DNA of 64,000 bases from Amoeboaphelidium occidentale (lineage: Eukaryota): assembly GCA_023515795.1 (NCBI GenBank), contig JALGPX010000037.1, forward strand, positions 1-64,000, given 5' to 3'. Within the stretch, counting starts at the first letter, position 1; each line of letters starts with the position of its first letter. Shown one piece after another: positions 1 to 64,000 of this stretch. A program made the position numbers and the translations under genes. The notes beneath the pieces are model-generated. The model was not told the origin of the DNA. It did not search any database and was given only the letters and a program-made list of their open reading frames with translations.

Positions 1-194
1 GCTCGTTGTGTGATCATGAACTGGTTCAATCTCGATTCTGGTCGATCAAGAGTTGCAACAATAACAACTGCTGGACACGCTGGAATCGAGATGTCAATGC
101 AGCCAGGAATATCATGCGCGTTTTCCTTCATATGAATACTAATGGTGGTTACAGGCCTGAAGCGTTCCGAAGGGGAAACCCGCATGGTAACTGA
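1..194 (+). CDS. Fanzor/TnpB-family RNA-guided nuclease, C-terminal fragment (5' truncated by window edge)
   Basis: (C)SLC...CNNNNC zinc ribbon followed by WNRDVNAARNI (RuvC-III) and a G-x-RP-x-x-F-x-R tail typical of Fanzor1. Confidence 0.85.
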   Translation, partial: SLCDHELVQSRFWSIKSCNNNNCWTRWNRDVNAARNIMRVFLHMNTNGGYRPEAFRRGNPHGN

Positions 195-327
195 AACAAC
201 AACAGCCTCATGTGGTCATGGTGGAGAAGTCTAGGCGGAGGCAGCCAAAGATGACTCTCATGAAAGCCATGATCAGCGATAGCTCATCACTGTAGTAATA
301 TGGTGATGGGTGCTTTCGTGTACAGTG
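195..327 (+). ncRNA. Candidate Fanzor omega-RNA scaffold / element right end
   Basis: 9-bp stem 213-221/267-275 and 13-bp stem 282-294/299-311 closed by a GUAA tetraloop; several G-U pairs work only on the + strand; lies directly 3' of the Fanzor stop. Confidence 0.55.
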
Positions 328-424
328 TTTTTCTTGGAATTGATCAAGGTAATTTTTTATTTTATTTTGATCGCGTTGCTTACTTTCAGGAAAATACTGT
401 AATAATAAGATGCCCTCCGTGATT

Positions 425-1475
425 TCAAATTTGTATCGAAATGGAAGCTTGACAATATGGACACGTACTTATTAGAGTATTAAAGCGCCTTCTTGTGGTA
501 GGTACAGAATTACACCATTCTTTTATGCATTCATGATGAAACCCTTTGCTGCAAGTATTGCATTCAAACTGCGTATTATCAGTTTCAGTCAGACAAATAC
601 TGCATTGTTGTTCAGATGAACTTTGTGTGATATCTACATTTTGCGTTCTAAGTTTCAAATCAAATAAGTTCTCTAAGTTAACGTGGAGCGGCTTCGAAGC
701 CTTCCATGAATTCTTATTCGCATTCATCTTAGATCTCAATCTTGGAACCTCAGACTCTGGACCAAAAAGATTTATCTTGGGCATCGAAGTAGCGTTTTCT
801 TGCTTTACAGTTATTTCAGCTGTGACCCTGCTTTCTTTAAATAATAATTGTCTGCTTAAAGAATTTGTAACATGTTCGCGCTTCATGTAATCATCCAATT
901 CGCGCAAACAAGCCCAAGATTCTTCATAAGAACGACAAGACGCTTGATAACTGTCGTGCAGTGAAGCTAATCCAACTGAACTTTGGCTTTGCTTAAACTT
1001 CCTGGTGTTATCAGTGAAATGAGGCAACACTGAAGATGTCTCAAGAGTTGTTTCGCCAAGTTCGAAATCAACTGCAGCCTGGACCCTTAAAATGCCAGAG
1101 TTCCTGCTTCTATAGATTAAAGTAATATTCCGCAAATCCGTAGAAACATGCTCAATATTTTCCCACCTTATGGCCTCGAGATCGCAATTTAAATGAGTCA
1201 AGAAATCCAGACATGCTTCAGCTTTCAATGAGTCTGTTGAGCAAGGGCTGAAAATCTTGTTAATTTCTGCCTCTAAGTCCTCTGATGAGGAGTGTCCCTT
1301 TAATTTCTAAAGGATTATTCTTCCGGATTCAGAGTAGCAGTATTACCTTGGCTAAATCATGCTGGCCCACAGAAACGCCTAAACGGAGTGGCTTCAAAAG
1401 GCTCTCAGAGGATGCTATCACTGGGCTACCATGAACGAATAGAAGAAAAGTATTTGAAACAGGATCTATATTCAT
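425..1475 (-). CDS. FANCL: FANCL-like E3 ubiquitin ligase
   Basis: C-terminal RING CSIC...CSKGFHHECIKEW...TRRRFNTLISTCPYC preceded by an RWD-like region; one short GT-AG intron near 1308-1347. Confidence 0.8.
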
Positions 1476-1483
1476 CTGGCTTG

Positions 1484-2374
1484 TTACACCCAGTTTCTGA
1501 CGATGAAGTCTTGTATTGAAAACACAATCGAGGAAGACAACACTACGCGCGAAAGCCTTGGAGTTGTGCCGGCCCAGAAGCTGAATACAGTTTCTTTCAT
1601 GAATATCTGTCTCGCACAATCTAGTGAGCCTGCATACTGTTTAGCATTCAAGCCCTGCATTCTAGTCTTTACAACATCGATGGGCATTGTCAGAAGTGTC
1701 GATGTTGTACCTGCGATTCCACCACTAATAAAAGAACGAACAGTTTTGTTCATTGAGTTATTTGGGTCAAGACTTGACCAAATACCTTGCATTTGAGCAA
1801 ACACAGTAAATCTTATCGCCGAATTCGCCCCCTGTCGAGCCATCGTTGGAAATAAGCCACGATATATACCCGCAAATCCTTCCTCTTTGAAGATCATGCG
1901 AGTACCATGAATTAAGCCTCGATATCTTGGAGAAGCTTGATTCTGATCTTGGATCAGCTTGGTCTTGATAGTTTCGGTTGGCGTAACAGCGAGAACAGCC
2001 TCCGTCATTCCTGCGGCAAGTCCAGCTAACATCGAGTGATAAGACTTTACATCACTCTTGTTCTTTGGAAATATCAGCTCCGAATAATGATGATATGAGT
2101 AAAATCGTATACCGGCTTTAGCAAATGTTCCAACAACAAGAGTCGACAAGCCACGATACAGCGCGAGTACGCCTTTCTCTGATACTGTTCTTTTGATTAC
2201 ATCAATTGGGCCTTTGTACTTCACAGCCGCGTCCAAAGCTTTTCCTGATTGTTGCAATTGCAATTGAGTCTTCACGAATTCCGTAGGAAACATAACCGTG
2301 GCTTCTATGGCTCCCGCTATTCCTCCCGCAATTAAATGCTTGTACGGAGACTTTTTTGGATTAGAAGAAGACAT
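1484..2374 (-). CDS. CTP1: Mitochondrial citrate (tricarboxylate) carrier
   Basis: Three PxD/ExxK carrier motifs; PTEFVKTQLQL, VTPTETIKTKLI, RQGANSAIRF. Confidence 0.88.
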   Translation of the reverse strand: MSSSNPKKSPYKHLIAGGIAGAIEATVMFPTEFVKTQLQLQQSGKALDAAVKYKGPIDVIKRTVSEKGVLALYRGLSTLVVGTFAKAGIRFYSYHHYSELIFPKNKSDVKSYHSMLAGLAAGMTEAVLAVTPTETIKTKLIQDQNQASPRYRGLIHGTRMIFKEEGFAGIYRGLFPTMARQGANSAIRFTVFAQMQGIWSSLDPNNSMNKTVRSFISGGIAGTTSTLLTMPIDVVKTRMQGLNAKQYAGSLDCARQIFMKETVFSFWAGTTPRLSRVVLSSSIVFSIQDFIVRNWV

Positions 2375-2434
2375 TATTTTAGAGAAGGTTGTGCGTGGTC
2401 AAAACACAAAAAAGAAGTTTATTGGGGAGAGCTT

Positions 2435-3402
2435 TCAACGGTTAGTTGGCTGGTTGATCATTGCAACCAAAAGCTTTTCAAAGTCACCAGAGGTCTCTCC
2501 CTTGACTCTCTTCTCCAAACTTTTCCCGTTCTTCTGCAAGTACGCATCTTTGACGTATTCCATCAATTTTGTACCTCTCAAACGGTTCAATACTCTTGCG
2601 AGCTTGTGCGCATCACAACCCAAACCAGCCATGGAAGATTCCAACAAATCAGCAAAGTAAATTGGCTTGTTCATAACGCATCTTACAGTTTCAACCAAAA
2701 TATGTTCCATGAACCCAGAAAACTCATTCTTGACAACTTTTTCCACAGTCTTACCATACTTTTGGCCGTAAGCAGTAAATACATTGAATAAATGGCGTTC
2801 GGAACGGGTGTTGAAGATTTTGATGAACTCAGCATCATCTTTTCCCCATTTTCCTTCTCCTGCCTTGTACAATGCTTCAACATCAGCATCTACATTAGGG
2901 CGATTAGCATCATTCTCATCACGTAGAGCTTGCAGTAAAGAGATGAAGAACTTCTTTGCATCACTACCACACTCAGAAGCAAGATCTTGTTCCAAACTTT
3001 TCCCATACAAATATTGGTAACTCTTCTTGATTTCATTGAGCTCAAAGTTGCTGCGACCAAGTAAGACCTCAAGGATTCTCTTTTCATCTTTTCCTAATCC
3101 TCTCATGGCATCGTGGATCACCTCTGCTGCAGTGTACGTCTCAGGTGCAACTGCCATAGCAAGAGCCATACCAAAATTGCCACCAGTTTCAGATCTGATG
3201 ACCTCCATGATGGACTTTCCATATGATGCCTTGTACGATGCATCAAGCTTTGGAAGTTCATGAACATTAATTGAGATAATTGCTTGGATCAACTTGTCGC
3301 CTAAACCATTTAAGTGATCCTAGTGTACGTCTTACCGTCATATCCCCAGCCTTTGGTTGCCTTTCTGATCAAATCAATCTTAGCATTTATATCAGTAGCC
3401 AT
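2435..3402 (-). CDS. Annexin
   Basis: Four annexin repeats (KGWGYD, MRGLGKDE, GKWGKDD, MAGLGCD; ETSGDFEKLL); intron ~3301-3335. Confidence 0.93.
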
Positions 3403-3507
3403 TGTTAGTTCGACAAAGTTCAAACACGAAACACCAGTTAGGATCTTCTGAAGATATAAATACGCTTGATGTCAAATCATTTCTCTCAAGCTCCTGCAAA
3501 TTTTTAT

Positions 3508-4251
3508 CTATTGCGTATCAAGAAACGACTGATCTTGCACCTTGCGTTGAATGGCTTGTATCCATTGTTGAAACGCATTTGCTGGTATTACTTCTGTCCC
3601 CGAAGGATCAACTTTAACGAAACTCATAATATAATTTTGAAGATGATTTAAAATCTTCTCTACTATTACTCTGACTTTTTTGAGTTCTGGGTTCGTGTCC
3701 TCCGTAAGCGACATATTTGAACCCAAAAGTCTGGCATTTTCGTTACCAGCTTTGGCTTGCGCTACTTCATGTTCAGCTAATTCAACAGGCTCTACACATA
3801 TTCCAAGCTATAAAGGCAGTAAGAAGAAATCTCACTTGATCATTACCTGTGCGCATTGATTAATTCCAGAGGCAGCCGAGTCCCACATCCTTGCCCGTGA
3901 TTGCTGATCATCAATAGCTTTGTTCCCATTTAGTTTAAAAAGAGCGCTTGGCTTGTCGTTTGTTATCAAACCTTCAAGTCAACATTATGCATCTCTCAGC
4001 GTTTACCTAGCACTTGCCACTTTGAGTTGTTACCAGGCCAAAGAAAATGTACAGTCGCCGCATATCCGCTTGGGAATGGCTGCGTGATAAAGACCGTAAT
4101 ATGATTTACACTCGCAATGTCTTGTATAGAGAACATTGCGTGATTATTGTCCAACTGCTGGAATTCCGAGCAAACCTGGATATCTGTTAGTCCCGAATAT
4201 CCCACCATGACAAAATGTTACTGGTCTTCCAGGAATAACGTAACAAAACAT
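3508..4251 (-). CDS. Hikeshi/Opi10 family protein
   Basis: MFCYVIPGRP start, NHITVF, AATVHFLWP, KPSALFK, C-terminal FQQWIQ...QDQSFL; multi-exon. Confidence 0.85.
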
Positions 4252-4287
4252 TATCTCTATTGTATTCTAATTATTCTTGAAACTTTT

Positions 4288-5244
4288 CTAAGTAAAGAAG
4301 CCCCAATTCCGAAAGCCAGAATCCACAGTTTCAAGAGCAGAAATCAAAGTTTCCACGTACTTCTCCACGGGATCGTCTGTGATGTTGGCCATTTCACCTG
4401 ATTCTTCCATGCTCTGTGAAGATCTTTCCGCATCAACTGAATGATCCCCCAACTCTGAACTGCTTTCTTCTTGCTCTCTGCAATCTGTACCGCAGATTTG
4501 CTTCTGAAATATCTTAAGAACAAGGATGGTAGTTCGCAAACTGTTTTGGCTTCGACCAAGCACATCAAAGAAGTAGAGAGACTTGGCATCCTGCTGAAGT
4601 TGAAACAGTTGATCTAATTCCTCTTTTACTATTTCCATTCTTAAGCGACCAGCCTCTTTGTAGCGATTGTACAGTTCCAGCTTGTCTCTGAAATACTCAT
4701 GAGCATTCTTCAATTCTGGGTTCCGAACCGCAACTTCGCCTAATACATCCACAACCTTATTGAAGCTAAAATATAATCAATAACGTCCCATTGTGACTTT
4801 AAGTTACTTTCCACTAGCAAACTCTTTTAGAACATGCAAAACAGATTCGAATGCCGCAGCCCCTCGCTGGGAACTGGAATGCCCAGACTCGATTTCATAC
4901 GATAACTCATAAGCTCTTCTAGACTTTGGGTTCTTCAAGGTTTCGTATGCCTGATTAAGCTCTACAATTAATGATATTTGATCAACTGGAGCTTACTGAA
5001 GAAAGCTTCCTTTGCTTGAGAATGGCTACATTTATCTAATAATAATAAGAATGATCATTGATCCGCTTTAAGTACCAGGGTGAACCAGCTTTGATCGTCG
5101 AAAGTATGACTTCCGCACATCCTCGGTGCTTGCTGTCCGCCGAACACCCAGAATATCATAATAGCTTTGTGATCTTAGTATCTTTTTTATTATTTCTACT
5201 TCTTTGGAGTTTTGTTCAGTGATATTTGGGTCTTGTTTCATCAT
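4288..5244 (-). CDS. DnaJ-domain protein
   Basis: YYDILGV...SKLVHP(D)K J-domain split by introns; helical C-terminus. Confidence 0.8.
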
Positions 5245-5292
5245 TTTGAGAAGACTTCCAAACAAGATGAGTTGCAAGAGCTCAAATGCTAT

Positions 5293-6928
5293 TCAAACTC
5301 CAGAATTAGTCAAAGACAACACACATTCAGAAGAATCGAATGCAGTGAATGCGAGTTGAGAAGAATTCTGGGAAAAAGACATTGTCGACCCGTCTGAAAC
5401 ATACTTTGATACCATTAAAAATCGATCACTCGATGCGCTATCGTTTCCAGGTTGAAACTTTGGAATGTTAACAGCGCAGAGCATTGGCCAGAAATTCGCT
5501 AATGCCTCAAAGAAATGTTTCTTCAGCAGTTGTTTCGATTTTCTCTCTTCGCGTGTCAATAACTTCAGCTTTTCTTCCCAGAACTTGGAAAATCCAAGTA
5601 AAACATCTGAACAGTTAGATATCCGCAGCATTATTGAAACAGAGGGAAGACATGTAGGATCCAAACAAGGCTTCTCTTTTTTATGCATTGTAGCATCATA
5701 GAGAATTTTCCTCATAGTTGATAATACTTCAATAGATGTCAAAGGCGCAATAAGAGTTCTAGGTAACGTACTAAAAATCAGAACATCGAAGTTCATAACT
5801 ATACCTCAACTGCTTTATAAGGCTCTGGCTGAACTGCCAACAGTTCACAATTAAACGCGGAGATCTTTCCTGTGACCGTGCAAGTAATGAAGACTTTGTT
5901 TGATCAGTAGAGTTCAGAGGACTCGCTGGCTCAAGTGGTGTCCCACCAAACAGTTTAATTTCGTGCTGTTTAGAGTCGATAAGTTTCCCGTTAGACTGAT
6001 ATAGTGGCAGCAAACCCCAGCCGCAAGATGTTTCGATGTACTTCTCTTCCTGGGTTGTTGACATGACTATTACCAATTCAAACAACAGATTGATACCATG
6101 GCCAAGCTCGTTACACCGTAAAAATCCAGCATTTGGTTCATTCCGCGAAAATAGCGATGAATTCTAATTGTAAGACCATATTAACGAAACAACCTTCAGT
6201 GTGCACTTCCATTTGCTTGGAGTCTGATTATCGAATATCACTGGTACCATGAATACATTTCCGATGATCTTTATCTTATCAAATAAGCAAACGTTAATGT
6301 ATCTCCCTTTAACTTTGAAATCTGTTGACGGGAATGGAACTGATTTAGCCGCGATAACAGAGAATGCCAAATTGCATGAAGTATCATTCGCCATAATCTA
6401 AGATCAGCGAAACCATTTAAAAAATAACCTTTCCAGTTTTATGATCAACATCGAAGTCTGTGAACGAGAGACCATCAGCAGAAACCTGAGGGAAAATCTG
6501 ATCAGATAATCTGCCTTTTCCTGATGCCAAATATTGACTAACGGATGATGGCCTGAATCCTGTTGGAACATTTTTAAATGAACTTGCAGCTAAAGTTTCC
6601 GTAGAAGCGTTACCTAAAACGATATCAATAAAATGAAACTGGACAGTTTACGCTTCAGAGCTGTACTTTGTTGATTCTGTTTCGCTTCAGATGCCTGAAG
6701 TTGATATTCTGCTTCAAGTAGCTTGACAAATGATTTCGGGACATATCCTTCTTCCTCTCCTAGCCCCTCCATGATATCTTCCTTTGTGGGCAGCCTTTTT
6801 ACGAGATACCATTCAATATCATCCATGTTCAGTATGATCAGCTTGTCTCCCTGATTAAGATCGATCTCTTCCTCGGTTATAGCATCATAATCATACAAAG
6901 CAACTGCTTCAATATCTTTTGTGGGCAT
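5293..6928 (-). CDS. NPHP1: Nephrocystin-1-like ciliary transition-zone protein
   Basis: N-terminal SH3 (ALYDY...EGYVP) followed by NPHP1-type motifs LFEL...SCGW.LLPL...IKLFGGTP and STLP.TLI; multi-exon. Confidence 0.8.
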
Positions 6929-7022
6929 GAGACTGCTAATTACTGTGGCAAAAACTTCAAACAAGCCATATCGTGGCGTTCTGATTTTGAACAACTTTCA
7001 TTTCTATCCTGAAAATTTCAAT

Positions 7023-9337
7023 ATGGACCAGCTGATTAAAACAGTTAATCGTTTGCAAGATGCTTTCGCAGCAGTCGGAGTTAACAGCCCTGTGGATTTA
7101 CCGCAGATTGTCGTCATAGGTTCGCCATAGAATTGCGTCGAAGCGACTGACAGTAAAGGTTCACAATCTAGCGGCAAAAGTTCGGTACTTGAGAATATCG
7201 TGGGAAGAGACTTCTTGCCAAGAGGAACTGGGATCGTTACTAGAAGGCCATTGGTATGTTCTTTAAGATGGAGCGATTGACCTGAAAGGTTTTACAACTG
7301 ATTAATGTTCAGAGCAAATCTGGAGAGGATGGCGAAGAGAGCAATGGAGAGCCTGAAGAGTATGGAGAGTTCCTTCACTTGCCTGGGCAGAAGTTCTTCA
7401 AGTTCAATGAAATCAGAGATGAGATTGTTCGCGATACTGAAGCTAAGACAGGAAACAACGCTGGTAAATTATAATTCTATTGAGCCAGCTCATTTATTCT
7501 TTAAGGGATTTCGCCATTGCCTATCAATTTAAGAGTGTTTTCTCCAAAGGTCTTGACTCTGACACTTGTTGATCTTCGTAATTATGTTCGTGTTCTTAGT
7601 TAACTTGTTTTAGCTGGTTTAACCAAAGTCCCTGTTGGTGACCAACCAAAGGATATTGAGATGCAAATCAGAGACATGATCATGAGATATATATCAAAGC
7701 CTAATGCAATCATTCTTGCTGTTACGGGTGCAAATACAGATTTAGCCAACTCTGATGGTTTGAAACTTGCTCGTGAAGTAGATCCTGAAGGTCTAAGAAC
7801 TCTGGGCGTCTTAACCAAGGTTGACTTGATGGACCAAGGAACTGATGTTGTTGATATTTTATCTGGTAAAATTATTCCTCTTAGATTGGGATATATTCCA
7901 GTTGTTAATCGAGGGCAGAAAGATATCGAGAGATCAAAGTCTATCCATGCTGCTCTTGAAGCCGAGAAGAAGTTCTTTGAAACGCATCCTGCATACAGTA
8001 CCAAAGCTCAGTATTGTGGAACTCCTTTTCTTGCAAGAAAATTGAATGCTGTAAGTCTAATATTGTATCGACCTTAATTTAAAGGTTTTAATGCACCACA
8101 TCAAAACAACATTGCCAGAAATCAAGGCCAAAATCCAGTCTGGATTGCAAAATTATGAGAATGAATTGATACAGTTGGGAGACCCTGTCGACTCCGGCTC
8201 ATCGGTATGCTCAACAAACATTTTATCATTATATTAATGTTTAAGGCTGGCATGATATTATCTATAATTACCGAGTTCTGTAATGATTATCGTGGTGTTT
8301 TGGAGGGTAGCTCAAATGATCTATCATCCATGGAATTGAGTGGTGGTGCGAGAATTAGCTTTGTTTTACATGAGATCTTTGCCAATGCTATTAAATCATT
8401 TGATCCATTGGATAGCGTGAAAGATGTTGATATCAGAACGATCCTTTACAATTCATCGGTAAGCATTGCCACCTGAGTGACTGAATTTTAGGGATCGTCT
8501 CCTTCGCTATTTGTTGGAACTGCGGCATTTGAAGTAATCGTAAAGCAGCAAATTAAGCGTTTAGAAGAACCTAGTTTGAAATGTATTTCAATGATATATG
8601 ATGAGCTGAATCGTATTTTGGGACAGTTGCTTCAGAAGAGTACTTTCCGTAGATTTCCTAATTTAAGGGACAAGTTTTACTCTGTTACTGTCAACTTCTT
8701 TAAGAAAGCTGTTTCGCCAACTAACAAGTTAGTTTCTGATTTAATTGCTGCTGAGGCTTGTTATGTCAACACTGCTCATCCAGATTTCATCACAGGTCAC
8801 AAAGCGATGGCAACTGTTAGCGAGAGAATGAATCCAAAGCCTGCTCAGCCTAATGAGCCACAAATGGGCTCAAAAGGTGGAAGGCCCGTGCCAACTCCAT
8901 ATAATCCGGGTCAAGTGCCAAACTCAGCGAACGTTCTTGACCAGAAAAATGATGATGGGTTCTTCACCTCGTTCTGGGCCGGTAAGAAGAAGTCTAAACC
9001 AGGTCAATTGGAGCCTCCTCCTGCTGTTTTAAAAGCATCTGGAACTCTCACTGAAAGAGAAATAATGGAAACCGAGGTTATCAAGTTGTTGATCCAGTCG
9101 TATTATGCTATTGTCAAGCGAACAGTATCCGATTTGGTTCCTAAAGCAATTATGCTCAATTTGGTATTTCATTCAAAAGAAAATCTTCAAAGAGAATTGT
9201 TGACTGAATTGTACTCCAAGCGCGATGCAGTCGAAGAATCAGTGAAGGAATCAGAATTTGTCCAGCAGCGTAGAGAAGAATGCAAGAAGATGATCGCTGC
9301 TCTCCAAAAGGCAGATGAGATTATCTCAACTATTTGA
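7023..9337 (+). CDS. VPS1: Dynamin-related GTPase Vps1
   Basis: [30 protein letters not shown], middle domain, GED ([12 protein letters not shown]); several short introns. Confidence 0.92.
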
Positions 9338-9601
9338 AATGAATTTCAGAAATAAAGAATTTGCGTGGACGTCTTTTTCGCCACACTGCTGAGTGAATAT
9401 CAAGATCGATCGACGAGCCTGTTTCGAAGCAAGCTGAAGAATGTGTCTCTGTCACATACATCAACGCTATTTTCGTGAAATTAAGCTTCATCCCTATCTT
9501 GCGTGCTTGTGACTCTTGGGATATTTATAGATTTGAAACCAACCTTTTGATTTGAACAGACTGTTTCAAGTAATTATTCCACAGTTTTACTGCGATATAC
9601 A

Positions 9602-11877
9602 ATGTCTATACGAAATAAATGGAAGAGCTCAACAGCGTTATCGTTGGGCTCAAGGGAGAATGCTGCGTTGAAGAGCACATCGGCAAGTTCAAGTTCTGTG
9701 TCAAAAGATCCTGTAAAAGTAACATATGATTCGATGGGTTTCAACTATTATAGGCGTTACGAATGAGGATAGCCACCCTTCTTCTAAGGAATCAGCTCAA
9801 CCTACTTGCAGCTCTATGTCAGAGCACATTTGTGGGTGATGCAGCAGCTGCTGTGGCGAATTCGATAATAGGTCTTCTGAAACAGATGCGAGACGGTGTG
9901 CCGGACATATTCGTTCGAAGGATTCTGAAGACCAAGATTGTAATTTATGGTAATATCATACGTGATGATGTGATACATAATTGTTTAGTGTCCAAAGGGA
10001 GGAAGATGGCGGATATTCTTAGAGACAACAGGTTCCTTGTTCCGGAATAAGGTTCTAATAGTTTAGCATGTCTACGATGATACTCACTTCTTATGCAAGG
10101 ATGCTTGGAACGCAATTCCTGACTGATACCCTGGAAAATCAGCTAAAAGATATCATTAAATACATTGGAGATAGCAATGCCTCGGAGAATAGCGATGGCC
10201 CAAGTGAAGATGCCAACAAGAAGATGTTAGAAGCTGCTTTATTGTTACTCAATGCCATAATTGAAAATAAGGCTAAGATGCCGCGGCAATTCAGGCAAAT
10301 ATGCCGATTCGTGAAGTTGGAAGTACACAATGTGATATCTAACCCTCCACCGAAAAGACTATCCAGATCCACTATTGACTCTGACGAGTCGCCCTCTAAA
10401 AGAAGTTACATTGTTGGCAACATTGCTAGGCGAAAGCTTAGTAATCTCATTCACGCACCACTTAACCCAAACTCGATCGACGAGCTAGAAGAAAGTCAGG
10501 AAAGCACNNNNNNNNNGTGATATCTAACCCTCCACCGAAAAGACTATCTAGATCCACTATTGACTCTGACGAGTCGCCCTCTAAAAGAAGTTCCATTGTT
10601 GGCAACATTACTAGGCGAAAGCTTAGTAATCTCATTCACGCACCACTTAACCCAAACTCGATCGACGAGCTAGAAGAAAGTCAGGAAAGCACAGCTCAAA
10701 CTAGTCAAGAAGATAACGTGGAGAAAATTGGGCATCCTGTAATGATGTCAGCTCCTGCTATACCTCTTGGAAAAGTTGATGAAGAAAGTCGATCATCACA
10801 AGCGACGCCTAAAGACACGTCTTTGGATATTCAAGCTCATGAAAGTAAACATGCATTGGCACAGGCAATAGTTTCACAACTAAATGGAGATGGATTGTTG
10901 CCTTCTCCTACTGAAGAAAAGGAAAGGGCAGAATTAGAAGATCTAGCTGATGATGACAACGCTTTGACAATGCCAGAACGAATGGTTGGCACTATCATAT
11001 TTCTCCGATTCTTTGTTCCAGCTATAACTGCTCCGGAAAACCACGGAATGCTTCAGGGAAAAATCAATAATGCAATTAGGAAGGGTCTCATCAATGTTGG
11101 CAAAGTTTTGAATGGATTTTGTAGTGAGGCGGATTTCAAGCAGAAAGATCCAAACTGGGGTATCGTTAATGAATTTATAGTTGAACACAGACCGAAAGTT
11201 AAGAATCTTATCAGCTCTATAACAGATGATGAGGTAATGTTACGCTTACTCAAAGTAATCTTTAGACACTGGACCGGGCTTATGTCACTAAAAAACTTGG
11301 AGAAGAAGTTGATATTAAGGATGTTTTATCCGAAGATACATACTTTGCAAGAGAGCTAGATGAAAATCTATCTTTAGCAAAAATATCAGACAATAACATT
11401 GAAATCGACGAGCATTTATTAATCTACTTGGCTAAATCTGTTCACAGAATGGAAAAAGACATGAAATCCCTTCTTAAACTAATACCGGAAGAAGAAGGTC
11501 TCGGTGTTATGGATGCCTTTTATGAACTCAAAACTGAACTGGACACTTATAATCAACTCATCACGCAGCCTGTAAAAGGGCCAACGTTCTTTTCAAAAAT
11601 AGGGAAGCGTTTCAACACCATTAGAATGTCATACTCTAGCGCCTTCTTCAACAGCCCAAAATCAAAGAGCAGCGATGATGTGTCGCATATAGGTAAATAT
11701 TTCCTTGTTAGTATTGAAATCTTAGCTAAAACTCAAGACATCGCCGTTGCTGAAGAAAGAAGGGGAGGAGGATCAACTGACACTACAACCTCGCAAATAG
11801 TTCCTAATATTACAGCTAAACATGGAAAATCAGCTCACAATCGATTATCAGCAGCTACTTATGAACCAACTGGATAG
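9602..11877 (+). CDS. RasGAP-domain protein (contains an assembly gap and duplication)
   Basis: ILRDN(S), KMPRQFRQIC, IIFLRFFVPAITAP RasGAP signature; multi-exon. Confidence 0.82.
10332..10692. repeat. 176-bp direct duplication flanking an N-gap (probable allelic assembly artefact)
   Basis: 10332-10507 and 10517-10692 differ at 3 positions. Confidence 0.9.
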
Positions 11878-11914
11878 AAAACAATAGACGTGTTTAAATC
11901 TTTTTGTCGCTTCA

Positions 11915-12896
11915 ATGTCGAATCTTCTCCTGTTGGAGTTTGACTCAATAAGCTCGTTATGCGAACACCAAAAGATCATTTGCCAGCTTTTACAAGAAGA
12001 AGAGCGCGCCCTGGATATTGTATTAATTAATGAGAACTTTACTAAAGCTTTCGAAGAGAATAAGCGCAGCTCAAGCGTGGGCCTTTTGGAATCGGCATTG
12101 AAACTTTGCTACTCGGTTTCTAGTCAATTTATCTTTAATAAGTACGGAAATCCCGTCTTTCCATTCGTTAATGTGCTTATTTATCCAATGTGTCGATTAG
12201 AACCGAGTGCATACAACCAGATTTACACGATATCAGAAGATGCAACCAGAATATTAGGCCACACCGCAGAAGCAGTGATAGTCAAAAGATCAAGTGACAC
12301 ATCAGATAATGTATCTCGGTTTCTGGATTCTATGAGCTTAAGCGAGCAGCTGTACTCAGTTCAAGCTGATGTTGGCTCCAATTTTCAGGATTCATATGAT
12401 GTTGTGGTTTTAGGCGGCACCTTTGATCATTTGCATGCTGGTCATAAGATACTATTGACTATATCTGGCTGGTTAGCTTCGCGACAAGTTACCGTGGGTG
12501 TTTCAACTGATGATCTTTTGAAGAACAAGAAGTATGCGAATATGCTGGAGTCTTTGGATTGCCGGCAAGGTTCTGTTAAGGAGTTCATGAGCTTGGTTTG
12601 CAATCACGTTATTATAGAGGTACTCTTAAATCTGTTGCGCTAAAAGTTAGACTGTTCCGATAAGAGATCCCTTTGGTCCTTCGATCGTGCGTCCAGATTT
12701 CAAATTGATCGTAGTAAGCAAGGAAACAAAAGACGGAGGAGCAGCAGTCAATGCAAGGCGACAGAAGAACGGTCTCAATAAGCTGGATATCTTTGTTATC
12801 GACTTGGTGTCTTCTTTCTCTGTTGAAACAAAACTATCATCGACTTTTATCCGCGAGTTCTTGAGCAAGCAACAGAACGGCGACCTAAAGAAATAA
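11915..12896 (+). CDS. Phosphopantetheine adenylyltransferase (Cab4-like)
   Basis: VLGGTFDHLHAGHKILL, DPFGPS, VVSKET, KLSST; one intron. Confidence 0.9.
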
Positions 12897-12898
12897 AA

Positions 12899-13792
12899 AT
12901 GACTAGTTTTGAAACCATTGGGAATGATATAGACGAGGAAATACTTTATGATTACAATTATGAATTCGATGCTCCCAAGTTTTGCGATTTTGAAGAGCTT
13001 TCCTATGTTGAAACGGAGTATCTTTCTGTGCCAAAAATTAACTTTTGAAGTCTGGACACAAAATGGTTCAAAATGCTTCACTTAGACCATGAATATTCAC
13101 GAGAAGAAGAGGCATGGAACACCCAATTTAATGGGCCTCTTTTGCAAGATAATGGCGACCATGATGATTATGTTGAAGGTGAAACAAGTCCTGAATTCCC
13201 ACAGAGCAAGACAGATATCGCTCATTATACCCATCGCTTCATAAAAGATTTTTGCGCTTTAGAGGGATCAAAGTAAATTTTAGGCTATGAGGAGCTTATT
13301 TTAAGGAAATTTACAAGTTCTCTTAAACCACAACCGCCAAAGGTGAAGCTTGATCTGAGGATGGAATCACGCATTAAACAAGCACAGCAGTTTGGCCATC
13401 GAAATATAACAAGGAGGAATCGAGACGATCATGTATTTTTACAAGAAGAACAACAGAACTCTGGATTTATGAGGGTTTCAGCACAGGTTTGCGAGTTGAA
13501 TCTGAAATCGCGGCGGCAGAAGCGAGAGGAAGACGAAATAACAAAACTAATTCAAGCCCACAATAATCAAAACAAGCAAAAACGCGATGTCTCTAGGAAG
13601 GAGAACAAACCTGTGCAGAACACTATCAAAAATCGAGTGTCGCAGAAGCCAATAGTTATGTCTGCATCTGTAAAACAGATGATGAAACAGAAGAAAGACG
13701 AAGAGGATATCATGAAAATGTTGCAAAAGCACAATAGTTTAATTAAAGCACAAAGGCAAAACAAAGCCATGCCTGGGATCAAAGACAAGTAA
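12899..13792 (+). CDS. TPX2-like protein
   Basis: Spliced N-terminus reads YEFDAPKFCDF...DLDTKWF, resembling the TPX2 Aurora-binding motif; basic C-terminus with two similar helical segments. Confidence 0.5.
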
Positions 13793-15828
13793 TAAACATA
13801 GTCACTGATGTTATGATAATCATCACAAAGAATGATGGTAATAGAGCTGCCGAACTAGATGCCAATAAGTTAAGTTCTCGGTATTTTAGCGGATAAAGCA
13901 AGTCATTAGGTACAGTAGCCTCTGCTCTGTGCGGCACCCCTTTTGTAACTTGATATCCTTCATTACTCACTTGCACGAATGTTGCTGTCGATCTGATACT
14001 AAAAGGTTGCGCCTTTGAGGTGCCGTTACTGCTTATTCCGTCGCATTGCCCAGAGTAACATCGGTACTGGAAGCTTCCTGAAACATATTGAAATCGCGCT
14101 CCAACGATAGAATACTGAGGATTGTCAATCGAACCGAGAGGTACATAAAGTATCTGTATATCGAATTCTGTAAGAATGTTATCACAAAATGCACCAGAAC
14201 TTGAGCTTGACTAAAAGTTAGGGTTTTAGAACAAATTTTACCGCTTGCGCAGTGAATTCACTTGGAGGTGTTGTTCCACTTAGAGGAACCCATTGCGAAG
14301 GATCCACCGAGCTACTGCCGAACATTCCAACATGTGTAAATCCAGTATTGCCTCCTTTAAATTCATTGTCATCAAATAATGCACCAGTCTGATATTCAAG
14401 GACTCTCTTTCTGATTTCGCTACAATTGTTCATGAGATCTTGAGTTGTTAATTCTATAACGCATCCCGTAAGTATGTCTTCTCCGAATGTAACTGGGATG
14501 CGATAATTTAAATCTAAGTCAGTCGATCCTGTGCATTTCCCTGTTACTGGATTAGTTGCAGGTAAAGTCAATCCTTTGAGTATATTTGGAATAAATGACA
14601 TTGCGTCTTTTCCATTGCTTGACGTCAAGGTTCCGGCTAGAATAGGAGCGCCGCGAATGTATCCGGATGAGCCGGAGCTAGAATAAACTACGTCCGTGTC
14701 CAGTGCAGTATTTGAAATGAAGTAAGTCGAATATGTTTGAGTAACAACATTGCCCTTAACATCGGAAACTACAAGTTCAACGTAAACGGTTTTGACAGAC
14801 AATGAGGAGCTTGTATCATCATAGATAATAGTATAATTAAGCAAAGTCAAAGCGTTCTTGCAGACGTTGGTCACAGGATCAAAAACTGCTTGAGGATATT
14901 GAATAGCAGGGCTCGTAGTATTAGAGCTTCCGCTGCCACTGAAAGTGCAATTTTTCGCCTCTCCGGTTGTATCTAGGCATTGAATATTCCTTATAGTTAA
15001 AGGGACTGGATTTACGCCTCCAGGAACATCTGCGATTAATAACCTGTCGTTTACAAAGTAATTGGCGTCCAGTATTCCTCCAGTTCTACAAGTTGCTTCA
15101 AATGTGTCCTCTGAGAATACTCTTTTGCAACTTGTTGTTTCGCTTTCCAAGAATCTTGCAGGATTAGAATCAGTACACAGTCCCATTGAATCGGGTCTAG
15201 GCTGAGCCAAGTAACCCGTAACTTGAGAACCAGAACTCAAAAACTGGGCCTGAACAGGAGTCCCTGCTTTATAAATTCCATCCACAGTTGACGACTGATA
15301 TGTTGGATTATCAGAAACCAATGGACCAAGAGAATACTTGTTTGGTACAGAATTGACCTGCTCTGTAAACACAGCATCGTTTTGCACTGGACCAGGATTT
15401 TTAAAATAAGCTCCAGAGTAAGCATTATTATTGTACATTATGCACATTGATCCGGAAGATGTGTGTACATTCCCTACAGCAGCATTACTCTTGTAAAGTT
15501 GCGAACTGCAATAATACACTGATGATCTCCATGAGGTTGAATTACCACAGTATTGAAATGATTTCTTCTCTATAGCACTGCAGTCGGTATCACAGCAGCA
15601 GTTTATATCACACATGTTCACAGTTAGATCACACTCACATGTTCCAAGATCTTGAAACAGTTACAAATCATATTGGACTGAAGTCCTACCTGTATTTGTA
15701 TCAACTTGCTTTGCTGGTAAAGTGGAGTAGTCTACAGGAACAGGTTGGCCCAGTTGAAACCTGGAAGTCTCGCAAAGCACTGCACCCAAAACAATTGTTG
15801 CACTCAACAAGTAATTTGCAACGAACAT
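13779..15828 (-). CDS. TCTN: Tectonic family ciliary transition-zone protein
   Basis: Signal peptide, CECDLTVNMCDINCCCDTDC, SGSSGYIRGAPILAG, VTFGEDILTGC, hydrophobic C-terminus; two introns. Confidence 0.9.
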
Positions 15829-15887
15829 GGTCAAAACAAAATAAAGTAATTACACCTTCCCCGATTATGAATGTAATTATTCGTAAA

Positions 15888-16644
15888 ATGATCACAATGA
15901 GATCAATCTTCAGACTATCAAGCGTGAATCTCGTCAGGCCCTCGTACCAGTTCTCGAAGGCCAAGAAAAAAGCTACAGCTGTGGATAGCTCCACTGTAAA
16001 AGTATTCAACTTCAAGAAACACGAGGAGAGGATGCAGAAATGCGTGGAGAAATTCAAGCATGATCTAGCTGAATTGAGAATAGGTCGTGCTAATCCAAGT
16101 AATTACAAGATAAACACATCGGCTTACTGTAGAATTGCTCGATCCTGTTAAAGTATCATATGAGGGACAGAATGTTGGAATCGACGCTTTAGCTCGCGTT
16201 GTAGTGAAGGACAATCAATCGCTTAATGTTATTGTGTTCGATAAGTCTCATACCAAGATCATCGATAAGGCTATCCGAAGTGCTAATTTGAACTTAAATC
16301 CTATTTTAAAGGATGATCATGTTATCAATGTTCCTGTTCCAAAGTAATTTTAAGGATGTGCAATGCTAATCTTTAAGGATCACCCAAGAGTACAGAGATA
16401 AACTTGTGACAGATATCGGAAAGATGGTTGAACATAGTAAAGTACGTATAAGATATCATCGACAAGAAGCCAGAGATGATTTAAAGAAGGCGCATTTACC
16501 CAAAGACGACGATAAAATTATGGAACGCGAGGTTTGCTTAGCCTTTGAATGTATTAATTCTATTAGATACAACACAAGACTGACGAAATGTGCAAGCTAT
16601 TGGATGATCTAGCGAAGCAGAAGAGCAAAGAGCTGAAACAATAG
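15888..16644 (+). CDS. RRF1: Mitochondrial ribosome recycling factor
   Basis: LRIGRANP, IDKAIRSANLNLNP, VPVP; presequence-like N-terminus; three introns. Confidence 0.85.
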
Positions 16645-16693
16645 ATCCTTTCGTGCTTTTTTTTGACTTCAACTTCCCAAGCACAACATCGAG

Positions 16694-17260
16694 ATGAACA
16701 TTCGGCAAGCAACCGTGGACGATTTAATGGGAATGCAGAACTGCAACCTCTCAAATTTACCTGAAAACTATCAAATGAAGTATTATTTATACCACGCAAT
16801 ATCATGGCCTCAGTTGTCTTACGTTGCGGAGGATCATAAAGGCAGAATTGTTGGATACGTTTTGGCAAAGATGGAAGAGGACCTGGGAGGAAGTGGTGCA
16901 TCAGGCTCTGAAGTTCCGCATGGCCATATCACTTCCTTAGCAGTAATGAGAACTTACAGAAGATTAGGTTTAGCAGAGAAGCTTATGACCCAATCCCAAA
17001 AGGCAATGGTTGACAGTTTTGGCGCGCACTACGTATCTTTGCATGTAAGAAAGAGCAACCGAGCTGCACTTCAGCTATACCGAGATACTTTGAAGTTTCA
17101 GATATTCGAAATCGAAAAGAAGTATTACGCTGATGGCGAGGACGCTTACATGATGAAGAAAGACTTGACTCACCTAAGGACAGACCGTTCAAAGGATAAA
17201 GATGCGTCCGTAACTGTTGCAGCAGTGGAGAGTGGCGTTAAAGCACTTCAAGTTCAATAA
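16694..17260 (+). CDS. NAA10: NatA catalytic subunit
   Basis: [38 protein letters not shown]. Confidence 0.96.
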
Positions 17261-17329
17261 AATTATAATTACGGAAAGTGGCGCACTAAAAGATTTTCGA
17301 CAGAGCAACTTAACGGCGTTTATATTTCA

Positions 17330-17948
17330 ATGGAACACCGTACAGAACTTCAGGCCTTTGTTTCAGCGCTTCTTAAATTGGAAGAGTCCCTAAGATGCAG
17401 TTTATGGTAAGCATTTACGTTTTTCGAAGTCTTACAGCGAAGCCATCAGTTGTTTTACAATCCTCATACGATTAAGTCGTGTGGACACACGTTTTGCAGG
17501 TATCCCTTCTCTGTTTCAAGCTAACAAAAAGGAAATGCATAACNNNNNNNNNNNNNNNNNNNNNACAGCGAAGCCATCAGTTGTTTTACAATCCTCACAC
17601 GATTAAGTCGTGTGGACACACGTTTTGCAGGTATCCCTTCTCTGTTTCAAGCTAACAAAAAGGAAATGCATAACATCATATATTGGCGCCAAGTGTCAGT
17701 GCCCTACGTGTCAACTCCCAGCATATCTGGAAGATTTGTCTAGAAGTAGACAGCAGGATGCTATTGTCAAGAGCTGCAAGAAGATTCGTTGCAAAATAGC
17801 AGGTTCCGTGTATGTTTCAGACGATTCAAGCCCGTCTGCTTTTTATTCATGTACATCTACTCCTGCTAGTCGAAGTGATCATTACAATGATGCCTATGAA
17901 TCTCCTACAAAACGACCAAAAAACAGCCTCAGCAGAGGTCCCAAATGA
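17330..17948 (+). CDS. BARD1-like RING-only protein (spans gap and duplication)
   Basis: Spliced LEESLRCSLC...CGHTFCRKCI...CPTCQLPAYLEDL..SRQQDAIV. Confidence 0.65.
17434..17674. repeat. 110-bp direct duplication flanking an N-gap
   Basis: 17434-17543 vs 17565-17674 differ at one position (cat/cac). Confidence 0.9.
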
Positions 17949-17958
17949 AGAACTATTA

Positions 17959-19704
17959 CTAAGAGCCTAACTTTTCCAGTATCATCTCTCTAAGTGCACT
18001 GCTACTATTCTTCATGACGCCATTCATTACGACGTCGGGATATTTCTTGAATAACTCTGCCAAAGTGAGTTGTGCATTTAGCAGAACAAGATCGTGCTGG
18101 TTCTCCAATAGAATAATCAACATGTCTGTTATTGTTTTAATATCACCAGGCATCATCTTGTTCGCCATAATTAATTGTCTCAGTTGAAACACTGCATGAG
18201 CCAACACTTCAGGTTCTTGTTTATGATTAGAAATATCACGCATTACTTCCTTCAGCACGTTGATTTCTCCTTCATTTGCATTTGATAAACTCAAATCCAT
18301 CATTTTACTGTTCAGAGAGACATATGCGATCGTTTTCAATCTATGACGGTCTTCGTCTGATAAAAAGCTGTTGGCAAGTTTAAGCAATTCCTCGATAAAG
18401 TTCTGAAGTTCAGATACATTTCGCTTACTAAGAACTTGAACAAGAGATTCAGCCATAGACAATCCCAGAGAAAATAAATCCTGATCATTGAGCATTCTCG
18501 AGCAAGCCACAACTAAATCACGGTCATCCTGCAACTTTAAAACTTTATACAATTGCTTCGTGTAATACATCCATGCCAATTCTTTGTTTTTTAAGTATTG
18601 CTCAACGGAACCAGCGAATATTTTGATAAAAGTGTCATTCTTTAGCTGAAGATTCTGAAGAAATTTAACACAATCCGTTATCTTCCATTCTTTTTCCGTT
18701 AGAGTTTCATTTGTGATGTAAAATGAACCATCATCATTTGTAGATAATTTGGTATTCAGCCTCTTCTTTAGAAACAGAAATATTGTAGAATGGTCTCGAT
18801 AATTGTGATTTAATGCTCGCACGTCCGGCTGTAGATCCTGACCACTTAAATATAAATACTCGCAAATAGAAAATACGCGACATGAAAAGCTAGCAGTGAT
18901 GTCTTGCAGGTCATCATACTTTTCAAGAAGAGCGCAACATTGCATGCGCTGTTTCAACATTTCATATGTAACCTCTGTAACGAGAAAGAACTCATCAATT
19001 AAAGATCTGGTCTGACTTAGATAAGCATCCGAATGTAAGTAATAAGCCAAGCACCGTTCAGCTAGAAGAGAATATTTCAAACGTTCTTCATCTTCGCTTC
19101 CAATAGAATTCAATAGAAAATCAACAGCATTTTGCAGGCCAGCAACACTTAGAAGAAAGCATATTGTCTTGACAAGCTCATCTGATATTTCATTAGCGGA
19201 GCTGGCGAACAATCGAAACAGGCTCGACGCTCCGTTATCACGCAACAATCTGTTTAGCTCTTCGATGCATAAGTCCCTTAGAGACTTCTCAGCTTTTGAA
19301 GAATAGAGCAAAGACAAGTATAATTTGTACTGTTCAGCGACAGTTAACCGTTTAACAAAATAATCACGAACTTCTGTATTGCGGGCTTTCAATGCTAATC
19401 GCACCAACATTGTAGAGCATCTATGAGTCAAGGCCCTTAGAATCCACGTAGAGTGTCCTTCAGCATGCGCCATGATACTTTGAGCGAAATCGATTATCTC
19501 TTGCGGCGGGCTTTCCTTAACGAACAAAAGCACGGCAGCTGTGATAATCTTCTCTTGTGCGATAGATAGTAAAACCTCCTCATCAGCCACCTCTACCAGA
19601 ATATCATCAATTTTCAACAGTAAATCTTTCAATTCAGCCGTCTTTCGACCTTCCACGCATTCCTTTAGCGACTTTATTAATGCAACAAGCTCAGACTTGG
19701 CCAT
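17959..19704 (-). CDS. Helical-repeat protein, possibly Rtp1/TANGO6 family
   Basis: Intronless; C-terminal EVLAHAVFQLRQLI...LVLLNAQLTLAEL resembles the RTP1_C1 motif. Confidence 0.5.
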   Translation of the reverse strand: MAKSELVALIKSLKECVEGRKTAELKDLLLKIDDILVEVADEEVLLSIAQEKIITAAVLLFVKESPPQEIIDFAQSIMAHAEGHSTWILRALTHRCSTMLVRLALKARNTEVRDYFVKRLTVAEQYKLYLSLLYSSKAEKSLRDLCIEELNRLLRDNGASSLFRLFASSANEISDELVKTICFLLSVAGLQNAVDFLLNSIGSEDEERLKYSLLAERCLAYYLHSDAYLSQTRSLIDEFFLVTEVTYEMLKQRMQCCALLEKYDDLQDITASFSCRVFSICEYLYLSGQDLQPDVRALNHNYRDHSTIFLFLKKRLNTKLSTNDDGSFYITNETLTEKEWKITDCVKFLQNLQLKNDTFIKIFAGSVEQYLKNKELAWMYYTKQLYKVLKLQDDRDLVVACSRMLNDQDLFSLGLSMAESLVQVLSKRNVSELQNFIEELLKLANSFLSDEDRHRLKTIAYVSLNSKMMDLSLSNANEGEINVLKEVMRDISNHKQEPEVLAHAVFQLRQLIMANKMMPGDIKTITDMLIILLENQHDLVLLNAQLTLAELFKKYPDVVMNGVMKNSSSALREMILEKLGS

Positions 19705-19730
19705 TTGGAATTTGATTGTCAAGAATCAAT

Positions 19731-20102
19731 ATGAAAACAGTCAAAGAACTCGTGGATAATTCCAAAATCGGAAGGCTGAAGAAACAGAAGAAGCAGGCGC
19801 AATTGAAAGAGATAAAATGGGACGAAGAAGCACGCCAAGATTACTTGACAGGATTCCGGAAGCGAAAACAAGCGCGGATCCAAGCAAAGCGAGACAGAGC
19901 CGTTGCTAGAGAGAAAGAGGAACGGCGACAGGAGCGTCAAATGAAAAGGGACGCGTTAAAAGAACAAATAAGAGCAGCCACCGCGGGATCTATTGAAGAA
20001 GAAGAGTCAGAAGAACATGGCTCTGAACAAACACCCGAAGAACAGCAGCAAAAGTATAAAGGCTTCAAGACTGTTACATCTGTTAGCACAATAGAGTTAT
20101 AA
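19731..20102 (+). CDS. RRP17: Rrp17/Nol12 rRNA-processing protein
   Basis: WDEEARQDYLTGFRKRKQAR. Confidence 0.88.
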   Translation: MKTVKELVDNSKIGRLKKQKKQAQLKEIKWDEEARQDYLTGFRKRKQARIQAKRDRAVAREKEERRQERQMKRDALKEQIRAATAGSIEEEESEEHGSEQTPEEQQQKYKGFKTVTSVSTIEL

Positions 20103-20104
20103 CA

Positions 20105-21595
20105 TTATAGTTCAGATGTAGTTTTCTGATATTGATCAAGTCTCTGTTTCGCATAACTCAAGTAATCAAATCCCATAACATCATTGTGACATTCTTCGGC
20201 CGCTTGGATAATTCCCCATAATGCCCAATGCAAATGGGACAGTGGAATAAAGAATTCTGTTTCTTTGATCATGGCCTCAACTTCTTTCCTTCTGAATGTT
20301 GAAACCATGTGAGGTGTTAGCATAGGACTCAGAGACGGAGACATACTCGGACTAAAGAATGGGCTTTTTGTCAGAGTCTTCTTTGTCATGAACTCTGGAG
20401 TCATGTCAGGAGATAATGTTCCCATAGAAGAAGAGGATCCACGGGCTGGTCTATCAAAAAATGTCTTTGTAAATTTGTCTCTGCCGTCCAAGTAACCTTC
20501 AAAGAAATTTGCCATTTGTTCTCTAGACGGTAACTTGCTGAAATCCAAAACATGCGGTTGCTCTGAGTGATAATCAGCGGCCCATTCACAAAAATGATTA
20601 GCGAAATCAAAGCCTCTGTAATTGTAACAGGCGTATTCATAGTCGATTATACAAATCTTGTATCCGCTCTTGTCTGACTTTGATGGGACACGAAGAATAT
20701 TGCCATACTGAGAATCATTATGAGCAAATACGACAGGGTACTCATCCTTCATGGATTCAATTAAGCTCTTGTACTTATTAATGTCTTCCATTAAAGAAGT
20801 AATGTCCAAGGCATCAAGAGTTGAGCGCATTGAAGCTTTTCCTGTGTTTCTCAAAATATCCAAAGAACCCAACGCTTTGTGGTACCAGTCAAACAGCCTG
20901 TGCCATAACTCACTCTGATAGAAAGCGCCAATACTATGCTCATCAGGGGCAGGAGATCCTGGAGGAGGAATTACACCAACTAAACTATGAACTTCAAACA
21001 AACCAGCCCCAATAAGTTTTGATATTTTATCATCACGAACTTCAAATCTCGTAAGCGTTTCAGAATTCTCAAAGTATTTCTCAAATCTGCCATTCTTAAA
21101 CATTCCTAGCAACGTTGGACCTTGCGCACAGGAGGACAAAACTTGCAGTATCAACAGCTCACGCTGTCGTTCAAACAATTTATGTGAGCCGCTCCCATAG
21201 ACACGCACCAACAGAGATTTTCCATCTGCGTTTGTCAACTTAAAAATAGCATTCGTCATTGCAGCTGTTAATCGTTCCATTTTACAATCTTTCTGGTTCC
21301 ATTTAGGGACCAACTTTGTGGCGATTTCCAAAAGCTTTTGTTTTAGCGCAGGAGGATTAGACCAAAGCACCCGAAGATCCAAAACATCATCACAGCTTGT
21401 GTCGCATATTTTGATTTCCTTTGCTCTAATTCTGTTTGCCTTGATGAGTTTCTTGTATTGAGTCTCACGCCATTGTTCAAACAAAGTCGAATTGCTTTTT
21501 ACGCCACATGAAGGTATGTGGTACTTTGAGGTCGCTACAGGCAACGAAGGGGGTGGAAGTGATTCAAAAAAGCTGTTATTCTGTTGGCGATTCAT
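20105..21595 (-). CDS. Choline/ethanolamine kinase
   Basis: AMTN, LVRVYG, FAHNDSQYGNIL, IDYEY, DFANHFCEW. Confidence 0.93.
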   Translation of the reverse strand: MNRQQNNSFFESLPPPSLPVATSKYHIPSCGVKSNSTLFEQWRETQYKKLIKANRIRAKEIKICDTSCDDVLDLRVLWSNPPALKQKLLEIATKLVPKWNQKDCKMERLTAAMTNAIFKLTNADGKSLLVRVYGSGSHKLFERQRELLILQVLSSCAQGPTLLGMFKNGRFEKYFENSETLTRFEVRDDKISKLIGAGLFEVHSLVGVIPPPGSPAPDEHSIGAFYQSELWHRLFDWYHKALGSLDILRNTGKASMRSTLDALDITSLMEDINKYKSLIESMKDEYPVVFAHNDSQYGNILRVPSKSDKSGYKICIIDYEYACYNYRGFDFANHFCEWAADYHSEQPHVLDFSKLPSREQMANFFEGYLDGRDKFTKTFFDRPARGSSSSMGTLSPDMTPEFMTKKTLTKSPFFSPSMSPSLSPMLTPHMVSTFRRKEVEAMIKETEFFIPLSHLHWALWGIIQAAEECHNDVMGFDYLSYAKQRLDQYQKTTSEL

Positions 21596-21708
21596 TAGTG
21601 AAAACGAAACTGTTTCGGCGCAATCATGTGATTGGTTTCGTGCGCGCAAGTCATGCGTTCAAGGTTTACTCTGGTTGAAGCATTAAATATTCTATTGTCT
21701 CCGAGCTT

Positions 21709-22720
21709 TTAAACGAAAATATCATCCACGTCATCCCAGCTATCTAAGCACAGAGTTAGTATTCCAGGTTAGAGTAAATTACCTTCAGTGATCGCATCCC
21801 AGAATCTGTAAACGAATATAACTGCTACCAGGTTGAAAACCGAAGCAAATACAGTTCCGTTGACAGCACCTTTACTACTATTGCAGATGTCCGTATTAAT
21901 AGCGAAAGTAAACACTAAACTTAGTGCGAAGAATGCAAGTGCAGCAAAGAGATTAATAAGAGGCTTCTGATCTCCCAAGTTGCGCACAACAAGGACTGTC
22001 ATCAATATAGTATACATGATCACTAGGATCAAGGGAAAGACTAGATAAAGACCGTACAGAGTTGATGAGTTGTAGGGAATATTGGAGACTGTGTTGCCGA
22101 TTAAATCAAGTGGCACATCCAACGATACGATCGTCACCAAAGCAGTAACCAATAGACCTGCGAGTAGAGTTCCAAGAACTGACAATGCTCCTCCGTCTTC
22201 CACAAACTGGTAACCAACTAATCCATTAAGCATCAGTACGACAAAGAATCCAACGATGAATCCGATATGAATAGCCGAAACAATGTAGAGCACATCCACC
22301 CCAAAAAAGTTGCCACCGGAAAGGATCTGAAATAGCAAAGTGACAATATAGAAGGAGAACATGATTTCCATTTCTTTCCGGCCTATAAAAGTCAGGGCAA
22401 TCCATCAAAAATCGCTGGAACTTACCGACAGCAGCATACTTTGAATGTGCTCGGTACATCATCATTAGAGTCAGCACCATCGAGATCACACACACAATTA
22501 AGTCGCCTACAAGTTTGTTAGCTGCAGGCTGGAAGTCTTGGTTCTTACCTAAATTCCGAGAAGGTGATCCGCCAATATTGACCAGATTAACTTGGCAAGT
22601 TGGAAGGATAAGCTCTACGCCAGCGTTTATCTGTCCATCGGGAATCCACAAGTTGCAAACTGGTAAAGGGGCCTCTCTACAAATGGAGGCAAAATCTGCC
22701 CACTGTGCTCCTGTTAACAT
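21709..22720 (-). CDS. CHS7: Chitin synthase export chaperone Chs7
   Basis: FASICREAPLPVC, KYAAVGRKEM, LNGLVGYQFVEDG, FWDAITE; multiple TM segments; introns. Confidence 0.9.
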
Positions 22721-22834
22721 TTTCAAGTTGAGAAAGTTCCAAGATTCGAGTTTGCGAGTTACAATAGAAGGCGCAAACTTGATTGGCTGAAACTCTGGTT
22801 GCCGCAAGACGGATCATTGTCTATTTCAGATTGT

Positions 22835-23892
22835 TCACGAAAGTGCGTCTGCTTCGATTAAGAGAGCTTTCTGTACTCTTGCGAAAATAAGAGCCGTAGC
22901 GATGAGCACAGATATGCAAAGCATCACAATTACAACCCATTCTAAACTTTCTCCGTAGCTTTTACTGAGCAGTTCGTTGAGCATTTCCAATAGATCAGCA
23001 ACCACGCCTATCTTCTGGTTAATGATCTTGACTCTTTGACTGATTTCCAAGTACGCGCGAGTTGTTTCATACATTAGCACGTTTGAAGGATCTGTCCAAA
23101 AGTATTCGGGAGTGTCTAGAACTGCTGAGCCAAGTAGAATATTTGACCGCAAGTCGAATAAGCTTCCAATTTCTTTTATGCAGTCTTCCTTATTCATCTG
23201 TATTCTACCATATTTAGCCAAAGTCTTTGGTAACATCTAATAAATTATTAGAATCGTAAAAGCTAAATAGAATTTACGCCTGTGCGATCTAGCGATCGTT
23301 CAATAATGACTTCAAAGTAATTGAGTTTCACGCTTTGAGCGATTGCGCAGGATATCGCATACTTTACGAGATAATCCTCTTCTCGACCTAGAACGATAAT
23401 ATCATTAAATATCTTTGGCCTTTTGTTAATATCGTAAATGCAAGTGAATTCCTCAACTTCAAAATCTTCTTGGCTGTACATCTCGCTGGACGGCATTTGT
23501 GGTAAACTACTGATCATATCCAGTTCAGCATCAGCAGACTCATAATTCCACATGACTACTACGCCGTAACTGTAGTAAAATGTCTCTCTGAACGCAGGGC
23601 CTTCTGCTGCTCCAAATATCTTGTTCGTGCTCTGATCATTATCATTCAGCGATTGTCTAGCGTAGATGCAATCGTCAAACTGCCTCAGCATAAGTCCAGG
23701 CTGCCTCGACACATAAAAATAAAGAAATTTTAAATCATAATTGCTCGATGTAGCATAGGCAGACACTCTAATGGGCTCAGCCATTGTGGGTGATAACTCA
23801 ATCGTTGATCCAGCTCCAGTCCTCACTTGGGGGTTGTCATCCTGTGATAAAAGCACTAATTTCTGGCTAGTTCTCTTTGCTTTCAAAGACAT
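22835..23892 (-). CDS. RMD1: Rmd1/DUF155 family protein
   Basis: YSYGVVVMWN, AIAQSVKLNYFE, LDTPEYFW, YLEISQRV, LEWVVI; one intron. Confidence 0.9.
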
Positions 23893-24130
23893 CCGCAGAA
23901 ATTCTTAAAGCCAAAAAGGAAATACGGAGTTTTAAGTGGTTTTGAAAACAAAATTCAACATGTTTTGCGATAAGACGTAATCGAGCGATATCTTGCACAG
24001 TTAGAAGTTCCCACAACATGCCCACGCGCATGGCATTCTCAAGCTATATGTTCTTTCTTATCATCATAAGTGTGTGCTGTTTGAAGCTAGTCACAAAACT
24101 CCATTGAAACATGATCATCCGCTCTAAAGG

Positions 24131-24432
24131 ACTCAAGACGCTACGCCATTGCCTGATAAGCCGTGGATTTAAGCTTAGCTATCCCATCGCTCCATCAGAG
24201 CCCTTTAATAACACATCCTTTTCTATTTCCCGAGTCGAAACGATGCCTAAGAAAAGAATCGTGTACAGCAGNNNNNNNNNNNNNNNNNNNNACTCAAGAC
24301 GCTACGCCATTGCCTGATAAGCCGTGGATTTAAGCTTAGCTATCCCATCGCTCCGTCAGAGCCCTTTAATAACACATCCTTTTCTATTTCCCGAGTCGAA
24401 ACGATGCCTAAGAAAAGAATCGTGTACAGCAG
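24131..24432. repeat. 141-bp direct duplication flanking an N-gap
   Basis: 24131-24271 vs 24292-24432 differ at one position (ctccatc/ctccgtc). Confidence 0.9.
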
Positions 24433-25186
24433 CGAGAGCGAGTCAGACGACGACGAAGAGACGATTACTGTCAAGAGGCCCCATAAAGCGAAATACGAAG
24501 AAGAAGAGTTTGAGGAGGAGGAAGAAGAAGATATCGAAGAGGAGGTTGAAATGGAAGAAGAATTAGAAGAGGAACTGAGCGACGCAGAAGAGGAGGAAGA
24601 AGATAATGACGAGAGCAGTTTGAGTGAACCACAAAGCGGTGATATTTACAGTGACGAAGAAGACTTTTTGGAGGAAGTTAAAAATGATAAAGAATTTAAT
24701 CCCACGCAACGTTTAACTGCAAGACAGAGGCTGAAGGATAAGAAGGATATCTTTATGCAACTTCCGACACAGAAGTCACCAAAGAAGAAGACGAAAGCCC
24801 AGAGCGATTTGGAGTCGATGGAGAAAATGCAGAAGCGACAGAAGGAAGCCAAACGGCGGCTGGAAGAAGAGAAAGCGGCAACGATAAATCGTTTACTGAA
24901 GAAACAGGTTTCAAGGGTGAAACGTAAAGATTCTGAAGCATTGGAAGATAAAGAAGCTAAAGCTGCACTTAAAATGATCAGGTACATTAATAAGCCATCA
25001 GGTAGCGTGCTGGCATTTCCTGTTGGATACAATTTGGATCTACTGAAACCACAAAAGCTAGGAAGCTATCCAACGCTAGCAAAGTGCGCAGTTTCTAAAT
25101 GCTCTCTACCAAAGAAATACACTTGCACGAAGAATAAGTTGCCAGCGTGTTCCCTGAAGCATTTGAACGAATTGAAAGCGAAATAG
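24404..25186 (+). CDS. IES2: INO80 subunit Ies2/INO80B
   Basis: Acidic N-terminus, LTARQR, EEEKAATINRLLKKQ (PAPA-1), HIT-type zinc finger. Confidence 0.85.
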   Translation: MPKKRIVYSSESESDDDEETITVKRPHKAKYEEEEFEEEEEEDIEEEVEMEEELEEELSDAEEEEEDNDESSLSEPQSGDIYSDEEDFLEEVKNDKEFNPTQRLTARQRLKDKKDIFMQLPTQKSPKKKTKAQSDLESMEKMQKRQKEAKRRLEEEKAATINRLLKKQVSRVKRKDSEALEDKEAKAALKMIRYINKPSGSVLAFPVGYNLDLLKPQKLGSYPTLAKCAVSKCSLPKKYTCTKNKLPACSLKHLNELKAK

Positions 25187-25288
25187 ATTCAGTATGCGTC
25201 AACATTTTGCCATTTTGAAATGCCTTCGTCAAGCGATAAACACAGCCCGAAACGGCTGAATAGAAACGAGTCCCTAACATGGGCCAAT

Positions 25289-26573
25289 ATGTCTGAACTC
25301 ACAGACATAGACAACACGTAACTGTCTAATTTGCTTAATTCGATCTCATATTTGAAGAGGTGGTAACGCTGTGAGCAATGTGGATACATCAAAGGAAGGA
25401 TTGGGACCAACTGAGCATAGTGTGCCTATGGGTAACACTGAAAGATCAGATCATAGTGGAATGGCTGCTACTGCCTCTACTCCAACTAATGGTCCTTTTG
25501 ATGTACTGCGATCACCGAATATCAATAGGCTTACAGAGGATGAGATGAAAATGTTTGGTAGTGCTCCATTGACAGAGGAATTAGTATTGGTTCAATGTAA
25601 AGATTGCAAAAAGGCTCTGCTTCCCTCTTCCTTTGCCGAGCATGTGAAGTATTGTGGTCAGAAACAAGCACGATCCCAAACTGCATCAGCGACCACAGCA
25701 ACAGTTGCAAAGACCGAAAAGCCTCGCACTAGGAAGCCTAGTGTTTCTAGAGAATCGAAAAAGGTCACATCTTTATCTAATGGAGTAACTGCTGCTACTA
25801 CTGGCAAAGTCCCTGAGCCAAATCCTGTTCTTGCTGCCAACGCTCAACTTTTAAATGCACTCAAGCATAAAGGTATGCTTAAGCGTAAAAGGACCGGTAC
25901 AATTTTGACGCCGTTAAGAAAGACTCATTGTTAAGGGCCGGTTGATTTAAAGACTCAGTGTGGAGTTCTGTCTCATAATAACATGCCTTGTACACGACCT
26001 TTAAGTTGTCGCATCCATTCCACTTACGAGAAGAGTCTAGTGGAGGGAAGAGAATCTTTGAGTATGGATGTGCTTCTTCTAGATTACTGCGATAGTATGC
26101 ACGGTGTCGTTCGCAATCCAGCTGCATCATCAGTTAATCGCGGGAACATTGCAATTGAGGAAGCTATTGCTGATGATCGTAATACTGAAGCTGTTGCAGC
26201 AAGGCTGAGAAGCAGGCAAGTTAAACCATTGGTCACAGTTGATCCTGCACAATCCACATTTATTATGACGAACTGCTACAGAATGCGGGATTTATTCATG
26301 CGCATACTTCAAAAGCAGAAAGGAGTGCCTACTCCAGTCATCCCTGCTCCTCAACCTCAGAAAGTCAATGTTCTGCCAGTGGTTAGTACTGCACCAGCAC
26401 CTGTTGCAGCATCTGTGGTTTCAACAGAAAGCAAAGCTCCGTCGACGGTTGCAACAAAAGCAAAGCGACAATACAAGAAACGTGCTACTGCTAAAAAGAA
26501 TCCCAAAGAGACAGCACCGCAAGCACCTGCGGATTCTCCTTTAAATGATCCTCGTAATCTGAAACTTATGTAA
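25289..26573 (+). CDS. SGF73: SAGA DUB subunit Sgf73/ataxin-7
   Basis: CKDCKK...HVKYC zinc finger and SCA7 domain (VDLKTQCGV...PCTRPLSCRIHS...VEGR); two introns. Confidence 0.85.
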
Positions 26574-26622
26574 AAAAATATACTTCAAGACAATAACAAG
26601 GACGTTTTTCATTTCGCAATAT

Positions 26623-29600
26623 CTATTTACTACCTATCCCTGCTTCAATAGGAATCATGCAGCTTCTTGCAACTGATGTAAACAATTTTTCGATATCAGG
26701 AGCACATGTGGTGAATTTGTGACTCCAGAAATCGTATCTCGGATTCTTCAACAACTCAATAAAAGTGATCAACATTCCCCAAGGATGAGGCCTATTTACA
26801 ATTAATCTCTCCAATAGCACCCTTGTTATTTGCTCCTTCATAACTTCATTAGAACATTCGACAAAAAGGAATAACAAAACACAGCTGAAATAATGGGTGT
26901 GACTGTTTGGATATCTAAGGTGGTTCGCAATGGCGTTCAAGAAATGATAGCGACCTAAAGTTAAGAGATGTTAAAACGTTAAAATTACCTTCAGAATCTA
27001 GCGCCATAACGATCTGTTTGTAGAGTTCCATAATTCTGCCATCATTCTTCGAGACGGTCCCTTGTTTCTGTTCAATGGCGAATATTCCAACATACAAAAC
27101 AAAAGAATTGATCAATGGAATATTGTAATGACTTCCATAAGAATATACTTCCTCATCCTTCAACAAAAAGTTTTGAATAAACGCGTTTCCGCCTTCGCGA
27201 CTGCTAAATGGCGAAGTATTGCTCTTCAACATTGCATCTAGCTGCTTTAAGAACTCAGGATTCTTTCGAAGATTGTGCATATAATCTGAATGAATCTCTG
27301 GCTGTTTGAAAGTCTCGGGTAGCAAATCAATTTTCAAATCCCTTGTAAATGGATCAGGAAGTCTCATGTTTCGTGGAAATGCTGATAGAATCAAGTTTCG
27401 TAATTGTATACAAGTAGGAGGAATTACATCACACAAACTGAAGTGATGCTCACACAAGAATTGAGGGAAATCGTGAAGGAGTATCAACAGTAATCGAAGA
27501 GTTCCCTTGTATAAAAGTCTGATCGGATCTGTGAGTTCTGCATGTCGAAGGAATGGAGATAAGAAATTAAAAACATCCAGAAGCAAGACATGCAATACAC
27601 TTTGCTGATGTGTCAATATTTTTTGTAAGAAGAACTTGTGAGATACTAACTGAATGAAAGAGTACACAAAAGATGGCAGCTGATTTGGCCTCATCGAATG
27701 CAAACAATTTCCAAACGCATTATAATATAATTCTAAATTAGCAATATTGTTTCCCCTTCGGTCCAACTCTTCCAGTAATATAACAAGTATTCTAAAATAA
27801 GGTCGGCTGTCAAATGCGTCTCGTCGAATATCATGAGAGTGAGTAATTAAGAGTGAAATCAAGGACAGCAAACTGGTAAAAACACTAACGTTCTCAAAGC
27901 ACTTGGAGTAATTACTCAGAATGAATTGAGTGATTTTGTCGAGTTCCAAGTACGCTATTGGTGTAGCTGTGCCAGGAAAGTTCCTGAACTTGTAGTAATT
28001 TTCAACAGCAACTTCAAAGAATCTCCTCACACTTGTTATAGACAAACTTCCGCTAATAACAACTGGTGCGGTTGATGTTACAACCTGTCGATATAGTTCG
28101 TCATCTTTGCTGAAGTCTTCCTTTGCTTGAACGAAAACCTGTGCCAATATACGCTTCAAGATTTGCAGTTCTTCAAATGATTGCTTCTGTTGAGATAATT
28201 CGATTTGAAGAGCAGGAAGTTTGCTGTTAAGAACCGAAAGCGTATAGTAAAACTCCAAATGAGTACACACAGCAGGCTTTGAGCTTGTGAGATTATCAAC
28301 AAGCCGTATTGTGAACTTCATTAAATTAATTCTAATGGCTTCCAGTTTCTGTGACAAATAAGAGTCGAACTCGTAAATGTTTATCAAGCCGTTGTTCACT
28401 AAAGAAGTGACCACAATCAATGCAGTCTTTTCGTTTGATCCAATTGACAGAATTTCTTCCAAGTTAAATGTGAGGTACATTACAAGCTCTCTGCCGATTC
28501 TCTTGTTCATCTCAGACATTCTCTCTAACAACACAATATATACTTCAACCCTCAATGTAAGTTCCTTGTTATCTGCGTCAGATTTAATTTCAAAAACAAA
28601 GAGATTCTTAAGTAAATTCTCGCATAGCCACAACATGACTTCATTAGAAGGACTCTGGTTAATCTGTGCGTTGATTTGCCTTACCAAACCGACTAATTCA
28701 TGATCTGACGGTAAATTAGACACATTGAAAGATTGACAGTTAGCCTTGATAGACTGGTTCAAACTAGCAATAAGACTTTCCAAACTTTTAAGGACAATTG
28801 AATAAGCAGTAGGAGCGCTTTGCGGCGGAACTATTGCTCGCTTAGCAGTAGCCAACTGAGGTCCTTCGTTCGCTGCTTTTCCAGCCATTTGAGAATTAGC
28901 TCTCACAGTGGTCTGTGGAGCAGAGATACCTCCAAGAACAGATGAGAAATCTTCATACACTTGATACATCATTTGTTGCTGACGATAGCGAAAGTTGGGA
29001 TCAGGAATGACCATATTTGCTCTTGATCTGTTGGCATAATCGTCAACCCATTCAAGTCCTCTTTCTCTGGTTTTTCTCCTTTGCATCATGTTTGGCTGCA
29101 GTTCGGAAGTTATTTCGGTTAAACTTCTTTCCATGGCTGCTTTCTGAATTACAAGACAACCAAGTTCAACATTCTCATTAATAACTTGCTCCAGAATCAT
29201 ATCCAAGTTAGCATTATCCCCTAAAGTCTGCATTGCTAGGACTCTCACTTGATTAACCAAATTAATTCTGAAAGGCTCTTTGGATGTGACCATGGCTAAA
29301 TTTCCAGCCAAACTCTGAACCATTGTAATTCCTGCAATCCTAAGTCTTTCCTCGTTTGGCTCGCTAGAAAAATCTTTCAAGACAAGTTCTCTAGTAGCAA
29401 CAAGGGCGATCGAAACTGAACGTTCAACAACCGGCATGATAATTTCTCTAATTGTTCTGTCCATAGCAACCAACAAGATTCTCTTTAGCACAGGACTGTT
29501 AATGATAACAGGGTGATTGTAATTGATGAAGTTCACCAAGTTATTGATAAACATATTGCCTTCTTCGTCAACGCCAATAGATGGAACATCATTAAACTTG

Positions 29601-32212
29601 CTGATCTTTGCCTGAGGAAGTTGGGTCTGCTGCACAAACTGCTGATTCATAATTTGCTGTTGCTGAGTATACTGTTGATTATACTGCTGTTGTTGATTCA
29701 TTTGTTGTATCGTTTCTCTTATGACTCTAGACGTCTCGATGTGCTTGATCTCAATATTAATATTACGGAGCAATACTTCCACCTCAAACTTCAGGTTTAA
29801 TTTTAATTCCGCATAATAATATAACTCTACGAGCAGCTTCAAAAGGGCCATCATCCATGGATTCGATGATTTAAACGCTCTGGAGTCCTTGGATTGTTCT
29901 AGAACTTTACAGACAAAAGGAATGATCACGATAAGTCTTCCACTGATAAATCCTTCAATAAGCAATATTTTCAAGGATAAGTCCTTTTCTCTCAAAGGTT
30001 TATCTCTTGCCAATGTAATTTGACCCAGCCAAGATCCCAAATTCTTCAACAATGATCTTTCTTGTGTTGAAGTGATAGTCTTTTCCGACTGCAAGAGAAT
30101 CTTGATATTTGCCAGAGTCTCATCTAGAACGTTCTTGTTCAGGTCCGCAGAAGTCAACCCATCATATATCAAATTCAGATATAGTTTATGATTATTCGGC
30201 TCCACTGCGATTCTGTTCACAACCAAGTAGTTACTAAACCATTTTAAATTAGATGGATTCGTTAGCAAAGCCTTGATTTCTTTAGATTTAGCAGCCAAGT
30301 TCGATTCTGACAAGTTGTTCAGCAGGAAAAGAAGCTTGTCAGAATTATTCGTCATATCAACAGACGACAGAGATGATGAGTTCTGCGGAACATTCTCCTT
30401 TGCTCCAGATGAAGCATCATTCAAAATCTGGATCAATTCAGGAAATGCTTCGTTCAAGTGATTAATCTGAAGCAAACTTGAACAATACGACGGATATTCT
30501 TTCAATTTCACAGCGAACTGTTGCAAAGCTTTCAATCCAAACTTAAACAGTTTCGTCTTAGCTGGTCTCTTTACACTTTCCAAAACTATTCTTAGCATCG
30601 CAGCAAGTTTGTTTGGAGATAGCAGGTGAGATCTCAAAATTATTAGACCAAACAATTCAGCAGCCAGCATCAGCTGTTCATCAGGATACTTTGAAAATGC
30701 TTTGAATTCATCCACTAATATAAAAATGATACAGTTCATAAGCTGCACATCTTGATTAGTGCCACTATTGTTCAACTTTTCAAGAACTTCAATAATTTGT
30801 CTGCATGTAAGTTGACCTCCATACATTTTCTCATAATAAGAACTTGCTTCATCTTCAACAGCTTTAGGATAATCCTCTGAGAATATATCTAATCCACTTG
30901 CAGAAGAGTTCAACTGTGCAAGCATATTCAGAGTTTCTTTGAAGAAGCCACCTAGATTAGATGCAACAAAAACATTGCTCTTCATTTGCATTACTTTGGC
31001 AAATATTTGCATGGTATCTTCATGAAGAGGAATCGTCTTTGTATTGACATTAGGGGCAGCCAGAACAACAGAGGCATTCAAGGCGGCTCTTGCAACCAAT
31101 TTCATTTGAATAAACTCCAAATAAACTTTCTTGAAATCTTCACCCTTCTTCTCAATACTATCCAAAAGCCATTTTTCCAAGTTCAAGAACTCGCGCCGAC
31201 TTGCTAAAGCAGCCAAGTCTATGCTAAACAAGACGCTTTTCGAAAAGTCAAGAATATGTGTTAAAGCCTTCAATTCCTGCGTGATATCAAGTATTCTTGA
31301 CAAGCCAGCAGGATCTTGTCTGTACCACTCTACCATGGCATCCATAACAATCTCTTTCTCTAACGGCCAGACACGTGTGAGAACAAATGTTGAACTTGAA
31401 TGACCAACAACAAATACCATAACCAACTTACGAACAGCCTCCAAATGAATACCTTGCCATGGCTTTTCTAATTTGCACAAACCAATACATACTAATTCAG
31501 TTGCTTGGCGTGAACCCAAATCCAACAAAAGTTTCGCTTCTTCTTCAGCATTACGGTCACCACACCCAGCCAAAGAAGTAATAGTTCTCAAAAGAGACAA
31601 TGAGTTCCACTGTTGATTTAACCAACCATTTGCGATCGCTCTTGTTGAAGCAGGAATATTGATCAAGTTGTCTGGAGTTAAAATGCGATCAGGGCTCAAT
31701 CGAACAATATCGAGGAACTCTCGTTGGGCTTGCGTAGCTTGCCGTAAGAAAGAAACTTGACCTTTTTTAAATGACCATTTACCCCAAAATAAGTCCAAAG
31801 GAAAGTCTCCCTTCTTCGTGCAAGCGTAAGCCTTCACCAACAAATCAAAAGCGCGATGGTCAGAACAGTAAAATTCTTCACAATCCAACTTCTCCATAAC
31901 ACCACGCCAGTTGAGTGAGGGATAAATTTCCATGATAACTTGAACAAAGTTCTCAATTTGCCAATTATACGACATTGCCATCGAATCCACAACCGGTGGC
32001 ATAACTGAGCCCGTCCACATGGTAGCTTGATTAGAAGCCACTGGGTCTGAGGATGTGCGAGCCATCCAGACCAAGCACCTTGCGATTTCTTGTTCGTCCT
32101 GCTTCGGCAGGGAAATAATTAACGATTTAAATGAAGGCTGAGTCGCCAGACAGGATGGGCCAGCTTCCTTAAGCACATTGCTTAGCGAGGAAGCGCTACT
32201 TAAACCTGACAT
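26623..32212 (-). CDS. NOT1: CCR4-NOT scaffold Not1
   Basis: [46 protein letters not shown]; one intron near 26954-26988. Confidence 0.97.
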
Positions 32213-32384
32213 GAAAACTAAAATATTTCAGGCGATTTAAAGTAAACAGACGCTACCTTGTAATGCCTAATGAAATCTTATTCTTGGAAAATCGAAATGA
32301 TTGTGCGAGGCGATGATTACATTCCGATAGACGCTTTTAAATTAGTAACGCATTTATTCCAACGCACTAGAACGAACAGTTCGG

Positions 32385-33263
32385 CTAAACAATGCCTTCG
32401 CCAACTTCTACTTCCGGATGCCTTGATGTTAGTTCCTCATACGCTGCTTGATCGAATCTGAACGTGACACCATCGCCTTTAGACGTGAACACTGGAATCA
32501 ACCAGTATCTGTAATCATCACCAAATATCTCTTTAAAGTTTTCCTTCCATCCAATATCGAAAATATTGATGTAGTCGCCCTGAGACAAATGGTGATATCT
32601 GCCAAAGTTTTTAACATTTACGTAACGGTGCCTCTCAAAGGACTCAATAGTTGAATTGTTCCGGAATATTAACTGTAAATGCATGATAAAGAATCCCAGG
32701 AGGCCCAGCCCAAATACTACACCAACTATCGTCAGGAATACGAGTTGCATTTCACCAGGCACGATTATCATAAGATCTGCACCAGACACCACCAAGTACA
32801 ATCCGATACTCAACGACGTATACAACCCAAGAAGAGAACAATAGAGCAAGAACAACACAAAATACTTGTAATTATAAAAGCCAACACAATTATGAACCCA
32901 TGGGCAATGATGGTCCATCTTTAGAACGCATTTCTGACATAATCTGCAGTGATGAGAACGATCTGGCTTCCAGCTGCCACATTTTCGACAATGTCTTGGA
33001 TCTCCACTCCTCTTGGCTGTAATGGATGTTGTAGGATCCTTTGGAGGAGAGCCTGGATCTGTAAATATGACCTTGTAGTATGATATCAATAATAACCAAA
33101 AGAGACAATTGAATAGAATCAGTAGAATCAAGCCCAGCAAGATTGCGTACTGTGTAAAAAGTATACGGAGAAAGACGAAATGATAAGCGTAGTAAACCCA
33201 TCCTAGTAAGGCCATGACGAACACGAGAGGTATGGCGCCTGCCACTCTGATGTGCGTTTCCAT
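32385..33263 (-). CDS. DHHC palmitoyltransferase
   Basis: CVLKMDHHCPWVHNCVG, four TM segments, STIE. Confidence 0.95.
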   Translation of the reverse strand: METHIRVAGAIPLVFVMALLGWVYYAYHFVFLRILFTQYAILLGLILLILFNCLFWLLLISYYKVIFTDPGSPPKDPTTSITAKRSGDPRHCRKCGSWKPDRSHHCRLCQKCVLKMDHHCPWVHNCVGFYNYKYFVLFLLYCSLLGLYTSLSIGLYLVVSGADLMIIVPGEMQLVFLTIVGVVFGLGLLGFFIMHLQLIFRNNSTIESFERHRYVNVKNFGRYHHLSQGDYINIFDIGWKENFKEIFGDDYRYWLIPVFTSKGDGVTFRFDQAAYEELTSRHPEVEVGEGIV

Positions 33264-33280
33264 TTAGAATACTTTTATTA

Positions 33281-33745
33281 TTACTGTTGCAGCTGCTTGG
33301 TGATTGCTTGGAAAATATTGAAGGAAGTATTTGGGAACTGCCAATAGACAGCAGCCACTCCAGTTAAAAGAGGCCACGCTAATTTTCCTATAATTGTTGA
33401 GTTTCTAGACAAAACACTTCCAGCGAGAGCTCCAATTGAGACATATGAAACTTTTGTTAGTGTGACCACCTCTAAAGGATCATGAACCTTCAAGGCTGCT
33501 CTTCTTAGCCCCGACTCAAAAGCAAAATAACTGTCAGTTGTGTACTTCAATTGATCCCTAAGAGCAACCAGCGAGCTGTTTAAATTTGTTCTCGCTACGG
33601 AGACTCCTCCTTCAATCCACTTGTGAGCATCAGATGGTTCAGTCTTTGTCCACACAAAAGTATCAGCAGAATTATCATCGTAAACGCTCAAAGGTTTTGC
33701 GGACGATGAATTTGTTCGGGTGTGGATTTTTGTAAAAGGCAGCAT
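33281..33745 (-). CDS. MICOS Mic26/Mic27 (ApoO-like) subunit
   Basis: LSVYD, GALAGSVLSRN...WPLLTG...FP pattern; start uncertain. Confidence 0.6.
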   Translation of the reverse strand: MLPFTKIHTRTNSSSAKPLSVYDDNSADTFVWTKTEPSDAHKWIEGGVSVARTNLNSSLVALRDQLKYTTDSYFAFESGLRRAALKVHDPLEVVTLTKVSYVSIGALAGSVLSRNSTIIGKLAWPLLTGVAAVYWQFPNTSFNIFQAITKQLQQ

Positions 33746-33903
33746 TTCAATTCCAAAAGAAACAAGGGAGCGATTGAGCAAGCTAGAGGTTGGAGATGTC
33801 ACCCTTCACAATTAAAATTGTCAGCCGTAAAATCCAAAAGGCATTACTTCTAGATAAAGGAAGAACATAATCATGTGAAGTGTCCCTCAAAAAGTCAAAA
33901 AGA

Positions 33904-34000
33904 TGGTCCTGCCAAGGATCGAACTTGGGACCTTTTCGGTGTTTGGGAATCAATTGAATCCCTGTAAACGAAACGTGAATAACCACTACACCACAGAACC
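33904..34000 (-). tRNA. tRNA-Val(UAC) with 23-nt intron (33940-33962)
   Basis: Acceptor GGTTCTG/CAGGACC, anticodon stem TTTCG/CGAAA with loop TT-TAC-A^C, T-arm CCAAG-TTCGATC-CTTGG. Confidence 0.92.
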
Positions 34001-34135
34001 TTCTTTTAGCAAAGTTTTTGGTGGGTTTATGAATCGTAAAACATTTGTTGGGATTCTTTTGTCTTCACAATACTTTACTGATGGTTAAATACACGGACTG
34101 TGCCCTCTAAGGACGACGTCGATGAGAATCTTGAT

Positions 34136-35119
34136 TTATTTGAACAAGTTCTCTTTGTAATTTTGGGATGTATCATCTTCTTTGACTTGATACAGGATCC
34201 TTTTGAGATTCCTTTGGACCAAAGAGTTAGAACCGTATTCCTTTAGAAGCCTTTTTAAAGTTTGGAGATATTTTTCTCTGGTCTTTATATCCACATAATC
34301 AATTAGTAGGAACAAGGCATCGCTCGCGACAATTACTATGCGAGGATCAACAACAGCAGCAGCAGAAGTACCAGAGGATGAAGCTAAAGCGGATGCTTTA
34401 CCAGACGACACATCAGGCACAACTTCTCTTGTGACTTTCTTAATTCTGTTTCGTTCAGATAAGAAGACTGATGGAACATTCATTTGATGATCCTTCTCAA
34501 TTACAAAATCTTCCTTCAGGACCTTCTCTGCGGGTAAATCGCGACTCTGAAACAGTGAAAAGTATTCGTCAAAGAATGCAAAGAAGGAATTCTTCAGGAT
34601 AATTTCTCGCTTGTACTTTTGATTAAACTTCAGCTGCTGAAACAGTCGATACCACTTTTCATAATCATCGCCCTCCGTTAATTCCTCGTAAATGCAGAAC
34701 AGCAACAGGAAGTAGAGAGAATTTAGAATGGAATCCTTTGCAACATCAAAAGTCAAAATGCTACAGCCCATGAGTAATTGCAAAAGCATCGTATACCGCA
34801 GATTCTTCCAGAGCAGATAAAAAGTCTTTTGAATTACTTTGCTGTATTTGCTGGCCTTCACAATTGAGTTCCCGTAAGTTTTCTTGTAAGGCAAGAGCAG
34901 GGGCATCAGAGTAATAGAATTTAAAAGTAGAATCGCTGCGTATATAATTTTCTTGTAGTTCTTAACAAAAGGCAACAGGAGCAGCGGTAAAAGTGTCAAA
35001 TCCCGTGAGAGTCCAATGGTGACCAGAGCTATAATGTAAAAGTTCCGGTGGTCTTTTAGGGTAGCTGTTAGTGATGAATTCTTGTTGGCCATTCCGCGCG
35101 AGAGATTGTTGGGGATCAT
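34136..35119 (-). CDS. Hypothetical multi-pass membrane protein
   Basis: Intronless 327-aa ORF with about four hydrophobic segments; ATG may be at 35092. Confidence 0.55.
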   Translation of the reverse strand: MIPNNLSRGMANKNSSLTATLKDHRNFYIIALVTIGLSRDLTLLPLLLLPFVKNYKKIIYAAILLLNSITLMPLLLPYKKTYGNSIVKASKYSKVIQKTFYLLWKNLRYTMLLQLLMGCSILTFDVAKDSILNSLYFLLLFCIYEELTEGDDYEKWYRLFQQLKFNQKYKREIILKNSFFAFFDEYFSLFQSRDLPAEKVLKEDFVIEKDHQMNVPSVFLSERNRIKKVTREVVPDVSSGKASALASSSGTSAAAVVDPRIVIVASDALFLLIDYVDIKTREKYLQTLKRLLKEYGSNSLVQRNLKRILYQVKEDDTSQNYKENLFK

Positions 35120-35131
35120 TGCACGGGAACA

Positions 35132-36730
35132 ATGTTACATCTTGCTCTGCTCTTTGCGATCTTTCTAACGCTTGCCCGAAGCTCTGGTCTGCCTGAAATA
35201 CGTCATGCTCATCAGCTTCTAAAGCATGATACAGTGTCTGTGGTGCTTTACATGAAAGATCAATATGATCATGAAACTGATCATGATAGATTAAAGCTAT
35301 TGAGGTCACATCAAGATGATCTTTTGGGGCATCATGTCTTTAATAGGTTACAGGCTGTTGCACAATCATCTAATGGAGTCATTGATAAGTTGTGGAAGAT
35401 GCCATACATAAGAAACGTCAGAAGTTATCATATTGTAAACTGCGTTTTTGTGGATTTGGATTCAAAGTACCTGGGACATCTTCAGAGAGAAATGGATGGT
35501 ATGGGTGTGCGCTACATTGAAAGCAATATGAAGTTTAAAGTTGATTTGGCTTTAGATTTTGAAGTTGATTCTATCGAAGAGTATGAGAAAGTTGAGCGGT
35601 TGGTGCATTCGATGAGAGATACAGATCAAGAATACAACAAAGCTATTGATTACGTTGATAAAGCTCTGGGTAAAAGGAGTGTGCAAAAGCAAATGTCTAC
35701 TGAACAGAAGCAGAAAAGGGAATGGCATTTGGACTATGTTAAAGTAGATCAGATATGGACGAATTACTCTGTAAAAGGGCAAGGTCTCATCTACGGTAAC
35801 GCAGATACTGGAGTGATGTATAATCACGAAGCTCTTGTGAATCAATACAAGGGAAACAAAGGAAATGGTGTGTTCGAGCATGAATATAGTTGGTGGAACG
35901 GAGTAAGAAATATCGTAGATGAACCTTATGATGATCAAGGTCATGGAACTCATACAACTTCAACTGCTGTAGGAACCAAAGGACTTGGAATCGCACCAGA
36001 GGCTAAATGGATCGCATGCAAGAACATGGAAGGTGGTGTTGGTTCGCCTGAGACATATATTAGCTGCTTACAGTTCTTCCTTGCTCCGCACGATAGAAAT
36101 GGTTTGAATCCAAAGCCTCATTTGAGACCTATATCAATTGGAAACTCCTACAATTGCCCAACCTCAGAAGGTTGTGCGACTAATACTTTTAACAAGGCAG
36201 TGGATAACTTGAAAGCTGCCGGTATTTACGTAGCTTTAGCAGCTGGTAACGAAGGACCGTCATGTAGAAGTATAAATGTTCCGCCAGCCTGTGAAAAAAG
36301 TGGAAGTGTTACCGGAGCCCTTGCGTTCAAGTCAAATCGCATCGCTTACTTTTCATCCAAAGGACCATGTGTAGGTGGAGAAAAAACCTGGATAAAACCG
36401 GATTTAGTTGCACCTGGCTCATCACTTGTAGGGGCTTATCCTGGAAATGGCGGCGAGACAGATTTCTACAAAGCCTTGTCTGGAACATCAATGGCTACTC
36501 CTATTAATGGCGCTTCTGCCTTAATTATAACGCAAGCGTGCCCCTGCTACAAAAGAAATGTGGATGCGATACAGAAGTTGTTGCAAGACACTGCGACTAA
36601 AATTCCAGTGGATGCCGCGTCTGGCTGCGCTAATGAACTTAAAAACTCTGTTCCAAATACAAGTTACGGTTATGGTTTGATAAACTTGGCGGAAGCAGTT
36701 AAAACATGCAGGAAAATTTGCTCAAAGTAA
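35132..36730 (+). CDS. Secreted S8 subtilase, bacillopeptidase-F-like
   Basis: Signal peptide, catalytic DTG, GHGTHT, GTSMA; WIACK and LQFFLAP motifs; intronless. Confidence 0.9.
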   Translation: MLHLALLFAIFLTLARSSGLPEIRHAHQLLKHDTVSVVLYMKDQYDHETDHDRLKLLRSHQDDLLGHHVFNRLQAVAQSSNGVIDKLWKMPYIRNVRSYHIVNCVFVDLDSKYLGHLQREMDGMGVRYIESNMKFKVDLALDFEVDSIEEYEKVERLVHSMRDTDQEYNKAIDYVDKALGKRSVQKQMSTEQKQKREWHLDYVKVDQIWTNYSVKGQGLIYGNADTGVMYNHEALVNQYKGNKGNGVFEHEYSWWNGVRNIVDEPYDDQGHGTHTTSTAVGTKGLGIAPEAKWIACKNMEGGVGSPETYISCLQFFLAPHDRNGLNPKPHLRPISIGNSYNCPTSEGCATNTFNKAVDNLKAAGIYVALAAGNEGPSCRSINVPPACEKSGSVTGALAFKSNRIAYFSSKGPCVGGEKTWIKPDLVAPGSSLVGAYPGNGGETDFYKALSGTSMATPINGASALIITQACPCYKRNVDAIQKLLQDTATKIPVDAASGCANELKNSVPNTSYGYGLINLAEAVKTCRKICSK

Positions 36731-36747
36731 TGGCGGGTGTTTCTATT

Positions 36748-38196
36748 CTATTCCAAAGATATTTTTTCATACTGATCAATAAGAGAAGACATTTCTTCCA
36801 GAGCTACATCAAAATCTAGCTTCTCCAAGGGACCAATATAATGATGCAGGTGGGCCTAAAATGAGAGCAATAAAAAATATTTACCTTCTTTTTAAATAGC
36901 TTCAGGAATCTTTGTCTCAATTGATCAAAGTAGCTCGCGATGTTACAATTGTTTCGGAGTGCTGTTATTGAGTATGGTTGGTTGTGAGGAGGAGCATCAC
37001 ATATTCCAACTTTCCAAGCGTCCTCGTTCCATGTCGGAAATTTTACCGACTTTTTAATCTTGTCAATGTTCCGTCGTACATCTGATAATTCAAAGTCTCC
37101 TCTTGCGAATACAGCACTTGCTAGATTGACATCGTTTGAGCCATTTAGTGTCACCAATTGATTATCTCTATGAAACACTTGTAGGAAAGAATGATCTTTG
37201 CTTCTTTCAAGCATTCCCTTATCTTTTCCAAATAACGGAGCAACTGAAGAGGATAAGAATTTTAGCTGTGGAAAAGGTATTAGATTTGTTGCGATTTCAT
37301 TGATGTCGACATTCAAATCGCCCGTAAATCGCATCGGAGCAGTAATTCCAAGTAGCATTTGCGTGATTATAGAATTCATTCCATCAAAGTCTGGCTTTGT
37401 AGAACCCTTACGTGAAACATCAAGAGACCGGACCTTCTTCGATGTTTCAGAATTAAGTTTGTTGGTAATACTGTAGAGTGCTTCGTTATCGACAGGAAAT
37501 ACACATTCTGAATGTTCACAGAGGCTATTAAGTGCAAGTACACTGTTGTAAGGGGCTGTAACAACGTCGTCGTCTTTCCCTGGAAACACGATCGTATTAA
37601 ATCGCAACACCTCTGGATATTCTTCATGAACAAGTTTTAGAATGTAAGACCCTACACCTGAACCTGTCCCGCCTCCCATAGAGTTGCAAATGAAGATCGA
37701 TTGTAAACTGTCACACATTTCGGCTTGTTTCCGTATTGCATCTTTTATGGCTTCGTTATGGTGAGGCCCAAGTTCTCCAAAACCAACGGCAAAGTTATTA
37801 CCACATCCTGAAACGTCTGAAACAATCTGGTCTGGCCCAAATAGATTTGAAATGGGACTCTTAGATAATCTGTTCAGAACGCCTTCTTCCATGTCAACCA
37901 TAATGCCTCGCGCTCGAAGGTTCTCAATCTTCCGGAACTCTCCATCTTGAAACAGAGACAAATCCGTACCACTAATGTCTGTGTTTCGAAAGAATGTATT
38001 AAATGCCTCATCAAATATCTGCTGCATATTGATCTTATTGTGTTCTTTGAGACAATTCTGCCAAAACATGTTGCCTAGCTAAACAATCAGACATCTAGTG
38101 TGGTGCGTTTCAACCTGGTTTCCACATTGTCCCACTATGACGTTAAGTAGCCTGGGACAACAAGCGATTACCCTGAATGAATAATGACTCCGGCAT
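36748..38196 (-). CDS. TUBE1: Epsilon-tubulin
   Basis: IQVGQCGNQ, VDMEEGV, SGCGNNFAVG, GGGTGSG, DDVVTAPYNS, WKVGIC; three introns. Confidence 0.9.
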
Positions 38197-38205
38197 GATT
38201 TAGAT

Positions 38206-39588
38206 CTATTCGTCACTGAAGATTTCCTCAACAACAAGCATCGCGGAGATTCCAAACCCTTCAACATCTTTCAAAAGGCGTTCCTTTTCATCCAAAGAAA
38301 TTTTGGGATAACCGAAACACAAATTAAAGTCACCAACGTCATCCATTTCTTCTAGACTTCCAATGAAACAGTATAGATCATCAACTTTAGTGTTGTCGTC
38401 CTTCTGAAACCTTCGCTCAACACGTTTTCCAGACGGCATTCTAAAGACAATTTTAATAACATTCTCTGCACCAACTTCAGGTTCTGGTTTGAGCCTGGAT
38501 ATACAAACTGCTCTTCGTTCTTTGAGGGCCTCTTCTTTTTGCCTCTCTAGCTCTAGTCTTCTTTCCTCTTCGAGCCGCTTTTGTTCCTCTTGCTCTGCTT
38601 TGAATCGATCTTTTCGTAAAGATTCTTGATAAGCTTGGTCTTGTTGTTCTCTCAAAGTACGCTCCATCTCCCTTTGGACTTTTTCTTGTTTCAGCTGAAG
38701 CAGAAGCGCATTCTCCTTTCGTATTACTAATTCTAAGTTCTTGACAAAGTTATCCACTGCTGCTGTTGTATTGAACTGAGGGGAAGATATAGCTAACTCA
38801 GGAAAATCATACTGTCGTAGCACAACTCTCATTCCTGAAATATTTCGTGCATCGCCTTGCTTGTAGACCAGCAAACTAACAAAAGGAAAACCATACGCTT
38901 GCAAGATATCAGAACACTGGAATCCCTCAGAATATTCCACTGAAGCACCCCAAAACAACAACTCGTCGCGCCTTTCGCTCAAGAACCCTGTAAACTTTTC
39001 AGAACAAAGAACCTTCTGTACAAAGTTATCAGCCATGTCATGCTCTTTAGCATGCAGGTACACAAGTAAAAACTTCAAATCGTTCTTTGCCTTCTGTAAC
39101 GCAGAAGAGTAAGAGCATTTTTCCAGATATTCTCCAACAGGCGTATCAGACATCAAATCTGCGAACTTTGTGGCAGCGTATCCTGGCTCTCTTTGTCTTC
39201 GATATTCTTCACTATCGGAACCATATATCAAGTATTCGTAACCTTTCTTCAACGTTCCACCGAACGGAATCCATTCGAAAACGAAGGCCAACATTGAAAC
39301 CACAGCCTCGACCGAATACTTGACTGAACTGACCAAAGCATTTCCATCTGATGCTCCTCCTCCTGATGACTTGCTGACGAGATAATCGTTTACCGCAGCC
39401 TTAAAAGTTCAGTTTTCTCACAATATGATAAAACTACTTCCATTTGCCAGTTATTGCGCTCCAGTACCTGCCTAGCTTCCTCTACATTACTGCAACTTGT
39501 TATGCTCTACAAAGTTTCAGTTGATTTCGGTATCAGGGCGATTTATTACTGTGAATTCTCCCAAGAGTTGGACTTGGTCTTGCGTCAT
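38206..39588 (-). CDS. UBA-UAS-UBX protein (FAF2/Ubx2-like)
   Basis: Spliced UBA (LERNNWQMEAAV), UAS (KFLLVYLH), LREQQDQAYQESL, UBX (FRMPSGKRVERRF). Confidence 0.88.
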
Positions 39589-39711
39589 TTGGTTGTTTCG
39601 TGTGCTTGCAGTTGTCATTTATAATTATAAAGCTGTTGCTCTCGCTTACAGTTAATTTCTGCACGAACAAGAATAGGGCGAAACTCTTTTGATAGCTTTT
39701 CTGTACGCTGA

Positions 39712-40569
39712 ATGACTGCTGAGCCTGAAACACTAAAGCGCAACCGGAGCGAAGAGACCGACACGGAAACGGAACGAAGCGATGACGAAGGAAACACTTC
39801 AGCTGAGGGAAATGAGGAAATTATCGACGTGGATTTCGAGTTCTTTGAATTCAAGAAGGCAATCGACTATCACGCTGTCAAAAGGCTTATAAGCGTCATC
39901 TTTCAAGACGAAGCGGAGAATCTCACGCCAGGCCATTATTCTGATATGATCATCGAGAACACTGACTATGGAACAACTGTCAAATGTGATGGCGTGGAAT
40001 CTGATCCTTATGCGATGATGACAATGGTTCCTCTTGTGAAAGATCAGAATGGTACTGTAAAGAACTTCATAATCTCTAAATGCCAGAAACACGCTCCGGA
40101 AGATGTTCAGCAGAAGGTCAAGTCTGTATTGAACGAGAAGAAAGTGTTATGGTGGCTTAATGAACGATTGATCAATATGCCTGTTGATATCGCTGGTCCT
40201 ATGGCGAAGATGCTTAAGGAAGAATTAGAAAAGGCAAAAATCGAAGCTGATTATGTGGTTTACATCGCAAAAACATACTTGGAGCACTCCGCTGCATCTG
40301 AGGAAGCTCCAGTGAGCTCCATAGCAAAGAAGAAGAAGAAACCTAAGAAAGCTCTGAACGATGAGTTCTTTGCGAACCAAGAAGATGAGCTTATCGAGAA
40401 ATACGCGGATTTCTTCTTTCGATATGATCCCGTAGTGAACAGAACGTCTGATGTTATGAATGTGTTTCATGATTGTGGGCTCGATTTGGGCCGTAACGTC
40501 TTTTTCCTGAAGTACGACAACTGGAAGAAGTTGGCTATGGACATTTTTGCTTTTGCTAGTAATAAATGA
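39712..40569 (+). CDS. BCP1: Bcp1/BCCIP
   Basis: IDVDFEFF, DYHAVKRL, LNERLINMP. Confidence 0.9.
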   Translation: MTAEPETLKRNRSEETDTETERSDDEGNTSAEGNEEIIDVDFEFFEFKKAIDYHAVKRLISVIFQDEAENLTPGHYSDMIIENTDYGTTVKCDGVESDPYAMMTMVPLVKDQNGTVKNFIISKCQKHAPEDVQQKVKSVLNEKKVLWWLNERLINMPVDIAGPMAKMLKEELEKAKIEADYVVYIAKTYLEHSAASEEAPVSSIAKKKKKPKKALNDEFFANQEDELIEKYADFFFRYDPVVNRTSDVMNVFHDCGLDLGRNVFFLKYDNWKKLAMDIFAFASNK

Positions 40570-40689
40570 AGTGTGCGTGCGCAATGCGACCGGAAATTGT
40601 GATTTTCCAAGTTTGTTGTCACAAGATCAACTTGGCCAACCACAAAAGCTTGAAACAGTAGAAATAACTAATTGAGATCGCTGGAAATC

Positions 40690-42429
40690 ATGAATAGACA
40701 AGACCCAGAACTTCGGTATCAGCTGATGGAGAAAATCGGAAAGGGCTCGTTTGGTGAAGTCTGGAAAGGGTTCGCTTTTTAGATCCTATCGTTTCAACTT
40801 ACTTCGCTTTGCCGTAGAATCGACAAGGAAACACAGCGACCGGTTGCTGTAAAGATTATTGACTTGGAAGACGCTGAAGACGAAATTGATGATGTTCAGC
40901 AGGAGATTAATGTTCTGGCACAGATAAACGATTCTGAGTTTGTCACAAGATACTATGGATCATTCATTAAAGACACAAAGTTATGGATCGTCATGGAGTA
41001 TTTGGCTGGAGGCTCTGTAATGGATTTGGTAATTGACTTTAAAGATGCTTTAATTAGTGTTTAGCTTCGACCAGGACCATTCGATGAAAACCATATTGCT
41101 ATCATTCTTAGAGAACTGCTGCGTGGGTTGGAGTATCTTCATAATCAAAACAAGATCCACAGAGATATCAAAGCGGCTAATGTTCTGCTTTCAAGTACCG
41201 GTGAAGTTAAACTCGCTGATTTCGGTGTTGCAGCACAGCTCACACATTCCAAGAGCAAGCGAAACACCTTTGTTGGAACTCCCTATTGGATGGCACCCGA
41301 AGTTATCAAGCAGACTGGATACGATTTTAGAGCTGATATTTGGTCTTTGGGAATTACTGCGATTGAAATGGCCAAAGGAGAACCACCTTATGCTGATTGT
41401 CATCCAATGAGAGTTCTTTTTCTGATTCCAAAGAATAATCCACCTGTTTTAGATGGTCCATTTTCCAGAGCATTCAAGGAGTTTGTTGCATTATGTCTGG
41501 CAAAGAATCCTGAAGAACGACCATCTGCTTCTACGCTTTTAAAGCATCGGTTTATCAAGGCGGCTAAGAAAACATCTTACCTTGTGGAACTAGTTGAGAG
41601 GTATGCTTTATGGAAGGAGAATCAAGCTGAAATTGAATCTGATGATGAAACTGTTAAAAGGGATACACGAATTAAGCAAGGTACAGTTCAGTGGGATTTT
41701 GGAACAGTTCAGAAAGCAACGATTTCGAAAGCTACTCCTCCAGCGCCTACCACAGAGGTATAATTTCTTTTTTAAGAGTCTAAATTTTAGTCTCCTAAAG
41801 TCCCACGAAGAACTACGACTGCTTCTCCTGTAGCTTCTCCGCGCTCAGAACGAAAACAAGTTATTCAAACTCCAGCTACAAAGTCAAGGCTTGCATCACA
41901 AGACAATTTGTCATCTTTATCAACACAGATGTCGCCTCGTAGTCACAGAAGAGGATCAAGTGGTGGAAATAATGAAGGTTCCTCTGCGAAACCAAATCCA
42001 TCAGAAGTATTTACAAAAGTTGTTTATCCTGCAATTACAAAAGCGAGAGATTTAGCAACAGACCCTAAACTACATCCTTTTATCTCAAAATTGTACCAAA
42101 CATTCGAAGAGCTAGATCAAAATGATTCTACTGCCGTAGCACAGCTAATACGCGAAATTTCTACAAACTATGAAATGATTAATACTGACACAAGCAAGAT
42201 GTCTTCTAAAACTAATCTTGAAGACACTGTTTCGGCTCAAACTGGAAACTTGGAATACGGTACTGTAAAGAATATAAGGCGAAAGGAAAAGGCTTTATCT
42301 TCGAAACCTGAAACCAAGCCTGCGCTTAATGCTGATTTTGGCAAGACTGCAACATCTGCTTTTCTTTACAACAGGTGGAAGTCAAAACATATTCATGAGG
42401 ATGTTGCAAAGATAACATTGAAGGATTAA
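40690..42429 (+). CDS. Ste20-family GCK-III kinase (STK24/25/Sid1-like)
   Basis: [44 protein letters not shown]; introns. Confidence 0.9.
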
Positions 42430-42455
42430 TTGCTCTTATTTCTTCATAAAAATGA

Positions 42456-43136
42456 TCAAACGTTTATTGAGTCCGGGTCTGGAAGTCGTAGCATTCCTTT
42501 CTTTGTCACTACGATGCTGCCTTTGTAATCAATCAAGTTCAGCATAATTGCACGTTTACGCTCAACCGTAACTTCATTCCGTTCATCTTCAATAATTTCT
42601 TCTGCGACTCTTTCTGCTTTATCGGCGTCAAGAGGTTTCTTGATCTTCATGAAAACTCCCTCAAAGAACTGTTGAATTGTGGCGCCTTCGATGTTTCGTG
42701 TTTGGATCACAGGTTCATAAGGCTTTTTGAGATAATCATTAATCATTCTGATAAAATCGTTCTTCGTCGTGACACCATCATCGCTTTCTAGAGCTGCACT
42801 TTCGTAGTCTAGCAAAGTTTGTCCTTGACTGATCATGCCTTCATAGTATTGCGTCAACTGATGAGCATTGGTCTTGGTTTCAACAAAAGAATGTAGATTA
42901 GTAAAAAGCACAACCAGAGCCCCCGATATAGATCCTGCCACGGCATGAAAATGAGAAAGAATAGCCGCAGCAGCTGCAAGAACGTTGTTCAGAATGAACA
43001 AGATCCATAAAAGTATCACATATGGTTTCAATTGATCTTTCCTTTCATTCAGACGCGACATCTTGGTTTTTACGACCTCTGATAACTCTCTTATCTTGTT
43101 GTCCAGCTCCGTAAGTGGCGGTAGCGTTTTCTCCAT
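42456..43136 (-). CDS. Hypothetical two-TM protein, SLATT-like topology
   Basis: Helix, two hydrophobic segments (ILLWILFILNNVLAAAAAIL; AGSISGALVVLF), helical cytoplasmic tail; intronless. Confidence 0.5.
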   Translation of the reverse strand: MEKTLPPLTELDNKIRELSEVVKTKMSRLNERKDQLKPYVILLWILFILNNVLAAAAAILSHFHAVAGSISGALVVLFTNLHSFVETKTNAHQLTQYYEGMISQGQTLLDYESAALESDDGVTTKNDFIRMINDYLKKPYEPVIQTRNIEGATIQQFFEGVFMKIKKPLDADKAERVAEEIIEDERNEVTVERKRAIMLNLIDYKGSIVVTKKGMLRLPDPDSINV

Positions 43137-43621
43137 TGGTTTGGTGAAACAAGAGCAACACGGATCAAGATTGGTAGTCAGACCCTTGTGTTTCACATCG
43201 GGAAATTATGTCTAGGGAAATTTAATAGTATGAATTCTTATGAAGGTTAAGGTAGTGCCATCGCGCGAAGAATGATCTGTGTAGAAAGAGATGTTAAAGC
43301 TTGTGTTTCATGAGATTTCCGGCAAAAGTTTCATTTTGTATGAACGCACTGCACTTAGCATAAGGTCGATGGTCGACTTCTCGCTCTATTGAAGTAAAAT
43401 TAAGTAACTCAGCTCTAACTGCATTAGCTTTGACCTCTTACTATCCTTCGATTTCATTTTAACGCATACCCTACAATGAGCGAAAGCGCTTAAAATAATC
43501 CATTGCTACCTCTAATTCTATACCCTTGTATGATCAATATTTTGTCACTCGCGTTGTTTTGAGTTTTCCTGTTTGGACTTTGCGTTGTTGCCATTCTCGC
43601 TCATTAATCTTATTCTGTGCA

Positions 43622-45472
43622 ATGACAGTTGAGGAACGAGCTTCTATTAATTCAGACGAGGAAGAGGCGTATGACAGCGAATCGTCTGAGCCGCAGCCAG
43701 GAAAGATAAAACCGGCTTTCTACCACGACAATGGCGGTATTCCGGTATTTAAACCCACAATCGAAGAATTCCGGAACTTTTCGATATTTGTGGAGAACAT
43801 AAAAGATTACGGATTAAGAGCTGGAATAGTTAAAGTCATCCCTCCTAAGGAATGGAAAGAAAGCTTGCCAAAGATTCCGGATTATCTGCTGAACCAGGTG
43901 CAAATAAGATCAGCCATCAAACAAGAGTTTCAAGGCACGTCTGGCACGTTTAAACAAATTAACTTGGAACAGAAGAAAGTAATGAACATTAAAGAATGGA
44001 AAGATTTATGCGAAAAGCCCCAACATCGTACGCCACCAGTTTCCGGTGACATTGTGGATTCTGAGGATGTTAGCACGGCGTCGACTCCAAGTGATTCTTT
44101 AAGACTGCAAGATGTATTGCCTACACGAAGATTCCCAGCTGCCGATGATCATGCGTATTACAAAGAACTTGAACGAATTTACTGGAAAAATTTAACCTTC
44201 TTTTCGCCTTGGTACGGAGCAGACATAAAAGGTTCACTGTTTGATAATTCTGTGAAAGATTGGAATGTCGCTCGCTTGCCTAACCTTCTTCTTCGCATAG
44301 CACAAACGATTCCTGGGGTGAACACTCCATACTTGTATTTCGGAATGTGGAAAGCTACTTTTGCTTGGCATGTTGAAGATATGGATCTGTACTCAATTAA
44401 TTATATACATTTTGGCGCACCGAAACAATGGTATGCTATTCCTCAAGCATACAGGCAAAAGTTTGAACGATATTGCAGGAACTTGTTCCCTCAAGAATAC
44501 AAGAAATGCTCTGAATTTATGCGACACAAGATGTATTTGATGAGTCCTACTGTTTTGGCTCGCGAGAACATTCCTGTTCACAAATTGGTTCAAGAAGAGG
44601 GAGAATTTGTTCTTACGTTTCCGTATGGCTACCACGCAGGCTATAATATTGGCTATAACTGCGCAGAGTCCGTTAACTTTGCCATTGATAATTGGCTCGA
44701 ATACGGAAAGAAGGCGAAAAGTTGCATGTGCATAGATGATAGTGTCAAGTTGAATATTGATGATCTGTTTGATAGTTCAAAAAGAATTGGCAAGTCTTTT
44801 TACGCTGGGCTGTGTGTCTTGTGTGGAAAAGAAGGCGGCGATGACTTAATTCCGCTTTATCCTAATCCATGTCCATTTGCTGCCGCCCCTGCTGTTGCAC
44901 ATAGAATTTGTGCCGACTTTATTCCGGAATGCAACATATTGATTAATGATGGATCTGCCTATGTTGTTAACTATGAAGATATTCCGAAGGATAGAATGAA
45001 GTTAAAGTGCAGATTCTGTAAATATCCTTTTGGAGCTTGCATTCAGTGCGCTAAAGGAAAATGCGTTAAATCGTTTCATCCATGGTGCGCAAAAGAGAAT
45101 GATCTTTGCATGACTGAAGTTGTTGATCAAGATGGTTATGCATTGCGTTCTACTTATTGTGCTACTCACAACCCGAATGGCAAAGAGATGCCGTTGAAAC
45201 AAGAGAAAAGCACAGACATCGAAGCGATCCGCCAAGACATTGCGTCTGCTATGAAGAATAGTACGGCTATTTGGGTGAGATTTTATGATGATTCTTTTGT
45301 TGAGGGTAGAATTATTGAAGACTTTAAAGAAGATCCATTGGTTCGAGTTGCTTTTTCTATTGTAAGTTTCCCAATGCGTTCTGATTTCTAACTTTTATAG
45401 GATTATGCTAGAATTGTACCATATGCTGATTTGCTGTTTAAGAATCCTGTTGTTAATTTACTTGAGTTATAA
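43622..45472 (+). CDS. KDM4/JMJD2-family histone demethylase
   Basis: JmjN IPVFKPT, JmjC WHVED...YGYHAG...NCAESVNFA, PHD-type Cys/His region; one intron. Confidence 0.93.
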
Positions 45473-45714
45473 ATCGGTTAAGTTTACCATGTCTATTTAA
45501 TTTTGATGCGAGTGTGACTGCGATGTGTAACGCTGGCTTGGATCGGATTGCAAAGTTTGTCGATCATTTCAAGTTTGCCACCAGAAAAATCTTTTTCCCT
45601 CAGAACACCACAACTGACCTCCACTGATCAGTTTCTACTGTTTATGGTAAAAATCTTTACTGTTTCTTTCCTATACTCTCAATTCGTTATTTCAAAAGAA
45701 GAAGACCCAGGATA

Positions 45715-46356
45715 ATGTCCATTCTACGCTTTTCTGATTCATCATCGGCCTCGCTAAGCAGCGTCAGTACAAGGCGCAACTCCCCCTCCCCCGTTGGCTC
45801 CATCAGTTATTTGCAATACGAAAATTTACGCTTCCTCATCCACGACAGCCCTACACACAACAACATTAAAGATTATTTGAAAGAGTTCAAGAAGTATTCC
45901 GTTTCTGTTCTGGTCAGGTGCTGTGAATCGACTTACAGCGATGCTGATCTTTTGGCCGAAGGAATCGAACCGATATGTTTGAAGTTTGAAGATGGTGGTA
46001 CTCCCTCAGACCAGCTAATTAAGAACTGGTTATCGATTGTCAAGAAGGTTTCTGCTCAAGCTTCTGATAAAGATGTTGGGAAGACCATTGCGATACATTG
46101 CGTCGCTGGCTTAGGTAGAGCGCCCGTTCTTGTTGCTGTGGCTCTTATTGAGAATGGTATGGAGCAATTGGATGCGATTGAGCTGGTGCGCAGTCGTCGT
46201 CGTGGTGCTTTCAATAACAGGCAAATACAATATCTCGCTCAGTACAAAAGAATAGCATCTGCTAAACCTAAAATCAATGGAATATGGAGGAAGCTATTCA
46301 ATCTTGACGGAAAGAACAAGTCTACCGTAAAAGACTCACAGAAGCTTTTGGTCTAG
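45715..46356 (+). CDS. PRL/PTP4A-type protein tyrosine phosphatase
   Basis: HCVAGLGRAPVLVA, RRGAFN, FEDG. Confidence 0.9.
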   Translation: MSILRFSDSSSASLSSVSTRRNSPSPVGSISYLQYENLRFLIHDSPTHNNIKDYLKEFKKYSVSVLVRCCESTYSDADLLAEGIEPICLKFEDGGTPSDQLIKNWLSIVKKVSAQASDKDVGKTIAIHCVAGLGRAPVLVAVALIENGMEQLDAIELVRSRRRGAFNNRQIQYLAQYKRIASAKPKINGIWRKLFNLDGKNKSTVKDSQKLLV

Positions 46357-46418
46357 AACAAAAGGCTTTAGTCAGAATAAAAATCTTTTTATGATTTTGG
46401 GGGTAATTCGCTTGTATA

Positions 46419-49400
46419 TCATTCTAGCCTTTCCTGTAAATCTTCATTCTGCAGGAATTCATTCATTGCTTTGACAATACTCTGCTGCAATTGAACATAA
46501 TCTTGACAAGGAGGTATTTCAAGATGATGTACCAACGGTCTTTGGACTTCAATACTTTGATAAGATAAATGAAGGTGTATTAGCGGAACATGACTATGTT
46601 CAAGGACATAGTTTGCGTGGCCACATTGTAAAACAGGAATCTCGGATAGTGCATATCTTCCGCATACATAGAATAAAAACTTTCTCAGCTCAGAATCCGA
46701 CAAGCTATCTATCCACATCCAGTAAAAGTCCAACGTATTAGCGTCAAGATCAAAACCATCAACAGAAGTCATCTGTCTGAGTAACGAGCCGGATAATTGA
46801 TCATTGCAGCGGCCATGTAAGAAAGCAGCAACATCAAGAGCACTTAAAGAACGGAAAGTAAGTTCCATCTGTCCAGCGAAGAATCCTTTTGAGATAGCAC
46901 CCATTTGTTGCTTCAAGGCGTCAGTAAATTTTGTTTTGATTAGGTCATTCATATCATCTTGGTAAGCAGTAGATGCTGCATATCTTCTCGTGGATTCGAA
47001 AGGATAACAGGTTTCATAATCCGCATTCGTCAAGGTCTTACCAAGCAACATTTTGAAGAAGACTGGCGGGAAGATAGATGGAATACTGTAACCATCTGAA
47101 GCCCATCTTCGCAAGAAGATTCCAATCGTTTCAAGTTTCTTTAAATCTGTGAAGGATGGATTTGGCAGTACAAACTTGCTGTGAGGAAGTTCTCTGGAAA
47201 CAGGGATAAAGTAATCATTGCTTATCTCTGATATCTGCTCAAAAAAGATCTTCACATAGTCTTCATAAACACCTTCAGTTGAGTAAACCATGACCTTTTT
47301 GAAATCAAGTTCCTCAAACGGAGTAAACTGGCCCAAAGTTAGCCATTGCTTGACAATATCGTTATTCTCAGCTGAAGGTTCCATTTCAGCAAGCAATACT
47401 CCGCCACTTATTGTGCAAGCAAAAAGATCCATATAGAATCTGTTCAATCTTGACGTTTTAACGCCTTGATCCGAAGCACTCGTTGGATCTCTATCTACTT
47501 TGAAGTAAGGATGGTGAATAAAAGCGTTAGCACATATTCTCTTTTCAGGATAGCAGGATATCAAATCCTGAACAAGAATATGCAAGTGTTTACTGGCATA
47601 CTTTGCAGATAATTGTGGCATATCATAATCCTTCTTTCCGCTTTCTTTCCTCTTAAATACTGCAACGAGATGATCCGTTGACATGACTTCACAAACCAGT
47701 TGGCCAAAGTAAAACATATCTGAGGGTCTTGTGTAAAGTTTTCTTCCAGCCTCTTGTGCTTCTGGAGGATCTGTATCATTCAATTGTTCTCCAAACAGAT
47801 AATCAAAGTTTCCTAAAACTGGACGGATACTTTCTGGATCAGTTTCGTCCTGAACCATAATGATGGATTCGCTGGAGATAGAGCCCCAACAAAAATTGTA
47901 CCTATGAAGGAAGGCAAGGGCTTGTAGTACGTCATAAAGGATTTCTCTAACTTTTTGAAATGGAGCGAAAGGATTCTTTTCCATCCAGTCTCTCAAAGTA
48001 ATTCCAGCAACAAGCTGTTCCTCAACAAACAAATAATCATCTTCAAACCAGGCTGCATAAACAGGTGTAATGTTGGAATGTCTGTGCTTGTACAAAAAGT
48101 CTATAACTCTTCTGCACTTCTCAGCCTGTTCGATCGAATTCACTGGTAGCTTCTTAACGATACATTTCCTTCCATACATGTTCACTCCTACCGACTGCTT
48201 GCTATCAGAGTCCATTGGGATCAATTCTTCATAATCATCAAAACGATAGTTCACAAACGGGGTATTAGCATTCTTAGTGACGTTAGAAACCAAATCTGGA
48301 TACAAAGCTTTCATTTCGGGATATTCACTCTCAGCCAAAACTTCAATTTGATGTGCTAAATTGACCTCGTAAGTTAGCACTGTTGCGGCCGATGCAACCA
48401 TGGAGTCAATAGCTCTCGAGAAAAGACCCATCTTTGCATTTTCATCCGTCTCAGATGAAAGATCAATAAAAAGCTTGATCATTGTTGCAACTTGTGTTGG
48501 TGTTGGTACTCTGACCAACTCTGCCATTCTAAGAGCTTCGAAGTAAGCAATCTTCTTTGACATGTTGCCGATCTTTTCGACATTCAGCAAGTTCTCTCTT
48601 GCTTTCGTTGCATAGAACCATTGATAAACTAAAAATAAGACTGAGCAGAAAAGCTAAATTACTTTTGATAATCCATTCACGATTCATTTCTAAAACGGCA
48701 GACTCTTCTTCAATAGCTTGCAAAAATGCTTTAGCAGCTTCATTGGTTTTCTTCATGGTTTTGTTAATCAGAGTAGAAACTTTTGAGAAAGCAGCTTGAT
48801 CAGATCTAGAAACACTGTCGAGCTTGTTCAAGACGTCTTCTGGTGAAGCATAAGCTTTTTGAATCATTTCATTGTACGAAGAGCGTAAATCTTTCACGTA
48901 CTGTATGCGCACATTGTTTCTTTGCTGAGCAAGATTCATTAAGAAATTATTATCATTATTATCCATAGCAGTCTTTATCTGCTCATTCATTGAACTAAGG
49001 GAGTTTTCAAAGCCGTGCTGTCTATCAAGGGTCTCTACCTCTTTAACCTGTTGGTTTGATGTTCCAGAATTTGCTAAATTCATGGCTTCTGTTCTCGCAT
49101 CAATAATTTTCTTTCTTGTATCTCTTAAATTATTCAACTGTGATGCTACGTTGCCCATATTTTCCTCTAGCAAAGGTTCAGCGATACCAACAGTCTGTTG
49201 CTTTTTCATGGTGGAATTTTTTACAACTGAAGCTGCCCGATTCCTTTTTGGCATCAGATGATGAACTGGTTCGATCAAAGTGAGCTCTTCGTCTTCCGGA
49301 ATAGCTCCCGGTGCTGTTGCAGAGCCTTTATAATTTGCACCTCCGGCTAACGCAGCATTAATCTCGCCATTATTGTATGCAAACGCATTCAAACTAAATG

Positions 49401-50215
49401 CTGTGGTTCTTCTTTTTGCGCCTTTTTCTTTTAGAGCCTGCTTAAGTGTAGAATAACGATTTTCATTTCTGCTGATAGTTGCATAGGTTTTGTCACCCAA
49501 AAAGGATAAAATACTGTCGATACCTTTGTCAGCAACCGACTTTGGCGGAAATTGAAGCGGGTTAGCTCTAACATCCAAAGACTTCAGCTTCTTGAAGTTA
49601 CAAAACTCGCTGGGTAAGAACACAATATCATTGTGACTCAAATCCAAATCCCTCAGATTCAGCAGTTCAGTCAAGCGAGGTGTTACATCAATAATCATAT
49701 TTTTAGATGCCACAAAAGTCTCTAAATCCTTGAGCACAGTTATTTCTCCTGTGATAATCTTGATCTCGTTATCTATGTATGATTTAATTGATCAAATCGG
49801 AATTGATCACTTACTGCTAATGTTCAATTCTTGCAACAGGGTCAGTTTGAATATCTGCGCAGGTATAACAGTAAGCATATTTGAACTTAGATCCAGAGAA
49901 GTAAGATTCGTAAGTTGTGATATGGAGTCGGGTAATGAAACGAGCTAAGCAAGGTCACGATCAACATCATCTTCTTGAACTTACTTCATTTTCCGATAGA
50001 TTCAAGTGAGTGAGACATGGCTGCAGTATAGTAATATTCTTTGGGAATTCCAAACCAACCAACTTCTTATTGAGATCAAGAGCAGTTCTATAATCTTCGA
50101 GGCATTTGTGGATCAGATTATGAACAATTTCTGCCCTTAAGCTTGTGGGCTTGGCCGGAAGCCCTGAAGTGCTCTTTTTCACAGGACCACTAGAAGGCTG
50201 TAATAAAGATGCCAT
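46419..50215 (-). CDS. LRR-coiled-coil-pseudokinase-degenerate HECT fusion protein
   Basis: A GT-AG intron at ~48619-48652 joins the LRR ORF to the kinase-like/HECT-like ORF; two more introns at the 5' end. Confidence 0.75.
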
Positions 50216-50305
50216 ATCAAATGTCAATCGCTGTTCTGCTAAAGTTGAACTGATCAGAAAAGTTGAAACAACCACGGAACCAGAAATCTATTGATACAAT
50301 TTACA

Positions 50306-50857
50306 TTAATCATCGATAGAATGCAACTATAGAGTCAGATCTTATGCATTTACGCTTACCGTCTTAGCTAGGCGAATGTAGTCCATAGTTTTAAATATTA
50401 AATTACTCTTTGTGCACGGTTCTTCGTCATGTTCCCATACATGAAACTTGTCAAACTCAGCTATTGCCTGGTACTGAACATTGTGATCATTAAAGGGAGA
50501 GGCGTTCTCATTATTTTCATCATTTGAACCATCTGCGCCGATCCTCTTCGCTGTTTCCTTGTAAATGCACCCTGTAACAGTCACAAGGAACGACATTCAA
50601 TTATGAAAGAACCTTTGTAGCCTTCCGGTAAGTTGGCCTCTTTAGCAAAAAGTCTTCTTCCCCTGAATGTGCTACTGACCTTTTGCTCGCCTTTAAACTC
50701 AGCATGAACGACCATTACGGTACAAACCATTTATAGTGACTTTTTCGACTATGAAGAAGCTGCTTACATTCGCAGGTCCATCGTGCTTAATTTCGCATGG
50801 CATTACATGTACCGTTTTGTTGGGTGCTTGGCCTTTTGTAATCAATGCGTCTTTCAT
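50306..50857 (-). CDS. RNASEH2C: RNase H2 subunit C
   Basis: HVMPCEIKHDGPANVSSFF, FRGRRL, LPEGYKG, VWEHD; three introns. Confidence 0.88.
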
Positions 50858-51042
50858 TACTAGAAAAGCTTGTTTCAATCGAGATACAAAAAAGGCGAGA
50901 AGTTCTGTAGACAAGATCTAAGGAGGTCGCATCTTCATTGGCGCTTCAAGAAGTCGGAAAAGTATGACCTTACTTGTCTGGCTAAATGAAGACATGCAGC
51001 GTGTTTTCTTGGTGTTGTTTCATCTTGTCGCAGCTTCCAAAG

Positions 51043-51944
51043 ATGATGTCCAATACTGTCAAAGGAAGGTAATCAACTAAAATTATCATAAAAACTGATG
51101 ATCAAGTGATGATAAGGCTAGATATGTACTTAAAAAGGTTCATGAAACTGAGAGGAATATGTCAGAGTTCAGAAAAGCTCTGCAATCATACTTGAAAACA
51201 CAAGAAAGTAGGATAGTTGCATTGATCATCACATTTATACTTTTATAGAAGTAAGAGGCAAGAGATTAAACCTTGCCCTGGCTCTTAAGGGATTCTCTGA
51301 TACTGAGACTCCTAATATAAAACAAGCACTTCTTTCATCAGCAGAAGCGTTAGTTGATATTGAAGAATACAGAAAGTATATGGTAGATTATTGATCATTA
51401 TGAACATCTTATGGATCAATTATAGCACGACAGAATCGACACTAAAGTCAATGAGCCTCTGAAACTTTACAATTCGATCTGTAAGAACTTGAAAGTACGC
51501 TTTAAACTCCCTTGAGGAGATCTGATCATACTGTTAGGATGATGTTAGAAACAGAGATCTGGCTGTCGCTAAAGAACAAAAGAAGCAGTTTGAATTCGAT
51601 AAGACTACAATTCAAGATTCTGGAAACAGAACAAAAATTTCAAAGGTGAGATTCGACGACCTAAGTCCTTATTGTTTTAGTCACAAATGGAGTTGAATAA
51701 TGCAGCTAAAGACTTGGGCCACGTCTCAGCTGCGTTCGCGGATCATGTTGAAAGCTTTCACATAAAGAAAACTTCAGACATTCAGAGTGCGTTGTACGAA
51801 ATGATATACGGTGAAATGGAATATCACGCAAAGTCTATGGAAATTCTGTCCGGCTTGCAGTCCACCATCTGCTCTTTGGAATTGGAAGCAGATGTCAGTG
51901 AAATTCGTGAAAAGATCCGCGATAAAACTTCAGCACCAAACTGA
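51043..51944 (+). CDS. FAM92: FAM92/CIBAR ciliary BAR-domain protein
   Basis: Six exons reconstruct to TETPNIKQAL...KVNEPLKLY...EMEYHAKSMEIL. Confidence 0.75.
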
Positions 51945-51998
51945 GAATTTAATATAAGAAAGGTTTTAGATAATAGTTTTTATTAGATCGTAACCTCT

Positions 51999-52619
51999 TT
52001 ACATGGAAAGTTGCATAATTGCGTTGACGATATCGTTTTCGTTATCCTTCAATGCCTTGATAGCCTTTGAGCGAGATGCAGAGGTTTGGCTCATAACCAT
52101 TTCAATATCCTTCTCTTCGACACCAGTTGCATCAACTTCTTCATCAACTTCCTCCAACTCAGGAACATCGTCGGCCTTCTCAGCACCAGCAGCACCTTCA
52201 GTTGGAGCCTTGAACTGTTGAGCAGCAGAAGCTTGCAACTGTGAGTTCAAGTCTTCTATTCTTGCTTCACCAAAGACAATGTACATATCAGAAGTTGGGC
52301 TTTTGTATACATCAGGCTTGTTGACGACGAAAAGAATGTTCTTTGGTCTATAATGTTAATAAGATCCAAAATGCGCATAAAGCAGCATTTACCTCTTCAT
52401 TGTGACACGGTCTATTCCAGGCACATGCTTAAGACCCAACTTAGAAAACACTTTACGTGCCTTCTTTTCTCCACGGGACTGCTTGTGTCCATCATGGTCA
52501 TGGTCGTGACCTTCGTGATTGTGCTCATCCTCAGATTCACTCTCTCCGTGCTTGTGCTCAACATCTTCAACGTCGTCAATGATCTCTTCGATCTTTGGTT
52601 CCTCAGCGGTAGCAGCCAT
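51999..52619 (-). CDS. NACA: NAC alpha subunit
   Basis: [30 protein letters not shown]. Confidence 0.96.
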
Positions 52620-52930
52620 CTACGGCAATTAGAGAAACGCTTCGTTTTCTTTCGACTATTACCTTTTTTATCCAAAGAAATATTCAAAGGCCGTGATTGA
52701 AAAAAATTTGATCAAATTTCGGTTCCACGCCAACGCCCTCGAAGAGGAGTTACATTCAGGTCTCTTCGAACATTAGCACGGCTTAATGATACTTAAAAAC
52801 AAGCAGGCTGGTATCCCACGCGATACCACCCATTACCATCCTGACGTTACTTTACCAGCTTGTTCAAATGATCTTGGATGTTTCGAGATATGAAGTCATG
52901 TTTATTAGTCATAGTCTGTTATAACACTCC

Positions 52931-53440
<510 letters not shown>

Positions 53441-53571
53441 CTACGCCATCAGTACATGTTCTCTATAAAACGACGCAAAGTGCACGCATTCACGAAGCAT
53501 TATGACACGGCTTAGCCCGAAATCAAAATACATCCGTGAATGCTAGTCGACTTTGCAGAAGACGTCATTAC
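53441..53571 (-). other. 131-nt 5'UTR intron of RPS27A containing a long hairpin
   Basis: GTAATG...GCGTAG|ATG; complementary arms 53475-53481/53550-53556 and 53486-53494/53535-53543. Confidence 0.7.
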
Positions 53572-53682
53572 CTTCAACGGATTTTTATAAAAGAATTGAA
53601 GTGGGTAAAATTTTTTGCTTTGGATCAACCCTAAATGATCGGCGTTGTTTCAGCCTTGCGATAGAGGAAATCGAGTATATTA

Positions 53683-54543
53683 TTAAGGCATTTTGAGCGT
53701 TGATGGATCTATGGACAGAATAGATTCCAGGTTGCTATTAGTTATATCTGGATTAGTATCCGTGGGTGGAGTAGTTTGAGAGCTTGGAGCAGCCGATGAC
53801 GGTGATGGCGCGTCCATATTAAACACGTCTTTGATGGCAGCGACTTGGTCCGGACCGTCTACATTTGCTGCACTATCAGGCGTTGGTTGTTGCGAAGCTA
53901 TTGGTGCAATTTCTTGTCCCGGAGACACTGGTTCTTCAGATTGAATAGGAGGCTGATCAACAGGTTTGTCTGAAGCTTGAGTATTATCGGATGATATTCC
54001 TACAGGAACCAGAGATGGTGCTATAGCGGGTGTAGCTTGTGGTTGTTCAGCTTGAGTAGGTGTAGTCTGGTTCACAGGTTGTTGAGGTTGTGCCGGATTA
54101 TTAACAACGACAAGAGGTTGTTGTGATTGTACTTCTTTAACTTCTTTGACCTTTTCTGAATTTGCAGCTAGGAGACCAGCTCCAAGAGCAGTAAGTCCAA
54201 CACCAACACCGCCAACTATTAAGGCAGCCTTTCCACCACGTGTTTTATGCCACGGTGTTTTCGGGACAGGATCTGTTTGAATCGACTTAGTGATCATTTT
54301 CACCTTCTTTTCTTTCGGTGGTGCAGGCCTTTCAGGTGGACGATTATCTGCGGCGCGTTGTTCTGTTCTTCTTCTCAAGGGTTGCATTTCAATCTCAACA
54401 GGTCTTCCCGCGTCTCTTGATCCCCAGTTCAAGAAATCAGTAAACTTGAAATCTTTCTTTTCACCAGTTGGGATCGCTTCCAAAGTCGATATCCACAGCT
54501 GAAGAAGAAGCAATGATATTGCAATACAATAGCTCTGTTTCAT
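53683..54543 (-). CDS. Hypothetical signal-peptide protein with internal TM and Pro/Gln/Ser-rich tail
   Basis: Hydrophobic N-terminus, AALIVGGVGVGLTALGAGLLA segment, low-complexity C-terminus. Confidence 0.65.
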   Translation of the reverse strand: MKQSYCIAISLLLLQLWISTLEAIPTGEKKDFKFTDFLNWGSRDAGRPVEIEMQPLRRRTEQRAADNRPPERPAPPKEKKVKMITKSIQTDPVPKTPWHKTRGGKAALIVGGVGVGLTALGAGLLAANSEKVKEVKEVQSQQPLVVVNNPAQPQQPVNQTTPTQAEQPQATPAIAPSLVPVGISSDNTQASDKPVDQPPIQSEEPVSPGQEIAPIASQQPTPDSAANVDGPDQVAAIKDVFNMDAPSPSSAAPSSQTTPPTDTNPDITNSNLESILSIDPSTLKMP

Positions 54544-54659
54544 TTGAACTTGAAAAAATTGTAAAGTTATCGCACCCCTGAAACCGGTCTAAATAGCATG
54601 CGATCAAAAACACGTGAACAAGACAAATCAACTTCATTAAAAAGATAATAAAGTGTCTA

Positions 54660-57091
54660 TTAACCCAGAAATTTCTTGAAGAAAGCAGATCTCTCACGTT
54701 TCGGTTCTCTCTTGTCTGTTTTTTGTACTTCGATATAAGCCATATTGTCTGCGCCAGCCAATGATTTGAGCCCAGAAGTAGACTTTCTAACTTTGGCTTT
54801 AGGACCTCTGCTGTCAGATTCCATTGGTAATTTAGATATGTCATCTGCAATCGCAACATCTTCTTCGGCATCCTTTAAATCTGCGTCTGTCGCAAGTAAA
54901 ACGTCGTTTAGTAGTTTGAGCTGTGACTGCTTAGTTGCATAAACAAGTTCATTCACGTCAACCATATGCGGATCCTTGGACTTCTTAGCGTCTTCAACAC
55001 TTGGAGGAAGACCTACAATGACTTTGAAAGCATATCCTTGGTCGATCAGAAACTGTTGTCTTTTCGTTGAATAATACATTTCTTGGGTATCTTGACTAAC
55101 AAGCGAATAGAAGAAAGCATTAAATCCCTCGTCATTTCTACGTTTAGCTCTCAAAATTCGACCAAGTCTTTGTGCTTCCTGTCGGCGTGAACCATAATGT
55201 GAAGAAATTTGAATCAAACAAGTCGCTTCAGGTAAATCAATCGAAGTATCTCCAACCTTAGAAAGAAATATAGTATTACAAGTGGGATCATTTTGGAAAT
55301 ATTGAAGAATTCTCATTCTTTCTGTTTGACTAGTAGGACCACAAATATAAGGCTTCATCAATGTTTTAGCATAACTGATCAAAGCATAAACATCGTCACT
55401 AAAGACAATTATCTTGTCGCCTCTCCTTTCATGATACTGGATTAAAAATTGACATGCCCTGAACTTGTTTGGGTTCATCACGTAAAGAAGCCTGCGTTTC
55501 CTAGATGATGCTTTCAAATACTCAGCATAGAATTCCGCAGTCATTGGACACCAGACTTCTGCACACTGAACATTAGCGATATGGCCTTTCTTCGCCAAAT
55601 CCAGCCAATTGGCTTCATAAAGCTTTGGTCCTATTAAAAAATTTAAATCTGTGATCTTGTCATCTTCTCTGACCAAAGTAGCAGTCAAACCAAGTTTTGT
55701 ATGCGCTGCAACATTTGTCAAAACTTTCCTGAAAACATTTGCAGGGACAACATGAACTTCATCCAGCAAAAGAAAACCCCATTCAACGTTTGTAATAAAA
55801 TCCATCATCTTCTGTGCCTCGTATGATCTTTTACCGGAATACGCAACCATTGTGTAAGTTGAAATAACAATACCAGCATCTCCAGAAAATTGTTCTTTAG
55901 ATTCTGATGTAAACCTTGCAATGTTATGATCTTGTACAGTAGACCAGAGTTTGAATTGAGATCTCCATTGCTCAACAGAAACAGCAGATGTACACAGAAC
56001 TAACGTGCTTTTCTTTAAAGTACAAGCCGCAGTGATTCCAACAAGTGTTTTACCAGCACCACAAGGCAAAACGATAATACCAGACCTTGATCTTCCATTA
56101 CCAAACATTTTACTAAGACACTTTTCCTGATATGGTCGAATAACAGTTGTTGGTTTCAAATCAATATCAAGATTTGGCAGCAAAGTGTCATTATGAAAGT
56201 CATACTCTTCAATTAGAGGATGATCAATATGATTACAGCGCCTCCGTAAAGTCTCAACTCCTTTTGAATTGATCTCAAAAGAATACACGCGATCTTCTTC
56301 GTCATCATCAACATTTTCATCCTCAATGTTTAGATCAGAAATGAAAATGTCTCCTGTCTTTGGGGCTTTAAGGTCTTCATCTTGTTCTACAGGAGCCCCG
56401 TTATCAGTAATCTCAACAATCTTATTCTGCTTAGCTGCACTTGATGATGTCACAGCGTCATCAGTTTCTTCCTTTACAATCAAATCTCTGATTACCTCAT
56501 CTTTCAACAATACTTGAAGAACATCCGGATAACTCGATTCAACAAAGTATCTTCCGTGCTTCAGAACTAACTTAAGTTTCCCAAAGGAACTCGTATTATC
56601 TCTAATGAATTCAACGATATTCTCCGGAACGACTGTCTTAGATAAGCGTTCTAGAACTTGAATAATGTCCTCAGTCTCTAAACCAATAGAAACAGCAGCA
56701 TAAAGCGAATATGCGGTTAGTCTGTACTCGTGTATAAAAGAAGGCCTAGACACAGGCTCGGCAATTGCAACCAAGAAATCGATGGCTTGTTCAGCAACAG
56801 GCGCAAATGCTTCCAGGTAAATGGTTCCCTCCGGCGATATCCATAGCGGTCGATTCTCATGGTCTTTCTTCAATTTCAAATCAGTACAATCAATAAACTC
56901 CTCTACATTTGAAGGTGCGCTCTTTCTGCCAGGCAATTTGACCGTTGCATGCGTTGGAACGATATCTGCCACAAAATTAGTTCAGTAACAGTTTGAGCGG
57001 TACCTTCATCATCGGAAGCGTAATCGTATTCTTCTTCATTGTCAGAATATTCCGCTGTTCTTTTCTGCTGTGTTCGTCCTCGCTTTGGCAT
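54660..57091 (-). CDS. SSL2: TFIIH helicase XPB (Ssl2/Rad25)
   Basis: [27 protein letters not shown]; one intron. Confidence 0.97.
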
Positions 57092-57220
57092 TCAGATTCA
57101 GAAAACGATTGGGTGATGTGATTCTTCAAGCCAAGACAACAAGAATCTGAGAAGTAATATCGTTTATTTTGTGGATAAATAGAGCTGCGTCTTTTATGCA
57201 GCGGTCACTGATTTTCCGGC

Positions 57221-57900
57221 TCAGACTTGCCTACTGAAACTGGGGTATCTTTCTCCGGTTAAGAAGTGATAAATTGCGATATTTGCCATGTAATTAGCTG
57301 CTGTAAAATCATTCATAACAACGAGATTCTACCCAGTTGAGATCTTGTAGTCTTTGTACTTCAGAATTCTATTTCCTTCATTCTCGGATTATGTCAAGAG
57401 GATAAGAGCTTCTTGGAGTATTTTCAGAAAGCTGTGAATGCTTCTTCTTCTTTACCAACTCTTTCTTCAACTTGATCACATCCGGTTTCATATTCTCTGT
57501 CAGTATCACTTTAACATGAACTTCATACATCTTGTTCGGTTTGAGTTTCGAATCACTCTCAGCGTGAAGTCAACGCTTTTGTGAGTTCAAACAATGTCAA
57601 GACGCACTGAACATTTATCAGCCGATATCTCCTTTACTGAAAGGAAATCTATCTGAAGATATTACTGTTTATCTGCAGATAAATCGTCGTCAAAGTCTCA
57701 AACGATACATTGACGAAGCCAGATGGTTACTATGGAAAATTCCGGACGCGAGGACTTTGATCGTGTCTTTGTTTGGTACCAAAAAGTACTAAAAAATATG
57801 ATCATTAAATATGCTTCGAGAATGTTCAAACAGATCATAAACACGCCCTGATATTCTTTACTCGTGAGTGTGCTCTGCATTTGTCTATCGGATTGTATTG
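57221..57900 (-). pseudogene. Decayed Fanzor/TnpB-like relic
   Basis: 57316-57221 reads MNDFTAANYMANIAIYHFLTGERYPSFSRQV*; upstream fragments such as SVKEISADKCSV are broken by stops and frameshifts. Confidence 0.45.
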
Positions 57901-58216
57901 TGATGAGTCTTGGTTATGTTTAACAAGTGTTTAGAATGATCAAAATAATATCGTATTCTTGATGATATAAAACTCACAACAGCTGTATTTAGATAGCTTT
58001 CACGTCTCGCCCTAGCAGGTGTTCATGTTTGATGCTTTTTCTTCGATGATTATGATCTTTGACACTTCTCGGGAACCCTGGTCTTGCGCTTACTTTAAAG
58101 GATACTAATTGCAAGTGTTTCTTGATATCTTTCTTGCAGAATCTTTAACAAACGCTCCATTTCGGAAAGCGTTGTCGATATGATGCGTGGTGCTAAACAC
58201 TTTTTCTTTGTGCAAA

Positions 58217-61200
58217 ATGACATCGGTGAGGGAGCTGCTCAAGAAATTCGAGTCAAACTCTTCTTTGCCCTCTGGATCGTCGCCATCAAAAGATCATTTA
58301 GCTGAGGGTGTCGAGAAATTGGTGATCACTACGCAAACGTCTGCACAAGAGCCTGAGAAAGTTAGCCCGCAAGAAGAAAAAGAGATTCTATCCCTTCCGC
58401 AGATGGATGTTGGCTCAGAGAAAATAGTTATTCTTCCTGATGTTGAAAGCGGTGTCAATTCTATCCTTGGGAACGGCAACAAAGTGTCGTTTGAATGGGC
58501 CGACTGGTCAAAGAAAGCGATCGCACTTCCATTCACACTTGACAATATTCCGGCGACTGATTACGGCACGATTCTTGCACGCTTACCTCAAGTTGCAAGC
58601 AATGTTGAATTAAAATTGCAGTCTTATGATGTGGTTGTTAATATCGCAGACCATTGAAAGAGTTGATGAAATTCTTGAAGGTGACTACAATTCCTCTAGA
58701 TACCGGCACTGTTGCCTGGGTAAAGGCTTACTTGGAACTGTGTAAAAAGCATAATTTTACTGAAGCATCTTCATTTGTCAGCCAGAATGTTTCATTGTTT
58801 GGTGAAGCTTTAGCAAAGGGACTAAGTGATTGTGTGGAGAATATTAAAGATGCCTCGGATCTGCAAATGGTTCGTCAAGAATTAGCGCCGTTGAAGGCTG
58901 CGTTTGATGATGAATTTATTGACAACGACGGAGTGATGGCAGACTTTAATGCAACCGTTATCAACACGGCAAATGACTTCGTTACAAAAGCTGATTTTCT
59001 TGCCCCTGTTGTTGCGATGGTTCAAGCCAGCGGGGTTGGAAAGAGCAGGGTTTGTTTGGAGCGAGGGAAGCAGTCTCTTTCAATTTATGTGTGCATGCGT
59101 GACTTTAAAAGCTCTGGCTATCCTCCCAGATCGGTTGTCGCTTCCTTATTTACACCGTCAAAGGATCACGTACGGCGTGTTTTGGGCTGTGTTTCTTCTG
59201 TCAGCACCGCTCAGTTATATGTTGCATACTATTTGAACCTCGTGATTGCCTTCATGTTGACGCTCGAAAAAATGATATCGGACGGTGCTCCATCGATAAC
59301 TTGCGAGGAGGTTCTTGATATGCAGTGTTGGAAAGAAGGCGGAAGAGATAATAATGGAAACTCCACGACGTTCTACAAGGAATTACTAGCAAAGTTTAGA
59401 TCATGGCTCTCCTTCATCAGTACCTGTGACAACAAACACATTGCCAAGTTTACTTTTGGGCATCAGCTATATTTGAAGCCGTACATGTACCTTAAAACCA
59501 TGACTCAAAAATTACGCAGCGTTTGTGATGGGAAGGGTTTGAACAGTCAGAGAATATTGACGTTTATTGTGGATGAATGTCATGTTTTGTTGAACCCTGT
59601 CGAGCCGTCCAGCCAAAGTTTTTACCATTACTTCCGAATGGCAGCAAGTTTTATGCCAAAACTGGAAAGCATGAGGCTTGCCTTTGTAGTCCTGGACACG
59701 TATGGCTCGATTTCAGACTACACACCAATCATCCTCCCCGACCAGAGTCTTCGCTTTTTGCAAAATAAGAAATTGTTCCCGTCGTTTGTCCGACTCCCAT
59801 TCCAGACTGTTGACAAGACCTCTTTGCCCAACGGGGACCTTAATTTGCTTGATTTGAAACGGTTTGGTAGATATCTTTGGAAAAGTTATGATGACGAGCA
59901 GACACTATTGCAAGTGGCCCAGGCAAAGTTGTGTGGCCCAAAGTGGATAAACGATCGTGACGCAACTGAAACTGTTTGTCTTGCAATTCTCGGTGCACGT
60001 CTTGCTGTTGATTACCATGCTCAAGAACAATTAGCGTATGATTTGGTCCGTTCGCATGGCGCCTATTTGTACTACATTACAGATGACCGTCAATACGCAA
60101 ATGTGGGCTATGTGAACGATCCCGTGCTAGCAACCGCGGCTGCAAGCGTTACTAGATTGAATGAGGATAAAGGGTTTATTACGTGGAAGCGCCTTTTGAC
60201 ATCTCTCAAAAGTTACATAGCATCTGGAATTGTTGAAGCAGGATATAAAGGCGAGTTGTTGGTCAAGTGCATATTACTAATGTGCAAAGACTCGTTTCAA
60301 GAGCCTGTTACGAAGGTCAAGGATTTTTTGAGTAGCCTGTATGGTCCGACTCGACTCGAAGCAATGAATAACGCCTTTGATTCCCAAGAAGCGGCCAAAT
60401 TACTGATGGATGGAACAATCAACTTCAACCACTTCGTCTACGTCACGGAATTGCCACCCAAGAAATTTCTCGCCCATTACTATTCTTTGCGAATGGGAAT
60501 CTTTTGCAAGAGAAACCAGGAACTGGTTGACTTGATGATTGTAGTGAAGTTGGGGAATGGTGAATATAGTCTGATGCTAGTTCAGGTAAAAAATTACGAG
60601 AAAGGACTGGGTCTTCCGCAGGTTCCCGAAAATATTGTGGACAATCTTTACAGTCAAACGAGGTATGCAGACACGAATCTTTTGAGCAAGAAGATCTCAG
60701 ATGCCAAGGCCAGCTTTCAGCTGGACCTTCCAATGCTCACCAATTTGAAAGGCTTCTGCAAAAATGCTGCAAGCGAAATTGAGTCCAAAATCCGATCCAG
60801 AAGCATCAAGACCAAAGAGGAGCTTGAACTGGTGATCGATGTCATTTTTGAGCCCGCAAAACACAACGCCTTACACGATAAACCTCGGCAAAGCAGCCTG
60901 AAAACGATGTTCTCTCAATGTTTTGCCGATGCTTTGCCACCGGAAGGAACCACCGCTGATGAGCTGAAAAAGAAACTCCAACTGGTGAGGCTCCCACATG
61001 ATTTTGGAGCTCCGTATATGTACCTCTTTTTTCAAGTTGGATCAGATGAGATGGATTGGAGTCTACTTGGTCGGGATGCGAGCAGCAGCACTATTGTATT
61101 CTCGGGTGAGTCACGCGATAATTTGCCAAAGAACAGCGCATGGGCAGGGAGCTTTGGGGTTTCGAAAGAGGTGTTTAACTTTTTGGAAAGTTACCCAGAT

Positions 61201-61365
61201 TATGTTGACTTACTTTGTTCGTTGCGACTATCCTGGTTTGATCCGAAACAGTCACTTGCTAGATTAGTCGATTCGAACCGCATCGAAATGAATCAGCAAG
61301 CTTTCACGACTGCTAATCGGGTTATTGACTCGGTCTTGTTTGCGACTAGCAACAAATGGGAGTGA
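58217..61365 (+). CDS. Crinkler-type P-loop NTPase + PD-(D/E)xK (REase-like) nuclease protein
   Basis: QASGVGKSR Walker A, FIVDE Walker B, GYPPRS, GELLVK, NFNHF, NQELVDL...LVQVKN; the two ORFs can be joined by a 29-nt GT-AG intron at 58621-58649. Confidence 0.75.
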
Positions 61366-61773
61366 AGGCGGTTGAGATCTGAAAAATCTGATGTTCTGTG
61401 ATACGTAAATACAACAGCGGTTCAGCCATGATACACCAGAACCGATCATAAAGAGACAATAAATATTGAATGATTATCACTTTATAGAGCATTCCTTACA
61501 TGACTCTATATGTGATCATACCTGTATTACCTAAATGTAGAGTATCTACAGAGAATTTTGACTGAGTGGCTCCTCTACGATCTGTCCTTGGAACCCTTGT
61601 CCTCAACAAAATAAAATGCAGGCTCTGCAGATCTCTAGATCGTCTTTTGGGTGACCATACGCTATCGCAGTCCACGCTTGACTGTTGAAACTGCACAAAC
61701 TGCTGCGTGATTCGTCGAAATTTTCACACCGCTAAAACGCCCAGACTGTCGCACTGTTTCGGTTTTTCGAGAG

Positions 61774-63461
61774 ATGACTTCAAAGAATTTCATTGACGAC
61801 GAACAGAAGGCTTTTGACGAGAGGGTCAAGGTGATCAAGAAATGGTGGGCATCAGATCGTTTCAATGGTGTAAAGCGTCCTTACACTGCTGAAAGTGTTG
61901 CTGAGTTGCGTGGTACTTTCGAACAGTCATACGCTTCAAACCAACAAGCAAAGAAGTTATGGTCCCTGTTGCAATCGCATCACAAGGCCAAGACTGCTTC
62001 CCACACTTTTGGTGCGTTGGATCCTATTCAAGTTGCTCAAATGGCAAAGTACATTGAGACTGTTTATGTTTCAGGTTGGCAATGTTCTTCAACTGCTTCA
62101 ACTTCAAATGAACCTGGTCCTGATTTGGCTGATTATCCTATGGACACTGTACCAAACAAGGTTGAACATCTGTTTTTGGCTCAGTTGTTTCATGATAGGA
62201 AACAATATCAAGCAAGAATGAGTGTTTCAAAGGAAGAACGCAGTAAGCTTGGCCCTGTTATTGATTTCCTAAGACCAATTGTTGCTGATGCTGATACTGG
62301 ACACGGCGGTATCACTGCAAATATGAAGTTGACAAAGATGATGGTTGAGCGTGGTGCTGCTGGAGTTCACATTGAAGATCAGGTAATTTGCTTTTTATGT
62401 ATCTAGCTTATGTGTAGGCTGCTGGAACAAAGAAATGTGGTCATATGGCCGGAAAGGTATTGGTTCCAATTTCTGAGCATATCAATCGTTTGATTGCTTT
62501 GCGTTTGCAATGTGACATTATGAACACTGAAACCGTTATCGTTGCCCGCACTGACTCTGAAGCTGCAACATTGATCACTTCCTCTATTGACTATAGAGAT
62601 CATGCGTTCATTCTTGGAGCTACTAAACCAGTTGAGCCGTTGGTAAAAGTTTTACAAGATGCCGAAAATGCTGGTAAGACTGGTGATGCATTGCAAAAGA
62701 TTGAAGATGAATGGTTGGAGAAGGCACAGCTGAGATTGTATGGCGATGCCGTAACTGATGCATTAAAGAAGGCAGGAAAAGGCGACAAGGCTATCAAGGA
62801 ATGGCAAGAAAAGTCACAGCTTATTAGTCACGCAGATGCTGCTGCATTGGCTAAAACTATGGGAGTTGAAGTACACTTTGACTGGGATTCTCCAAGAACC
62901 CGTGAAGGCTTTTATCGCTACCAAGGTGGAACCAAGTGTGCAATTAATCGTGCAGTTGCTTTTGGACCTTACTGCGATTTGTTGTGGATGGAAACTAAGA
63001 AACCAATTAGGGCTCAAGCAAAGGAGTTTTCTGAGGGCGTTTTAGCTAAACATCCAAACAAGTTGTTGGCTTACAATTTATCGCCTTCATTTAACTGGGA
63101 TGCTGCTGGTATGACTGATCATGAATTCGAAACCTTCATCAAAGACTTGGGTAAAATGGGTTTCTGTTGGCAATTTATCACTCTTGGCGGTTTCCACTGC
63201 AATGCATTGTCTATTGACACCTTTGCAAAAGACTACGCAACAAGAGGAATGGCTGCTTACGTTCAAGGTGTTCAGAGATTGGAACGTGAAAGAGGTGTTG
63301 AAACTTTGCAGCACCAGACCTGGAGTGGTGCCAATTACTATGATCAATTGATCAAGGTTGTTCAAGGAGGTATTGCCTCAACTGCAGCCATGGGTAAGGG
63401 TGTAACTGAGTCCCAGTTTTCTGAAGGACCAGCAGAGACTAAGAAGAGAAAGGTTCAATAA
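61774..63461 (+). CDS. ICL1: Isocitrate lyase
   Basis: [38 protein letters not shown]; one intron. Confidence 0.97.
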
Positions 63462-63518
63462 ATGACGGATTTATTTGTGTTAGTCGCTAGTTCTTGGTCT
63501 TTTTGTGAGAGCAACAAC

Positions 63519-64000
63519 ATGGCAAGTAAAGATGAAAAAGCCAGAGTCATAGAAGCAGGTGGAGCTAAAATCACAATACAAAATGAAGACCCTTCTAATG
63601 TGTTTCAACTAGTGGAAGTTTTGGGTTCCGGATCATACGGAGAAGTTTACAAGGTACTTGCAGGAAGAGGATTGTGTCCTGACTTGTTTCAAGGGTCGAT
63701 CCATCAGTAGTGGAGAAATCTATGCAGTAAAAATCATAAAGCTTGAACCAGGAGAAGATTTAAAGGAAGTTTCCACAGAAGTGAATTTCTTACAGAGCTG
63801 CATTCATAAGAATATTGTTAGTTATGGCGGCTCGTTCCTGAAGAAGGATGAAGCAAAGGGAGAAGAGCAAATATGGGTATTTTTAAGCGTTACCAGTCGC
63901 TTAAATCGTAGATCATAATGGAGTACTGTGGTGCAGGTTCAGTGCGGGACATTTGTAAACTTGTGGATGGACCTTTGACAGAAGCACAGATTGCTGTGAT
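63519..64000 (+). CDS. Ste20/MAP4K-family kinase, 5' part (truncated)
   Basis: LGSGSYGEVYK, AVKIIKLEPGED, IMEYCGAGSV across introns. Confidence 0.88.

Follow-up and report, generated by a model that had tools for sequence, protein, structure and literature searches.

A Fanzor1 C-terminus at the TA-flanked right end of a multicopy element in Amoeboaphelidium occidentale, with a predicted guide RNA

Overview

The window analyzed here is a 64,000-nucleotide stretch of the Amoeboaphelidium occidentale genome (contig JALGPX010000037.1, positions 1 to 64,000). Its first 194 bases very probably encode the C-terminus of a Fanzor1 protein carried in a TA-ended, likely non-autonomous Tc1/mariner element of about 25 copies, the right end of which is predicted to give rise to a guide RNA targeting the empty site. 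Judging from the motifs of near-identical proteins, it is most likely that some copies of the family have a complete active site. The features referred to below are as follows.

1-194, + strand: 3' end of a Fanzor1 ORF, encoding a C4 zinc finger (TNB), RuvC-III and the tail; stop codon at 192-194
90-92, + strand: codon of the RuvC-III catalytic Asp (WNRD), aligned to SpuFz1 D606
213-275, + strand: predicted hairpin 1, which may form the 5' portion of the omegaRNA or its precursor; z -2.8 for 210-277, with 0 of 200 shuffles as stable
276-319, + strand: predicted hairpin 2, with a 13-pair stem (282-294/299-311); z -4.3 for 278-320
321-401, + strand: predicted 81-nt terminal hairpin, in which the last 18 bases pair with an internal inverted copy (321-339); z -6.9
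384-401, + strand: right end of the repeat, ACTG then TA, likely a terminal inverted repeat plus TA target duplication, placed by depth and flank divergence
402-416, + strand: predicted guide segment from flanking host DNA, placed by analogy with SpuFz1

The Fanzor1 fragment and its class assignment

Frame +3 reads SLCDHELVQSRFWSIKSCNNNNCWTRWNRDVNAARNIMRVFLHMNTNGGYRPEAFRRGNPHGN, 63 codons at positions 3-191 followed by TGA at 192-194, and the remaining two forward frames over the fragment are interrupted by stops. Three codons specify Cys (9-11, 54-56 and 69-71), with that for Asp in the NRD motif following at 90-92; all 20 rows of alignment A1 have this Asp in the corresponding column (D456). 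The window edge cuts through the first Cys of the CxxC pair, which is supplied by comparison with protein P0001 (62 of 63 residues identical to the window peptide), in which KMC precedes SLC. A search of 1.84 billion representatives returned 155 proteins matching the fragment at E ≤ 0.001 (best 1.6e-25). The Pfam Cas12f1-like_TNB model falls below its cut-off on the 63-residue fragment (E-value: 0.0047) and is above it on P0001 (35.1 vs 26.3 bits). Matches between the short fragment and gp41 in the PDB (E ≥ 0.048) were rejected as chance. At the level of sequence comparison, it is confirmed that the Fanzor reading of the frame at 3-191 is not a chance match. The initial annotation had described this frame as a Fanzor/TnpB C-terminus with some 63 visible codons, a zinc ribbon and, in NRD, the catalytic Asp of RuvC-III; the frame itself, its 155 relatives, the profile and the fold all agree with this description.

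Profile A2, built from 68 sequences of relatives, was compared with the PDB and scored highest with SpuFz1 (153.8 bits), followed by GtFz1 (139.7), PpFz1 (112.6), the mimivirus Fanzor2 (45.4) and ISDra2 TnpB (18.3). The three Fanzor1 proteins (113-154 bits) match across most of the profile, whereas the match to Fanzor2 (45 bits) is limited to the finger, in keeping with the large helical REC region that marks Fanzor1. Similar results were obtained with an AlphaFold model (pLDDT 93.2) of P0157, a 485 aa relative described below: SpuFz1 was placed first by Foldseek (E-value: 3.8e-17, TM 0.54) and was the best match in VIA-align (Z 18.4, 427 residues aligned, rmsd 6.9), and the top 50 VIA rows were all Fanzor, TnpB or Cas12-type proteins, as for a TnpB/Cas12-type RuvC fold. 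A structural comparison had been proposed as a means of refuting the Fanzor reading, and its outcome, a best match to SpuFz1, was obtained with the model of this near-identical protein. Because SpuFz1 is the best match by both profile and predicted fold, the family was assigned to Fanzor1. On the strength of the profile, the modeled fold and a published FZ1 label, the window ORF is a Fanzor1, nearer to Fanzor1 than to Fanzor2 or TnpB.

Active site residues in near-identical proteins

Of 11 candidates in a search for longer proteins, 8 were matches, and those that are named are A. occidentale hypothetical proteins (78-85% identity). P0001 is a 354 aa protein from a 1172-nt contig, while P0157 comes from a 1775-nt contig and is 86% identical to the window peptide; the two are cluster mates (325 of 350 residues identical). 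Each is a single open frame with an acidic triad (D126, E284 and D321 in P0001; D261, E419 and D456 in P0157) that aligns to SpuFz1 D383, E541 and D606 in the profile alignment. P0001 also fits the superfamily pattern (D126, TS at 287-288, C291/294/309/314, RD at 320-321), given in the available text of Bao and Jurka as D-X(125,275)-[TS]-[TS]-X-X-[C4 finger]-X(5,50)-RD (PMC3627910). In both proteins, the RuvC-II Glu lies six residues before the C4 finger (E284 to C291 and E419 to C426). According to the accessible part of PMC13565253, the RuvC-II Glu of Fanzor1 proteins is rearranged to just before the zinc finger, and P0001 and P0157 fit the rearranged active site described in the sections available of Jiang et al. 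(PMC10530073). It had been anticipated that a genuine Fanzor would carry a RuvC-I Asp and a RuvC-II Glu in the motif xDEyyTSk: both residues are present in the near-identical proteins, but the motif is PEFRTSK rather than the one expected. Because the contigs of P0001 and P0157 are separate, these two proteins inform on the coding capacity of the family and not on the DNA upstream at the window locus.

From the two closest subfamilies, 14 NCBI A. occidentale models were inspected (P0002-4, P0007, P0161-3, P0175, P0312 and P0314-9, less one counted twice), none of which is clean and full-length: all are partial or internally duplicated, as either decay or a collapsed assembly would produce. More distant A. 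occidentale Fanzor1 families are also found (P0323/P0173, P0171, P0176 and P0027; 32-46% identity to P0157), and in P0323 (712 aa, from Logan) all three of the catalytic motifs lie within a single open frame.

A multicopy element with its right end at TA

Contigs of four (X1-X4) of the 18 listed sequencing runs were aligned to window positions 1-1500. Run X1, possibly the one from which the window derives, has single contigs with depths of 2664 over 1-71 and 2899 over 65-356, compared to 106 for the flank contig; in X2 and X3, 261-331 is found at a depth of 462 and 476, respectively, compared to about 10. By contig depth, which is a rough measure of copy number, the repeat has about 25-27 copies. 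Depth is down to single-copy level after about 412. In the four runs, loose ends (24 of 55 rows listed) enter different flanks at 401-406, directly after ACTG-TA (396-401), and also at 412. A sister subfamily is present as well, with loose ends at 37, 114, 149 and 205 that match P0003-type proteins. Neither the ORF nor the element end recurs in the window (the best match to the end being 16 of 20 bases at 5699), and the left end lies beyond the window.

The element is thus multicopy and has a defined end followed by TA, with a minority of contigs continuing to 412, and is likely a non-autonomous transposon of the Tc1/mariner superfamily. TA-flanked Mariner-type elements carrying only Fanzor1 are described in the available text of PMC3627910. 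The proposal that the nuclease is transposon-borne is upheld by the repeat depth and the TA-flanked right end, and the other genomic copies that the initial annotation had suggested seeking are indicated by the 25-27-fold depth. A simple model in which the element ends at the TA does not explain why X1, X2 and X3 each have 3-4 contigs that match on to 412, 11 bases beyond the TA; this group at 402-412 could represent a subfamily with a longer end, the flanks of left ends, an overrun of the alignment or insertions into sites resembling the guide.

Contigs of X2 and X3 start at 376-377 within the element end and continue into the flank with a difference of about 3%. As the insertion is common to these strains, it is not brand new. 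There is little or no cover of 150-205 by the window's subfamily in X2-X4, which hints at a strain-specific expansion; contigs cannot prove absence, so this was not counted. One X3 record (record 21) represents a haplotype, approximately 14% different, that matches 424-929 only from 424, with 167 other letters replacing the element end, and is a possible empty site.

Given these data, two alternatives bear on the integrity of the window copy. The stronger, which we consider a serious possibility although not the favored one, is that the copy here is a relic, either broken or truncated at its 5' end, similar to the partial and ghost Spu-1 loci; the Fanzor1 label would be right, but this copy, and perhaps the majority of copies, would make no enzyme and serve at most as a guide RNA donor. 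This would be compatible with the family-level Fanzor1 reading. It would account for the partial or internally duplicated public models and fit the shared, and hence not brand new, insertion in X2 and X3, as well as the proportion of full-length Fz loci in S. punctatus (only 19 of 42 in the portion of PMC10432273 available). However, collapsed repeats also yield broken gene models, the 63 visible codons have neither a stop nor a frameshift and keep all conserved residues, and P0001 and P0157 are open throughout. Furthermore, an X1 contig matches 1-71 exactly and reaches 333 nt further upstream at 25-fold depth.

The second alternative, which appears unlikely, is that 1-380 is partly a product of assembly, with unique flank extended into a collapsed repeat consensus and the true copy belonging to another subfamily or being a shorter derivative. 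The unique X1 contig begins at 381 while the repeat is on separate short high-depth contigs, X2 shares the insertion yet has a contig over 96-248 that differs by 26 letters and 3 gaps, and the near-duplicated stretches in the window and the duplicated gene models are indicative of imperfect assembly. Against this, the window differs from the high-depth X1 contigs by two private letters (77 and 138), like a real single copy.

Predicted omegaRNA

The region that separates the stop codon from the element end (195-401) folds to a predicted -70.1 kcal/mol (z -4.9, equaled by 0 of 200 shuffles) with three hairpins. Hairpin 1 includes 4 G-U pairs. Hairpin 2 is a candidate counterpart of stem-loop 1 of Fanzor1 omegaRNAs, and a natural variant of it in X2, X3 and X4 has lost 3 bases per arm while keeping a 10-pair stem. 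Random gap placements equal this variant in 65 of 1000 cases for helix length and 126 of 1000 for energy (with one extra substitution left out), and the paired deletion is suggestive only as support for hairpin 2. None of 80 control windows of 81 nt goes beyond a z-score of -2.1, as against -6.9 for the terminal hairpin; this hairpin folds to -24.6 kcal/mol on the + strand and -9.1 on the - strand and is a candidate for the guide-proximal omegaRNA stem. Over 195-401 as a whole, G-U pairs make up 14 of the 69, and the energy reached by the - strand is only -40.9 kcal/mol. Such G-U pairing and the poor fold of the - strand would be expected if selection acted on a sense RNA, but not for a DNA palindrome. 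Based on these folding predictions, the 3' noncoding hairpins are likely an omegaRNA scaffold.

The SpuFz1 RNA has a 75-nt scaffold with 14-15 variable nt (PMC10432273, available text), and in the accessible parts of PMC10432273, PMC11423790 and PMC13565253 Fanzor1 RNAs are 75-150 nt in length with a stem before a 14-15-nt flank-derived guide, TA included. It is from this published layout that the guide is predicted at 402-416. An Rfam scan of 1-600 gave 7 matches, all far below their thresholds. In X4, the GT-AG intron of the neighboring gene (1307-1346, 40 bases) is spliced, so this run looks like RNA. It contains the Fanzor ORF and 3' pieces at a depth of 34-67 compared to 8.5, in contigs that give no strand or level, and provides a weak hint that these pieces are transcribed.

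It is quite unlikely that the palindrome at 321-401 is a separate miniature inverted-repeat element, or that the true end is at 412, with the hairpins being DNA-level repeats that have no role in a guide RNA. The bases at 321-339 are an imperfect inverted copy of 384-401, both starting TA-CAGT, the summed depth peaks at 351-400, and the contigs reaching 412 in X1-X3 (3-4 per run) would suit the more distant end. The arms differ by + strand G-U pairs (5 in the hairpin at 321-401 and 14 in the region), though, and the far worse folding of the - strand favors selection on the sense RNA; no loose end enters at 321 among the 24 of 55 listed, and published Fanzor1 RNAs, in the text available, have a terminal stem right before the guide.

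Host and remainder of the window

The XPB helicase encoded in the window is identical over 768 of 768 residues to A. occidentale MP638_006192, and the host is Amoeboaphelidium occidentale, in agreement with its placement in an early-diverging fungal lineage from the letters alone. A gene for a FANCL-like ubiquitin ligase (428-1306, - strand, identified with Pfam) is convergent with the element. Near-exact direct duplications of 110-176 bases, closely spaced, are found at 10332-10692, 17434-17674 and 24131-24432, at least two of them beside N runs; these are probably scaffolding artefacts. The isocitrate lyase gene (61711-63458, + strand) is split over two adjoining ORFs, probably due to a short intron.

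That the ORF is a bacterial TnpB, Fanzor2 or giant-virus gene present through contamination or recent transfer is scarcely credible: the 63-residue fragment alone is most similar in the PDB, weakly, to TranC and a TnpB-derived design, and distant relatives occur in viral contigs, but the full profile favors Fanzor1 by more than 100 bits, a pattern scan of prokaryotic genomes gave 22 candidate stretches with 0 confirmed, the best 80 of 168 viral loci (from 310 candidate stretches) are 21-30% identical, and contigs in X1, X2 and X3 join the element end to host genes, so that such an origin is refuted by these host-joined contigs, the profile preference and the XPB identity. A metagenome scan gave 13 loci from 171 candidate stretches (27-39% identity), with a similar 3' end in none of the 13, and a close relative at the DNA level came from none of the metagenome, viral and prokaryotic scans. 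One viral contig shares 18 bases exactly with the right end, a match rejected as chance, there being no further similarity.

Transposase partner

A Pfam scan identified no transposase among the 43 window ORFs, which are housekeeping genes or without assignment; the linked transposase that the initial annotation had suggested looking for is thus not among them. Two JGI metagenome proteins, P0008 and P0320 (contigs of 1671 and 3577 nt, respectively), carry a DDE_1 fragment in frame with a Fanzor tail, with DDE_1 scores of 18.7 and 20.8 bits that are under the Pfam cut-off of 22. Their tails match window positions 36-245, and P0320 reads on into sequence resembling 195-245. We take the DDE_1 fragment to be pogo-type; pogo is a member of the Tc1/mariner superfamily, a group with a known link to Fanzor1. 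These sequences hint at a pogo-type transposon that shares the right end of the window element. P0008 and P0320 are possibly chimeric, or may derive from a deleted autonomous partner with the same right end. No paper pairing Fanzor with pogo was found in main texts.

Proposed mechanism

By analogy with SpuFz1 and TnpB, transcription through the right end would generate an omegaRNA with its scaffold within 213-401, including the TA, and its guide from 402. This structured guide RNA would direct the Fanzor1 nuclease to the empty insertion site, where the ribonucleoprotein, if it behaves like those of SpuFz1 and TnpB, would recognize an AT-rich motif ending in TA beside the target. Once a DDE transposase provided in trans had excised a copy, the cut made where the site was left vacant could be repaired from a copy still holding the element, such that copy number would be kept or raised. 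According to the available text of PMC13565253, homing has been demonstrated for TnpB and IscB, with that by Fanzor listed as lacking direct demonstration; homing by Fanzor is a proposal in the discussion of PMC10432273, as far as its accessible sections go.

A more ambitious reading is that this is a live, recently amplified Fanzor1 on a pogo-type DDE transposon, with the longest scaffold of those compared (approximately 190 nt, three hairpins) and with loci that share the first 11 guide-flank bases because they were seeded at guide-matched sites. We regard this as very improbable. If true, guide-matched seeding would mean that RNA-guided spread has left its trace in a eukaryotic genome.

Comparison with known systems

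Supplementary file 3 of Saito et al. 2023 contains 38 Amoeboaphelidium rows, including 26 for A. occidentale (21 FZ1, 3 FZ2 and 2 unlabeled) (PMC10432273). One of these, KAI3657602.1 (row 1430, node337, FZ1, A. occidentale), is a 279 aa partial model with approximately 12 residues fewer than P0001 in the middle, and its last 63 residues are 62/63 identical to the window peptide; the sister models P0002, P0007, P0314 and P0171 are likewise labeled FZ1. By this identity, the window Fanzor is already known at the protein level, and with 26 rows for A. occidentale there is nothing new in a Fanzor from an early-diverging fungal relative. The file also includes long Amoeboaphelidium Fanzor-like entries (rows 630 and 1394-1396; 783-1219 aa). 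As it gives the protein and coordinates only, with no element end, RNA or activity (PMC10432273), the small additions made here are the right end of the element and the RNA prediction. No main-text paper on Fanzor with Amoeboaphelidium or aphelids was found, although bioRxiv supplements or Repbase may describe the element. There was no match in the two Jiang 2023 supplementary files, and the available main text of PMC10711439 makes no mention of aphelids. The benefit is modest and practical: because its right end is defined, a scaffold is predicted and the 25-copy family is homogeneous, this Fanzor1 would be an easy ortholog in which to test for a new TAM, and the many near-identical copies in a cultured host could serve for asking about the roles of Fanzors in a native genome. 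The N-terminal part of the long Fanzor-like entries presumably resembles a FEN1/XPG-type nuclease domain, as judged by eye.

SpuFz1 (SPu-1) of Spizellomyces punctatus is the best profile and fold match to the window family (PDB 8GKH, 9CEY). Both have a D-E-D triad in which the Glu lies shortly before the C4 finger. Like SPu-1, as described in the available parts of PMC3627910 and PMC10432273, the window element is multicopy and TA-ended, has no adjoining transposase and has a structured 3' region abutting its right end. The two differ in that the proteins share only 17-18% identity, SpuFz1 has D-P-N where D-P-G is found here, and the distance from stop codon to element end is 207 nt with three predicted hairpins here but about 80 nt with two stems, in the text available, for SpuFz1. 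The element end sequence is also different from that of SPu-1, and the RNA described here is a prediction.

The Fanzor1-bearing Mariner elements PUl-4 and PGv-1 are TA-flanked and carry Fanzor1 alone or with a DDE transposase (PMC3627910, available text), whereas in the present case a partner is only hinted at by DDE_1 fragments below the Pfam cut-off. In the accessible text of PMC11423790, GtFz1 of Guillardia theta differs from the window family in having Asn at the third catalytic site and a locus without inverted repeats, and PpFz1 of Parasitella parasitica has a large RuvC insertion that is absent here. Both of these proteins nevertheless share with the window family the Fanzor1 architecture and a D-P-G RuvC-I, and the omegaRNA of GtFz1 is long (150 nt) and multi-hairpin, as predicted for the window element.

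Follow-up and report, generated by a model that had tools for sequence, protein, structure and literature searches.

Fanzor omega-RNAs have been mapped for few systems, and they differ widely. In the available portions of the published accounts, these RNAs abut the right end of their element and the guide lies beyond it (PMC10432273, PMC10530073); a Fanzor omega-RNA is recognized as a small RNA reaching 11–21 nt past the element end. In SpuFz1 and the SPu-1 elements of Spizellomyces punctatus, a structured region lies behind the Fanzor1 ORF and runs up to the element end, finishing with TA; the terminal repeat is about 30 bp long, and the variable flank serves as guide (PMC10432273 and PMC3627910, both in part). 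The SpuFz1 scaffold has 75 nt and two stems, and the RNA extends 14–15 nt past the conserved part. By our own count, over 15 of the 21 rows listed, the 75th base is the A of the TA, and the motif is CATA; on our reading of the listed sequences, the final stem forms between the end and an inverted copy of it farther inside. The GtFz1 RNA has 150 nt and four stem-loops (PMC11423790, in part), and the B. salamandrivorans Fz1 RNA has 229 nt by its listed coordinates. For ApmFNuc, conservation continues for 200 nt past the ORF (PMC10530073, in part).

The locus considered here opens a window of 64,000 nt from Amoeboaphelidium occidentale (contig JALGPX010000037.1), and its arrangement is that of SPu-1: a Fanzor1 ORF, a structured region ending with TA at the element end, an inferred terminal repeat of similar length, a last stem made from an internal inverted copy and the end, and a variable flank in the place of the guide. 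Unlike the SpuFz1 scaffold, the one predicted here has about 190 nt and three domains, shows no recognizable sequence likeness to it by eye, and has two conserved internal loops in place of the first-stem loop hexamer common to the S. punctatus and P. parasitica RNAs, which is absent from 195–401. It also differs from GtFz1, whose RNA overlaps the ORF at a locus without inverted repeats in the available text of PMC11423790. By eye, in a comparison made without model scoring, the window has no motif in common with GtFz1, B. salamandrivorans Fz1, or ApmFNuc. A preliminary description of this DNA had proposed an omega-RNA scaffold at 195–330. Our best explanation, in which we have good confidence, is that this interval is the 5′ two-thirds of a conserved region, 213–401, which forms the right end of a Fanzor1 transposon present in multiple copies; that the region is likely the omega-RNA scaffold; and that the predicted guide runs from 402 to about 416. 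The concept is known already and the protein family is in published lists; the scaffold is a new variant. The features are as follows.

3..194, plus strand: Fanzor1 ORF, C-terminal 63 codons and TGA stop, frame 3; the upstream part lies beyond the window start
213..275, plus strand: domain P1, with a 10-bp stem (213–222/266–275), an inner stem (229–231/253–255), and an apical stem (234–236/244–246)
232..233 opposite 247..252, plus strand: conserved asymmetric loop of P1, UA opposite NNN-GAU
276..319, plus strand: domain P2, with 4 basal bp (276–279/316–319), then the 13-bp stem with its tetraloop
within 276..319, plus strand: conserved internal loop of P2, UA / G(C/A)UU
321..401, plus strand: domain P3, terminal stem-loop whose closing pairs include the final bases of the element
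369..399, plus strand: inferred right terminal inverted repeat, about 31 bp, ending in ACTG; its left partner lies outside the window
400..401, no strand: TA common to the copies, likely target-site duplication by analogy to SPu-1; paired in the terminal stem
402..416, plus strand: predicted guide in flanking host DNA, placed by the variable flanks, its length by analogy with SpuFz1

Judged by its sequence, the upstream ORF is a Fanzor1. Its TGA stop lies at 192–194, the 63 preceding codons are open, and they encode three of the four zinc-finger Cys residues as well as WNRD with the third RuvC Asp; the match to PF07282 (E 0.0047) is below the cut-off. The closest relative is P0002, a protein of 354 aa with 98% identity to the segment. 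It contains the complete Fanzor motif of Bao and Jurka, given in the available part of that source as D-X(125-275)-[TS][TS]-XX-C4 finger-X(5-50)-RD, at D126, TS287-288, C291/294/309/314, and RD320-321, and it retains the acidic residues D126, E284, and D321. Its top PDB match is PpFz1 (E 0.00058). The segment compares with A. occidentale proteins at 78–85%, and the last 63 residues of KAI3657602.1, from the same species, differ from it once. This protein, listed as a protein only, is classed FZ1 in supplementary file 3 of Saito et al. (PMC10432273) and is also in Table S2 of PMC10711439, as far as these sources were available. The FZ1 class of the near-identical protein and the PDB match place the gene in the Fz1 clade, and the neighbors in this gene-dense window are eukaryotic (FANCL-like, mitochondrial carrier, annexin, Not1, XPB, and others). 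No transposase is found in the visible part of the window copy of the element. A. occidentale is absent from the other 8 supplementary files of Saito et al. that were searched, two PDFs being outside the search, and no omega-RNA is given for it there (PMC10432273). A search of the supplementary material available for PMC10530073 returned 0 hits, a main-text search for Fanzor with Amoeboaphelidium, its scope excluding subscription papers and patents, returned no paper, and the literature listings hold nothing on the window scaffold.

Downstream of the stop codon, the DNA reads as a structured RNA of the plus strand. The stem 213–221/267–275 that had been described is present in the letters and extends to 10 bp, 213–222/266–275. 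The smaller stems AGTC/GACT (228–231/253–256) and GGC/GCC (234–236/244–246) were confirmed, as was the 13-bp stem 282–294/299–311 with its four G-U pairs and GUAA loop. The plus-strand reading also holds, since 195–330 folds at a z of -2.66 on the plus strand and -0.69 on the minus strand. The fold is stronger farther 3′, with z values of -5.15 for 276–319 and -6.69 for 276–401. Among 212 control stretches of 130 nt from the window, two reach -2.66 or lower and one reaches -5 or lower; the value for 276–401 is beyond all 212, the control minimum being -6.0. The helices comprise 53 pairs, 12 of them G-U and none A-C. The stems of the proposed interval exceed chance, but the interval is too short, because the structured common region reaches 401. 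An Rfam search over 1–600 gave nine matches, the best at E 0.77 and all far under the gathering threshold.

Another pairing had been suggested for CACTGTA (288–294), with TACAGTG (321–327). The letters are complementary, but the pair probability is 0.000 even when 195–330 is folded alone. The predicted partner of 321–327 is 395–401, with a pair probability of 0.86–1.0, and CACTGTA is destroyed in a 3+3 deletion variant found in four runs. The 5′ arm of P3 (321–339) repeats the element end in inverted, degenerate form and pairs with 384–401, an inner stem is formed by 341–352/362–373, and the AU-rich tip is dispensable. Position 294 was considered as an older right end and rejected, as the motif is absent from relatives and from the deletion variant.

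The contigs of seven of 22 listed runs, one of them of RNA (X19), were compared with the window. According to the preliminary description, the element ended near 327 and the guide would occupy roughly 328–345. The shift to T past 327 is genuine (56% T in 328–345), the TA-CAGT motif at 321 resembles an end, and in X1 the unitigs break and the summed depth rises near 327–334, all of which would suit such an end. Against it, contigs span 327 uninterrupted (e.g., X1 65–356 and X3 197–402), and the copies are alike over 327–401, with flanks that differ only behind 401–412 in five runs. Loose ends at 331 run on as variant element sequence, 321–339 pairs with 384–401, and the similarity of a distant locus, L011, to the window continues past 327. 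Since 328–345 is invariant across copies, it cannot be a variable, flank-derived guide; it is element sequence, in the 5′ arm of the terminal stem. Both claims therefore fall, and we regard an end near 327 as barely credible.

Instead, among the rows listed, the contigs of X1, X2, X3, X7, and X8 have variable loose ends that start behind 401, 402, 403, 405, and 412, with a consensus agreement of about 0.5–0.7 where several contigs were pooled. The right end is placed at ACTG|TA, 399–401, because the earliest listed variable loose end lies behind 401; the later ones are likely chance extensions into AT-rich flanks. The CAGT ends may be those of a non-autonomous carrier of the Tc1/mariner type, which would have a terminal inverted repeat at either end and a TA duplication. 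In X1, possibly the run from which the window itself derives, the depth is 2898.5 on the contig over 65–356 and 106.4 on the flank contig over 381–900. This ratio of about 27 points to a multicopy element, although depth cannot be equated with copy number. The joins of diverged copies, at 205 in X7 and 210 in X8, mark the 5′ start of conservation. One diverged contig in X4 aligns at 262–363 but not at 115–261, coding DNA included. A depth step is present at 367–402 in X1, X2, and X7, and three X2 contigs match only this part and have a common, different interior; together, these suggest that the left end of the element has a terminal repeat of some 31 bp. Within the window there is neither a second copy of the repeat nor a second guide match, and no empty site is found among the listed contig rows.

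The predicted guide, 402–416, is unpaired or weakly paired in the folds. A FANCL-like gene (425–1228, minus strand) converges on the element, with 23 nt between its stop codon and the element end, and the predicted guide would thus be antisense to the likely 3′ UTR of that gene. Runs X2 and X7 have the same insertion flank as the window, but 11 nt are inserted behind 409, and the distal part of the guide would be altered by them.

Variation within the family mostly respects the fold. Changes at 215, 222, 266, 288, 319, 337, and 341 all preserve pairing, mostly by turning a G-U into a standard pair; those at 215, 222, and 266 are in P1, and P2 has 288 C>T and 319 T>C. Co-occurrence of changes was deduced from equal depths, and 215, 222, and 337 were read by eye from the loose-end consensus. 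The tetraloop is GUAA, GCAA, or GUGA, which we take to be of the GNRA class. A matched deletion of 3 nt per arm leaves a full 10-bp stem in X2, X4, X7, and X8 and is probably one inherited event. In P3, deletions of 7–9 nt occur at 356–358, in the AU-rich tip. Against the fold, an inner pair close to this tip is lost through 364 A>T, a frequent change in X7, and in one 5x X2 contig the changes at 366–370, among the differences listed, leave the inner stem only in a shifted register.

The family could have a real omega-RNA while the window copy is a dead relic, its ORF truncated or silent. Partial or scrambled proteins are found among the A. occidentale relatives (several, including P0003 and P0008), the same insertion flank in X1, X2, and X7 implies that the insertion is not brand new, and changes at 77 and 138 are private to the window copy. 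Yet its 63 visible codons are open and 98% identical to P0002, with its three acidic residues, and all helices are intact; moreover, working RNA scaffolds came from ORF-less S. punctatus loci. A dead copy is possible, though we doubt it, and it would be compatible with the preferred reading at the level of the family.

The preferred reading of 213–401 as a scaffold also gains from distant relatives. Scanning metagenomes yielded 80 loci with Fanzor-like genes. A model (R1) built from window positions 207–345 alone and searched against 87 sources (379 kb) matched, beyond the window, only L013 (E 2.5e-12) and L011 (E 5.5e-10); a refined model (R2) adds L015, at E 0.019 and 0.004. The matches begin 11–13 nt past the Fanzor stop (about 11 nt in L013 and L011, 13 nt in L015), on the same strand, in all three. 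Best-segment protein identity of the fold-bearing loci to P0002 is 46–51%, with about 47% for the two loci that R1 matched, and an end piece of 33 residues in L015 has 64%. In a structure-fitted alignment of the four loci, 96.9% of 127 cells pair and both sides have changed in 18 of 34 pairs; slid controls give 38–51% of cells pairing and 3–7 double-changed pairs. Even structure-blind MAFFT pairs 29 of 30 cells in P1 and 12 of 12 in basal P2, with four double changes. The conservation and compensatory change by which the preliminary description wished its stems to be judged are present over 213–319. The loops UA/NNN-GAU and UA/G(C/A)UU and the GUA after P2 are kept in all four loci, and P1 directly adjoins P2, with no spacer, in each. 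The P2 loop pattern occurs exactly four times in 758,928 bases, once per fold-bearing locus, having been drawn from the same loci. The main stem of P2, 13 bp in the window, has 8–10 bp in the relatives.

The independent lineages with the fold are three, L011 and L013 being 90% identical, and L015 combines a weak match with a broken reading frame. P3 is weak in L011 (-6.9 kcal/mol), and neither L011 nor L015 has an end that closes on TA. At E ≤ 5, R2 has no match in 83 of 86 loci, among them L007, which is 47% identical across the whole query; several contigs stop soon after the Fanzor stop. The L007 protein (3922–4042, P0024) has a C-terminal extension of about 40 residues, and its RNA may overlap this coding extension. 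The fold-bearing proteins are not one clade in a quick tree (35 rows, two changes; L015 and L016 left out). Searching the loci with 195–401 by blastn gave low-complexity matches only, and the search for close relatives with alignment A1 confirmed none among 110 viral stretches and none among 325 from metagenomes. Distant viral (six loci, 24–35%) and GTDB (three loci, 28–29%) relatives have no model match under E 0.9. A relaxed core search, run with no null, picked out candidates in eight of the 14 sequences; the ones from L010, L017, and L020 are unconvincing. Terminal repeats were not found in L010, L011, L013, L015, or L021. In L023, a 34-bp inverted match (82%; 5412–5446 with 2538–2571) flanks the Fanzor gene and is likely the terminal repeats of another family. 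Loci L087–L089 are Fanzor1-like genes (28–29%) on contigs of Gallionella and Nitrosocosmicus assemblies, possibly misbinned eukaryotic or viral DNA. In P0009, an unrelated N-terminal part, transposase fragment-like by eye, is joined to the C-terminus of this Fanzor family.

The stems might also act as DNA: 321–401 would be a very small element with inverted repeats that had entered at a TA, and the remaining hairpins would serve transposition. This stretch does start with TA-CAGT and finish with ACTG-TA, and the summed depth peaks over 331–402. But the arm mismatches are G-U-compatible only on the plus strand, the GNRA loops are retained in three variants, and the invariable GUA after P2 leads to a hairpin of unrelated sequence in L011, L015, and L014, while the window lacks a second copy. 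We consider a role at the level of DNA improbable.

A closer competitor concerns the extent of the RNA. The mature omega-RNA could be the 3′ part only (P2 and P3, 276–401, or P3), with P1 removed from it as a conserved structure of the 3′ UTR or of processing. Characterized Fz1 scaffolds can be only 60–75 nt, so P1 may be missing from the mature RNA; the SpuFz1 and PpFz1 RNAs are two stem-loops in 90 and 75 nt, and the conserved upstream part of a C. reinhardtii Fanzor RNA is missing from the reads. In L014, which has no R2 match, positions 694–758 hold a short hairpin closed by G, then GUA, then a terminal stem that closes on TA and ends CCGCACTA, the same last eight bases as in the S. punctatus scaffold; this is possibly a compact omega-RNA. 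On the other side, P1 abuts P2 in all four loci with its pairing and loop sequence kept, and Fz1 RNAs of about 150 and 229 nt (listed coordinates) exist. We give the shorter RNA a sizable minority share of the confidence placed in our best explanation, which it narrows rather than excludes. P1, conserved loop included, likely either belongs to the RNA or acts as a processing signal in the precursor. A canonical kink-turn in P1 was rejected on comparison with the kink-turn consensus: the strand opposite GAUG is CUA, without the G of CUGA, and the loop of UA opposite NNN-GAU is kink-turn-like but one G short.

Our best reading remains an omega-RNA scaffold of roughly 190 nt in three domains, at about 213–401. 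The candidacy made in the preliminary description stands as to the Fanzor1 upstream, the conserved plus-strand fold, and the expected place, but it had misplaced the end and the guide. The RNA run X19, as contigs, yielded a single 41-nt piece with eight mismatches, which is not a real match, and runs with a small share do not count as evidence. From what is known of characterized Fanzor1s, the transcript would run through the element end into host DNA and then be trimmed to scaffold and guide, the scaffold including the TA and the guide having about 15 nt. The P2-G-P3 core would bind the RuvC/TNB and WED surfaces, setting the guide right after the TA, and the complex would cut DNA matching the guide beside a motif ending in TA. 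The target would be the empty site after excision, or a homologue without the insertion, and cutting it would favor repair from the occupied copy, by which the element would be kept. In the available text of Saito et al., retention through empty-site cutting is raised only as a possibility (PMC10432273).

More broadly, and as a tentative idea that we would call unlikely, a Fanzor1 subclade of aphelids and soil eukaryotes may use an undescribed omega-RNA of about 190 nt and three domains, without the first loop of the S. punctatus and P. parasitica RNAs and with two conserved loops as binding sites for the nuclease or for a processing factor of the host. Candidate roles for these loops are protein contact or 5′ processing and, if true, they would offer a handle on how eukaryotes cut a guide RNA from Fanzor mRNA. 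Here, natural variation fixes the predicted scaffold, its end, and the place where the guide would start, and paired changes are found between loci whose proteins are only about 47–51% identical; an aphelid Fanzor1 is thereby made directly testable as a programmable nuclease.

Elsewhere in the window, a long imperfect hairpin at 44881–45050, with a z of about -6 on the plus strand, lies inside a JmjC-domain ORF (43526–45391).
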